This document shows, in pieces, positions 1 through 64,000 of a stretch of 64,000 bases of DNA. Both the position numbers and the translations under genes were made by a program. This DNA is from Narcine bancroftii. Its lineage: Eukaryota. The stretch's first letter is position 1; each line of letters opens with the position of its first letter. Under the pieces are notes generated by a model. The model was not told the DNA's origin. It saw only the letters and a program-made list of their open reading frames with translations, and did no database searches. The stretch covers positions 195,672,001-195,736,000 of the forward strand of contig NC_091469.1 in the NCBI RefSeq assembly GCF_036971445.1, read 5' to 3'.

Positions 1-1075
1 AGAAACTATTGGCAGTAGAGGGACAGTTTGTCTCACATAACAAATCTATCTGAGCTCTAATAAAGCTGCAAAATTCCAGTTTTCCAACAGTCACGAATTA
101 AGGCACCATCTATACACTGTGGCCTGTTTACCTGGCATTGTAACAGACAGAGTCAAGGGTGAATGATCAGAGCTATGTACTCAGTCTCCATTATCCTACC
201 CGCCAGTTGGATTGATGCCAAAAATAAATAAATTCTAGTGTGGGAATCGTGTTGTCTCGGATGTTGCCTTCTCCAGACATCTATTAAATTCAACTCTTTC
301 ATTAATGCCAGGGAAGATTTGGATGCCATGGCCCTTGTTACTTTCCTTGCTGACTTGTCCAAAACTGAATCGAGACAAAAGTTAAAATTCTCTCCAATCT
401 AAACATTCTCACACCCCTGTGTAATTTTCAAAAATATATTTTGTATAAATTGTTCGTCATCAAAATTCGGGGCATATATATATATTCACAAGTGTCCATG
501 ATTCTGAGTATATTTGACAATGAATCATCACAAATCTTCCAGCTGGGTCAACAACCATGCCTCAGACCCCCAGCGGAACATTTTTTCCTTTGAGGATAGC
601 CACTCCCATTGCTCTGCAATTAAAGGAGAACGTCACCACCTGGCCAACCCACTGACTTTTTAACTTTTACATGTTCTTGATTTGTGAGGTGGGTCTCCTG
701 TAGAAATACTATATCTGCTTACATATTTTTTTAGGTGCGCCAAAACTCTTTTTCTTTTTATCATCCCTTTCATCCCATTTATGTTAAATTCACAACTTTA
801 ATTGTCTTATCCCCCATTACCCAAGAGACTCTCCATTATTTTCCTCCCCCTCAATCCAGCTCATCTTCCACAGATCTCTGAAGCAGACGGCCATGCTCCA
901 AATAAAACCTAAACTAACTAAAACCAACAAATCTAAAAAAGAAAAAGACAAGGAATACCCCCCAAAAAAATCCCTCCCCCACCCCCCATTCTCTTCATCC
1001 TCCTTGATCTTCCCTTCCTCTCCCAACATCAATATCCAAGTTACTGGTGCCAACTCCTAATTATTTTGGAGTGTA
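1..1075 (-). mobile_element. Old L1/Tx1-like LINE: ORF2 APE endonuclease region and inter-ORF spacer (continues at 3477-4330)
   Basis: The minus strand near 760-660 reads KRKRVLAHLKK..ADIVFLQETHL. ORF 153..362 has LIDVWRRQHP..HTRI, typical of L1 EN. Frameshifts and stops are present. Confidence 0.85.
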
Positions 1076-2006
1076 CCTACTGCATCTATCTTTTTTTTTT
1101 AATTTTTTATTTTTCACACCATAAATCACATTAGCCATGATATACACTATTTCTTTTTCACACATATACAGTGACTTTTTCTCCCCCCCCCCTTTCCTCC
1201 CAAACCACCCCCCCACCCCCCCCCCTCTCATCCATTTTAGGTATACAATCTAGGTTGCATTAAGCCAGTCAGACAATGTTGTCATTCAACATAATTACAC
1301 CAAAAATTCTACTGAGTCCATTCTTTTCTTTCCTTCTCCTTCCATCAACTTAGGTACTGTTTGTCCCCGGTAGGTTTTCGCTATTGTATTTAATGTAAGG
1401 CTCCTATACTTGCTCGAATATTTCAATATTATTTCTTAACCTATCTGTTATTTTTTCTAATGGAATACATTTATTCATTTAAATTTAGTAGTTTCTTCCT
1501 TTTAATTTGGTTATGTATTCCATTAATATTTAAAGACATATAGTTCAGCGTAGCCCTTTTATATTTTGTTTATCTTCTCTTTCCGTTTTTCCATCATTAC
1601 CTTTCCTCCTTTTCCATTTCTGTTTTCTTATTTTCAACTCTTTATAAGACAACATTCCTACAACATCCAACATTTTCCTTATTCTCCTATTTCTATCTTA
1701 TTTATCCCCAATCTCCCCTTCACCTCCTGAGTTGTCCTTTATCCCTTGTCGGACAACCACATCTCCCCTCTCCATTTGGATTTGCGAATCCACTCGCAAG
1801 CGTCAACTGATTTTGCAGTGACTGCTATTTCCCCCCACCCCGCCTCCCCCAGAAAAGATTTCACTTTTCATATGTCACAAAGGTCACTCTTTTAATTCCC
1901 TCCTTATTCTCTCTATTCCATTACCTTCCCTTATTAATTCTTGTCTATACTATCTATATTTTCCTCTAAGTATGCTCATTGTCTCTATTCACTCTTATAC
2001 CTCTTT

Positions 2007-2150
2007 ACCCGCGTACATATCAATCGTGATCATTTTTACTCTCATTACCCGTCTTCATCCCTCAGTCTATTTTTGTCTTTACCCACATACATATCAATCG
2101 TGATCATTTTAACTCTCATTACCCGTCTTCCTCCCTCAGTCTATTTTTGT
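2007..2150. repeat. Two-copy tandem duplication, period about 74 bp, spanning the ORF1 stop codon
   Basis: accc..catatcaatcgtgatcatttt..ctctcattacccgtcttc.tccctcagtctatttttgt occurs at 2007-2076 and 2081-2150. Confidence 0.9.
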
Positions 2151-2890
2151 AATTGTTCTGCAAATTTTCGTGCTTCTTCTGGATCCGAGAATAGTCTGTT
2201 TTGTTGTCCTGGAATAAATATTTTCAATACCGCTGGATGCTTTAGTATAAATTTATACCCTTTCTTCCATAAAATCGCCTTTGCTGTATTGAACTCTTTT
2301 CTCTTCTTTAGGAGTTCAAAACTTATATCTGGATAAATGAAGATTTTTTGCCCTTTATACTCCAGTGGTTTGTTGCCCTCTCTTACTTTTTCCATTGTCT
2401 TCTCCAGTACCTTTTCTCTTGTAGTATATCTTAGGAATTTTACTACAATAGATCTTGGTTTTTGTTGTGGTTGTGGTTTAGAGGCCAATACTCTATGTGC
2501 CCTTTCTATTTCCATTTCATGCTGTAGTTCTGGACATCCTAGGGTCTTAGGGATCCACTCTTTTATAAACTCCCTCATATTCTTGCCTTCTTCATCTTCC
2601 TTAAGGCCCACTATCTTTATGTTATTTCTTCTGTTATGGTTTTCCATTGTATCTATTTTTTGAGCTAGTAGTTCTTGTGTCTCTTTAGTTTTTTTATTAG
2701 ATTTCTCCAATTTCTTTTTTAAGTCTTCTACCTCCATTTCTGCTGCTACTGCCCGCTCTTCCATCTTGTCCATTTTCTTTCCCATTTCTGTTAAGGTCAT
2801 CTCCATTTTATTTATTTTCTCTTCTGTGTTGTTTATTCTTTTTCTTAAATCCTTAAATTCCTGTGTTTGCCATTCTTTAAATGACTCCAT
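2141..2890 (-). CDS. L1 ORF1p (coiled coil, RRM and CTD; Transposase_22-like), 249 aa open; upstream N-terminal extension to 3325 is disrupted
   Basis: Heptad coiled coil followed by MENHNRRNNIKIVGLKE, EIERAHR, PRSIVVKFLRY, IFIYPDIS and HPAVLKI motifs. Confidence 0.9.
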   Translation of the reverse strand: MESFKEWQTQEFKDLRKRINNTEEKINKMEMTLTEMGKKMDKMEERAVAAEMEVEDLKKKLEKSNKKTKETQELLAQKIDTMENHNRRNNIKIVGLKEDEEGKNMREFIKEWIPKTLGCPELQHEMEIERAHRVLASKPQPQQKPRSIVVKFLRYTTREKVLEKTMEKVREGNKPLEYKGQKIFIYPDISFELLKKRKEFNTAKAILWKKGYKFILKHPAVLKIFIPGQQNRLFSDPEEARKFAEQLQK

Positions 2891-3476
2891 GTATCCTTTA
2901 ATAAGAGCAAGTATATCCTTTACCTTCCCTTTCTTTTCTTCTTCTATTTCTCTGTACTCTTCCTCTTCCTCTTCTTCTTCATCTGTTGTTTCTTTGGTGC
3001 CCTTTCCTCCTCTTTTTTCTTGTTTCTATTGTCTTCTGTGGTCTCTTCTTGCTGCAGGTGTTCTGCAGCTGTCGTTGCCGGCTGTGGAGATCGACTCCCC
3101 AGCTGGTCCCCCCTCCCGTCGGTGTGTTTTTTTTCATTCGCATCGCGCACTTTTACTCGGCTCTGCGAGCCATTTTTGTAGTCCATTATTTACCGACCTG
3201 AGGGAGCGGGTTTCTCTCTCCGCAGCGGGCCTCTTCGGACAGGTAAGGCCTTCACCTTTTTCCTCCTTTGTCTTCTCTTCCTCTCTTCTTACCGTTGCTT
3301 TCGATTTTTCTTTTTTTGTCGCCATCTTCTTTCCACCTTTATACTCACTTTTCTGTAACTTTTATTTCTGTGCCTTTGTGTTTTTCTTTGTTTTTCCCAA
3401 CTTTTCTGGAGAGGGCTGGAGTTCACCGTCCGGCCACTACTCCATCACGTGACTCCTCCCCCTACTGCATCTATCT

Positions 3477-4330
3477 GATTCCTTCACTGTTCTTTCCACT
3501 TTCTTAGATCTCCCCATATTAATTCTTCATTTAACTTTAACATTCATCTTTTAAAACAATAAAACATTCCTATCTAAATTCTTATCATTCACAATATTTA
3601 CAACCAATTATTACATTAATTCCCCCTTTTATGCCTTTTTTCCTCCAGTAGTATTTAGTCCCTTAAGGATAGCAAGGGTTTTACATTGCACATTGCCTCC
3701 CTAGTGTCTGTAAAACATTTCTTCTCCCCTTCAGGTCTTATTAAAGTTTTTGGGTGAAGGAGGGTGAATTTTATCCCCTTCTAATTTTTTGTTAACTTGG
3801 TCAAATTCTTTACTGCACCTTAACAGTGCAGTGCAGATAGAAGAGGACCTTCCTTCCTCCATATTCTGCTACCCACCCCCCTTTCCTTCGCTCCCACTGC
3901 CGCCACCTGCAAAATTCTCACTCTGACTTGGTAGCAAAGAAATTTGACCATGATGAAGCAGGGTTGTTGATCTGGGTCTGGTTGGGGGAGGGGGGAATGT
4001 GAGAGCCCTCTCATTTTCTAATTCTCCCCCAATTTTATCCAATCCCAGCACTCCTGGGATCCATTTTCTGAAGAATCCCATCGGATCTCTTCTCTCCACA
4101 CCCTCCTTCACCCCCACTATTTTAATATTATTCCTTCTGCTACAATTTTCCAGGGACTCTCCCATATCTTATCCCTTTCCCTCACCCACACACTCATCAC
4201 TCTTTCACTCTCTTCCAATCTCTCCTCCATTCTCTCAGATTATCCAGTCTTTATTTTATCACATTTTGGTCCATCACAAGTGTTTTTAACATTTTTTTTT
4301 AATTTGCCCCATGGCCTCCATGAACCTTTA
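3477..4330 (-). mobile_element. Old L1 ORF1 remnant (5' part of the element at 1-1075)
   Basis: ORF 3869..4165 reads LENCSRRNNIKIVGVKEGVE..FFRKWIP..ENERA; degenerate. Confidence 0.85.
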
Positions 4331-4399
4331 ACATTAAATTCAATCTTGTTTCAAAGTAGTCATTTAACAGAAAAAAATGTTATTCACAAGTGGGTAGGT

Positions 4400-4700
4400 G
4401 GTGAATGAACTCCCTAACAATTTCCACTGAAACAAACCATTTCTTATTCCCATTGGAGAGAGAGATTCTAAGACGTGCTGGAAACAGAAGGGAAGGCTTC
4501 AACCCCCGTTGATATAACTCTGACATAACTTCACTGTAGCTGGCCCATTTTTTTCATAACTTCAGGAGAATAATCTTCCATGATTCTAAATGTTCTACCT
4601 TGGTATTGCAAGGTACCTTTACGATGGGCTTCACAAATCATCAGTTCTTTTATTTGATAATGATGTGGGTGTATAACCACAGAACGTGGGATTTTTTCCT
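4400..4700 (-). mobile_element. L1 ORF1 C-terminal fragment of a different family
   Basis: The minus strand reads HYQIKELMICEAHRKGTLQYQGRTFRIMEDYSPEVMKK..ELYQRGLKPSLLFPARLRI. Confidence 0.75.
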
Positions 4701-4740
4701 AATTTAGGTGTGGTGCAGCCACTGAATTGTTTGTATTTTA

Positions 4741-5640
4741 TGTATTGTATGAGCTGGCCCACCCCCTGAACCTGTGACTCCTCCCTACTCAGTTGAGGAT
4801 ATCAGGGAGCTGAGATGGAGCTGCCCGGTCTGTGTCTATTGGCCAGACAAAGCCCACCTCATCAAAGCCACCTACCCCTTCAAGTGGCTGAGCATGGACT
4901 TCAAGGGCCCCTTTCCGTCCAACAACAGGAACGTATGCTTCCTGAATATCATTGACAAATACTCCCGCTTCCCTTTCACCGTCCCCTGGCCGGACATGAC
5001 CATGACCACAGTCATAAAGGTATTGCATAGCATATTCGCTCTGTTTGAATACCCCTGCTATATCCATAGCAACTGGGGATCCTCATTTATGAGCGAGGAG
5101 CTGCGCCAGTACCTGCTGGCCAAGGGCATAGCCACGAGCAGGACCATGGGTTATAAGCCCCAGTTAGAAGGGGAGAATGCTATCATCTGGAAGACAGTCC
5201 TCCTAGCCCTCAGATCAAAAGGCCAACCCATCTCCTGGTTGCAAGATGTCCTCTCTGAGCCACTCTATGCCACCAGGTCTCTCCTCTGAACCACTATTAA
5301 TGTGACACCACATGAAAGGCTCTTTTCCTTTCCCAGGAAGTTGGCGTCAGGAACCACACTGACATCTTGGCTGAAGACCCCTGGGTCCGAACTGCTTCGG
5401 AGGCATATCAGATGCCACAAGACTGACCCTCTGGTCGAGAAGGTCCATCTCCTCCACACTAATTCCCAATACGCTTACGTGAGTACCAGGATGGAAGGCA
5501 GGACACCATTTCCATCTGAGACCTGGCTCATGCAAGGGACCCCTTGACCAACCAATCAACATCCCCTCACAGTAACCCTGGCCAACCAGCCACACTAATT
5601 GCACCTGACGCAGCACCCCAACCCCAGACTGAGCAATTCA
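4741..5640 (+). mobile_element. Ty3/Gypsy integrase fragment
   Basis: ORFs 4774..5289 and 5302..5547: PFKWLSMDFKGPFPS..FLNIIDKYSRFPF..YIHSNWGSSFMS..TPHERLFSFPR (rve core, decayed). Confidence 0.88.
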
Positions 5641-6330
5641 GAATCTTTACTGTTGTTATCAAAACACATGATTTCTTGTGGAGTTCTTTTTTCAGAGAAT
5701 TGTTTCTTTATATAAATGATTTCCCTCTTGCACAAAGGTTTACACATTGATTTCACTCCCAGGCAAGGGTTATATGAAGTGACCATTTAAAGATAGATAC
5801 AATAGAACTGGCCTCTTTTGACAAAGAGACAGTGAAGTGGCTCTTTCTCTTTGAAGCAACTGATTCTGTGTACCTCCCATGACAAGGAGAATTCAACACA
5901 AAAGTGATGTATTCTCCTCTCTCTCACTGAAGGGTTCTGTATTTCTCCATCAGTTAATGGCTGGTGCAATATTAAAGATGCCTTCTTGGAGGTGTAATAA
6001 TATGAGATGATGTCCCTTCTGGTTCTGCTTGAAGTCTCATCTCTTCCAAAAGTATGAGTTGATGGCTCTGATTTGTCTGCTCAGGTCACACGTAGATGGC
6101 TTTGTGTGGACACAGATCATTGAATCAAAAGCCAGTTTGTTTGAATAGATGCCATCTCTTAGCAACACCATTGTCTTCAGTTTCAATGAAGATTCACTTT
6201 TATGGTTGCTTATGCAGCTTCAACTCTCAAAATGGTTTCTTAACATAGCCTCTGCTATTTACAAGATTTCAGAAATGTCCTCTGTGTGCCTTTCCCCATG
6301 TCCATCCCATAAAGTCCCTTTACTAAGTAT
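5640..6330 (-). mobile_element. Possible decayed LTR fragment
   Basis: The minus-strand motif ataacccttgcctgggagtg..gtgcaagaggg..aaaaagaactc resembles the LTR at 13369-14395; no coding signal. Confidence 0.35.
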
Positions 6331-6976
6331 ATAATTTTATAACTAAAAGATTACTAATAGCACAATTCCGTCACACTAGGAAATATGATAAAGGAAAGGC
6401 AGCAGTTGTTGTCTACATGGAGTTCATTAAAGCCTTTGACAAAGTCCCACATGTGAGTTTGGTCAAGAAGTTCAGTTGCTCAGAAACTAGGATGAGGTCG
6501 TAAATTAGATTTAGACATTGACTTTGCAGGAGAAGATGAAGAGTGGTAGTAGATGATTGCCTCTCTGACTTGTGTGCCTCAGGTATCAATGCTGGGTTCA
6601 TTGTGTTCTCATCTAATTCAATTATCTGGATGATAATGTGTTAAATTGGATCAGAAAATTTGCAGAATACACTAAGAATGGGGTGTAGTGGACAGTGAGG
6701 AAGGCTTTAAAAGCTTACAGCAGGATCTGGACCAGATGGAAAAATGGGGTGGAAAATGGTAGAAGGAATTTCATGCAGACAAGTGTAAATAGTTGCACTT
6801 TGGGAGGACAAGCCAGGTAGGACTTACACAGTAAACAGTTGAGCACTGCAGATTGCATTAGAGGGATTTGGGAATGCAGAAATATAAATTCCTTGTAAGT
6901 GATGTCACAGATAGATAGGGTTGTAAAAAAAAGCTTTTGGCACATTTACCTTCATAAATCAATGAAGTTGGGATGT

Positions 6977-7837
6977 CGGATGACGATTGAAGCCAAACAA
7001 AGCTATTAAATGGCATGAATCTATTTTAGTCTTAAAAATCATCGATAAAGATTGAAAAATGTTTCCCCAAAATCTTCTAATTTGGGGCATTCGCAAAATT
7101 AATCAAACTAAGAGTGAAATGCCAATCCTCATCTGAGAAGGTTATATTAAGATCTTAATATTTTTAATCTTAACCATTGAGGTTAGTTTTAAATCCAATA
7201 AATTATTATAAATACGTGATATTAACCCACTGTGAACAAACTGCAAATCAAAAAATATATCAAGAACATTTGAGTCTGCAATTTGAGGAAAATCTTGTAG
7301 CTTAGATTAGACAAAATGTATAACTTGCAAATATCTAAAAAAAATGTCTGTTGGAAAGCTTAAATTCAACTGACAGTTTTTCAAAAGAACAAAATTAAAA
7401 ATTAGATATAATATCAAAGATAAAAAGTTCCAGTTTGAAAAGATATGTGGTCCATTCATAGAATATTATCATGGTTGGTAGTTTTAGGTTGTTGGGCGGC
7501 TCTGGTGGTGCTCCTTTTGGCTTTTGGAGGTAGAGATCCGATTCACTTTTTTCTCTTTTTTAAATAAGTGATCTTGATTAAAGGGAGGAGTTAGATTAGC
7601 ATTAGTTTAGTTTTTAGGTTTTTTTCATGTTACAAGTTGAAAAAGATAAGTTGATTAATTGGAATTTATATATGGTCCTAGACTATAATATTAATTGATA
7701 TTTTACCAAGTTATGAGTAGATTGCTTATAAAGTAATTCATGTGATTTTCATTTTTAATCTTAATAATATAAATTAATAATGAATAATGAAAATGGGAAA
7801 CTGTTAATGAGAGCATTTTAACCAGTTATATACTATG

Positions 7838-7894
<57 letters not shown>

Positions 7895-7961
7895 TATGTT
7901 AATGCAACTTGTATATGAGATTATTATACTGAACTGAATAAAAATATTTTAAAAAGAAAAT
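6977..7961 (+). mobile_element. 5'-truncated, 5'-inverted L1 insertion
   Basis: 12-bp TSD aagttgggatgt at 6965-6976 and 7962-7973. 6977-~7395 is ORF2 on the minus strand; from ~7396 the ORF2 end (KIRYNIKDKKFQFEKICGPFIEYYH), 3' UTR, AATAAA and A-tail lie on the plus strand. Confidence 0.85.
7838..7892. repeat. (TA)n(TG)n compound microsatellite
   Basis: Visible directly in the sequence. Confidence 0.97.
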
Positions 7962-9069
7962 AAGTTGGGATGTTATGTTTAAGTTGTAAAAGACATTGGT
8001 GAGGCTGAATTTAGAGGATTTTGTGCAATTTTGGTCACCCACCTACAGGGAAAGTATCAATAAGCTTGATAGCATGCAAAGAAAATTTACAAGGATGTTG
8101 CCAGGACTTGAGCTGAGTAATAATGAAAGATTGACTAGGTTAGGACTTTATTCCCTGGAGTGCTGGATATGAGGAGAAATTTGATAGAGGTATACAAAAT
8201 TATAAGGGATATGGATAGGGTAAATGCAAGTAGGCTTTTTCCACTGAGGTTGGTGAGACAAGGATGAGTGGACTGGGATAAGAGTGAAAGGCGAAATGTT
8301 CAAGGGGAACATAAGAGGGATTAATTTAATTTGGCATTTTGATTGTCACAAATTTGTGGGCCAAAGGGTCTATTACTCAACTGTACTAAGTTCTACATTT
8401 TAACAACTGATTTTACAACAAAAAAAATTAAAGAAAAACCAATGGTGCAGGAAGACATAAATACTTTTGTTTTAAAAAAATAGATGCACTATCAAGAATA
8501 ACCTTTTCCTTTCTATGAGCTCTACCTCTTAAGGTGGTCAGATCCTTCCTACTCCATCCTCCCCTACATTATTGCAGCGATAACTCAGATTAATGTCATG
8601 AAATTAATCAGACAACTATCAAGCCTAATGAGTGTGGGGGAAGAATGGGAATGGATAAGAACTTTTTTAAAAAAAAAAATCAGCTCTTTAGAGCCAGACT
8701 AAAATGTATAAGTCCAAATATCTCCAGGAGACAATGGCATTGCAAATAATTAGGTGCCTACAGAGAAAAGTACCTCCTTTGCAGGTGATGGCAACAGCCT
8801 TAAAAAAAAAACAAGTCAACTAACTTCATTGGTAATGCTGCTTGGCAAGTAAAGCTGTTGCATCACAGACACTACAGCAAAAAAAAACTGTAGGTCTCCA
8901 ATGTACCAAAAGTAATGTGCCTCCCAGCAAGTGAGGGATTGATTTTAATGTCAAGGCTCTTGTTGTAGCAACTTTTAACTCAGCTATAACATTAATTTAT
9001 CATTATTGGGTAGCTCTACTGATAGGGTAACAGATGACAAGTGCAACTCAGTTTCAGCACTGAAAATGA

Positions 9070-9770
9070 AAACAAAAACTGTAGATGATAGAAATATGAA
9101 ATAAAACCATCAATACTTAAAAGTCAGCAGGCCAGGCTGCATTTGAGGAAAGAGAAACTATGTTAATATGACAGGTCAGAGGCTGTCAGAACTGAGAAAC
9201 AGAGATTAAAAAAAATGATGTTTTAAATTGCGGAGAATGTGGCAGGAGAGATAGATGACACACGGGAAATCTGTGAAAGGATGAGACTGGGTCATGTGTG
9301 TTAATGTACGGGGTACTTATGCTTTCTTGTTTGTAAAATGTTGAGGGATGTACACAGCAAGTCTAGATGTACTCATGAAGAGAGAAAAACAGAGTAAAAC
9401 TCATAGTAATAATCGGCTCCAATGCAAATGGTCAGTTTTGATACAGACCGTTGCCTGAAGTTGAAGAATTCAATCATGAATCCATAAGGCTGCAATGAGC
9501 CTAGACAGAAGATGAACTATTGTTGGTCAACCTCATATTGGGCCTTATTGTAACAATGCAGAAGATCACAGATTAGTAGATCAGTGTGGAAATCTGGTAG
9601 GGAATTAAAGTAGCAGGCAACCTGAAACCCATTCACTCCTGCAGATTGGGTGATGATCCAATCTACATTGATTTCTCCAATGTAGAAGATGCAACATGTT
9701 GGACACTGAATGCAGTGCATAAGATTCCAATTCATGTAACTTATTTTTCTGTCTATATCAGAACTAGTCA
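9070..9770 (-). mobile_element. Penelope-like element: GIY-YIG endonuclease remnant plus terminal region
   Basis: ORF 9517..9771 NLMHCIQCPTCCIFYIGE..VACYFNS..HTDLLICDLLHCYNKAQ matches the PLE GIY-YIG/CCHH pattern. The terminal motif aaactgtagatgatagaaat..cagcaggccaggctgcat lies at 9075-9145. Confidence 0.8.
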
Positions 9771-10889
9771 TCTCTGTTGTAAGTCACTACCTGTGATTTT
9801 GGCTCAATTTTTCTCTCTTCATTTGCACAGCCTGACCTGCAGTGCATGACCCACCACCCAGATTCGATTAGAAAAGGTCACTGTCTTGATGCATATATTA
9901 CTTGAACCTTGTGAATTTGCATTCTTCACTCCAACAGGTTTTCTCTCATAACTACTTGACTTGGAGATAACTTCAATTGGCACTTCCTCACATCCTCCTC
10001 TGTTTCATCACGAATGACATCCCCCACAAAATCTTTATTTATGGTACGTCATGCCTCGCCATCAACAAATATACTCCATCTTAATGTATGGTATAACTCT
10101 CATTGAGAATCACATCTTCTTTCCCCCTTACCAAAAAAAGTGCAATGCATGCCAGGGAGAAGCTAAAAACTGGAAGTGGTTCTCTAGTCCTTGGCCAGTC
10201 AACATGTAGAGGAAGCAGATCTGGAGGTTATTGGCATGACTGTATACATTCCATGGAGGATGGAGAGATAGAAACTAGTTTCCCCAATGACAGAATTCTA
10301 AATCTTCCAGCCATCTTGCTCATCTGGAGTGGATGACACCAGCATGTGAAGTGTAATCAAAACTGTAAAATACCTTTGAAACTTCAAATTTATCTCTTAT
10401 CGCCCATGGTTCCTGACATCCAGCTGGATTAGACGTGCTGCAAACAGCTCCTGTTCCTGGGATTGTGCACGTCCATTCCAGTCCTTCTGTGGGTTTCGCC
10501 AAACTATCACCTGAGCAGCACTCATCTTGATGTCTCCACACTGAACTACTAACTATAATAAGTAAGTGGGCATGTCAAAAACATTTGTGCCAAAAGCAGA
10601 AATGACAACGTTGGCACAAATCCTATCTAAACTTTCTCGGAAGTTTCTTAGGAAAAAAAATAACTAATACAGCTCCACTGAAGGAGGTCTTTTACAATGT
10701 CACTTAAGAGTGCAGCTCTGAAGCAGAAGTCTTCAGTCCCCATTCATTGGCCCTGTGTTGTTGCCATGAAAGTATGAGAAATGTATTTCCTGCATAAAAT
10801 TCATAAACTGCTAAGGGATACCCTCCAAATAAAATTCAAAATAATACAGTTGCCAAACTACCCCTTTAGGGGGTTAAACCTTGAAGTCA

Positions 10890-11100
10890 AAGTGTGAAAT
10901 CAAAGTGGAAAATGCTGCAGTAGTCAGCAGGTAGCAGCATCTATCGGGAGAGGAACAATGTTAATGTTTCGGATCATCTGATAAAAGAAAATCAATTTGT
11001 AATGTGAACTCTGTTTCACTCATCACGGATGCTGCTGGAACTGAAGAGGATTTCTGGTATCTTTTGTTTTTACTTCAGCTTTCCAACATCTTGACCTTTT
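10890..11100. repeat. Palindromic Penelope-terminus-derived short repeat
   Basis: Left arm gaaaatgctgcagtagtcagcaggtagcagcatct..gaaca; right arm is the reverse complement of the same consensus. Confidence 0.7.
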
Positions 11101-12419
11101 TTAAAATAAATTTAACCCTCCAAAGTACTACAGACCCTACCTGCTATTGTGGGTTAAAATATTCCCAAAGTCCATCCTATGATTTTCCTGTTAGTTCCTG
11201 CTTAAGTCACTGAGCTATTGACATTGCAATCCTATTTTTAATTCAAATTCTGTTTTTAAAGCAATTAAGAAAAAAAAGTTATATAGGGATATAATTATAA
11301 AGAAGCATTTTCATTCCTAATTTCCATAATTTTGAAGTCCTCTGTTTTATGTTTGGAAAATGAAGCTTTATAACTGCTGAAAGCAAAGACGACATTAATG
11401 AGAAACATTTACGCTCATGATTTCTTTTGACTGGCAACTCCTCATGTAACCCAAACCTTGTTGTGATGACAGCTAAGTTGATGGGTAGTTTGCTTTGTTC
11501 AGTATGATATGGATGATGTCACTGCATTTGTGAATGGTTATAAACCACATACGACTTCCTAAAATCTCTCAATTTGGACCCTTTAAGTGCAAAACCAAAA
11601 TAATAGTTTAAATAAAAAATAATAGTATTCAGATCACAGAATGTTAATTTTTTTGCATATGGAATTCTATTTCTTACATTTTGTCTTTGACCCTCATAAA
11701 AAAGGACATTTTTATTCTGTCCTTCTTTTCAGGATCAGACACAGATTTATTCCCTCCCTGATGCCTATGGTGTTCAGAACTGGGAGGGTCAGAGAGGTGG
11801 GAAGAGTACAATAATAGATAAGATAGTGGCTCTCAGGGGACTTGTCCACTGCACACTCTATCCATCAGCCGCCTCTTTCTCTTACCAAGGTCAACACTAA
11901 TGAGGATGAGCCAGGGTCTCAGCCCCACGGGATCTTCCAATCAGCTCCCGGCAACACTCACGCATTTGCACTTACAAGCAACCACTTGCATACGACAGAG
12001 ATTGCGACAGAAAACAGCAGCTAAATCATAGACACCTGAGAAACTGTAGTGTTTCTCCACCCTACTCTATAGGTTCATATTTAAAGTTTAAAAGAAAATG
12101 CTGCCTAATGTGAAATTGAAAGCTTACTTCTGTCAAATCCTTGTTTTTAAATGGCCACTGATTTATTAACAATGTGCTACAATCAATTCTATTTTAGTGA
12201 GTACTTAATAACTACTATAGAGAGTTCTTAACTTGAGCAAATATTTAAATATGCACCATTGGATAATTCACTGTATGTACTTTTGGCTATAAATAGATAC
12301 CAGTGCTAAAATTGTATTCCTTAAGTAAAATCTTGACACTTCAAGAGATGTGAATGATCATACAAATAAACTTCAACTGTGTTGATAAATCTCTTTTTAT
12401 ATTTTAATTGTTTTTGGCA

Positions 12420-13110
12420 TGTGAAATTCCCGGCAAGTCAGGATGATCAGAGATTTGGAGGGGAATCTGCAGGTGGTGGTATTCTTATGCATTTCTATCC
12501 TTCTCCTTTTTGCTGATAGAAGTTGTCTATTTGAGGTGGCATTGGACTAGCCTTGGTGAGTAACTGTATCACATTTTTTGTAAAAGATAAACTCTTTAAT
12601 CTGAGTGCACCAGTGGTAGAGGGAGTGATAGTAGGATGATGGATGGAAGATAAACCCAATGTATTGTTTTCTCCTGAGTAGATTGGGCTTCCTAAGAATT
12701 GTTGGAGTAGCACTCATCCAAGAAGTAATGCATTCCATCAGTTTTCCAGGTTGTGCTTTGCAAAAGTGAAAAGGTTTGAGGGTTTATGGGAGTCAGAAGT
12801 TGAAGAACACTCAAAGTCTAAATTGCTCTTGTAGCCATAGAACTTACTGTTGTCCATTCAAATTTCCAATCAATGATGTCTTCTGGGATTTTGATGGAAA
12901 GGAACTTGCCATTGAATGAATATCAAAGATGCATGTTAAGACATCAGCTTGTTGGAGATGATCATTGCTATTTATTAGCCTAGCTGTTGCTACATGCAGG
13001 CATGAATGGTTTTGTTATCTGAGGAGTTGCAAATACAAATAAATATTGTGCAATCATCAGCAAAAATCCACATTTCTGATCATAAAATGGAAGGAAGGTT
13101 GTCAATGGGG
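12420..13110 (-). mobile_element. Old CR1/L2-type LINE 3' remnant (related copies near 18360-18530 and 55320-55800)
   Basis: Shared degenerate motifs such as ccttggtgag/ccttggtgaatcactgca and gagggga..ctgcaggtggtgg; heavily decayed. Confidence 0.5.
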
Positions 13111-13169
13111 CACAGAATTGATTGTTATCCAATGAAGAAAAATCAGATGGTCCAATTTCCTTCTACAAG

Positions 13170-13368
13170 CAGTTAACAGGTTCTCCATTTCGAGTTACAG
13201 CACCTGTCTAGTTACAATCCACGCCGTGGACAAGATTTTCCAGTGGAAGTGCACAATCGCGTCCTTGAGACAGGTCTTACTTGGAGCAGATTTCCTCCGG
13301 GCACATGAATGTTTGGTGGACATGACCAGATGCCATTTGGTGGATGCTACCATGTTCAAGTCATATCC
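13170..13368 (+). mobile_element. Gypsy aspartic protease fragment
   Basis: Reads IFQWKCTIASLRQVLLGADFLRAHECLVDM, homologous to PLLGADFLWANSLLVDI in the provirus at about 39900. Confidence 0.75.
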
Positions 13369-14395
13369 TGTTACTTTGCAGCATGATAGATTATAGATAT
13401 GATTTTGAGAGATAAATTGGGGCACGTTTTTTAGTGTAAGTCACATACAAAAACTTTAAAACAGATCTTATTTAAAATACTGGAGTTCTGCTCATGCTAG
13501 ACATTTTGGCACCAAGAGCCTTTGCAAAATTTTTGGTGTGTGCCCAAGAGACGTCACTAATGGATCTTTGTTTACAAAAAGGCAACAGATGAAAGAACTC
13601 ATTAGAGCCACAGACTGTCTGGAGTGGAACTTGTTGTTCTAAGTGGGTCATGTAGTTTTGCAAGCAGAGAGAAGAAACAGGCTTCCTCTCAAAGAGAGGG
13701 AGGAGAGGGAGAGGGAAGGAAGGAGAGGGGAGAGATCGGTTCTGCAGTTTTACAGTCAGCAGCAGCAGCTGGGACTAGAACAGGACAAGCTGGAAAGCTT
13801 GTGGAAAACGCATTTTGAAAAAGGGTTGTGAGTGCTTAGTTCACCCTGGTCCAACCCCTTGTGGTTCATGCAAGAGGAGAAGACTGGCTGTCTAATGTTT
13901 CACTTGAAATAAGGGTAACAAAAAGGAACTCTGTGATGACCTGAAAGAAAGTTATCATCTGGAGATCCCTTATGAGACAAGTTTCTTTGGCAAGTCACTG
14001 AAGTGGCTGATGGAAGTAAATGTACAACAAATCTCTCTCTGTAAACCGACAAGAACCTTCCTGAGCGGTAACCATTTACCTTTCAAGCACCAAAGCCTGG
14101 TGAACTTGATACATGTTAAATTCTGTGCACAGTATAAGAATTGCCTGCAACCAGTGAACTTGGAGGAATGAGAAGTGAGATTGGACTGTGAACCAAAGAA
14201 CTCATCTGAACTTACACACACATGCACTTAGAATTAGAAGGGGGTTAAGTTAGGTTAGTTAAGTCAATAGTGATATGTTAAAGTGTGATTCTGTTTTCAT
14301 GTTTAAAGATAATTAAAAGCAACTTTTGTTTAAGTAACCATTTGTATTGGTGAATATCTATTGTTGCTGGGTTTTGTGTCTCTGGGCTTGTAACA
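13369..14395 (+). mobile_element. Probable LTR (about 1 kb) of an LTR retrotransposon
   Basis: Begins TGTTAC and ends GTAACA; has a GA-rich core, a (CA) tract and an ATTAAA signal near the 3' end. No TSD found, so the left boundary is uncertain. Confidence 0.6.
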
Positions 14396-14528
14396 GTGGT
14401 CTACTGTGGAATTATTATAAATAAATCTTAAAGAATGTTCATTAAAGTATCAGTGGTGTTATCTCAAAATATAGAATCATTTTCTGTATGGATGCAGATA
14501 ACACCTAGATTGACTTCATCACCTCATC

Positions 14529-14708
14529 CAGCGATTCTCAACCTTTTATTTTCAGCTATGCCCTTTTAGGACTCTGCAGTCAGGTTTTGTTGCTTTCTTC
14601 CATACTTCTCTCCTACCCACTATACACTGTGGGCGCCCCTTATTAAGGACTTCACTCTGTGGCTCCCATGTGGTCCGGGGGGTGTATGGCCCCCATTGAG
14701 AATGGCTG
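14529..14708. mobile_element. hAT/Charlie-like MITE
   Basis: TIRs cagcgattctcaa / ttgagaatggctg; 8-bp flanks acctcatc and acttaatc match at 6 of 8 positions. Confidence 0.7.
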
Positions 14709-15859
14709 ACTTAATCCATTGGCACAAAGGTGATTCCAACAATTGAAGCACATATCAGATTTCAAGAGCTTGATTAATTAAAATCTAGCTGTGGAATGGC
14801 AAGACCATTTCTAACCACCTTAGTTAGTCTTTGATTTCCTATTCATTTCTTTGGGCTTGATTCCATCAACATAGTACTGTATCTGGGTAAGGCATGATCT
14901 ATACAAACTACACAGCCCTGAGCTCAGTGTCATACTCCATTATATTTTTGGTGCTGGAACTGCTAGCCTTCAACTTCTGCAATATTTTCCACATTTTCTC
15001 TTCAGTTCTCTTATTAAAACTCATTTGATGCTTTCATTCACCTGAGTTTCACAACTTTAATGTTTTATAATTTAGTCTCCAGTTATAACTTGCTACTAAT
15101 TCAAATATGACCAAATTTTTGCCAATTACAGCATCCCGTACCTTGATGTATCATGTTCCAAGATTCTTAAATTTGTTTCCAAATCATTTTGTGACCTAAC
15201 CATATCCAGTATTGGTGATTTTGTTCCTCATTCTTCCAGTTTTTGTTCAAAACTGCATATTTTCTGTTGGATGTCTCTTCATCCCTCCTCCCCCATTTCG
15301 ACAAAATGAGTGTTCATTTGGTCACTCTCGACTGTCCTCTAAATTCTCTTTCTAGTCCTTTCTGCCACCATCCCACTACCTAGCAGGCCCCCATCTCCCA
15401 TTTTCTCCTGCTTTCAAAGTAACCTGAAATCATTTTTTTTTTGTTGTTTCTCTCCCTCTTCTCATGCTTGCTATGATTCTAACTTTTTCTTAGAATAAAG
15501 TCCCTCATTATCCTTCCGTATTTTATGTGTGAATTAAATCATTCTGCAACTACTTGAGCCATTCATGCATGTGACTCCAGTATAATCACCACATCATCTA
15601 AACAAAAAGGTTTGTGCTAAGTTCATTCCGCTTGTGCACTATATAGTGGTATCTACATGCTATATTCTTCTACTGAAACTCTGCTTCACTCTGCTGCGAA
15701 AATTTCACTCCGTGATTTCAGCAAATAGAGGCAGTGCACTAACTTTGATGTTTTGTTAGTTTGGTGTAACAGTCAAAGAAGAGTTTTCAGTCATTAAACT
15801 TTTCTTTTTATTGTGATGGATAGAAAGTGAGAATTCATATGTTCTACAACAAATCTTAT

Positions 15860-16190
15860 GTCACCAGGATGATTTTAAAACCCTCACAAACCTTTTAAGT
15901 TAGTGCAGTCACTCTACTACATTAGCAAACGTATACACGGGAAGATCCCACAAAATTAATAAGCAAGTCAACAGTTTTCAGCAACACCAAATGAAGGATA
16001 AACACTGAAAAATATCTCCTTTGAATTATTTCATGGGAACTTTTGATCCATTTGGGATGGGAAATGGATTTGTGGTTCAGAATCTCATCAAAATATAGCA
16101 CCTTGGATAAGGCAGTATTCACTTAGTTTTGTGCTGCAAATATCAGTACAAAACCAATATTTTCTGAAAGTCTTAAGACTGGAACATAAT
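15860..16190 (-). mobile_element. Ancient Deu-domain SINE remnant (SacSINE/AmnSINE-like)
   Basis: ggttcagaatctcatcaaaatatagcaccttggataaggcagtattcacttag resembles the reverse complement of the Deu-domain consensus. Confidence 0.5.
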
Positions 16191-18569
16191 ATATTGCTTG
16201 AAAAATGTAATCTCTATGATTAATAAAATGATTAATTCTGAAGAGTGTTAATATCTTGCACACTTTCAAACAAAAGCTTCACTACATCCCAGCTTAGATT
16301 TTATTGTTAAAGTGACTGTAGAATGAATCTATCCTCCACCATCAACTTTGATTTTATTCCCACTGTTAATATAACAAGAATATTCTTATGCACTGAACAT
16401 CTGTAGTTTGAAATTTCCTTCCTGACTAAAAGGACTATCTATCTGATGTCACATGTAGTCAGTATCAGTAGATTCACAGTACATGTGCTACATCATAATA
16501 ACTGCTTTAATAGTGCACACAGATCTTTATGGAAAACACATCTGAGTGATACATTATTGCACACCCCTAATGAATATTTTAACCTTCTTCGGCTTAAAAT
16601 TTTCCAATAAACCACAAACAATTAAAAGGCCCAATGGCCCTCCTCCCCTAATTAGTCACAGTATCCTGTTCATGTGTGTATTGCTAAGTACTTCAATTAC
16701 CATCCTGCTACTGTCCTTGTTAGTACAGACAGACTGAGCCAGAAGGGAACAATTAACTGAATAGAAGCATGCAGTGTGCAGGTGGGAACCTGCATTGTGT
16801 ACCTGGCCCCAGAAAGACAGTGTTACAACATTGCACACTCTGCCAGCTGTGAGACAGAAAGAATGGACCATGGCTAGATTTTGAGTTTCTCCATTCAGGT
16901 ACTAAAGGTGAATGCTTATTAGTGATTATATTATGAACATGTCTGCTGCAATAATAGCGACTTCTCACAATTCAAATAAGAAAAACACATTAATTCCTTG
17001 AATCCCTTACATTTCACAAAATATGCGCATATATTTTTATAATATACATCTGCAAGAAAGATTTTCTACAAATCTTTACTAGTGAATAAAATAGCACAAT
17101 TACAGAAGTCAACTGAACCATGAAAGATTTTTAAAACATTAATTAGTATATACAGAATAAATATAAAAAGCTAACTTTTCTGTGGTCCTGCTTTTCTAAA
17201 AAAGGTTTTAACTCTATATTTACATTTTTTGATAAATGCACCAAATAAAGCTCCCTCGCATCTCCAATGCAGTAGAATTTCTGATGATTATCAATTTAAT
17301 TGTTCAGTTTCAGTGGATGGGCCTTTTGCTCAAGAACACCAATGTGATATATACTTCAGTATTTCTAGTAATCGACCACAGATTATCACTTAGTAAATCT
17401 GTCATAATCACACTGGGAGCATTGGTCCTACAGTGAGCAAATTTTGACTGTATAAAATATTTTTGTGCCATATCATTCATTAGACCAATCTGCTACCTAC
17501 ATGACCATTGCCAAGCCTACAGCCTAATGTCAGCTTGCAAATAGTTCCCTATTAAATTGCTATTATTATTTTAAAACCATAAGGGTGATGCTAAAGTAGC
17601 TTATACCAAATAATCTCACTTCTGGTTATGTTGCCAATTGGAAATCATTAAAAATATGCTCTGTCAATTTTTTCTTCATCATCCAGGCTTCTTGATGCAA
17701 TTGCCAACTGAGGATCATTCCAAGATTTCTAATATTTTCAATTCTCAATGTAATCCATGCCAGACTGCATACTTCCAAGTAACGCATGTCATACTATTTC
17801 TGAGTAAACCTTCAGGATTCATTCTATATTAATTTTCCAGTACTGGTAGTACCATACAGCAAAAAAAATGGAGGAAAAAAGTAAAGCAATTGTCAACACT
17901 AAACAATGCTTCTGCGTCAAAATATCAGATTAAAGATAAAATGCGTCCCCAACATCCTAACTCCACCATTCTTCAACCACCCCTCCCCATCTAATATGCA
18001 TACACATAAAATATAAACAGTTTGAATATAAAATCAGTTGAAAGTCACAGGAGGTGATTCCAAGGCATAGCTTAATCTCAGGACTTCAGGGACCAAAGGC
18101 AGCTGAACCTGCTGTTTCATCATTTACGTTATCTAAACCCCTGGTCTTGTATCAGTTCTATTTTCCTATTATAAAGTCATTTTAAATCAGCTTTACAACA
18201 TTTAGAAGAAGGTATCATATAAGCAGTGTTTTTGTGAGCACTGTTAGAAGAACTTGGAGAACTAAATAGATGTTTATGTTTATGTAACTTCTCATTTCAT
18301 TCATCTCAGAGCTTGACATAATGAATTATTTGTGATTTTTTTATTTATTCATTTTTTTTTTTAAATCCAGGCATCATTGGCAAGGCCATTTATCGTTCAT
18401 TCCTTATTGCTGGAGGAGGCAGTGATGAACTGTATTGCTGTGGTTCCTTGGTATTTTTGGGAAGGCTTTTCCAAGAATTTAGAGTTAGACCCAGCAAATG
18501 AATAATGATTTAATGTCTTGAGTGATGTTGTATGAAAAGAGTATTGTTGTATATAATGTTACATACCTT

Positions 18570-18750
18570 CATAGAGCTTTACAACACAGAAAACAGGCCC
18601 TTCAGCCCTTCTAGTCTGTGCTGAACTATTATTCTGACTTGTCCCACTGACCTGCACCCAGTCTCATCCAAATTTTTCTTAAATGTTAAAATTGAGCCCA
18701 CATTCACCACTTCAGCTGGCAGTTCGTTCCATACTCCCACCACTCTCTGG
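18570..18750 (-). mobile_element. CR1 3' end fragment
   Basis: ttcttaaatgttaaaattgagcccacattcaccacttcagctggcag is the reverse complement of 34920-34965. Confidence 0.85.
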
Positions 18751-19959
18751 ATCATAGATCATGATCTTTTCCAACAGTGAATAACTGGTGCAAAATCTAG
18801 TGAGTTTTTTTAATTCTATTTTGGAAAGTAACCAGATTTCATTCTCATTTCCCACCCACCCCCACAGTTATACAAAAGAAAAACATCAGTGGAATATTAG
18901 TCAATTGATTTGTAACAATTTTTTTCCCAGCCCTTCAACTCCAATGTTTGACCTACTGGAACATAAATTTCAGCAAAAATGGATAGAAGAACAAAAAGCA
19001 AAAGACCAAATGAAGAAGAAAAAGAAGACTCATCAGGTTTGTTTGCAGTCTTGCAGTATAAATACATTATATAAATAATATCTCTAGCCAAATTTTGGAA
19101 CATTCAATCATATTGCTCTTATCTTTTGTGCAAAGTAAATTTCAATGGTTGCCAAGCCTAAAATACTAAGTGGAATATTCTCATGCTAAATGCCATTATA
19201 AAGTCATTTGTAAATCAGCTTAATGAAAATTAATTTTATGGTATATATTTTTTACTTGGGTGAACAGTTGTAAAGAAACCAATATTTTAAGCTATTTTTC
19301 TGATTATTACAGCTAATGAAACTGAAAAGTTAATTAAATGTCAAATAAGGAGTTTGATACAATTAATTACATCTGATATTTAGATATTTATTTTGTAACC
19401 AGAATATTGCTATTGCATTATGCTGAGGTAGTGGCCTAGATCTTCCTCCTCTTGGTTGTGTATCAGTTACAATAAAATCATAATTAGATATCATCATTAT
19501 ATTATCTGATTAATGATCCAATAGATCCACATCATAACAATTTATGTGGCCTTAAACAGTTAGGTGTGATCTGATCATGGAATTTCTAATTCCAGTAGTT
19601 TTCATGCACCTAGGTTTTGTGTTTATAGACTCACTTTGTAAAGAATTATCAGACTCGTGCAGCATTCTTGAGCAAAGCCGTACCACAGGTTGATCCTCCC
19701 CCAATAGTGCACCCACTACGCTATCAAAAGGTGAGATGGTTGATTTTTGTATTTGAATTAATAATTACTAAGTATGCTGCTCAGCTTTCAATGTGAACTG
19801 CAGAGCTAGAGAATGAACAAATATACAATTCTAATTTCTCAACAATCTAGATAGATGGGGTGGTAAATCTGGTCAGAGGAATCTGATAAATATGTACAGT
19901 AATAAGCCACTTTTGCTACACAAGTCCAGAATATGACTCTCTCTCCATAAATCACCATT

Positions 19960-20220
19960 TATTTACAGTTGAAAGGTCCCAATTCTAACAAAAGTTCTTC
20001 AACCTGAAATGTTAAATCTGTTTTTTTTTTCTCCTGCAGAACAGTCTATGAATGTGAGTTTTTTTCATGTTTATCAATATTCCTCTGCAAAGTAATTGTC
20101 ACCGCAGATCATTTTCCCATACCTTGATGAAGGGCTCAAGCCCAAAATGTCAGTATCTTTATCTTTCCTATATAAAGATCATTGTTTGATCTGCTGAATT
20201 TCTCCAGGATTGTGTTTTCG
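19960..20220 (+). repeat. Two Penelope-terminus fragments with decayed hammerhead-like cores
   Basis: cttgatga-agggctcaagccc-aaaatgtc at 20123-20151 and ctaacaaaagttcttcaacctgaaatgttaa at about 19985-20015, each followed by the ctgctga..tttctccag motif or its remnant. Confidence 0.6.
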
Positions 20221-20379
20221 CAAGAAGTTACTTGATCTTGATTCACAGATATTTCAACAAAGTGGAAAGCTCTTAAGTTCAGATTACATGTTGACTTGTA
20301 CATGTATATAAAAAAAAGCCAATGAAGAGTTTAAATTTAAATTTTAAATTTACATTTAACTTTTTCAAATTTAAATTTC

Positions 20380-20600
20380 AATATACTGGCCATTTTGGTG
20401 CCCGAGCCCATACTGCCCAATTATACCTAATTAACCTACAACGCCCAGTATGTTTTGAACAGTGGGAGGAAATCAGGAGCACCCAGAGGAAACACAGTCA
20501 CAGGGAGAAGATATTAACTCCTTACAGACAGTGCAGGATTTCAAATTGGGTCCTGATTGCTAGCGCTGTAAGAGCATTATGCTAACCATGCCACCCTAAG
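20380..20600 (-). mobile_element. V-SINE (HE1-like) remnant
   Basis: gtgggaggaaatcaggagcacccagaggaaacacagtcacagggagaa..aactccttacagacag is the reverse complement of the V-domain. Confidence 0.75.
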
Positions 20601-23600
20601 ATCTTTCACCTGAAGTATTCATTCTGGTCCCTTTTCCACAAATACTGCCAGATATGCTGAGTATTTGAATTGCTTCTGTTTTTATTTGAAATTTCCAACA
20701 TCTACAACTTTTTTCTTATTTCCAATGATTTTTTTCAGTCATATTCCATTAAATTCTCTCTTGCACTATGATCAATTAATGGAGACTCTGGAGGAATGGA
20801 TTATGATTTAAACAAAACACATACAGCAGGATTTTGAACTGTACATCTAGAGAAAGAGAAAATTAAAGTCTTGACTAATTATGCCAGATTAGTCACATCA
20901 ACCAGAGACAAATTGGAGGACCCCAAATTACAAATTCAAGCAGTTTCTCTGGCCTTTGAGGTTTGGCACTGATACAAAAGAGGGCTTGGAGATGAGGATC
21001 AGTGCCTGGGGTTGGATCTCCAAGTAAAATGAAGAGGGCAGGAAACTTTATCGTAGATATGGCACCAGGGTTTTGGGAATAGTAAGGGATTGTCCAGAGG
21101 ATCAAGGTTAGAGCAGGTGATTAATCCAGAATCTTCACCAAAGATCTGAGCCAAGGGTAGGAGCGTATGACTAGGTTAGGTGGCTGAGCTTTGCCGCAGG
21201 GGATCAGAAAGTCTGAGTATGTGCAGCGGTAAGGGAATCAGAGGTCTAAAAAGAGCATTGCATAGGGAAATTATATCATTTGTGCAGGTGAGATTCATAC
21301 AAGAAAGTGACTGGTTAAATTTCCAAAGTGGCGTGAAGCAATTGAGAAATGCTCATTAACATCTGAGTGAAGTTAATTTTCTGGGGAACAATAAGTATTA
21401 TGCAATAAAATTTCCCAGCCAAAATCGTACAAATGCTATTTATGCAGCTAATGAGAAAGGATTTTACAAATCTCTGGAGGTCAATACATCAAATATTCAA
21501 CTTTCCTTTGATATGAACAAATCTTGTTTCATATTTTAGAGAAAAAAAATGTGCAGCTCACTGCACATGGAGATATCAACAGATTCTAAAAGAAATTTAA
21601 ATCTCTCTAACACTGAAATAAATGCATCAGTTACATTTAATTGGATTGTATTTTATTTCTACTTTATTCAGTTTACCATATCTATTATAATATGTTTGCA
21701 TTGTTTATCAAGGATCAAAACCTATGTCTTTGTTTTAAATGCATGTGACATTTAAATGTGCCTATGACTGGCATAAACATCAGTTTCCATTTGCAAAAAA
21801 AGTTCTGATATATTTAACTTCTTATCATTGAGTGCCTTTTGTTAGATTTTAATCAAAGTTAATAGGCAACAAGTTTTTTCAAAAAAATAGCCCTCAGTTG
21901 TTCTGAGAAAAGGACAAATGATGGGATCTGCACTGCAGATGTCACAAGGATGCTTAGAATGTTTTATGTATTTATTTAATAAATACCATTTTGTTTATTA
22001 TAACTACATGCATGGGATAAATCAACTTAACAATAGTATTCTGAAAAAACAATATTTCCTTATCTCCAACTTGTACTGAAAGAAATACAAGGATTTTTTT
22101 TCTCCTGTTTTTCCATTTGTTTTATCCTGAGGACTCTGCATTTATTTATTCAGAGTATGATGGACACACAACCATGTTGTGAATGGGAATTTTCTGCCTT
22201 TAATTACAAAATATTAATTCATGTTGAAAAAGAAAACGTTGTTTATTTATTCTCTTTCGTTATGGAAGTATAGGGAATTCTTATCTTGTGTTTAGTTTAC
22301 CATCTTTCCCTTGTTGCTGGTGGATTGTAATCAAAGGTAAGAACAGAGATTTTTCCCTTGACTCATCTCATCAGAACAAATTTACCATTATGGTATTGTG
22401 CCTGATAAATGGTATTAGCCACTAAAATGACTTGATAATCATTGTGACCATAAGGTATGATCAATCAGGTTACACAGTAAACAGCAAAAGCACTGCTTTC
22501 GAATGGTGATTTAAAAGCCAATGTTAGATTACAGCCTTAAATTAATACACAACTCCATACTCACACAAGACAGAATGATTCCAAAGCAATCATACATGAA
22601 GCAAGCAATGTCCAAGAAATACCAGTAGCATAGACTGAGGGTACAAATTGATTTTCCAGTCATGTAAAGTTTTGTCAAGGTTTTCATGCCTTCTACTTGA
22701 AAATACTTTGATTATTAATTCAAGTCACACTTAATGATGTAATAGAGTAAAATGATGGGGGTGGGGAGGGAAAGGGCAGAAAGTCTGGAACAAATAGGGC
22801 TGAAATAGTTCATCTCATCATTCAAGGAGTACAACACTTGTTTGCAATTCTGCAAATGATGGCAACCACACCTGGTACAGTGATTCACCTTACTACAGTT
22901 TGCATAAAATGGTTTATAGTATTGAAAAATTCAATTAATTTGGTGATGTTGCTCCTTTACATAAAACAAAAGCAATTTGAAACCTAGCACAATACATTAC
23001 AGGCTGAATGTGTTCAAATATGCTGCAAGTATTCATTGTACAAATTTAAAGGATTAAAATGGGAAGAAAATAGACAGGGAAAACTCAAAAATAAAAAGGA
23101 TCTTCAAAACTGTTGTCATTGGAATATGCTTTGAAGGAAACAAGCTGTGTCCAAGCCCCATCCGAAATTTCTCTGCATATTACATTTTTCAATTCCTTGG
23201 ACACCCTGTAAGTATGTGTCCCATTAGCATATGTCAGTAATCATTTTATAAGTTGCCTGTCAGCCCAAAGCTGTTCTACCAGGTAATGTCAAGGAAAGAA
23301 CACGACCCTTCAGTGTTCAGCAGATTGTGTGAATCGCTGGAGATCTGAGGGGGCAGCTTACACACCGTACTCAATCCCTCATCCTCTCCGTCTCTTCTGC
23401 ATTTCTGAAACTCAAACTGCAGGGAGATAACCATCTGCCTTTCTTAATGATGGTATCTTAGGTCTTTTCTGCAAATAAGGTAGATGATAGCAATTGCAGC
23501 CTTAAACAACTGAAGAATGGATTTAGATTTATTCAGTGCCTTTAAGAATCAGGTTTAAATGTACTCCGCATAGTGATATGACTGCACTGTGTGATAGTGA

Positions 23601-23880
23601 AAATGACAACTTTTCTGCAATTACCAATCTACTCTCCCAAACCCATATCTCTTACACCCTTATCCCTATTAAAATTATTACTCACCTTCAGCTTGGACAT
23701 TCTCTTGTACTGCTTTCATCTTAGCTCTCTTGATCCTAAGGAACACACAGACTTGAATGAATACAAAGACTTATTCAGTGCCCAAATAAGCTGGACGACA
23801 TAAAGCTGTTAAGGCCCTGGTGTCAACAGGCAAAACTGCTCACTAGTCTATTATCACCTTGAACTGCAGAGTTAACCACG

Positions 23881-24798
23881 TGTGCCAAAATGTTTGGCCT
23901 GGAAGTCAGCCTGAAGAAAACTGAGGTCCTCCATCAGCCAGCTCCCCACCATGACTATCAGCCCCCCCACATCTCCATTGGGCACACAAGACTCAAAACG
24001 GTCAACCAGTTTACCTATCTCGGCTGCACCATTTCATCAGATGCAAGGATCGACAACGAGATAGACAACAGACTCGCCAAGACAAATAGCGCCTTTGGAA
24101 GACTACACAAAAGAGTCTGGAAAAACAACCAACTGAAAAACCTCACAAAGATAAGCGTATACAGAGCTGTTGTCATACCCACACTCCTGTTCGGCTCCGA
24201 ATCATGGGTCCTCTACCGGCATCACCTACGGCTCCTAGAATGCTTCCACCAGCGTTGTTTCTGCTCCATCCTCAAAATTCATTGGAGCGACTTCATCCCT
24301 AACATCGAAGTACTCGAGATGGCAGAGGCCGACAGCATCGAATCCACACTGTTGAAGATCCAACTGCGCTGGGTAGGTCACGTCTCCAGAATGGAGGACC
24401 ATCGCCTTCCCAAGATCGTGTTATATGGCGAGCTCTCCACTGGCCATCGTGTCAGAGGTGCACCAAAGAAGAGGTACAAAGACTGCCTAAAGAAATCTCT
24501 TGGTGCCTGCCACATTGACCACCGCCAGTGGGCTGATCTCGCCTCAAACCGTGCATCTTGGCGCCTCACAGTTCGGCGGGCAGCAACCTCCTTTGAAGAA
24601 GACTGCAGAGCCCACCTCACTGTCAAAAGACAAAGGAGGAAAAACCCAACACCCAACCCCAACCAACCAATTTTCCCTTGCAACCGCTGCAACCGTGTCT
24701 GCCTATCCCACATCGGACTTGTCAGCCACAAACGAGCCTGCAGCTGACGTGGACACTTACCCCTCCATAAATCTTCGTCCGCGAAGCCAAGCCAAAGT
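23881..24798 (+). mobile_element. Young 5'-truncated RTE-clade (BovB-like) LINE; intact 285-aa ORF C-terminus
   Basis: ORF 23890..24747 has FGLEVSLKKTEV, FTYLGCTIS, AVVIPTLLFGSESW, QLRWVGHVSRM, RLPKIVLYGEL and a terminal CxxC..H zinc finger. Short 3' UTR ends gaagccaagccaaag. Confidence 0.93.
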
Positions 24799-24799
24799 C

Positions 24800-25980
24800 A
24801 AGCAAAGTCTGTCATGTTAAACTCCTTTATCCTGTCTTTTGAACCCTTACATCCAGCAAAAAGTATATCGAGCCCAATGGACTTTCTCACAAGTTGGAAA
24901 TCATCTGCTACTTTTGCAACTTCCTTCCTTTACATTACCCAAAGTATAAATGTTCCCTCCCAGCCCTATCTCCAACATTCGCATTTCACTAGTTTCTCTC
25001 CAATCTCCCCTCATGAACTCTTGTAACTCATTTTGTATGCGAGAAACATGTCCTGCACCCTTGGTTCTGTTCCCAATAAATTGATGAGCATTACCTTAAA
25101 TTTCTAATCGCTCATGCTCCTACCTGCCTATTATGTTCCCCTCTCTTTTAAATCTGCCATAATTACCCATCTCTGTGCCTGAAAACCATTGAACTATTTC
25201 CAATCTTCCCTCACCACCCACCCCCACCCTATCCTCTAAAGTCCTTGGATGTGTTGTATCTTGCCAAATACATTCTTACTTAACCTGAAATTCCTGTTTG
25301 AATCTCTACAATAAAGTTTCTATGCTTACCATATTATAGGTTTTTCAATGTCACTCAAGAATTCTTGTGTAAATGTAACAAAAGATATTCTGCACTCCCT
25401 TGAACTTCTCAATCTGCCAAGGTTGGCCACTCCAACCTCAATGCCTTTCCCACCACCATCTAGTTAGATGGAATACCATTGCCTGCCAATTTATTTTTTA
25501 CATATTCAATCAGAAAATTAAAACATTGTCAATGGTTTCTCTATACAAAGCTGCACTATTACCCCTGGGGATCTAACTTATCATTCAGCTACATGCTCTC
25601 ACCCAAAAATGTGACAATTTCTACATGCCAGCTAATAAAAGTCAGCTTTATGTCTTCACCTCTTCCATCAACTCCTCATGAAATCGCCACTTCCTCTAGG
25701 AACTAATGTTTGCCTATTTTCCATTGATGAAAAGGCAAAAAATGTCTCCAACTAAATATTTGGAAAACCAAAACTTTCATATTCAACCATCATCATAAAA
25801 TCTACTTCTTACACCACATTTTATATCTCCCCCTGGTAATTTTCTAAACCTAAACCAGACTGTTTACAGTCTTGGCATTTTATCTGAGGCTGAGTGAGTT
25901 CAGGTCTTCCATTTTTGGAGATGCAACTTTACTGGACTCTCACCCCATCTGCTGCTGAAACCCTCATCCCATGCCTTAAG
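24800..25980 (+). mobile_element. Old L2-like LINE RT remnant (host of the RTE insertion; upstream part near 23590-23870)
   Basis: Pyrimidine-rich, with degenerate FKSAIITP, SNLP..SKVLE and gctgctgaaaccctcatcc motifs. Confidence 0.55.
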
Positions 25981-26340
25981 AACTATAGAACCATAAAACA
26001 TTCCAACATAGAAAACAGGCCCTTTTAGTCTGTGCCAAACTATTAGTCCATCTAATCCCACTGACCTGTGCCTAGTCCATATCCCTCCATACTCCTCCCA
26101 TCCATGTACCTGTCCAATTTTTTTTAAATTGAGCCTGCGTTCACCACTTCATCTGGCAGCTCATTCCATACAACCACCACTATCTTTGTGAAGAAATTCC
26201 CCCTAACGTTCCTCCAAAATCTCTCCCCATTTACCCTTAACCCATGTCCTCTGGGTTGTATTTCACCTAACCTCAGTGGATAAAGCCTGCTTGCATTCAT
26301 TCTGCCTATCCCATCACACTTCTATCAAATCTCTCTTCAT
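25980..26340 (-). mobile_element. CR1 3' end
   Basis: Tail actatagaaccata; reverse complement of 34730-35108. Confidence 0.85.
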
Positions 26341-27965
26341 TCAAGTCAAGTCAAGTTTATTACTATCTGATTGCACAAGTACAAACTAACAAAATAGTCT
26401 TCTCCGGTCCTCGATCCAAAACATGCAGACAAAAACAGTCATAATACACATACAAACAAGTATTCATACATACAAACGAATAAATAAAAATTATTTCATG
26501 AACATGAGAGTTTCAGATGCAAGCAGTTCCTTTGGTCGATAAAAATTCTCAATGCTTGTGGGCAGAAGCTGTTCCTCAACCTGATGGTGCAGGCTCTGAT
26601 ACTTTCCCAATGGGAGCAGCTGAATGATGCATTGTGCAGGGTGGAAGGGGTCCTCAATGTTTTTGTGTTCCCTCTTCAGTCAACGATCCCGGTAGATCTT
26701 GTCAATGGGGGAGGTTAGGGAAACTCCAGTGGTCCTCTCTGCCACTCTTATGATCCTGTGGATTGGCTTCAGATCCATTCCTCTGAAGCAACTGGACCAC
26801 ACTGTGATGCAGCTGACCAGGACGTTCTCGGTAGAGTGTCTGTCGAAGGTTTACATAATGGTTGGTAGTTGCCTTGCCCTCTTCAGTCTTCTCAGGAAGT
26901 GCCTTCCTGACAAGTGAGGAGAGGTTGGGTGTCCATAATAGGTCACTAGTTAAGTGAACTCCAAGGAACTTGGTGCTCTCCATTCTTTCCACTGGAGAGT
27001 TATTGTTGTTTAGTGGAGGGTGGTCATTCCTAGTCCTTCTAAAGTCCACGATCATCTCCTTCGTCTTGTCCACGTTGAGACTCAGGTTGTTAATCTTGCA
27101 CCACATCATGAGATTTTCCATCTCTTCTTTGTTGCTGATGAGGTCAACTACTGTTGTGTAATTTGCAAACTTGATGACATTGTTAGAGCTGGATCTAGGT
27201 CAGTAGCATTAACAGGAACGGGTTGAACACACAGCCCTGAGGTGCATCAGTGCTCAGTGTGACAGTGCTCGATGTTTTGCTACCGACGCAGACACACTGT
27301 GGTCTTTCTGTTAAGAAGTCCAGAATCCAGTTGCCGAGAAATGTGTCGAGTCCCAGTGGGTACAGATTCTCCACCAACTTCTGGGGAATGATTGTATTAA
27401 ACACTGAGTTGAAGTGCTGAACAGTAGCTTGCTGTATGAAGCAACAGGTGGGTCAGGACTGAGTGAAAAGGACAAGGCTATAGCATCGTCTGTAGCACGG
27501 TTTCTTCTATAGGTAAATTGAAATTGGTCAAGCATTCTGGGAAGTGTGCTTTGATGCATTCCATTACCAGATGCTCAAAAAATTTCATAATGGTGGAGGC
27601 CAGAGCCACAGGATGGTAGTCATTGAGCCCTCTTGAGTACCGGGATGATGGTGGCTGTCTTGAACCCTGTGGGAATGATGGACTGCTGCAGTGAGTTGTT
27701 GAAGATGTTCAGGAAGACCTCTGTCAATTGATCTGCCCAGTCCTTCAGCACCCAACCAGGTATGTTGTCTGGTCCCGCCTCCTTGTGTAGGTTAATCTTG
27801 AATGAGGTTCTCCTAACTTTGGCTGTTCTATGCAGGGAGCCCCTTCAGAGGGCACAGCTTTCTTTGGCATCATCCGTGCAACAAAAGATGCATCCAACTG
27901 TCAACTCATGCTTATTGAGCAAAACTGGCTTCTGGATAAGCATCACAATCCAGGTGTTTCCCAAT
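26341..27965 (-). mobile_element. Rex1/Babar LINE, RT to 3' end, decayed
   Basis: [74 protein letters not shown]; 3' tail AATAAA(CTTGA)3. Confidence 0.88.
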
Positions 27966-28009
27966 CCCTCCAAAGTTTTGGTCCTCTAACTCTGTAATCT
28001 CCTCCAACC

Positions 28010-28330
28010 CAATCACTGGCAAGTAGTGCCAGAAACTCAGGTTCAATCCTCACCTCCAACACTGACTGCATGGAGTTTTCACATTCTTTCTGTGACTGCC
28101 TAGCTTTCCTCTGGGTGCCCCAGATTCTTCCACATTTCAAAGATGGTGTGGAATTCTAGGTTAATTGGCCACTATAAATTTCCCCCTGGTTTGTAAATGA
28201 GTGGTGAATCCGAGAGGAGTGCAAGAGCAGAAAAATGTGATTATTGTCTGTTTGGCGTAAAATGGGTGGTCAGCATGGACTTGATTGGCTGAAGGGCTGT
28301 TTCCATACTGCATGTTTCTATGACCTTCTG
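28010..28330 (+). mobile_element. V-SINE (HE1-like, tRNA-derived)
   Basis: B-box-like ggttcaatcc; V-domain tggagttttcacattct..tttcctctgggtgccccag; CR1-like tail gctgaagggctgtttccatactg. Confidence 0.8.
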
Positions 28331-28779
28331 AGGTATCACCACTTCTCTCATTTTGATTTCTTGATCTGCTCTGAATCAACTCTGAAACACCTTTGACAAC
28401 CTGACTGCCACTGCTGAGATCTTAAGATGTGGAGTTAATTTCCTAAACCTCCACATGTGTCTGTTTCTTTTCCCTTTTAAGTGTTTTTAACACACTCTTT
28501 CCCCATCCCCGACCAAACTTTTGGTCACGTACTCGTTTCTCCTATGTGACTTAGTGTCAATTTTTTAAACAATGTCTTATAAAGTTTTAACATTAAAAGT
28601 TTTGTAAAATATAATTTGTTGTTAAACTGCATAAATATGCAACAAAACTCACAGATACAACCTTGCCACCACTGTATCACATCTCATTGTATGAAAATAA
28701 ATTTATGCTTACAAAATTAAACAATAAATTCTAACTGATAGCTGTTGTTATTACAGTTTCTCACAGCATTAAAACAAAA

Positions 28780-29180
28780 TTTTAAAAACTGCAGATGCTG
28801 AAAATCAAAAATAAAAACAGAAAATGCTGGAAATATTCAGCAGATCAGGCCACCTCAATGGAAAGAGAAAGAGCTCATGTTTCAAGATGAAGACAAATGT
28901 ATTTTTTGCACTTTTCTGAAAGGAAATTTCCATTTGGTCACCTTTAAGCATTTGTAAAATATGCTATAAATATGGATGTTCTTGTAACTGTAATTCTCAT
29001 TTATCCTGAGTATAAGGCAGAATCAAGCATATTTACAAAACTGAGCAGACTGAAAATTGCTGGAGGAACTCATGATCAGTCTACATTTCTAACCATGGAT
29101 TCTGTCTGTCCTGCTGTATTCCTTTAGCAATTCTTTGTCTGCTCAAGATTCCAGCAACTGCAGCTTTTGTATTTCTTCAT
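28780..29180. repeat. Penelope-terminus-derived repeats (one arm at 28785-28895, a palindromic copy at 29040-29180)
   Basis: aaactgcagatgctgaaaatcaaaaataaaaacagaaaatgctggaaatattcagcagatcaggc. Confidence 0.7.
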
Positions 29181-30389
29181 TGCAAAACATACCTCCAAGG
29201 CATCACTCAGTGTTAGTGTAATTAGCCTGTGACTTAATTAAAGGTAATACTGTTAAACAAAAGCAGACAAATTTCTGTTCTAAGCTTACATACCCACAAT
29301 TTAGAAGGTCCCCATAAATATGCTGACAACTGTTTATCCTTCTTCCAACTAAGTATTTTACAGGGTTATTTTAATTTTTAAATACTAGCATTTATTTTAT
29401 AAAATAATTATATCCAATAAGAGAAAGCTATCACCTTTTTCATTTGACTAGAACTTTATACCAATAGCTTATTTAAAATCAAGATTTACACCAGTGAATG
29501 ATCACTTAAACTCCCTTTGAGATATGATTTTGATTTAATTAATCCCATAACTACCTGAGAGACAAAATATTGTCTTTAAGATTTAACTTAACCCTTTTAA
29601 GATTGAAACAACCTGACATGCCTCTCATCATCAGTAAAAGTGTACATGAAACAACATCATTAATTAGTTGAATTAGGGCATAATGAATCTGCTGCAAAAA
29701 GACTGTCTGGACATGATGGATGTTGACTGCTGTATCCAAGCAGCAGCAACAATTAACATTAAGGGTGTGTAAATATGGAAAAGTTGAACTATGAATTAGA
29801 AATATGGAAGTACTGCATCTATTAATAGTTGCAGATGGGCTTTCAGTGTCTCTCAACATTCTGTTGCAGAACGCCAATTCACTGATATGAATATTGGGTT
29901 AAAAAGGTTGCTATCTACATTCATAAACAATCAGAAAATAGGGGGGCTATGTGTAGGCCTTTGAATTTTTGACAGCATATTGAAACAATTGGAAAAAAAA
30001 GTTTAAATGTGCCATTTAGCATGAAGATTTCCTTGGAATTGAAGCAATTGATGATGAATTGGTAGAGATGTTTAAAAATTATGAGAAATGTAGCAGGTTG
30101 GATAGAATTAGATGCCTGGAACTTTATCCCTAGTTCCTAAATATGCTATGCCATAATGGAGGCTGATCAATGAAATATAATTTTAAATGCCAAGTAGAAA
30201 CACTTAACAGGGCTTACTAAAAGTAAATTTCTAGCAAGAAAGCTTTCAATAAATTAGGGGTCCAGAACAAAGGAACAGATGCAAAATTAAATCCAAACTG
30301 TATTAGAACAAGAGTAGAGTGGTTTCACATGGAGAATTGTAGCAGGGACCTTGTCAACATTAATTAATTAATTAATAAGCATAAGATGG

Positions 30390-30745
30390 GTCATAGAACA
30401 CAAAATATTGTGATCCTTTGGCCCACAATGTTGTGCTGTGACCTATAAAATTACTAAACCCTCCCAACCTCATAACCCTCTATTTTTCTTTCATCCATGT
30501 GCCTGTCTAAGAGTCTCTTAAATGGCCCTACTGTTCCAGACTCCACCACCGCCCCTGGCAATGCATTCCAGCAACCCACAACTCTCTGCAAAAAACTTAC
30601 CTTCGATATTTCCTCATAATGTTTTTCCCTTCACTTTGTACAGATGTCCTCTAGTGTTTGCTACCCCTGCCCTGACAAAGGTACTGGCTGTCTACCTTAT
30701 CTGTGCTTCTCATAAGCTTGTTAACTTCTATTAAATCACCTCTCA
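30390..30745 (-). mobile_element. CR1-like 3' fragment
   Basis: catagaac..cctttggcccacaatgttgtgc..ccatgtgcctgtctaagagtctcttaaatg..cccacaactctctg. Confidence 0.75.
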
Positions 30746-31229
30746 AGGGAAATGGAATAATGTTAACACAGCAAAGGGTTAAAAAGCTTCAATCACAGCA
30801 GCCAATAAGTTGGAGGTCTGTTGCATTTTCAGAATAATTCTTTGTCAGTGGAACTTATGTTTATGGACTACTTGTAACATAGAGAAAAAAAAATCCCATG
30901 TTATTTCTAATAAGTTTCAAGAAAAAATAGCCAAGAGTATCAATGACCAAAATGGGTCATACCAAGCAAATTAGCTCTGGTAAAGTTACTTTGATATCTT
31001 AAATGCAAAATAGTTAGAAATGTCTACAAATGTAAAGCTTAAATCACAAAAATTACCAAGTTCAGAAGCAGATCAATTTCCCTTAACCCTCTGGTTAAAA
31101 AATGCAGCTCTGCTTATAATGAATATTGTGTGTTATGAATGGTTCAGGAAAATGAATCTTTTAATGTTTCTTGGATGTAATGCAAATACACCAAAATCTT
31201 ACCAGAATTCCCAATGTTACATTCAGAGG

Positions 31230-34200
31230 AGATTCAGAATGGTAAGGCTTTGGCTCAACAGGCTTCGGCGAGAACAGGTTAGAGACGAAAGGGCCACCCC
31301 ATTCAAGAAACAAAACATATTTAGCAGGTAGGCACAAGTAAGGGCAGGTTTTGGATATCATTTATTTTCCTCCAGTCATAGATGGCACCCAAAGCAGGGG
31401 AATGCTCTTATTGCAAAATGTGGGTTGTCAGGGAAGCCAGCAGTATCCCTGACGACTTTATCTGCAAGAATTGCATCCAGCTCCAGCTCCTGACAAGCCA
31501 AATTAAGGTATTGGAGCTGGAGTTGGATGAACTCGGGATCATTCAGAAGGCAACGGGGGTGATAGACAGGAGTTAAAGGGACACTATCACACCTAGTGAG
31601 CAGGAGGAGGGTAGGTAGGTGACAGTCAGGAGAGGGAAAGGAAACAGGCAGACAGTGCAGGGCAACCCTGTGGGAGTTCCTCTCAATAATAAGTATACCA
31701 TTTTGGATACTGTTGGGGGAGGAAATCTACCAGGGACAAGCCACGGCAATCAGGTTTCTGGCACAGAGTCTGGTCCTGTGGCAAAAAAGGGAAGGAGGAG
31801 AAGAGGCAAGCTGTAGTGATAGGGGATTCCATAGAAAGGGAGTTAAGAGGTTCTGTAGAAGAGATCGAGTATCCCGGTTGGTATGTTGCCTCTCTGGTGC
31901 CAGGGTTCAAGATATCTCAGAATGAGTTCAAGGCATTCTCAGGAGGGAGGGTGAACAGCCAGGTGTCATGGTCCATATAGATGAGAAGGTCCTTCAAGGA
32001 GAATTCAGGGAGTTAGGCACTAGGTTGAAGGACAGGACCTCCAGGGTTGTGGGCTCAGGATTGCTACCCTTTGCTCGTGCTAGTGAGGTTAGACATATGA
32101 GGATAATGCAACTTGACACAGAGCTAAAGACATGGAACAGAAGGGAAGGCTTCAGGTTTCTGGATTATTAGGTTCTCTTCTAGGGAACGGGGATCCTGTT
32201 CCGACAGGATGGTTTGCATCTGAACTGGAAGGGGACTAATATCCTTGCGGGAAAATGTTCTAGTGCTGCTCCAGAGAGTTTTCAGGAGGAAGAGAACCAG
32301 AGTGCCAGGGCAGACAGAGGAGTGGAGGAGGGAAAAGATTATGTGAAAATTGCAAGCACCATTAGACATCAACAGGTTGAACGTGGTGGAAATGTTCTCA
32401 GGTGCATCTATTTCAATGCAAGGAGTATTGTTGGAAAGACCAATGAGCTTAGAGCGTGGATTGGCACATAGAATTATGTGCCAATTCGTGAAACTTGGCT
32501 GTAGGAGGGGCAAGACTGGCAGCTCAGTGTTCTGGACTTCAGTTGATTTAGACACAATAGAATGGGGGGGATGAAAAGAGGAGGAGTGGCATTACTCATC
32601 AGGGAAAATATTACAGCTGGGCTCAGGTAGAACAGACCAGAAGGTTCATCTACTGAGGCTATATGGATGGAGCTGAGGAACAGGAAAAGAATGACCATAC
32701 TCATGGGGTTGTATTGTAGACCACCCAATAGTGAACAAGATTTGAAGGAGCAAATCTGTAGAGAGATAGCAAACATAAGGTTGTGATAGTAGGAGATTAT
32801 AATTTTCCACATATTGACTGGAACTCCCAACTGTAAAAGGGCAGGATGGCTTGGAGTTTGTCAAAGGTGTTCAGGAAAGTTTTCTAAATCATATACAGGT
32901 ATAGAGGTACTAACAAGAGAGAGTGCAATACTGGATCTCCTATTAGGGAACGAGACAGGACAGGTGACAGAAGTATGTGTAGGGAACATTTTGGATCCAG
33001 TATCATAATGCCATTAATTTCAAGTTAATTGTGGAGAAGGACAGGTCTGGGCCTTGGGTTGAGATTCTCAATTGGAGAAAGGCCAATTATGAGGAAATGA
33101 GAAAGGATCTAGAATGTATGCATTAGGATTTGTTGTTTACAGGCAAGGATGTGCGAGGTAAGTGGAGACCTTTCAAAGGTGAAATTTTGAGTGTACTAAG
33201 ATTGTATGTACCTGTCAAGATTAAAGGCAAGGTTACCAGGCATAGGGAACCTTAATTTTTGAGGGATATTGGGGAGCTGGTTCAGAACAAGAGAGATGTG
33301 TATAACAGATATAGGCAACATGTAGTAAATGAGGTACTTGAAGAGTACAAAAAATTGCAAGAAAAAACTCAAGACAGAAATCAGGAAGGCTAAAAGAAGA
33401 CATGAGGTTGTTGGCAGATAAATGTGAAGGAAAATCCTAAGAGTTTCTAGGGGTATATTAAGAGCAAAAGGATAATAAGATGAGAGTGGTCAGCTTTGTA
33501 TGGAACCAAAAGAGATAGGGATGATTTTAATTTTTTTCATCAGTATTCACTCAGGAAATTGGCACAGAGTTGTGGGAAGTAAGGAAAACAAGGAGTGAGG
33601 TCAAAGAACCTATACAGATTAAAGAGGAGGAAGTCTTTGCTGTCTTAAAGCAAATAAGGATAGATAAATCCCCAGGCCCTGATAAGATATTCCCTCGAAT
33701 CTTGAGGGAGGCTAGTGTAGAATAAGCCAGTGAGCCTGTCATTAGTAGTAGGTAAATGATTGGAAGGTGTTCTAAGAGATCGGATATACAATTATTTGGA
33801 TAGTCAGAAACTGATTAGGGATTGTCAACATGGCTTTGTGCATGGTAGGTTGTGTTTAACCGATCTTATAGATTTTTTCGAGGAGGTTACCTGGAAAGTT
33901 GATGAAAGTGGATGTTGTCTACATGGACTTCAGTAAGGCTTTGACAAGGTCCAAAATGGGAGGTTAGCCAGAAAGGTTCCGACACTAGGTATTCAAGGAG
34001 AAGTATTGACTGGATTCGACAGAGGCTGGATGGGAGCAGCCAGAGAGTAGTGGTGGATGATTGCTTCTCTGACTGAAGGCCTGAGACTAGTGATGTACCT
34101 TGGAGATCAGTTCTGGGACCATTGTTGTTTGTCAACTATATCAATGATCTGGGTGATAATGAAGTACATTGGATCAGCGTTTGCAAATTACACAAAGATT

Positions 34201-35110
34201 GGAGGTGTTGTGGACAGTGAAAAAAGTTTGCAAAGCTTGCAGAGAGATCTGCACCAGCTGGAAAAATAGGTTGAAAATTAGCAGATGGAATTTAATACAT
34301 ACAAGTGTGAGATCGAGTATGTATTGTCCTAATACATTTTGGAAGGACAAGCCAAGAAAAGATATGTACAATAAATGGTAGGGCACTGAGGGGTGCAGTA
34401 GAAGAGAGGGATCTGGGAATACAGATGCAAAATTCCCTGAAAGTGACGTTACAGGAAGATAGGATTGTCAAGAGAGCTTTTGGCATATTGGCCTTCATAA
34501 ATCAAAGTATTGAGAATAGGAGTTGGATGTTATAGTAAAGTTGTATAAGACATTGGTAAGGCCAAATTTGGAGTATTATGTGCAGTTTTGGTCACCTAAC
34601 TACAGGAAAGATATCAATAAGATAGAAAGAGTGCAGAGAAGATTTACTAGGATGTTGCTCAGATTTCAGGAACTAAGTAACCGGGAAAGGCTAAAGAGGT
34701 TGTGACTTTATTTCCTAGAGTGTAGAAGAATGAGGGGAGATTTGATAGAGGTATTTAAAACTATGAGGGGGATAGACAGAGTAAATGTTGATAGACTTTT
34801 TTCCACTGAGGGTAGGTGAGATACAAACCAGAAGACAATGGTTAAGAGTGAAAGGGGAAAAGTTTAGGAGGAACATGAGGGGGATCTTCACACAGAGAGT
34901 GATGGGAGTGTGAAATGAGCTGCCAGCTGAGGTGGTGAATATGGGCTCAATTTTAACATTTAAGAGGAATTTGGACAAGTACATGGATGGGACAGGTATG
35001 GAGAACTATGGACTGGTTGCAGGTCAGTGGGTCTAGACAAAAAATAATGGTTTGGCACAGACTAGAAGGCTGTTTCTGTGCTGTAATGTTCTATGATTCT
35101 ATGGTTCTAA
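31230..35110 (+). mobile_element. Near full-length CR1 LINE (decayed): ORF1 zinc finger plus SGNH esterase, ORF2 EN and RT
   Basis: MAPKAGECSYCKMW..FICKNCIQLQLL; VVIGDS..VCCLSGARVQDIS; LRCIYFNARSIVGK; DKSPGPD; YKTLVRPNLEYYVQFWSP; tail ttctatgattctatggttcta. Confidence 0.95.
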
Positions 35111-35548
35111 ACCAAGCTTATATTCCCTTGGACGGTGGTTCTCAATCATTTTTCACCCACAGACTATCTATACAAACCACGGGCTGGTGGGTGTGCAACA
35201 TAGTTGACTCAAGCTTCTTCCCAGACCACTTGTGAATGTTATTTTTGGTGGGAATTTTTTTTGAAAAGTTTTTTATTGGCATCAAATTTACAACTTTGTT
35301 TTACATATTATGTGCTTGTCACATCAGTTATATTTGTCTTTCCTGGATCACCCATAACACACCCAAATGAGTAGTCCACGATCCACAGGGTGAGAAATAA
35401 TGTTCCAGTATATAAAATGTTCCAGTGGAAGTTTGAACAGAATTGTTGGAATAGATCCAGAAAAACATTTCCTGCTGACAGTGAAGTCTAAGACAATGAA
35501 ATGTCACCTTGATATCAGAGCCATGATAAAAAGGAGATAATCAGAAGG

Positions 35549-38500
35549 TTTTTTTTTAATTAAAGATTTTCAATCAACATAGAGTTAAAAATAAACAAAA
35601 TCAAAGAAACATCACAGATATAGAAAATAAAATACCAAAACCAAACTACATGTTGATGTACAAAGGAAGAATCAACACATAATCACAATTATCAAATTCT
35701 GCACCATTGTTTATAAATGCAAAATTACATACCACCCTTAAAAGAAAAGTAGGAAGCAGAAAAAAGAAAAGAAAAGAGAAAAAGAGAAAGACACTCTCCT
35801 CAAAGGAAAAATAAAAATAAATGAAGAGGTAAATCTCCTATCTGATGTGACAAAATCATGTTTTCCAAAAGCATTAATTACCTACAGATGAAACATTATA
35901 TGATTCATACAGAGCTTAATTCCTCCCTTAAGGGATAAATGTCTTGACTTAGACATCACTAGGGATACTGGAGATAGTGGTATTGGAAACCAGAGAGGGG
36001 GGGGGGGCAAATATTCAAAGGTTAACCTCTGTGTATCTTAAATACAGGTTTCATATTCTTGAAAACGTAATAATTTCTGAGGTTATAAGTAATCTCCAGG
36101 GGAACACAACTATGCATTACTGACTTCCAGCGGATCAGACTCAGTTGGGGATCAGATTTCCAAGTAATGGCTATGCATTTCTTGACTACTGCTAAAGCAA
36201 GTTTAACAAATTTTAATTGATATTTCAACAGCCTCATTTTGGGTCTTAAATCTGCTAATTTACCAAATAAAAACAATTCTGGCACCTCAGGATATTGAAT
36301 TCTGGTAATTTTGTTCCAGGAGGTTCCCCAAATCTTCCTAGAAGGATCTCACCTTAGAGCATGACCAGGTCAAATGCAAAAAAGTCCCCATATCTTGACC
36401 ACATCAAAAACATAATTCAGATTTCAATTTATTTAATTTTTGTGGAGTAAGGTACAGCTGATGCAAAAAAATTATATTGCACCAGCCTAGACCTTACATT
36501 AATTGCATTGCTTATGTTGTCCCAACATAGGTCGGACCATAAAAATTGATCAATTTCTTTACCCAAATCTGATTCCCATTTCTTTTAACTTATCTAGTCC
36601 TTGATAGGGGCTTCTGCCTGGAGTAAGAAATACATTTTTGAGATAAATTTCTTTGTGATCCCCTTTCAAACCAGAGTCTCTATTTCAGTACATTGTGTTA
36701 TGGTCAGAGCAAGACCTAACTTATCCCTTAAATAAGATCTTAATTGAAAATAGCAGAAAAAAGGATGTATTTAAAACTCCAAATGTATTCCTGATTTGTT
36801 CAAATGTCATAAATTGTCCCTGCTCAAAACAATCTTCAATATATTTAATCCCATGTAGTGAGGTTACTTTGGCTACAGCTCGGTTATAGCCCTGAGGCTG
36901 TAGCTCGAATCCGCAGGAGAAGAAAGAAAGAAACACACACCAGTAGAGTGTATTCAACACTGAGTTTATTCATTGGCAGCTCTGCCTTTCATAGTCAGCT
37001 CAGTCACGTCACCACCGGGGCGTGGCTTGAGTGGGTCAGCTGCTGGTTGTTTACCTAGGATGCTTGGGCTCCGATTGGGCACCTTCAATCCACCGGCAGT
37101 GATTGGCCAGTTTCACTGCTCTGCCGGAGGCCTATGGAAACGGGCGTTTCAGCCCACATGATGTTTTGCCGGTCATTTGACAGCCATTTCCTGTGTCGGC
37201 CTGAGGCACGAGCCATGGGCTGCTGCACAAACCCCCGCTACCCCCCAGAGTGGGCAATTGGGGCACTGTTTTTAGGAGGCTGAACTTTAGGCTGTGGGGT
37301 CGGGTGAATGATGGGATGGTCAAAGTCCAAGTAGGCTAGTTTCAACTGGTCAAGTGTGAAAGTCTCTTCCCTACCGCCAATGTCCAAAACACAGGTGGAG
37401 CCATTGTGTCTGAGGACATGGCCCCTCATAAGGCCACTGTAGAGATGGCTAGTGAGCCCCACGCCAAACAAATAAACACGTATTTACAGTCAGTAAAGTT
37501 CTTTGGGATGTAAGTGCAGGCTTGGCCGTGGGGTCTAAGTTTAATGGGGGCCAGAGTGCCTAGGCGCTCACGTAGTCAGGACATTGTGGCCGCTGGGGGT
37601 TCCCCTAAGTCTTCAGAGGCCATCACAAATTTGCTCGGTATAACTAGGGGTGTGTCATAGACTTTCTTGGCAGAGGATGCCTCGAGATCCTCCTTGAGTG
37701 CAGTGCAGATGCCTAACAGGACCCAAGGGAGTGCATCAGCCCAGTTAAGGCTGCCTTAAGGTGTTTGTGGAACCTCTCCACAAACTCGTTGGCCTGTGGG
37801 TGATACGCCATAATATGGTGGAGTTGGGTCCCCAGGGCGTGGGCTAAAGCAGTCCATAGACTAGAAGTGAATTGGGCCCCCCTGTCCAATAAGGTGTTCG
37901 GGGACCCCAAAACGTACTATCCAAGTGTTGAGTAAAGCTGTGCGCATACTTCTGTGGCACTGCCTCTGGGCCATCTGGTCAACCATTGTAAGAAGGTAAC
38001 GTGTGCCTCTGGATACATGTAGGGGCCCCACAATGTCAATGTGCATGTGGCTGAAGTGGCAACATGCTGGCTTGAATGTCTATGGTGGATCTTTGATATT
38101 AGACTGGATTTTGGATGACTGGCACTGATTACAAGTCCTGGCCCACAGGGCAACCTCTTTGCAGAGCCCATGCCCCCATACCTGTTTGCCACCATTTTGT
38201 CTGCAGTCCTGATAGCGAGGTGAGCCAAGTTGTCGACCTAGTCAAAAACCAGCCTCTTCCATGCAGCCAGAATGACAGGGCAGGGTTTACCCATCGAGAT
38301 GTCAGAGAGCAGCGTGCGATCACTGGGGGCCATCTAGATATCCTCCAGTTGTAAGCCAGTGAGCGCAGTACAATATGCTGGAATGTCAGGGTCTGCTTGC
38401 TGCTCATCAGCCAGGGGTTGATGCCTGGTCGATGCCAGGGGTTGATGCCAGGGGTAGGGTCATGCACCGCCAAGATAGCATCGACCACCACGTTGGATTT

Positions 38501-41370
38501 ACTGGCTGTGTTCAATGTCCAATGTAAATTGGAAATGTAGGACAGCTGTTGGCTGGCTGACCACAGATCTGTCACTTTACTGAAGGTGAAGGTAAGAGGT
38601 CTGTGGTCCATGGAAATTTTGAACTTCCTGCCCTCCAGGAAGTAACGTAAGTGCCAAATTGCCAGGTATAAGGCTAACAGTTCTCTTTCAAAGGCACTGT
38701 ACTTGAGCTCTGGTGGTCTGAGGTGTTTGCTGAAGAAGGCCAGCAGTTGTCATTGTTCATTCACCAATTCTTTGAGTACACCCCCAACCGCTGTGCTAGA
38801 GGTGTCTGTCATGAGGACGGTTGGGGCATCTGTCCATGGGTGCATGAGGAGAGTGACCTTGGTCACCTCGTGGGTCCATTTTATGTTTTTATTGGGTCCT
38901 CCATGAGGGGAAAGAATGGGCTCATGATGTGGGCTGCTGCAGGTATGAAGCGGTGATAAAAGTTGACTATACCTGCAAACTCTTGTAGTCCCTTCACTGT
39001 CGATAGCATGGGGAAAGAGCGGATAGCAACCACCTTAGTGGGTAACAATCTGATATGATGGCCCTGGAAGTCAATAGTCTCTCAGCCAAACTGGCAATTG
39101 GCCGGGTTGATGGTTAGGCCGAAATCAGTCAGCCTGGAAAATAATCGTTTTAAGTGGGCGGTGTGCTCAGCGCGGGTGTTGCTGGCAATTAAAATATAGG
39201 TAGATTAAAGCAAAATGCAGAACCTGGCCCACTGCATCCATCAGCCTCTGGAAAGTCTAAACCATGTTTTTTAACCCGAAGGGCATGTGGAGAAATTCAA
39301 ACAATTCAAAGGGTGTTATGATGGAGGTTTTTGGCATGTCTTTGGGGTATGCTGGGATCTGGTGATAGCCCCTGATGAGGTTAACCTTTGAGAATATCTC
39401 TGCCCCTTGCAGGTTAGCAGTGAAGTCTTGGATATGGGGCACGGGATATCTGTCCGGTATGGTGGCATCATTGAGGCAGCGGTAGTCTCCACACGGCATT
39501 CAGCCACCTGGTGCGTTGGGGACCAGGTGGAGAGGGAAGGCCCAAGGACTATCGAAGCGCCGCACGATGCTGAGATCCTCCATCTTTTTGAACTCGCCCT
39601 GGTTAGGTTGAGTTTCTCGGGAGGAGACGCCGCGCCCAGGTGTGGAAGGGAGTGCCTTCTGTAATGATTTTGTGCCTCACCCCATGTTTGGGTTCTGCCG
39701 AATGGAAGTGAGGTGTGGTAATGGAGGGGAATTCCACTAGGACCCAAGTGAATTCATTGATGGCAATACTCACTGAGTGCAGGTAGAGACTGGTGAGTTC
39801 AGTGCCCTTGAGTGAGAGTGACTGAAATGTCCGGGAGTGCACCAACCAGTGCCCCTTGATATCCACCAGGAGTGAGTTGGCCCACAGAAAATCTGCACCC
39901 AGTAATGGCTGTTGCATCTGAATTGTCTGTCCCCAAAGTGTAGGGGAATGGTGCGGGTGCCGAATTTTTGGATTTTGGAGCCATTTGCCACTCAAAGCTC
40001 CTGACCCACTTTGCTGCAGCAGGCCTCCAGGCTGTTTGGGGGAATTATGCTGTATTGTGCCCCAGTGTCCACCAAGAAATGTCAGCCCAACAGGGAGTCT
40101 TGAATGTGTAGCAGTCTATGAAGTTGGCTGGTCGTTGCAGCCATTAATGGTGGCCAGCCTGGCTGTTACCCTGGAATGCACAAGGGGAGTGGCATTGATG
40201 GGCCTTGGAATCCCACCATAGGTAATAGAAATAGTACTGCTCACTGGTGGGGTGTGGCATTCGGGTGGTCAGTTGGTGGTCTTCCTGGCCCGGCACTATT
40301 GATGCGGTGCTGTCACCTGCTTGAGCGAAGCACAGGCATCCCTCTTCACCGCCCATAACACGTCTGCTCGGGCAGCCACCCTCCTGGGGTCATCGAAGTC
40401 TTCTTCTGCGATGAGCAGCCGGATGTCCTCGGGGAGTGTCTCCAGGAAGATCTGCTGGAACTGCAGGCAGGAGGTGTGGCCATCATTGAGAGTGAGCATG
40501 TCGCTCATGATGGCAGAGGGGCCCTGTCCTCCAAACCATCGATATGCAACAGTCGGGCAGCACACTCACGCTTTGAGAGCCCAAAAATGTGGCTCAACAG
40601 CTCTTTGGTGGCCACATACCTTCCTTGTTCCAGGGGCTGCTGGATGAAGTTGCTGATACGGGTTTCAGTGTCCTGATCTAGGGTGCTGACCACGTGGTAG
40701 TAGCACGTGTCATCAGTGGAAATCCGTCGAATGGCGAACTGTGCCTCAGCTTACTGGAACCGCACCTGTGTTTGCGACATCCAGAAGCTGGGCAGATTCA
40801 GTGCTACGGTGTTGATTGTAGGTTGATCTTCCATCTTCAGGTCGAAAGCGCCATTTGGACTAGTTGGGGTCACCACTGTGGCGAGGTCACTATGGCTACA
40901 GCTGGGTTATAGCTCTCAGTTATAGCCCTGAGGCTGTAGCTCGAATCCGCAGGAGAAGAAAGACACACACACACACATACCAGTGGAATGTATTCGACAC
41001 TGAGTTTATTCAGTGGCAGCTCTGCCTTTTATAGTCAGCTTGGCTGCATCACCATGGCTTGAGTGGGCCAGCTGCCGATTGGTTACCTCGGATGCCTGGG
41101 CTCTGCTTTGGCCCCCTGTGATCCACCGGTGATGATTGGCCAGTTTCACCGCTCTGCCAGCAGCCTCTGGAAATGGGTGTTTCAGCCCGCATAATGCTTT
41201 GATGGTCGCCACGTTCGACGGCTATTTCATGTGTCGGCCTGAGGTCCGGGCCGCAGGCCGCTACACCCAGACTTAAGCTATTCTTAAGGCAAAATTTGGA
41301 AGTACCTAACTTTTTCCCTAATAAGAACTTATTGTTACCTCAAATTATGATTTCTGTTTTGGGTTCAGTG
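35549..41370 (-). mobile_element. 5'-truncated L1 3' portion (35549-36853 and 41270-~41370), interrupted by a Gypsy provirus
   Basis: Poly(T) at 35549; ORF 36022..36285 has KLALAVVKKCIAITWKSD..CVPLEITYNLR; GIKYIEDCFEQGQFMTFEQI runs up to the LTR junction. Confidence 0.85.
36854..41265 (-). mobile_element. Complete decayed Ty3/Gypsy provirus (gag-PR-RT-RH-INT), about 4.4 kb
   Basis: LTRs at 40877-41265 and 36854-37227; 4-bp TSD ccca at 36850-36853 and 41266-41269; PBS TGGTGACCCC (tRNA-Trp-like) next to the 5' LTR; G-rich PPT at about 37228-37250; RT motif PCGDYRCLND..DRYPVPHI; INT motifs HIDIVGPL and YHPQANEFVERFH. Confidence 0.95.
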
Positions 41371-42339
41371 GATTTTTGCAGTCCAAGTGTTTTGGTGTTA
41401 AACGATATTGAGCAGAAGTGAATGGATGGAGTTAGGTCAGAATACCTATGTTAGCAAAGAACAGCAGTATGGGGCCAGAGGGTTGAATGGCCTATATCTG
41501 TTCCTAGAATTCTTTTCAAAGGTGATCATTGAATTTAGAATGGCCTGGAGTGTCCTCAGAGCAGTAAGTTGCTTTAAGTCAGAGACATTAGAAAAAAAAA
41601 ATCCTCGACAAAACTGGATCGAGATTGACAAGATCCCAGGCAACACAGTCTTTTGATCATAAATCCCAAAACTATGCTTTGACATAAGATGAAGTCACTT
41701 CCCCCTTCCAGATGAAATAGCAGTCAAAGTTGTGAAAAAGCTTGAATGTTTGTGAATGACATGCCATACTGATCTCAGATTTTAAATGATTAATTGCGCT
41801 GCTTTTACTTATTTCTAACGTGCCTGAGAAAAAAAGTTTTAAAAAAAATTTCTTACTTAAAAGTCCTGACTCTGTTTTTTATGTAATGCCCATTGCCTTG
41901 GAATCTTCCATCAGCTTCTCTCTTCCTACTCCATCAATCCTTTTCACAATCCTGAAAACCAAAACGTTTATATCCTAGGGTTTATCCCCCCCCAACCCCC
42001 ATCAGAATAAAACCTGGAGCATTCTTCCAAAATTTTGGAGAACTTGTTCTTCATTCCTTTTGAGGCAATAAGGGTTTTTTAAAGGTTTATTTCTCAGAAT
42101 TGTACACAATGCTCTGTATATGATTTAAACAGGATCCTAAATGGCTATAGTATGGCCATCAATTTCACAAATGTACAAAAATCATCAAAGGGAATTTAAA
42201 ATCAAACATATCAAAGAGTATTTTTGAAAATATTTTAAACATTTCAAAACAATATACAACTAAATAACTCAGTTACATTATAGGAAAACTGTACTCTTTG
42301 CTTCATTGAAGCTTCTTTCATATAAGGAAACAAGAAATA

Positions 42340-42600
42340 GGACGCCAATTGGCCCATCAATTCTGCAATTTAATCCAATTTAGTTTTATTCTCCCTGCAT
42401 TCTTATTCACTTCCCTCAGATTCTACCACTCACTTTCAAACTTTACATCAGCCACTTAACCTACCAACCTGCAAATGTTGGAAATATGGGAGGAAACTGG
42501 AGCACCCATGTAAACTTCACACAGATATCATCCAAGGTCAGGATTGAACCTGGGTCCCTAGTGTTGTGAGGTAGAAGTTCCTCTAACTGAGCTACTGTTG
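42340..42600 (-). mobile_element. V-SINE (HE1-like) remnant
   Basis: tgggaggaaactggagcaccc..aaggtcaggattgaacctgggtccc (reverse B-box). Confidence 0.78.
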
Positions 42601-42849
42601 CTTGCCAGAGCTTTATTAAACAAAATTACTGAAGTTGCAATTTTAGTTCTTGGAAATCAGAAAATTGTCTATAAAATAACAATTGGAAACAGTAAACTTA
42701 TAACTTTATTTTTCATCTTTTTGTCCAACAGTAACACATGATAGGGTATAGTTAATTCTGACTGGTTTATGTATAGCCTCAGCCTGATCTAATTGGTTCC
42801 ACTAACTTTCAATCCTCCTCTTTGTGATCTGATCCAATCAATCAAAAAT

Positions 42850-43030
42850 GCTCAAAATCAAAACACTAAAGATTCTAGAAATATGAAACAAAAACAGAAA
42901 ATGCTGGAAGTACTCAACAGATCAGGCAGTATCTGGGGAGAAAGAACAGAATTAATGGTCTGAAACTCTGTTTGTTCCCTGTTCCTCTCCCCTAAAAATG
43001 CTTCCTGACCTGCTGATTGATTTCAGGTAT
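42850..43030. repeat. Palindromic Penelope-terminus-derived repeat
   Basis: aaaacagaaaatgctggaagtactcaacagatcaggcagtatct followed by the inverted tgcttcctgacctgctga. Confidence 0.7.
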
Positions 43031-43399
43031 AATGGCAACTTCAATTTCATTGAAACTCTTGATTTTCTGTGCACACTGCCAATAAGCCTGCACTTGGATT
43101 GAAGTGCCAATTGTCAGCTTGAAATAAGACAACTGGAAAGTATGCATCACCAGTATAGTTCAACACTGATTCAGCAGTGCCTTCATTCTACTTAAAAAGG
43201 GGTTATTATAATGAATTGTAAAACTAGTATTTTAACCCTGTCATAAACAGTCATGATTGTACACTACTTAACTTAAACTACCTGTTCCTTGTTAGTTTTT
43301 CAAGTTTGGAATTTACAAAGCACACTCTAGGAATAGTTTTTTTTTTGGTGACAGTTACTCTGTTTAACTACCTTTGACACAATTTTCTGAAAACGAAAG

Positions 43400-44340
43400 C
43401 ATTTTAGCCTGCGTTTGCACCAGAATCACACCAGCCTTGGTAGCCATTGGTTGGATGCAAACAAGTGCCCATTTGGAATCGGCGCCTTTTAACTTTCACA
43501 CCAAGTTTTCCTTTCCCTCTCGCTAATTTCATTGGAATGATTAATGTTAGAAAATTCAACATTTCAGTAAGAATGATGCGTTCCTCGCTTGCTTGATTCA
43601 TTGGATGGCAATAGGTGTCAAGGAGCACGAACCAACTGCAGAAACCTTGTACCCATGGATTCCGTTTTAGACCGGGTTAATTCAGTAATCTTCCATTTGA
43701 CTCTTGAAACAAGCTATGGAATCAAACCAGTTCATTTTGGTGTGCACACCTCAATAACACTGATCGGTTTTGAAGCCTAACAATTCTAGATGTGGTATGA
43801 ACATACAGATAGTTAATCAAGGCCTTGCAGGCTGTAGGAAAAAATATATAAATCACCTGCCAAGCTTTTTGTAGTCATATTGAAAACACTTTCCAGTGTG
43901 AGAAGAAAAACCTTTCAATTTTGTTAGACAGATTTTGAAGTAAGCCATAATCATCAATAGGCCCAAAGAAAGTGATGAGGCTTCTCACCTGGGCTCGGAG
44001 CGCAAGCCTCCAATTAGAGAAAAATTGTTTGTTTTTAATGGTCTTTTACACTGACAAGTGGGCAATCATTCCAGCACCGGTAGCTGTCAGGGATCCAGGA
44101 AAATCCTCAGTTGATAATGCCCAATGCTTCCAATTAGGAGCAGAGCCGCTCCTGGAGCGCTAACGATTCCCCTGTCTCCACAGGCCCTCGATCAGACTTT
44201 TACTGCAAATTACTGACACAAAACAACTTGTATTGATGGCGGAACATGTCGTCCGTGGCTGCTGAGTTTAATGAGGCGATGGAAGTTTGGTTTTGCTGAA
44301 TTTCTTTGTTTGACAGCTGCTTGGGAAGAGGAGTGTTGAC
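43400..44340. promoter_or_regulatory. Candidate conserved non-coding element / enhancer block
   Basis: No recognisable repeat; CpGs retained against a CpG-depleted background; TAAT/ATTA, TGACA, TGAT and TGTTT motifs; no convincing ORF. Conservation not tested. Confidence 0.4.
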
Positions 44341-45289
44341 CTTATAAAAGATTTAGTGATTCTCATTATATTCTGTCAAGTAGTAGAGTGATGTGTTTCT
44401 AAGTAATTTGCATCCAGGCTTCTTGTGCATATTTTTGCAGAATATTTCTATATCAAAAAAGTAACTGTTGCAGTCTCTCCATCCGTTTTTTTTTAAAAAG
44501 TGCTTGTCCGAAAGCTGCTATTTCATTCAAGGGTGGAGAAGAGTGAAGTAAAAGAAACAGATATATCTTTCCTATAGTCCACCTAGAAATTGAACTTATA
44601 GTTTTAGTTTTCATGGATATATTATAAAACTAACAACATATAGTGGCAGATGGTGTACACAGCAGGGAATAGTGGTGATAAGAGTGGCTCTGCTCTATAT
44701 CTGTGACGTTTTTTGACACAAATCTGGACCACTTGCTGAACAATACTGTAACTATAATAGGTTTTGTGGGTGTGATTATTTTTAACAAGTTGTCAGCAGC
44801 TCTTGAGAATTGTTGATAATTTTTCCTTTTGTTTGTTTGTCTGTATGATGGACGGTGCTGGATTATCACTGGTCTGTGACGGCACTCCTTCCTGCTTGTT
44901 TGTGGTGGGTGGGTGGGTGGTGGGAACCAACAGAAGCAGAAGAAAGCAATTAGTGATTGCAAACAAGGTGTAATGTCTTCTTGCTGGCAATTCAATCTGT
45001 CAGTCCTGTTACTGCTGTAACCTGAGTAGCCAAGGACAATTGCAGCAGCGTCATTTGGAAAGAGCCGCACAAAGGTCCTGAAAATGAGTGTTCAATCATC
45101 CAATTTGATGTATCTCAGTAATGGACTCAGTAAATGGGTGAAAATTTTATTGGATATATTATATTTCAGAAATGCTTCCTCATTCCATTTCAAATGATCT
45201 CCAACATTATATCAATGAGCCGCTTTGACTCTTTTTTTGGCCATAAAGCATTCTCGATCATCCAAAGGTTGTGAAAACCACTATATAAA

Positions 45290-45460
45290 TGCAAAAAATG
45301 CTGGAAACTCTTAGCAAATAAGGCAGCATTTCAGATTAAAAATTCTTTGTCAGAACTGGGAAAGAGAGAATTCTCATGAATGATCTTCAATCCAAAATGT
45401 TAACTGCTGAATATTTTCTGCATTTTCAGTTTTACTTCAGATACCTTTCAACTTTTTTTT
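45290..45460. repeat. Palindromic Penelope-terminus-derived repeat with two inverted decayed hammerhead-like cores
   Basis: aaaatgctggaaactcttagc..tttcagattaaaaattctttgtcagaa, then ttctcatgaatgatcttcaatccaaaatgttaac..ctgcattttcagttttacttcagat. Confidence 0.6.
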
Positions 45461-48400
45461 TGCTTTTCATTTTAAAAAGTCACTTTTTTAACGAAATTCT
45501 AAATGTTCATCTTGGATTTGTGGACCAGGGTAATGCTTAGATAATAAAATCCCCATGGAGACTAACTTTACCTTTCTTTACCATGTTCTTTCTTATTTAT
45601 TACAAGAGGTGAAACATTGCAATGGTATCATTTATTATTTTTTGCAGCTTTTGGAAATGTACCATATGGAAAATGGCCATTTACCCCATCTTCTCCACCT
45701 CAATTAAAGACTCATAGACTCTAGACTAATCCTACATTCCATCTGTTGGTCTCTATCCCTGTTGGCTGCAGTGCTACAAATGCTTAGATAAGTGACAAGG
45801 CTTTTTAAACTTGCAAGAATAAAAAACACAAATTTCCTCAATTTTAGCAAAGGTCATCAAATATTTTCTCAACTCTTGTGTTTAGTTTTATTGATAGTCT
45901 ATGAATTCCATGTTGGTGTGAATGGAAACTTTTAGCTCTCTTACAATCTGATTGCAATCATGGAATTTCAAATTAAAAATTGAAAACAGGAGAATGATAA
46001 ATTCTGGGATTTAGAAATTATAATTATTCAGATGCTCCCAAGGTTTGCAAAATTAAGCAAAAGAAATATCATGGCTAAAGGGATGAGTTGCCTCACTATT
46101 CTGGTTTCTGCAAACATTACAAGCTCTAAAACTCTCTGTCGAATGCTTTGCAGATTATTAAGCACTGATAGTTCAGTTGCAACCATCATTCTGGGTATTT
46201 TTCTCATGTAAAGGGAATGTTAAGGGATGTAACGTCCAAGAGTTTTGTTTTAAAAGTAGTTATGGGGAAATCTTGACTCAAATTATACTTGGAGCAAATG
46301 GAGTTATCCAAATGCTAGAAAGGGGTGCTAGGTAAATGCATAACAAAGAAAAATTCAGAAGAGAAAATAGGTGGGAGAAGGCTTGCATTGAACATAAATT
46401 CCAACAGAAAACAACTGAGATGGTTGGTTGGTTTGGGCCCTCTACATTTTACAAGAATTTTACCAGTATCATAGTCAGTACCATTAAATAAATTTTATAT
46501 TAACATTTTTCTTTCCATTGTTACTGCCTGACCCGATACATACAGTACTCCCAGCATTTCTCTTTTGATTTGAAAGCTGCAGCATCCCATACTGTTTTAC
46601 TTTTGGACAAGATGATGTCCACTTTGACACCCTATCAATTCATTTCACTTTTTCTGACAGGGAATAATAATTGAACCCTTGAATACACACAACCTAAAGG
46701 ACTTGCATTAAAAAAATATCTAGCACCTTTATAACATTGTGACTAAATGGAAGAACATCCACATACATTAACTACCAAAATTCTAACCTGGTCATTTACT
46801 GGCTTATCACAATATTAAGGAAGAAATCATATAATAAGAGGTTCCATATGTGATATCTATTCCTCATGCTCACTTCTCCAAGAATATATTTTGCAATTGG
46901 GTATGGTTTCAAGAACATTATTGCAGAGAGGAATGTAACTTCCCTTGGTAATGAAGGTACCATTCAACTGAAGTATTCTACCAGGGAATGTCCAGAATAC
47001 TGGGATCAATGGAGGTGCTGTTCAATGGCCAGAATAATAATAATCCTATAGGTGTTGTATGATCTGCTGAGTTTCTCCAGCACTTTTGTGTATTGCACTA
47101 CAACTCCTACTCCTGCACACATTCCTGTGTAACTCCACCCGAGGACATTGATGTTATAACTTATTAGGATAACATTCTGGGTGCAACACTTAAATTGTTT
47201 TGTAACCTTAAAATGATCTCTCATGTGGTCTTTGAGATACTCTTCTTTTTATGAAAACATGAAACTTATTTAATGTTCTTTTTAATTGTGTGTAATTTAT
47301 TCCTATTTTCTAATATTACGGTATTCCAGCCTTTTCTAGCCTCTTCGTTGAAATGATGTAGGCTAACCCTTACGGTCAAACTTTGTTTTTTCTATCTTTT
47401 AATTTTTACATTTTTGGTGAAATTTGCTCCATTTGATTGGATTCATGACACATTTACATTTCCTCTTATAAATGGAGAAATGGAAATCCTGAGAAAGAAC
47501 TATGCTTTAAAAATGGAGACCAGATAAAAACTGAAAGAATTCAAAAGAAATAACATCAAAGTCTTAAAATGAAGTGTTAAACTTTATATTTTACTTAGTC
47601 TAAATGAAAGCACATCATTATCATAAAATAAGCAGTTTTAAACCTAGTTTAAAATCTGAATCAATGCCACCAATGAAGTATATCAAGAAAAATCTGCTTG
47701 AAAATTTAAAATCAAACATGAAATTGTAAAATTTAAATTGTTTAAAGAGCTGCAGGTCATAGAAACTCTTTAATTGTCAAGCAAGAAATTGAAGATTATT
47801 TCTTCAAGTACTATCCTGTTCAAACTGACCAAATACACCACTGCTTTGATTATACTTTTGTTTTGTTTTTGTACAGATTGGTCCTCACCTTGATACATTC
47901 CAAAGTGCTGAAGCTCGTCAGAAAGCTTTCAAAGCTAACTGGCTGGATTCTGCAGCAAGATGTGGTCCCAATGGGCAAGGTGTCTATACCTTTGAATAAA
48001 ATTGTTGCTAAACTATTTTCTTCAACTTGCAAATAAATACGTAATAACTTGTGCACATTGCAAATATGGTTGTAATACATGGTCAGCATTATCTGATTAC
48101 ATTAGTTTTTAAGTTTGTTACACTAAATAGCTCTTCCATTCAGAATGGACATCACTTCTCAGAGCAGTAATTGCTTAAGAGGTTTGTCAAATATTGTCAA
48201 ATAAACTGAAGTTCTGGGGCATTGTCCATGAAGAAGCTTGGATCAATATAACTTTCCAAACAAACATTGGAGGAAGAGGATTTAACAATTCTATATTTAC
48301 TAAATGAAGTAATAATAACTGCCCTGAGTAAAAAGAACAGTTAAGCATATTTTAAATTTTTTTAAAATCAATTCTGGTATCACGTTGAGGTACGGTGAAT

Positions 48401-49439
48401 TTGAGCCAATTCATGCTAAACTGACCACAGTGCAAATATTGTAATTTTACATCTTTGTTAAGGGAAGGCAAGGAGCTAAATGTTTTGTACAAAATATCCA
48501 GATTGTGCCACCTTTCCAGAAATAATAGGATAATTTTCTGTATTCAAAGAGCCAGGTTAGGTTCTGGCCTAAAATATTCCCAAAATTGTTTGCTAAATTT
48601 CGCAGTACAATTGTTACCTGGGCCAAAGATTGGACCACTCTGTGTCTGCAAACAATGAGGTAATCAGTGCAGCAGCATCCAGGCCAGCTGGATGGAAGAT
48701 AAGGCAGGAAGGTCTAATCCAGTTCCATGAATCAATTTTTAATTCTTCATAGCCTGATCATTGCCTATGGGTTAGTTGTGATCAGACTGAAGGCTTATTG
48801 CAGTGATATTGGTTCAGGGCATGGTCTACTCCTGGATATAGTTAACATGGTTTGTTTATAATCATTATTTGTGAAGAGTAAAAATATTAAATAAAATTTA
48901 GATAAAATAAAATGTATATGACACATAATCACATTTTATATGTACAGTGCAGCGCCAATTTTACTTTGGTGTGGCCCTCTGCTGTCACTTTTTGATTTTA
49001 TATCCTAAATCCTAAAACCTAGAATGCACATATTATAGGACAGAAGTTTTATTGCAATACTTTACAATGTATTTTACTTCTACATGACCAAGAAACAGCA
49101 ATGGACCCTGACATTTCACCTTCAATCCTTTGTGTATTTCCAGCACATTAATATACATGCAATAGTGTTTGGCCTCTAGTTATCTTGATCTCCCTTGCAA
49201 CTGGATCAATGGGGTGGAAAAAGAAGCAACCCTCTGGCAAGGGAAAGCTAATCCAGTGGAATCATTCTTCTGACAAAATGCTTGAAGCATGCTCTTGTCA
49301 TCAGAGAGAAAAGTGCAAGGTCCCATGGCAATAGTTTAGTCCAGGCATTGGCACCTGTGAGAATAGAAGTGCAAGATTGCATCTCCATGATACTGATAGT
49401 TCGAGACAGACTACCTCCTAATCCACTGTGTCATCATCA

Positions 49440-51660
49440 ACCTGGCCTCAAAACATCTTTCCACAAGAAAACCAAAGTTGAAGATCTCAAGGAACATGCG
49501 AAAGAATATGTAGCCACCCAAGCCCACCAGAGTTAGCACCTGTGAAGAGACTCATGTCTTCCATCCCATCAACAATTAGATTTAACTTGATAAACAATAG
49601 TAAATCCAGGAGTTAATTCACTGCAAATACAAGTGCTCCTTGTTTAGAAACTCTACCATACCTTAAAATGAAGGAAATAGCAATACAGGCATCTTTAAGA
49701 GGAAGTTTCATCAGAATGCCTGTGGTTTAAATACCAGATAATGGATAAAAACACCACAGGAGGCCCAGAACCAGGCCTTGACATGTGCATGTGTGGTCCA
49801 TCTGTGGCCCAAATATGTGTGAAGGTGAACTTCTGATGGGAGTCAGCATTTCCAAGACCCCCCACAACTGCAATTCTGTCCAAGTGCCTTTAACTTCAGC
49901 TCACAGCCAACCTAGCTGCCATTCCTGATTTACATCCCATCTGGATGATAATCTCAGAAACAGAAATATTTGCAAAGAAAATCTTCAGTCATGAATCCCC
50001 AGCACTCCTCATCTGAGAAGGAATCATGTTCAGGAGCCCCTGAAAATGCTGTTATCACGATCATCTTCGAGAAAGGGAACAAATGGGATTTCCCTGCTGT
50101 CTGAGAATAACTTTTCATAGCAAGACAGAGGAAAATATAAACTATCTCCCATATACAGGGAAATACCTCTCATTAAATGCAGAAGTTGATGATGAAATTC
50201 ACCATCACCTTCAGAGCACTAACACAGCACTTGGTGGACTGAAGAAAAGAGCATCTGAAGATCTACATCTCAAACCCAGCACTAATATAGTGGGCAGCAG
50301 TGATCCCTCTCTTTCTATTAGCATCTGAGACTTGGACTGCCTATGACAAGTATCTCAACACATTGAAGAGATAATCACTATATCTGTCTCTTTCAAATCC
50401 ATTTGAAAGTTCAACTCAATGTCAGTGTCTTCTCCCAGCCCAATGTCCTAGTACCGAGGTCCTAGTTCCACCTAGTCAGACCATTTGACAGGCCACATTA
50501 GCCACATGCACAACAACAAACTCCTGAAACAGGCACTCTATTCTGAGTTATTTATGGGAAGGGATTACCAGGTTTAAAGATTCAAAATCTTCTCAAAATC
50601 CCCTTGAAAATATATAATCAATTTCCATGGGAGAAGTTATGCTCTGGAACGATGAGAAATACAATAAATACGAGGCTGCGTATGATACAATATAATTGGT
50701 TACACAGACTATACATTACACCGCAAAAGTTAAATAAATGGGACCCAACAGTATCTGATAGATGTTTTCGATGTAAAAAAGAAAGGGGAACAACAATTCA
50801 TGCAATCTGGACATGTGAGAGAGTAGAAAAATTTTGGGATGATCTCAATCAGATATTAAATAAAATAACAGAAAACAATATACCAAAGAATCCAGAGATC
50901 TTTCTCCTAAGTAACATAAAAAATAAAGAATTTGGAATTGACTTGGAAGATGCACAAAAAAGATTTGTCAAGATAGCCCTAGCCGTAGCAAAAAAATGTA
51001 TTATGTCAACCTGGAAAATGGAAGATAATTTGAAAATACAACAATGGTATATAGAAATGAATAAATGTATTCCATTAGAAAAAATAACATATAGTTTAAG
51101 AAATAATATTGAAATATTCGAACAAGTATGGGAGCCTTACATTAAATACAATAGCGAAAACCTACCGGGAACAAACATTACCTAAGTTGATGGAAGGAGA
51201 AGAAAAGAAAAGAATGGACTAAGTAGAATTTCTGGTGTATTTTTGTTGAATGACAACATTGTCTAACTGAATTAATGCAACCTAGATTGTATACCTAAAA
51301 TGGATGAGAGGGGGGGGGGTGGGGGGGTGGCTTGGGAGGAGGGAGGGGGGAGGGAGAAAAAGTCACTGTAAATGTGTGGAAAAGAAAAAGTGTACATCAT
51401 GGCTATTGTGATTTATGGTGTGAAAAATAAAAAATTTAAAAAAAAAAAAAAAAAATATATAATCAATTTCCACGAACTTATCCTTGAGTCCATGTGCCAG
51501 GAAAACACAGAAGTGTACAGTAAATGATGGAAGCAATGCACTGCTTCACAACTGCCCACGTACCTCACCCAGCCACACCTCCTGCCCCATTGATGTAGAA
51601 TTTGCAGTTCCCATATTGCCTTAATCAACAACTGCAGAATCCAAAGAACGACCATAAATG
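49440..51660 (+). mobile_element. Old RTE-clade LINE remnant, interrupted by an L1 at 50628-51451
   Basis: ORF 50083..50328 YLPYTGKYLSLNAEVDDEIHHHLQSTNTALGGLKKR corresponds to RTE FxYLG..IDDEIxxRL..AFGRL. The left boundary is approximate. Confidence 0.7.
50628..51451 (+). mobile_element. Young 5'-truncated L1: intact ORF2 C-terminus, 3' UTR and poly(A)
   Basis: TSD aaaatatataatcaatttcca at 50607-50627 and 51452-51472; open frame with QYNWLHRLYITP and the CFRC..HAIWTC zinc knuckle; 3' UTR nearly matches 1092-1480. Confidence 0.95.
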
Positions 51661-53694
51661 TGAGTTATTCTCAACCCCACGATGTCACTAAATAGAGGAA
51701 ACTTTCCATGAACAGGGTTCTGTATTTTGTCGGATACAGTTGCTAAAGGTAAAATTTTACCCCTTGTGACTGACTCCCTCCATAAGATAAACAAATGTTT
51801 CATTAAAGTCATGTAAAAATACTTCAATTGATTCACTTCTGATGCCAGGTTTTCAATTTGGCAAAGCAAATAGATTGATACCATAGTTCTTCAATCCTGC
51901 TTTCACAAAGCTCCCAGCTAAATTATACTAGAGCAAAGGAAGAGTAGACATTCCAAGAGATGTATCCAATGTTTAAACCGACTTTCATCTGGTCAGATTA
52001 TGCGGGATTCTGTTTTCTAGCTGTTGTGTTACTGACTGTACTGGAGTTTTGTGCAGAGCCACAGAATGGAAGACACAGCCAATACTCTCAATTCAACTCA
52101 ATAAACCAGGAACCAATGTCATGAAAGATGGCACAGCTTAAACAAACTGTTAGATAAGCCAACCTCATATTTCTATGGTCAGTAGATATGTTACAAAGCC
52201 TTGGTGTGCAGCCCAGTGCAAGTTAACTGCTGAGCAGTGTCAAGTGCTCAAACAATCTAACATCTTTTTTTATCCATAGCCACACATAGTCATCTGGGAT
52301 CCATTATAGCTGTAATTTACAACAGTGAGCCTAAAATCTTTCCATATCTTTAAAGAGATTCACACAGTGAAGTAGCAAAATTGATGATGAACAATCATTT
52401 AATTACACCCAAGATGGACTGTAGTTTTTCTGCTGCACTGTGAAACTGCACCTTCAATTTGCCAATATATCGAGATTACTTATCTGCTTGCACGACTAGT
52501 TGCCGCTCAACCACACATAGGACATGGTCCCAAAGAGGAGGAGAAGACTTTAGAAATTTGCTGTCCTGAGCACACTAAAAGGATGTTATCTGAAAAAAAT
52601 GCTAAAGGGATCAAGTGGCAAAGAACTGGGAACCATTTGTCACAATGAGGAATTGGACAATTGGAAAGACCCCAAGTTATGATGTAATGAAAATTCAACA
52701 CAAATCATATTTTGTTTTCAAATAATTTCTCTCTCTTTTAATAGCAATGTGAATCCAAACCAGGAACCTCTCTCAACATGAATAAGTTACTAACAGTGAA
52801 AATAAAGTGACCTGAAATTGACAATAATTTTCTGTCATATTGAAATCATACTGCAACACATTTGACACACTTGCCAAAGACAGCCTGTCTGTCGGCCAGT
52901 ATTAAAAGTTACCTTGATGACTTGTGTGATAATTTCATTTCAAATTCCTTAGCAGACCTTGAATGATCATATACACAAATACAATGTATGGATGCAATGA
53001 AATTCTTGCTCATTGCAGCTACACAGGTATATAAATCACACAAATATTAAATATAAATTAAATTAACAAAATTTACCATGAGGAAAAAAATACTATATAT
53101 GATAAATATAAAAGGATAGATAAGTATTCACTGTTGCAGTTTGGGCAAAAAAATGTGTGGTTCAATATTGCAACAGATCTTTGCTGGTACTGGTGAGTGT
53201 TATGGCAAGGGTAGTACAGGGAGGTTGAAGACCCTGATGCTTTTGAACAAAGGAAAATCTCCTGTGTTGTGTCACTTTTTAAAAACCATTATTTTTTCTT
53301 TTTGTAACCTCAATTTCTCTTGCGCAAACTTAGGAAGATAACTTCCTCCCAGGATCCTACCATAGTAGAGTTGTGTCACTATTTTTTAAGGGCCCTGAAT
53401 AATTTCGTAATACATATTCTAGGCTTATGCTTGACATCTCTGTCATGGTGACAATTAGATCAAAAACTATCAGCTGTACAGAACGAATAATTGCTGTTAC
53501 AGTAGTATTGTATGTTTAAAACTCACTGTCCATTGCAGGTCATGGGTAAAAAAAATCTTTAAAATCTCATTGCAAGTTACATAACTGTGAAGGTAAAAGT
53601 GTAATTAAATGAATGTTCATATAATGGTTATCCATTCTCAAAAAATTGCTGACATTACAATTCAAATAATTCTAAATGTTAAATCAATATGTTA

Positions 53695-55052
53695 CATGGG
53701 TAGAAATAGAACTAAATGTTGTTCAGAATACTTCAATGTTGGCAATTTTAGGGTCCTCTTAAACTTCTTCCCTATATAAATTAACTGATAATCTGATAAT
53801 TAAACACAGTTTGAGAATATGGGCACAATTTAGAAGGTTTTTTTTAATTTCTAAGTTTTTCTCTTGCCAGCTCAATTATATCCAATTATATCCAAATAAC
53901 ATTCTTTGCAAGACTCTCCCTTTAATGACTGGCATAGAATTGGGCATTAAATGTTTTAAAGACCTTTTCTCATTGACAACAATTTTGCATCTTTTGAACA
54001 ACTAGTGGTAAAATTTAACTTATTTAAAATTCACTTTTTTGGATATTTACAAATCAGACACTTCAGTTCAATCTCAGATTTCTGTTTTTCCTGTAATCCC
54101 TGAGGTGAATATTCTTGATAATTTTTTTGAACTACAACCTCCTTATAAAAGCTTAATATCTCTTATTTATGACAAAGTGGTTAACTTAAGACAAGCCTCA
54201 TTAGTTAAAATCAAGAACATCTGGGAACAGGATTTGAACCTTTCGCTCTCCAATGAGGTTTGGGATTCTATTTTTAATTTGATTAACACTACTTCCTTTT
54301 GTGCACAGCATTATTTGCTGCAATTTAATACAGTCTACAGAGCACATATGGCTAAAGTTAAACTGTCCCATTTTTATTCAGATATAAATCCTTTATGTAT
54401 CAAATGTAAAATAGGTGATGCCTCTTTAATTCATATATTCTGGACTTGCCTTAGCTTAGAAAAATTTTGGAAGGATGTTTTTCTAACATTATCGGCTATT
54501 ATAAATTTAAAATTGGAACCTTGCCCTGTAATTGCTCTATTTGGAATATCTCAAGATCTTGATGTATTTACTGACTTCCATTCAGAGCTGAATTTTATCT
54601 TTTACTTTGTTGATACCCAGACATGCAATTTTGATCAAATGGAAAGATAATACCTCACCTACACATGCACAGTGGCTAAATGATATTATATCTTGCTTAA
54701 ATCTAGAAAAAAAATATTAAAGATTCAAATATTAAATTCCAAAAGACATGGGGCTCATTTATCGACTACCATCATAATCTTAAGATTTAGTGTTGTTCAG
54801 AAATTTTGGCGCGGTGCTGTCCCTCTCCATGAAGTTGTTACTTAATTCATAATTAAGTCCATTTTCAACCTTGCTTTTGTGTTTAGTTTTGTTATTATGA
54901 TGTTTTATTTCATTATTAAGAATGTGCTCTGGATTTCATAATTATGATCATATTTGTAATTTTTTTTCTAATTTTGTAGCACATTGTATAATTATTCCAT
55001 TCAATTTTTATTACTTTAAATACCAATAAAAATATTTTAAAAAGAAAGAAAA
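53695..55052 (+). mobile_element. 5'-truncated L1 3' portion (family related to the insert at 6977)
   Basis: ORF 54039..54650 has WEQDL..LLQFNTVYRAH..CIKC..HIFWTC; AATAAA and A-rich tail; flanking repeat caatatgtta at 53685-53694 and 55053-55062. Confidence 0.88.
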
Positions 55053-56629
55053 CAATATGTTAAAAATAATTCCTTACACCATCAGCAATTACCATCAATG
55101 TATTCTGACTTTTCATGGCTGCTGTTAGCAATTATCCCAGAAGCAATTGTAAAAGATTTTTAGCTGAACTAGACAGTTCCTATCTGAATGGATGCACATT
55201 TTATTATATCACAGTATTTTCATTGTCAGTTTCACCAGAAAAATCAATTACTCTCCAGAGTCCAATAGCACCACAAGCAACTCTTTTTTTTTCTATTAAT
55301 ACATTCTGAGCTCATGTGCTTTGCAAGGATACACTTACTTATTGTCCATCCCAAGACGTCTTGAGACCTGGTGGAAACCCTCTTAAACTGCTGCAGTCAA
55401 TGTAGTCAATGTGTTATCAGAGGGCGGTTTATAGGAAGATCCAAGATTTATTAACGGATTAATGCAAGGATTATGAAGGAACTCTGATATATGTTCTAAT
55501 CAGGGCACTGTGTGAGGGGGAAGGGATCCTAAAAGTAAAGATGTCCCTGTGTTCTTTCCTGATGATGAAATTTATTGGTTTGTGAGGTCCTTCAAAACCT
55601 TGGTGAATCACTGCATGTATCCTGTAAATAGTGTAAATAGCTTAATAATGCAATGATAATAGAAAAAGAGAATGTTTAGGCTTTTGGTTGATGTGTCAAT
55701 GAAATAGCCTGTGGTCCTAGTTGCTGTTAAGTGTCTATGATGGTAATTACATTGAATATTTTGAAAATGCGATTGAACTCTGCTTTGCTGGGCATATCTA
55801 GATGCTGTCCAGATCTTACTACATGTGAATATACATTATGATACTATCACAGCCTAAATGGAAATAATCAACTCAGTCATTCCAAGGTCTGTGCAGTCAT
55901 CACTCCAACCAATGCTTTCACAGTCAGGGACATCTATATTATGTCTTCCCAGTTCCTTTTCATTTGAGTGGAACTATCAATTTAAGAGAACAAATCAAGC
56001 TGTAAGTCCTACGACCTTTGAGATTGACTGTGGACAGTGTGTAATTAAATTCTCTACTTCTGAAGAGAGAGGAAGTGGTCCTGGAAACACAGGTGCAGAG
56101 ACCATGTGACCAACATGTTAAAGAAACACTGTTTTATTGGGGGCCATTTTAAAAAAGCAGCACTTAAAGGTGCATCTCTTTGAAGGTATACTATGCTGAA
56201 CTAGCCTCTTGTTAATAAACAATTTGTTTGATATCTCTCTGTAAGGAGAATAAGTACACCCCACCATGCCAAAGGAACAGTCATTTTTGAAGAGGGATTA
56301 GAGCGCCACACCATGACCAAAAGGGAAGGTCACTATTTTGGCTGACCCATGAAAGGGTTCTGGATGCTTTGTGAAAATCACTCACTTTGTTTCCCCTACA
56401 CCAGGAAAAGGGGAGTTTTGGTTACCATGCATCTGAAAAGAACATTTCTCTGGAAGCACCTTGACAAGAATTGAGTTTACAACAGTCTGCTACCCCGGTT
56501 TCTCCCACCCACTCCATGATTACTTTTTTAATCAATTTAAAGTCTGTGTGTCAACCCTGGGTTTTCTGAGACTGGACTTTGAACTGACATATCAGAATTG
56601 GGCCTGAAATGTAATAGTTTGGGTATTTT

Positions 56630-56631
<2 letters not shown>

Positions 56632-56670
<39 letters not shown>
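56632..56670. repeat. (CA)n microsatellite inside the LTR
   Basis: Visible directly; the equivalent site in the second LTR (62548-62580) is an interrupted (CA)/(CG) tract. Confidence 0.95.
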
Positions 56671-56676
<6 letters not shown>

Positions 56677-57490
56677 GTTGGGGGTTTCATTTAGATAAGT
56701 TAGATAAAGTGTTATATTATTAGTGATTAATAAATTAAAATATTATTTTAAATATAACACTTTCTTGACTAATTTTCTATTGCTACTCTCTGAGTATGTA
56801 ACAAAATTGGAGGGCTCATTTGACATCACACCAAATTGGGAGCTGAGTGATTGATTAATTTTTAATTTAAGTTATTAGAATTTTTTAGCCAATTAAAAAG
56901 GTTTATATGTGGAATAACAGCAGCGATGGACATTGATAGGTTTTTAAGATCATCTACCTTTGGAGAGTTTCAGGGGGCGAAAAAGAGTGAGCTGTTGACT
57001 TTCGCACTAAAGTTGAAATTTGCAGTGGTAGAACAATCAATGAAAAAGGCAGAGATCCAGAAAGTTACAGGTGTCTATTCTGTATTAAAAGGGAAGTACG
57101 AAGAGAAAGAGCGAACACAAAGGCAGTTTGAGTTAAACAAACTTCAATTTGAGGTTGAGAGAGAGAAGATAAACAGAGATGCAGAGGCAAAAGCAGTTTG
57201 AGCTAGAATTAGAAGCCAAGAAACAGAAGTGTTTTGAGCTAGATTTAGAAAAACTTAGAAGGGAGAAAGCCGAGAGGTAAAGAGTGTTTGAGGAAGAAAT
57301 GGAAACTTGGCAAGAATCTGCTGAATGAGCAGATAAGTATGTTTTAACCCACAGGGTTGTGCCAAGTGGAACCTTCCAGAGGGGTAAGGTGGAATATCCA
57401 CCTAAGTTTTTTTAAAAAAACAAATTGTCCCTGCTGTGAGGTTGACTGCCAAGCCAGGCAGTGATATAAACCAAGTCAGATTCAGATGTA

Positions 57491-58133
57491 CAGGTACTCC
57501 CTGACATGCAACCTATACAACTTACAACCATCTTCACATATATATTTTTTTCATAAAAAAATATAAAATTTACATGGTTTATATTGTATTTGACAAACTA
57601 TGACAGGGATACAGGGCATGTAAGAGCCAAATGTGCATATTTAGCTTGTTATTCAGCGTCCTGGGGTCCATAGGCTGGGCATGGCCATTTTGATTACTGT
57701 GCACATGCGCGAGTCTTCGGTTGGCACATGTGCGGTGGGTTCACGTATGGGAGTTTGGTTGGTGCATGGGCGAGAGCTAAGGGCATGAATTCAATGTCGT
57801 AAGGGTGCTTAACTTTCGCATACGCCAACTGAACTCCCATACGTGAACCCACCGTGCATGCACCAACCGAAGACTCACGCATGTGCAAAGAAATCAAGGT
57901 GGCTGTGTCCCACCTATGGACCCCAGGATGCTGACTAACAAGGTAAGAACACAAAATTTGGTTCTTACATGCCCTGTATTCCTATTATAATTTGTCAAAT
58001 GCAACATTTGATTAAAAAGTTTGCTTTAATAATTTGGTACTCCATGTGCATGGGCAAAATTCTAACTTACATACATTTCAAGATACAACTGATCCTTCAG
58101 TCCCAATTGCAGTTTTAAGTCAGGGTGTACCTG
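57491..58133. mobile_element. Tc1/mariner-pogo (Tigger-like) MITE with a long internal palindrome
   Basis: TIRs caggtactccctgac / gtcagggtgtacctg; TA TSD at 57489-57490 and 58134-58135. Removing it restores the host frame DSDVYSACAVTRAM. Confidence 0.88.
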
Positions 58134-61100
58134 TATATTCAGCCTGTGCAGTGACGCGAGCTATGTCTAAAAAGAAGCTTGCCAGTGCAGACGGTTTGAA
58201 CCAGAGTTCTAGTGTTAAACCTGAGAGTAAGAATTTGCCATTGTCCTAAAAAGCATTCATAGCAGGGCAGAACAGAGATGCTGATCTTGCTAAGGTGAGA
58301 GATAAGGCTCCCTCTTAAGAGGAAATTAAGACAGTGCTAGTTGGATATTATTTTAAGGGAGGGGTGCTAATGAGGAAGTGGAGATATTTGATATCCCTGC
58401 CAATGAAGAATGGGCAGTTGTTCACCAGGTTGTAATTCCTAAAGCCTATAGGGATGAGAATTTTAACATTGGCCCATATATAGCATGCCCTTGGGTGGTC
58501 ATCTTGGTGTAAAGAAAACAATGTATAAGATTATGAATCAATTTTATTGACATAGTCTAAGAAAATATGTTGTGACGTTTTGCTGGACATGTCACATTTG
58601 TCAGGTTGTGGGGAAACCTTATCAGAGTCACCTAGTGGCTCCTTTAAAATCTATTTCTGTTTTTTGGAAACCCTTTCCTAAAGTTATTGTGGATTGTGTT
58701 GGCCCATTGCTCAAGACAAAAGCTGGGATTTAGTATTTGTTAACTGTCATGTGCACAGCCTCCAGATTTCCAGAAGCAATGCCACTTAAAAATATTAAAC
58801 CTAAGACTGTGTCAATTGCTCATGTGAAATTTTTCACTTTAGTTGGTTTGCCAAAAGAGATCCAATCAGACCAGAGAAGTAATGTTATGGTTTATAAATT
58901 GAGAGTGAACTAGATCACATCATCTGCATATCATCCAGAATCTCAAGGGGCCTTGGAGAGGTTCCATTTGACTTTCAAAACCATGATGAGGACCTTATGT
59001 GTTGAAAATGTGAAAGATTGGGATGAGGATGTTCATTTGCTTTTGTTGGCAGTAAGAAAATCTGTACTAGAATCATTAGGTTTTAGCCCTTTTGAGCTGG
59101 TGTTTGGACACCAAGTTAGAGGACCTTTACTGTTGTTGAAGGAACAATGGGTTAATGAGCATGTGCAGTTGAATTTGTTAGATTATGTCTCAAAATTTAA
59201 AGATCATTTGCAGAAAGTCTGTGAATTAGCCCAATAGAATTTGAAAACAGCTCACGGGAAAATTAAGATCTGGTATGATAAAAAGGTAAGGATGAGAACT
59301 TTTAAACCGGGGATAAACTATTAATTGGTTGTTGATAAAACTGAGGAGTTTAGGGACCCTGAGATGGCACAAGATGACTCCCGAGAGGATCACTTCAAAT
59401 AAAACATTGTCCCAGTTCTTCTGTCTAATTTGATTATTTTGCAGAATGTGGGTGCTAAGTTGGCTCATCTACAGCCCCAGGAAAAGGAACAGGAACCTAT
59501 TTCCAAATGTGGCTAAGAGAGCCCGCAATAACTTGTCATAATGTTGATGTTGGAGATGCCAAACCTATCAAACAACATCCATATCGAATGAATGTTGAAA
59601 AGTGCAAACTGGTAGATCAAGAGATTGAATATATGTTAGTCATGGTTACATTAGGTTGGAGTTCACCTGGTGTCCTGGTGCCAAAGTCGGACGAGACGAT
59701 TAGATTTTGCACCGATTATAGAAAAGTTAATGTAGTAATGAAGACAGATGCTTATCCTATTCTTGGATGGATGATTGTGTGGACAAGGTTGGAAAGGCTA
59801 AGTTTCTTACAAAGATGGACTTATTAAAAAGTTCCCTTAATAGAGAGAGGTAGAGATATTTCTGCATTTGTGACTTCATCAGGGTTATATGAATATATTG
59901 TTTTTTCCATTTGGAATGAAAAATGCTCCAGGGACATTCCAAACAATGATTAATTCTGTGATTCAAGGTTTGGAGCAGTTGGATGCTTATTTTGATGATT
60001 TGGTTACAAGGAAGCACATATTTCTGAGTTAGAGAAAGTATTTGACAAACTTTCAAAAGCAAACCTTACTGTTAATTTAGCTAAAAGTGAATTTGGCCAT
60101 GCTACTGTGACTTTTCTTGGCTATGTTGTTGGTCAAGGTGAGTTGGTCTGTCCAGGCAAAGGTTCAGATGATTTCTGAGTTTCCCATTCCCATGGGTAAG
60201 AAAGCTGTTAGGAGGTTTTTGGGAATAGTAGGGTATTACAGAAAATTCTTTAAAAATTTTGGTGATATTGGCTTTCCTTTGACTAACCTTTTGAAGAAGG
60301 GTGAAAAGTTTGTCAGGAAGCATTTGACAAACTGAAAGCCATTTTATGTCATCAGTCTGTGCTCGTCACCCGATGTTGAGAAGCCATTTTCTTTAGCAGT
60401 AGATGCTAGTGATAAAGCTGCAGGAGCAGTGTTTATTACAAAAGAATGGTTGTGATGATATTGACCATCCAGTGGCTTACTCATCCAAGATATCCAATTA
60501 ACATCAAAAGAATCATTCTACTATAGAGAAATAATTATTGTCACTTGTACTGGCTTTACAGAATTTTGATGTTTTTATCAGCACAGCTGAAGGATCACTT
60601 GTATATACTGACTATAAGCCCTTGGTGTTTTTGAGTAAAGTGAAAAACAAGAATAGACTATTGTTAAACTGGAGAGTCATTCTACAGGAATATGATTTCA
60701 TGATAAATTAAAGGCAAGGATAATGTAATTGCTGATTGCCTTTAAAGATGTAAAGTTTACACTGTTACTAAAAATTTTATATTTGTCTTCATTATGTCAT
60801 GTAAATAGTGAATATGTTATTTCAAATATTGTAGGTTGCAGTTAAAATTTTGCCTTACAGCGCAAAATATTTTCTGTTGGTGGGTCCTATTGTGTGCTCT
60901 CAGTTAATTTTCATTTGAATAGGACTGTCACTTTAAGAGAACAAATCAAGGTGCAAGCCCTGCAATCTTTTGACATTGACTGTGGGATGACAGGCTGGGG
61001 ACAGTGTGTAATTAAATTCTCTGCTTCTGAAGAGAGAGGAAGTGGCCCTGGAAAACACAGGTGCAGAGACCATGTGATCAATATGTTAGAGAAAATGTAC

Positions 61101-61529
61101 TTGATTTGATCAGTGGCCATTTTAAGGAAGCAGCACTTGGAGAAGCATTTCTTTGAAGGGATACTGTGCTGAAGTGGCCTCCTATGTTAATAGACAATTG
61201 GTCAGATATCTCTCCGTAAGGAGAATGAGTACACCCCACCATGGCCAAAGGAACTGTCACTTTTGAAGGGGGATTAGTGTGCCACACCATGACCAAAAGG
61301 GAAGGTCACTATTTTGGCTGACCCATGAAAGAGTACTGGAAGCTTTGTGAAAATCACTCATGTTGTTTCCCCTACATCAGGAAAAGGGGAGACCCGAAAA
61401 GGACATAACTCTGGAAACACCTTGACAAGAATTGAGCTTACAACAGTCTGTCACCTCAGCCTTTCCCACCTACCCCATGATTACTTTTTTTGAATACTTT
61501 AAAGCCTGCATGTCAACACTGGATTTTCT

Positions 61530-62465
61530 TAGTCACACAATCGTTACACAAATTTCTCCAAACATTTTCATCAATCTTTCTATCTAAATCCAATTCCCAT
61601 TTCATTCTTGATATATGAAGATCTGGTTTAGGCATTTTGTAACAACTTATACATTTCAGAAATGAATTTTTTTGCATCATCTTTAGTAAGTAATAGTTCT
61701 AAAGTAGATTGTCTAGGTAATTTTAAATCATAACCCAACTGTAGATTAGTGCAGTACAATTTTTTACATCAATTATATTTGACTCCGTACAAACTGATAA
61801 TTTTTCAACTTAATTCTTCAGATCTATGTTTTAGATGTGGCCAAGAAGTAGGTACCTTTTTTCATTCGACCTGGACTTGTTCTAAGGTTAAAAGTTTTTG
61901 GTTGCAAATGAAATTGATTTTAGAGCAGATATTAAAAATAATTTTACCTTTTGACCTAATGTTTTTTTTCTAGGAAACATTAACCCTATAGCTTTAAGAT
62001 TGAGATTGAATATGTATCAAATTGAATTTTTGTGTTTGGCGGTTTCTAAAAAGTATTTAGCTATTACCTGGAAATCTGACTCAGTCTTAGGGATGAAAAG
62101 ATGGCATAATGAAATGAAAGCCTGTATTTCTTTAGAAAAGATTACATATAATTTGAGAGACAATTTTTTATTTTTGCTAAAATTTGGAGCCCATATCTGA
62201 AAATTATTGGTGCTAAAATTTGATCTCTCGGTCCGCTTTGATGGATGCCGCCACTCCTGCAGCCAAGAAGTTTTAAAGTTTTAAAAGTGATTGTACTAGA
62301 TAATGATCTCCTTTTTCTCTCTTTGTAGGTGGGGAAGGGAGGAGGGAGTGTATTACTGGGGTGGTTTTTATATAAAAATTATTAATCACATTATGTCTGT
62401 ATTAAAATGTAGTAACTAATGTTATGTTATGTGATTTTAAACTTTAAGTAAAATATTTTTAAAAA
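61530..62465 (+). mobile_element. 5'-inverted L1 insertion inside the second Gmr1 LTR
   Basis: TSD aacactg(g/a)attttct at 61515-61529 and 62466-62480. 61530-61740 is ORF2 on the minus strand; from 61741 RLVQYNFLHQLYLTP..CFRC..HSTWTC is on the plus strand, followed by an A-tail. Confidence 0.88.
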
Positions 62466-63042
62466 AACACTGAATTTTCTGAGACTGGGCTTTGAAATGA
62501 TATTCCAGAATTGGGCCTGAACTGTAATAGTTTGGGAATTTTACTTACACACACGCTCGCGCGTGCACACACACACACATAGTTGGGGGTTACCTTTTGA
62601 TAAGTTAGATAAGGTGTAATATTAATGATGATTAATAAAATATTATTTTATATAACACTGTCTTGGCTAATTTTCTATTACTGCTGTCTGAATACGGAAC
62701 AAAATTGGTGGCTCATCTGAGACCACACCAAATTGGAAGCTGAGTAATCGATTAATTTCAATTTACTTTATTAGATTTTTTTAGCCAATTAAAAGGCTGT
62801 GTGCGGAATGACAGCAACGATGGACATTGATAAATTTTTAAGATTGCCTACCTTTGCAGCTTTTCAGGGGGTGAATTATATACTTCCTATTTATGCCACC
62901 TGGGCCCTTATACCTGAACTACCCTTGCCTCATAATCCTCATTTATCTAATTATTTTTCAAAGCTAAAAATTTCCAGTCCTCATAAGTATAATTTGCATC
63001 CTTTCCAGTGCAATCACACTTTACTAACAGTATGCTGTATGC

Positions 63043-63397
63043 CAATGGTTCACAACCTTTTTCTTTCCACTCACATACCATTTTAAGTTTTTCCTGTGCT
63101 GTAGGTGCTCTGTGATTAGTAAGGAATTACTTAAGGTGGTATGTGGGTGGGAAGAAAACGTTTGAAAACCACTGCTTTAATAGTACCTCATTTCATAACT
63201 CCAAAGGAAATGGGCCAATGACAATTTTTCTCAAGCAAAATATTTCAGTAACAATTGGGTCAAGAGCAGTGATTCTCAACCTTCCCTTCCCACTCACGTA
63301 CCACCTTCAGCAATCCCTTACTAATCACAGAGCACTTATGACATAGGGATTACTTAAAGTGGTATGTGAGTGGAAAGAAAAAGATTGAGAACCACTG
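63043..63397. mobile_element. Composite hAT/Charlie-like MITE with four TIR copies
   Basis: CAGTGGTTCTCAAC-like TIRs at 63043(+), ~63174(-), ~63268(+) and 63397(-); 8-bp TSD ctgtatgc / ctgtttgc. Confidence 0.82.
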
Positions 63398-63859
63398 CTG
63401 TTTGCATTCCTCAAGAAACGGTCTGCCTTGTCTTGTGTACTGTCCCATTCTAATCTCTCTATTCTCATATTTGTCACTTCGTCACTGAAAGAAACCATAC
63501 AGTGTGCATTTTACCTACCTTCTTGAAAGATCTTGAACTTATGGACATATCTTGATCTTCACACTGCTCGGTATCCTTCCATTTACCACAGTCCCTTGTC
63601 CTGTTCCCAAATCTAGTCCTCATATTTCTCCAGATGGGATTAAATTTCTCACCTTTATGCCCAGAGTATCTGTATCTTTCTGCAGCCCAGTTTCCTCTTC
63701 ACTGACTAACAGGAGGCTATTTTTTTTTGTATAATCAGCAAACTATCTCCAATGCTTTAATAACGTATGTTTAAAAACCCCACAGTAGTCGAGGCGAGAT
63801 TCAGTCAGTTGAGAAACACTACAGCACGGCAAAAGGATATTTTTTTTTAAAAAATGTAG

Positions 63860-64000
63860 GTACTGTAAATATAAAAGAAAATCTGAATATTCCGAAAAAG
63901 ACTTACCGGGTCAGACAGCGTCCTTGGAAAGAGAAACAACACCCTTTCAGGTTCAAACTTCTTCGTCCGTCCTACTGGGTGCTTCCAGCATTTTCTGATC
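63860..64000. repeat. Penelope-terminus-derived palindromic repeat, cut by the window end
   Basis: gaaaatctgaatatt..gggtcagacagcgtccttggaaagagaaac followed by the inverted cttccagcattttctg. Confidence 0.55.

What the first reader, a model, noticed from the sequence alone, without database searches (positions are those of the whole stretch)
1076..3476. ORF1-only 'half-L1' element: a candidate non-autonomous HAL1-like family in a cartilaginous fish
Seen: a 2.37-kb unit with a perfect 16-bp TSD, a 5' UTR starting GGGAGGAGTCACGTG, a 249-aa open ORF1 core, a spacer, a 3' UTR and poly(A). ORF2 is reduced to its first ~25 codons (ATLNYMSLNINGIHNQIKRKKLLN, preceded by AGG where the start ATG would be expected). 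These are joined at about 1480 to the last ~45 codons (MNKCIPLEKIT..SENLPGT), so EN, RT and the zinc knuckle are gone. Known: HAL1 elements are ORF1-only L1 derivatives described mainly from mammals. Inference: this may be an independently evolved non-autonomous family that retains ORF1p and borrows ORF2p in trans.
Basis: partly seen in the sequence, partly recalled or inferred. Interest (0 to 1): 0.75.

Follow-up and report, generated by a model that had tools for sequence, protein, structure and literature searches.

The report
Decayed ORF2-less LINE-1 in electric ray
This 2.4-kb LINE-1 jumping-gene copy has lost nearly all of its copying-enzyme gene and has a broken first gene; it is likely one dead member of a shortened family, probably in an electric ray, that would borrow the enzyme from full-length relatives, a way of life already known from mammals (HAL1).

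Summary
The anatomy is real: a 2,369-nt minus-strand L1 with an exact 16-bp TSD, both ends, and ORF2 cut to 25 N-terminal plus 42 C-terminal codons, joined at 1480 with 1 nt of overlap (about 3.5 kb missing, estimated from a distant L1). Its nearest ORF1 is a 401-aa Narcine bancroftii protein (387 of 393 aligned residues identical). Against it, this copy's ORF1 has two frameshifting deletions; the "249-aa core" is only residues 153-401, so this copy does not retain ORF1p.

No genome was held, so junction copies could not be counted. Contigs of 4 public runs give indirect support for a family. One diverged contig lies gap-free across the junction. The ORF2 start loss (AGG) and a stop in the conserved ORF2 tail (TAG) appear in a large share of other copies in 3 of 4 runs, while control sites look private. 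Copies that continue into ORF2 on each side are also plentiful, and the two variants are not phased with the junction.

Verdict: likely (about 0.65) a dead copy of a HAL1-like family; rival, a one-off deletion (0.28). A known kind; I found no report of it in cartilaginous fish.

The parts
3461..3476 (.). Target-site duplication, 5' side (16 bp)
   Evidence: exact match to 1076-1091
3326..3460 (-). 5' UTR, 135 nt
   Evidence: between the TSD and the ORF1 start fixed by P0002, P0003 and P0009
2141..3325 (-). ORF1, broken: three pieces matching P0009 residues 1-60, 66-120 and 124-401; two frameshifting deletions (21 nt in all; about 14 nt near 3146 and 7 nt near 2979, split inferred from the protein); first-ATG product 63 aa; open 249-aa core from 2890
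   Evidence: Pfam Transposase_22 only weak (E 0.048)
1558..2140 (-). Inter-ORF spacer, with a 74-bp tandem duplication at 2002-2150 and an apparent deletion of about 17 nt near 1970 relative to other copies
   Evidence: loose ends at 1969 and 1972, table 7
1480..1557 (-). ORF2 5' remnant: AGG in place of ATG, then 25 codons of the endonuclease start; an in-frame ATG lies 6 codons further on
   Evidence: the ATG-giving letter at 1556 is 52-100% of depth in the 4 runs
1480..1480 (-). Deletion junction; 1 nt fits both sides; ends are not GT..AG on either strand; about 3.5 kb missing (estimate)
   Evidence: loose ends of continuing copies at 1480 in all 4 runs; homologous span in distant L1 locus L001, 3864 to about 7400
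1350..1480 (-). ORF2 3' remnant: last 42 codons, out of frame with the 5' remnant, with TAG in place of the conserved Trp codon at 1406-1404
1092..1349 (-). 3' UTR with G-rich tract, AATAAA at 1111-1106 and A tail (1100-1092)
   Evidence: sequence; alignment to the copy at 51 kb
1076..1091 (.). Target-site duplication, 3' side (16 bp)
   Evidence: X1 record 1 matches the flank 950-1083 with no difference
50607..51472 (+). Second copy of the same L1 family: 5'-truncated, 21-bp TSD (50607-50627, 51452-51472), ORF2 tail intact with Trp; fixes the 3' breakpoint

Best explanation
This is a complete-ended LINE-1 insertion that lacks almost all of ORF2 and has a frameshifted ORF1, and it is likely a dead copy of a multi-copy ORF2-less (HAL1-like) family whose RNA would be reverse-transcribed and inserted by the ORF2 protein of full-length relatives. 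Steps. (1) Shown: both L1 ends, poly(A) and TSD, so it was inserted as a retroposon. (2) Shown: ORF2 is deleted between codon 26 and the last 42 codons, with 1 nt of overlap. (3) Inferred: the deletion arose once in an ancestral copy, not at this locus, and the shortened unit was then copied; with ORF2 free of selection it picked up AGG at the start and TAG in the tail. (4) Inferred from mammalian L1: the parent copy kept its own 5' UTR promoter and made ORF1p, which helps an ORF1-only RNA use ORF2p in trans. (5) Shown: this copy's ORF1 is broken; inferred: this happened at or after insertion.
For: (4 of 19 listed runs, window 950-1990 only). (a) X1 record 5, a 347-nt contig of depth 6, lies without gaps over 1430-1556, with 50 letters left of position 1480 and 76 right, and 20 other letters. 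An intact endonuclease continuation differs from the window at 21 of the 30 letters 1450-1479 (my hand count on the X11 loose end), so the record is not an intact copy on that diagonal; with 20 differences it is not this locus either. (b) At 1405 (TAG here) the listed other letter leaves 28%, 11%, 29% and 0% of depth in X1, X5, X7 and X11; at 1556 (AGG here) it leaves 46%, 41%, 48% and 0%. At control sites 1292, 1303, 1413 and 1445 it leaves 0.0-0.3% in X1, 0.0-0.1% in X7 and 0.1-5.8% in X5. Allowing for unlisted third letters, X1 still gives at least about 18% and 21%. (c) The Trp replaced by TAG is kept in 6 of 7 other ORF2 tails at hand, so copies with TAG are probably not autonomous. (d) X7 is another organism and study, so the sharing is not only in the possible source sample. 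(e) An intact sister ORF1 exists (P0009; 387 of 393 residues, same C-terminal end). (f) ORF1-only L1 RNA is mobilised in trans in cells and needs functional ORF1p (PMC11260458, passages).
Against: No count of junction copies was possible: no genome is held, and only 32 of 11,592 pieces are listed, with one bridging record among them. AGG and TAG are not phased with the junction or with each other; both could sit in full-length copies. Human ORF2 translation is AUG-independent (PMC11485995, passage) and an in-frame ATG follows 6 codons later, so AGG alone need not disable ORF2. Copies that continue into ORF2 give the top X1 loose ends at 1480 (57 and 25 contigs). This locus has several other lesions (two in ORF1, about 17 nt near 1970, a 74-bp duplication), so it is deletion-prone. 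Large deletions are common in fish non-LTR elements (PMC3381678, passages). Record 5 is 7-15% diverged with a 78-nt unlike middle, which fits poorly with a copy only 1-2% from its sisters, and its letters could not be inspected. Contig depth is not copy number.
Confidence: 0.65

Rival explanations
1. One-off internal deletion: a full-length young L1 of an AGG/TAG-bearing subfamily lost about 3.5 kb during reverse transcription (template jump) or by end-joining after insertion; the junction never moved.
For: 1-nt overlap, typical of end-joining. Several other lesions in the same copy. Copies continuing into ORF2 are abundant on both sides of 1480 in the runs. Frequent large deletions in fish elements (PMC3381678).
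Against: X1 record 5 bridges the junction on the same diagonal and is not this locus. A stop at a conserved Trp is shared by roughly a fifth to a quarter of depth in two DNA runs, which an autonomous subfamily should not tolerate (inferred).
Confidence: 0.28
2. Variant within the family reading (its 0.25 is part of the 0.65, not added to it): the junction is a family trait, but the family does not need its ORF1, so it is a non-coding bipartite L1 derivative and not a true HAL1.
For: ORF1 is broken twice in this copy although substitutions are few (6 of 393 residues differ from P0009).
Against: The whole ORF1 region is retained. PMC5786205 (passages) lists only RTE, Ingi, Vingi and R2 as sources of ORF-less bipartite LINEs. 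An intact sister ORF1 exists, though its ORF2 state is unknown.
Confidence: 0.25
3. Assembly collapse or mis-join of two L1 copies.
For: No listed contig carries this locus's own junction with zero differences, and no listed piece spans the whole stretch.
Against: An exact TSD on both sides, no N in the window, a matching flank contig, only 1 nt of overlap at the join (a collapse needs a long repeat), and a diverged bridging contig.
Confidence: 0.04
4. Spliced L1 RNA that was then reverse-transcribed (SpIRE-like; the name is recalled, not from a call).
For: The kept 3' part begins just after an AG in the copy at 51 kb.
Against: The lost segment starts AC or CT on the sense strand, not GT or GC, in the loose ends of X1, X7 and X11; the antisense strand has no donor either.
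Confidence: 0.03

Closest known systems
HAL1 (half-L1) of mammals (Smit 1999; Bao and Jurka 2010, as cited in PMC5753468 and PMC5786205; the 2010 paper itself was not held)
   Same: L1 5' UTR, ORF1, 3' end, poly(A) and TSD with ORF2 lost; would depend on L1 ORF2p; independent origins are part of the known picture.
   Different: Host is a cartilaginous fish; parent L1 is still about 94-98% alike; both ORF2 stumps are still readable; ORF1 of this copy is broken; copy number not counted.
ORF1-present bipartite non-autonomous LINEs: HeT-A (Jockey clade), Ag-Sponge (CR1 clade) (PMC5786205, passages)
   Same: Made by internal deletion, keeping ORF1 and both ends.
   Different: Other LINE clades and insect hosts.
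Young Narcine bancroftii L1 family (ORF1 models P0009 = XP_069785941, P0001 = XP_069740564, P0003, P0002)
   Same: ORF1 98.5% identical to P0009 over aligned residues; ORF2 tail and 3' UTR 93.6% identical to the copy at 51 kb.
   Different: ORF2 deleted; ORF1 frameshifted.
Ordinary internally deleted non-LTR copies in fish (PMC3381678, passages)
   Same: A large deletion plus several small ones in a young element.
   Different: Those are single events; here a second bridging contig and shared ORF2-disabling letters point to descent.

Membership tests
L1 clade element (parent) | L1-type ORF1 | tested here: met
   P0001, named LINE-1 ORF1 protein, 93% identical, E 8e-158; Pfam Transposase_22 only weak, E 0.048
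L1 clade element (parent) | ORF2 with endonuclease, RT and Cys/His tail in the family | tested here: inconclusive
   Both stumps map to the ORF2 ends of L1 locus L001; the copy at 51 kb keeps the zinc-knuckle region; loose ends show the endonuclease continuing. No full-length parent copy was seen.
L1 clade element (parent) | Poly(A) tail and TSD | tested here: met
HAL1-type element | L1-derived, both ends kept, ORF2 absent | tested here: met
HAL1-type element | Encodes an intact ORF1p (this copy) | tested here: not met
   two frameshifts and a stop after 63 codons; open core is residues 153-401 of 401
HAL1-type element | Intact, selected ORF1 in the family's source copies | not testable with these tools
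   no genome held; P0009 is intact but its ORF2 state is unknown; ORF1 was outside the stretch laid
HAL1-type element | Many loci share the junction and have their own TSDs | tested here: inconclusive
   one diverged bridging contig among 32 of 11,592 listed pieces; shared AGG and TAG; no flanks of other copies seen; one copy in the window
HAL1-type element | Mobilised in trans by L1 ORF2p | not testable with these tools
   needs a cell assay; inferred from PMC11260458
Spliced integrated L1 (SpIRE-like; recalled) | GT..AG at the deletion ends | tested here: not met
   table 7

The most novel reading that the evidence does not exclude
Electric rays carry a young, high-copy HAL1-type family born from an L1 that is still 94-98% identical, present in at least two of the sampled organisms, whose source copies keep an intact ORF1 under selection and lost ORF2 in datable steps (deletion, start codon, tail stop). 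It would be the first HAL1 I could find described in cartilaginous fish, and a case where the birth of a half-L1 can be read next to its parent.
Probability: 0.4. Interest if true: 0.5.

Novelty: new member of a known kind. Interest (0 to 1): 0.3.

Why it matters
If the family is real, it extends half-L1 parasites from mammals to cartilaginous fish. It would also give a very young parent-parasite pair for asking whether a non-autonomous L1 needs its own ORF1p, since broken and intact ORF1 copies could be compared for their number of descendants. If the junction is unique, it is an ordinary deleted L1 and matters little.

Tried and rejected
No whole genome is held, so the direct junction BLAST could not be run. 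A 24-nt junction pattern found 0 matches in JGI metagenome contigs; uninformative, since ray DNA need not be there. A 49-aa antisense frame across the junction found 0 proteins among 1.84 billion representatives; uninformative. ORF2-tail searches gave 2 longer and 1 similar-length unnamed proteins and no Narcine model, against 4 Narcine ORF1 models; not used, as annotation filters may explain it. No RNA holder is on record among the 19 runs; X5 is RNA only by guess, so nothing is said on expression. Spacer versus 3' UTR depth ratios (0.79, 0.16, 2.67, 1.48) and absolute depths at 1405 versus 1556 were computed but not used, because contig depth cannot rank parts. The lack of more bridging pieces is not evidence: a minimal junction contig is about 60 nt and the shortest listed pieces are 62-93 nt. 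I first read the ORF1 end as a third frameshift; P0009 ends the same way, so that was dropped. Splicing was rejected on the breakpoint letters. Earlier scan notes: none for this genome or sequence. Literature searches for HAL1 or ORF2-less L1 in sharks, rays or fish gave no such report: 0 papers; 3 papers; passages of PMC5381603 read, no HAL1; listings only. Repbase and Dfam could not be searched, Bao and Jurka 2010 was not held, and no supplements were read; any of these may list non-mammalian HAL1 families.

Full report
Observation. The element lies on the minus strand at 1092-3460 (2,369 nt) between exact 16-bp direct repeats at 1076-1091 and 3461-3476 (1.6e-5 expected by chance). Reading 5' to 3' it has a 135-nt UTR, ORF1 (3325-2141), a spacer with a 74-bp tandem duplication, AGG plus 25 codons of the ORF2 start, a junction at 1480, the last 42 codons of ORF2 in another frame, a 3' UTR, AATAAA and a short A tail. 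The window holds no N. The element sits between the ORF1 (3869-4168) and the endonuclease start (about 780-150) of an older L1 of the same orientation.

Family and host. The ORF1 search returned 6 proteins from 1,114 candidates, the best three from Narcine bancroftii (93%, 75%, 87%). The cluster of the best hit holds P0009, a 401-aa protein with 387 of 393 aligned residues identical to this ORF1. N. bancroftii is an electric ray (Torpediniformes), so the host is likely this species or a close relative. A second copy of the family lies at 50628-51451: 5'-truncated, with a 21-bp TSD and an intact ORF2 tail, 367 of 392 nt identical to the element's 3' part.

ORF1 is broken. Against P0009 the element's ORF1 is 21 nt short and reads in three pieces (residues 1-60, 66-120, 124-401) across two frameshifts. 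The first ATG gives 63 aa. An open 750 nt is no sign of selection in a copy this young. These lesions were judged against proteins only; ORF1 was outside the stretch laid on reads.

The junction. No genome is held, so I laid contigs of 4 of 19 listed runs on 950-1990. X1 may be the source sample; X5 is another study of the same organism; X7 and X11 are other organisms. Loose ends at 1480 appear in all four (X1 57 before and 25 behind; X5 19 behind; X7 13 before; X11 1 and 2; 24 of 525 rows shown). They read as the continuing endonuclease on one side and the continuing ORF2 tail on the other, and they overlap by one letter. The lost segment does not begin with GT on either strand, so splicing is unlikely. 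The homologous span in a distant L1 (L001) is about 3.5 kb, which would make the parent about 5.9 kb.

Is it a family? Two results point that way. First, X1 record 5 (347 nt, depth 6) lies gap-free over 1430-1556, 50 letters left of position 1480 and 76 right, with 20 other letters. The same 20 is printed for its second piece, so it may be a per-record total; the record is 7-15% diverged. An intact endonuclease continuation differs from the window at 21 of the 30 letters 1450-1479 (hand count on the X11 contig end), so record 5 is not an intact copy, and it is not this locus. Second, the two letters that disable ORF2 here are shared. At 1405 (TAG for Trp) the listed other letter leaves 28, 11, 29 and 0% of depth in X1, X5, X7 and X11; at 1556 (AGG for ATG) 46, 41, 48 and 0%. 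At 1292, 1303, 1413 and 1445 it leaves at most 0.3% in X1, 0.1% in X7 and 5.8% in X5. Forty of 57 rows are shown. From X1's tally of change types, and assuming hidden rows are below the smallest shown share (about 20%), the window's own letter holds at least about 18% at 1405 and 21% at 1556. The Trp is kept in 6 of 7 other ORF2 tails at hand.

What weighs against. Only 32 of 11,592 pieces are listed, and short junction contigs fall below that list, so there is no count. The shared letters are not phased with the junction. AGG need not disable ORF2: human ORF2 translation is AUG-independent (PMC11485995, passage) and an in-frame ATG follows. Copies continuing into ORF2 are abundant. This locus carries several other lesions, including about 17 nt missing near 1970 (loose ends). 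Large deletions are common in fish non-LTR elements (PMC3381678, passages). Record 5 is more diverged than a young family would predict, and its letters could not be seen. Depth of contigs is not copy number.

Mechanism. Most likely (0.65) a full-length L1 lost about 3.5 kb of ORF2 once, by template jump or end-joining, kept its promoter, ORF1 and 3' end, and was then copied by ORF2p of full-length relatives. AGG and TAG would have accumulated in source copies, and this copy then lost its ORF1 frame. The insertion marks, the deletion and the broken ORF1 are shown. Descent of the junction is inferred. Trans-mobilisation is inferred from mammals, where an ORF1-only L1 RNA moves with an ORF2p driver and needs functional ORF1p (PMC11260458, passages). 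Rivals: one-off deletion (0.28), mis-assembly (0.04), splicing (0.03). Within the family reading, the source copies may not need ORF1 (0.25).

Comparison with what is known. HAL1 is a non-autonomous L1 derivative encoding only ORF1p that arose several times in mammals (PMC5753468, passages); HeT-A and Ag-Sponge are the same design in other clades (PMC5786205, passages). The element works like HAL1 if the family is real. As a member, it meets the layout test, fails the intact-ORF1 test in this copy, and is inconclusive on copy number. Searches for such elements in sharks, rays or fish found no report, but Repbase, Dfam, Bao and Jurka 2010 and all supplements were out of reach. Earlier AI notes list ORF1-only LINE derivatives in at least 5 other genomes (13 findings, 8 shown); these are unchecked and only lower the novelty. 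PMC2912911 (passages) and PMC5872511 (passages) added nothing decisive.

Verdict. Real structure, dead copy, likely a new member of a known kind. Interest 0.3; 0.5 if a young, ORF1-selected family is confirmed.

Noticed in passing
window 150-780 and 3869-4168 (-): An older L1 (endonuclease start and ORF1 remnants) hosts the element in its inter-ORF spacer, in the same orientation.
   Followed up: partly
window 61522-62220: L1 ORF2 3' piece with 61522-61741 on the minus strand and 61743-62220 on the plus strand: looks like a 5'-inverted (twin-priming-like) insertion in a fish L1.
   Followed up: no
window 50607-51472: 5'-truncated copy of the same young family with a 21-bp TSD and a long A tail.
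   Followed up: yes
window 36067-36852 (-), 53697-54711 (+): Further decayed L1 ORF2 3' pieces from other subfamilies.
   Followed up: no
run X11: Organism D holds spacer and 3' UTR contigs 97-99% alike to this element at very low depth (20-28), with ATG and Trp intact, while organism A gives depths near a million: the family may have expanded in one lineage only, or moved between species.
   Followed up: no
P0002, P0003, P0009: Narcine RefSeq models named after host genes (FAM122B, GrpE-like, mitochondrial transcription elongation factor) are in fact L1 ORF1 proteins.
   Followed up: partly
window 3328-3320 (-): The ORF1 start codon lies within a 9-nt word like the YY1 site of the human L1 promoter (motif recalled, not tested).
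   Followed up: no
window 23863-24747 (-); 4753-5289 (+); 38129-40115 (-): ORFs that look by eye like an RTE-type LINE 3' end and gypsy-type integrase, RT and RNase H remnants; the first had no Pfam hit, the others were not scanned.
   Followed up: no
window 57581-58007 and 63043-63397: Two self-complementary (palindromic) repeats, 73-79% alike to their own reverse complement, possibly non-autonomous DNA transposons.
   Followed up: no
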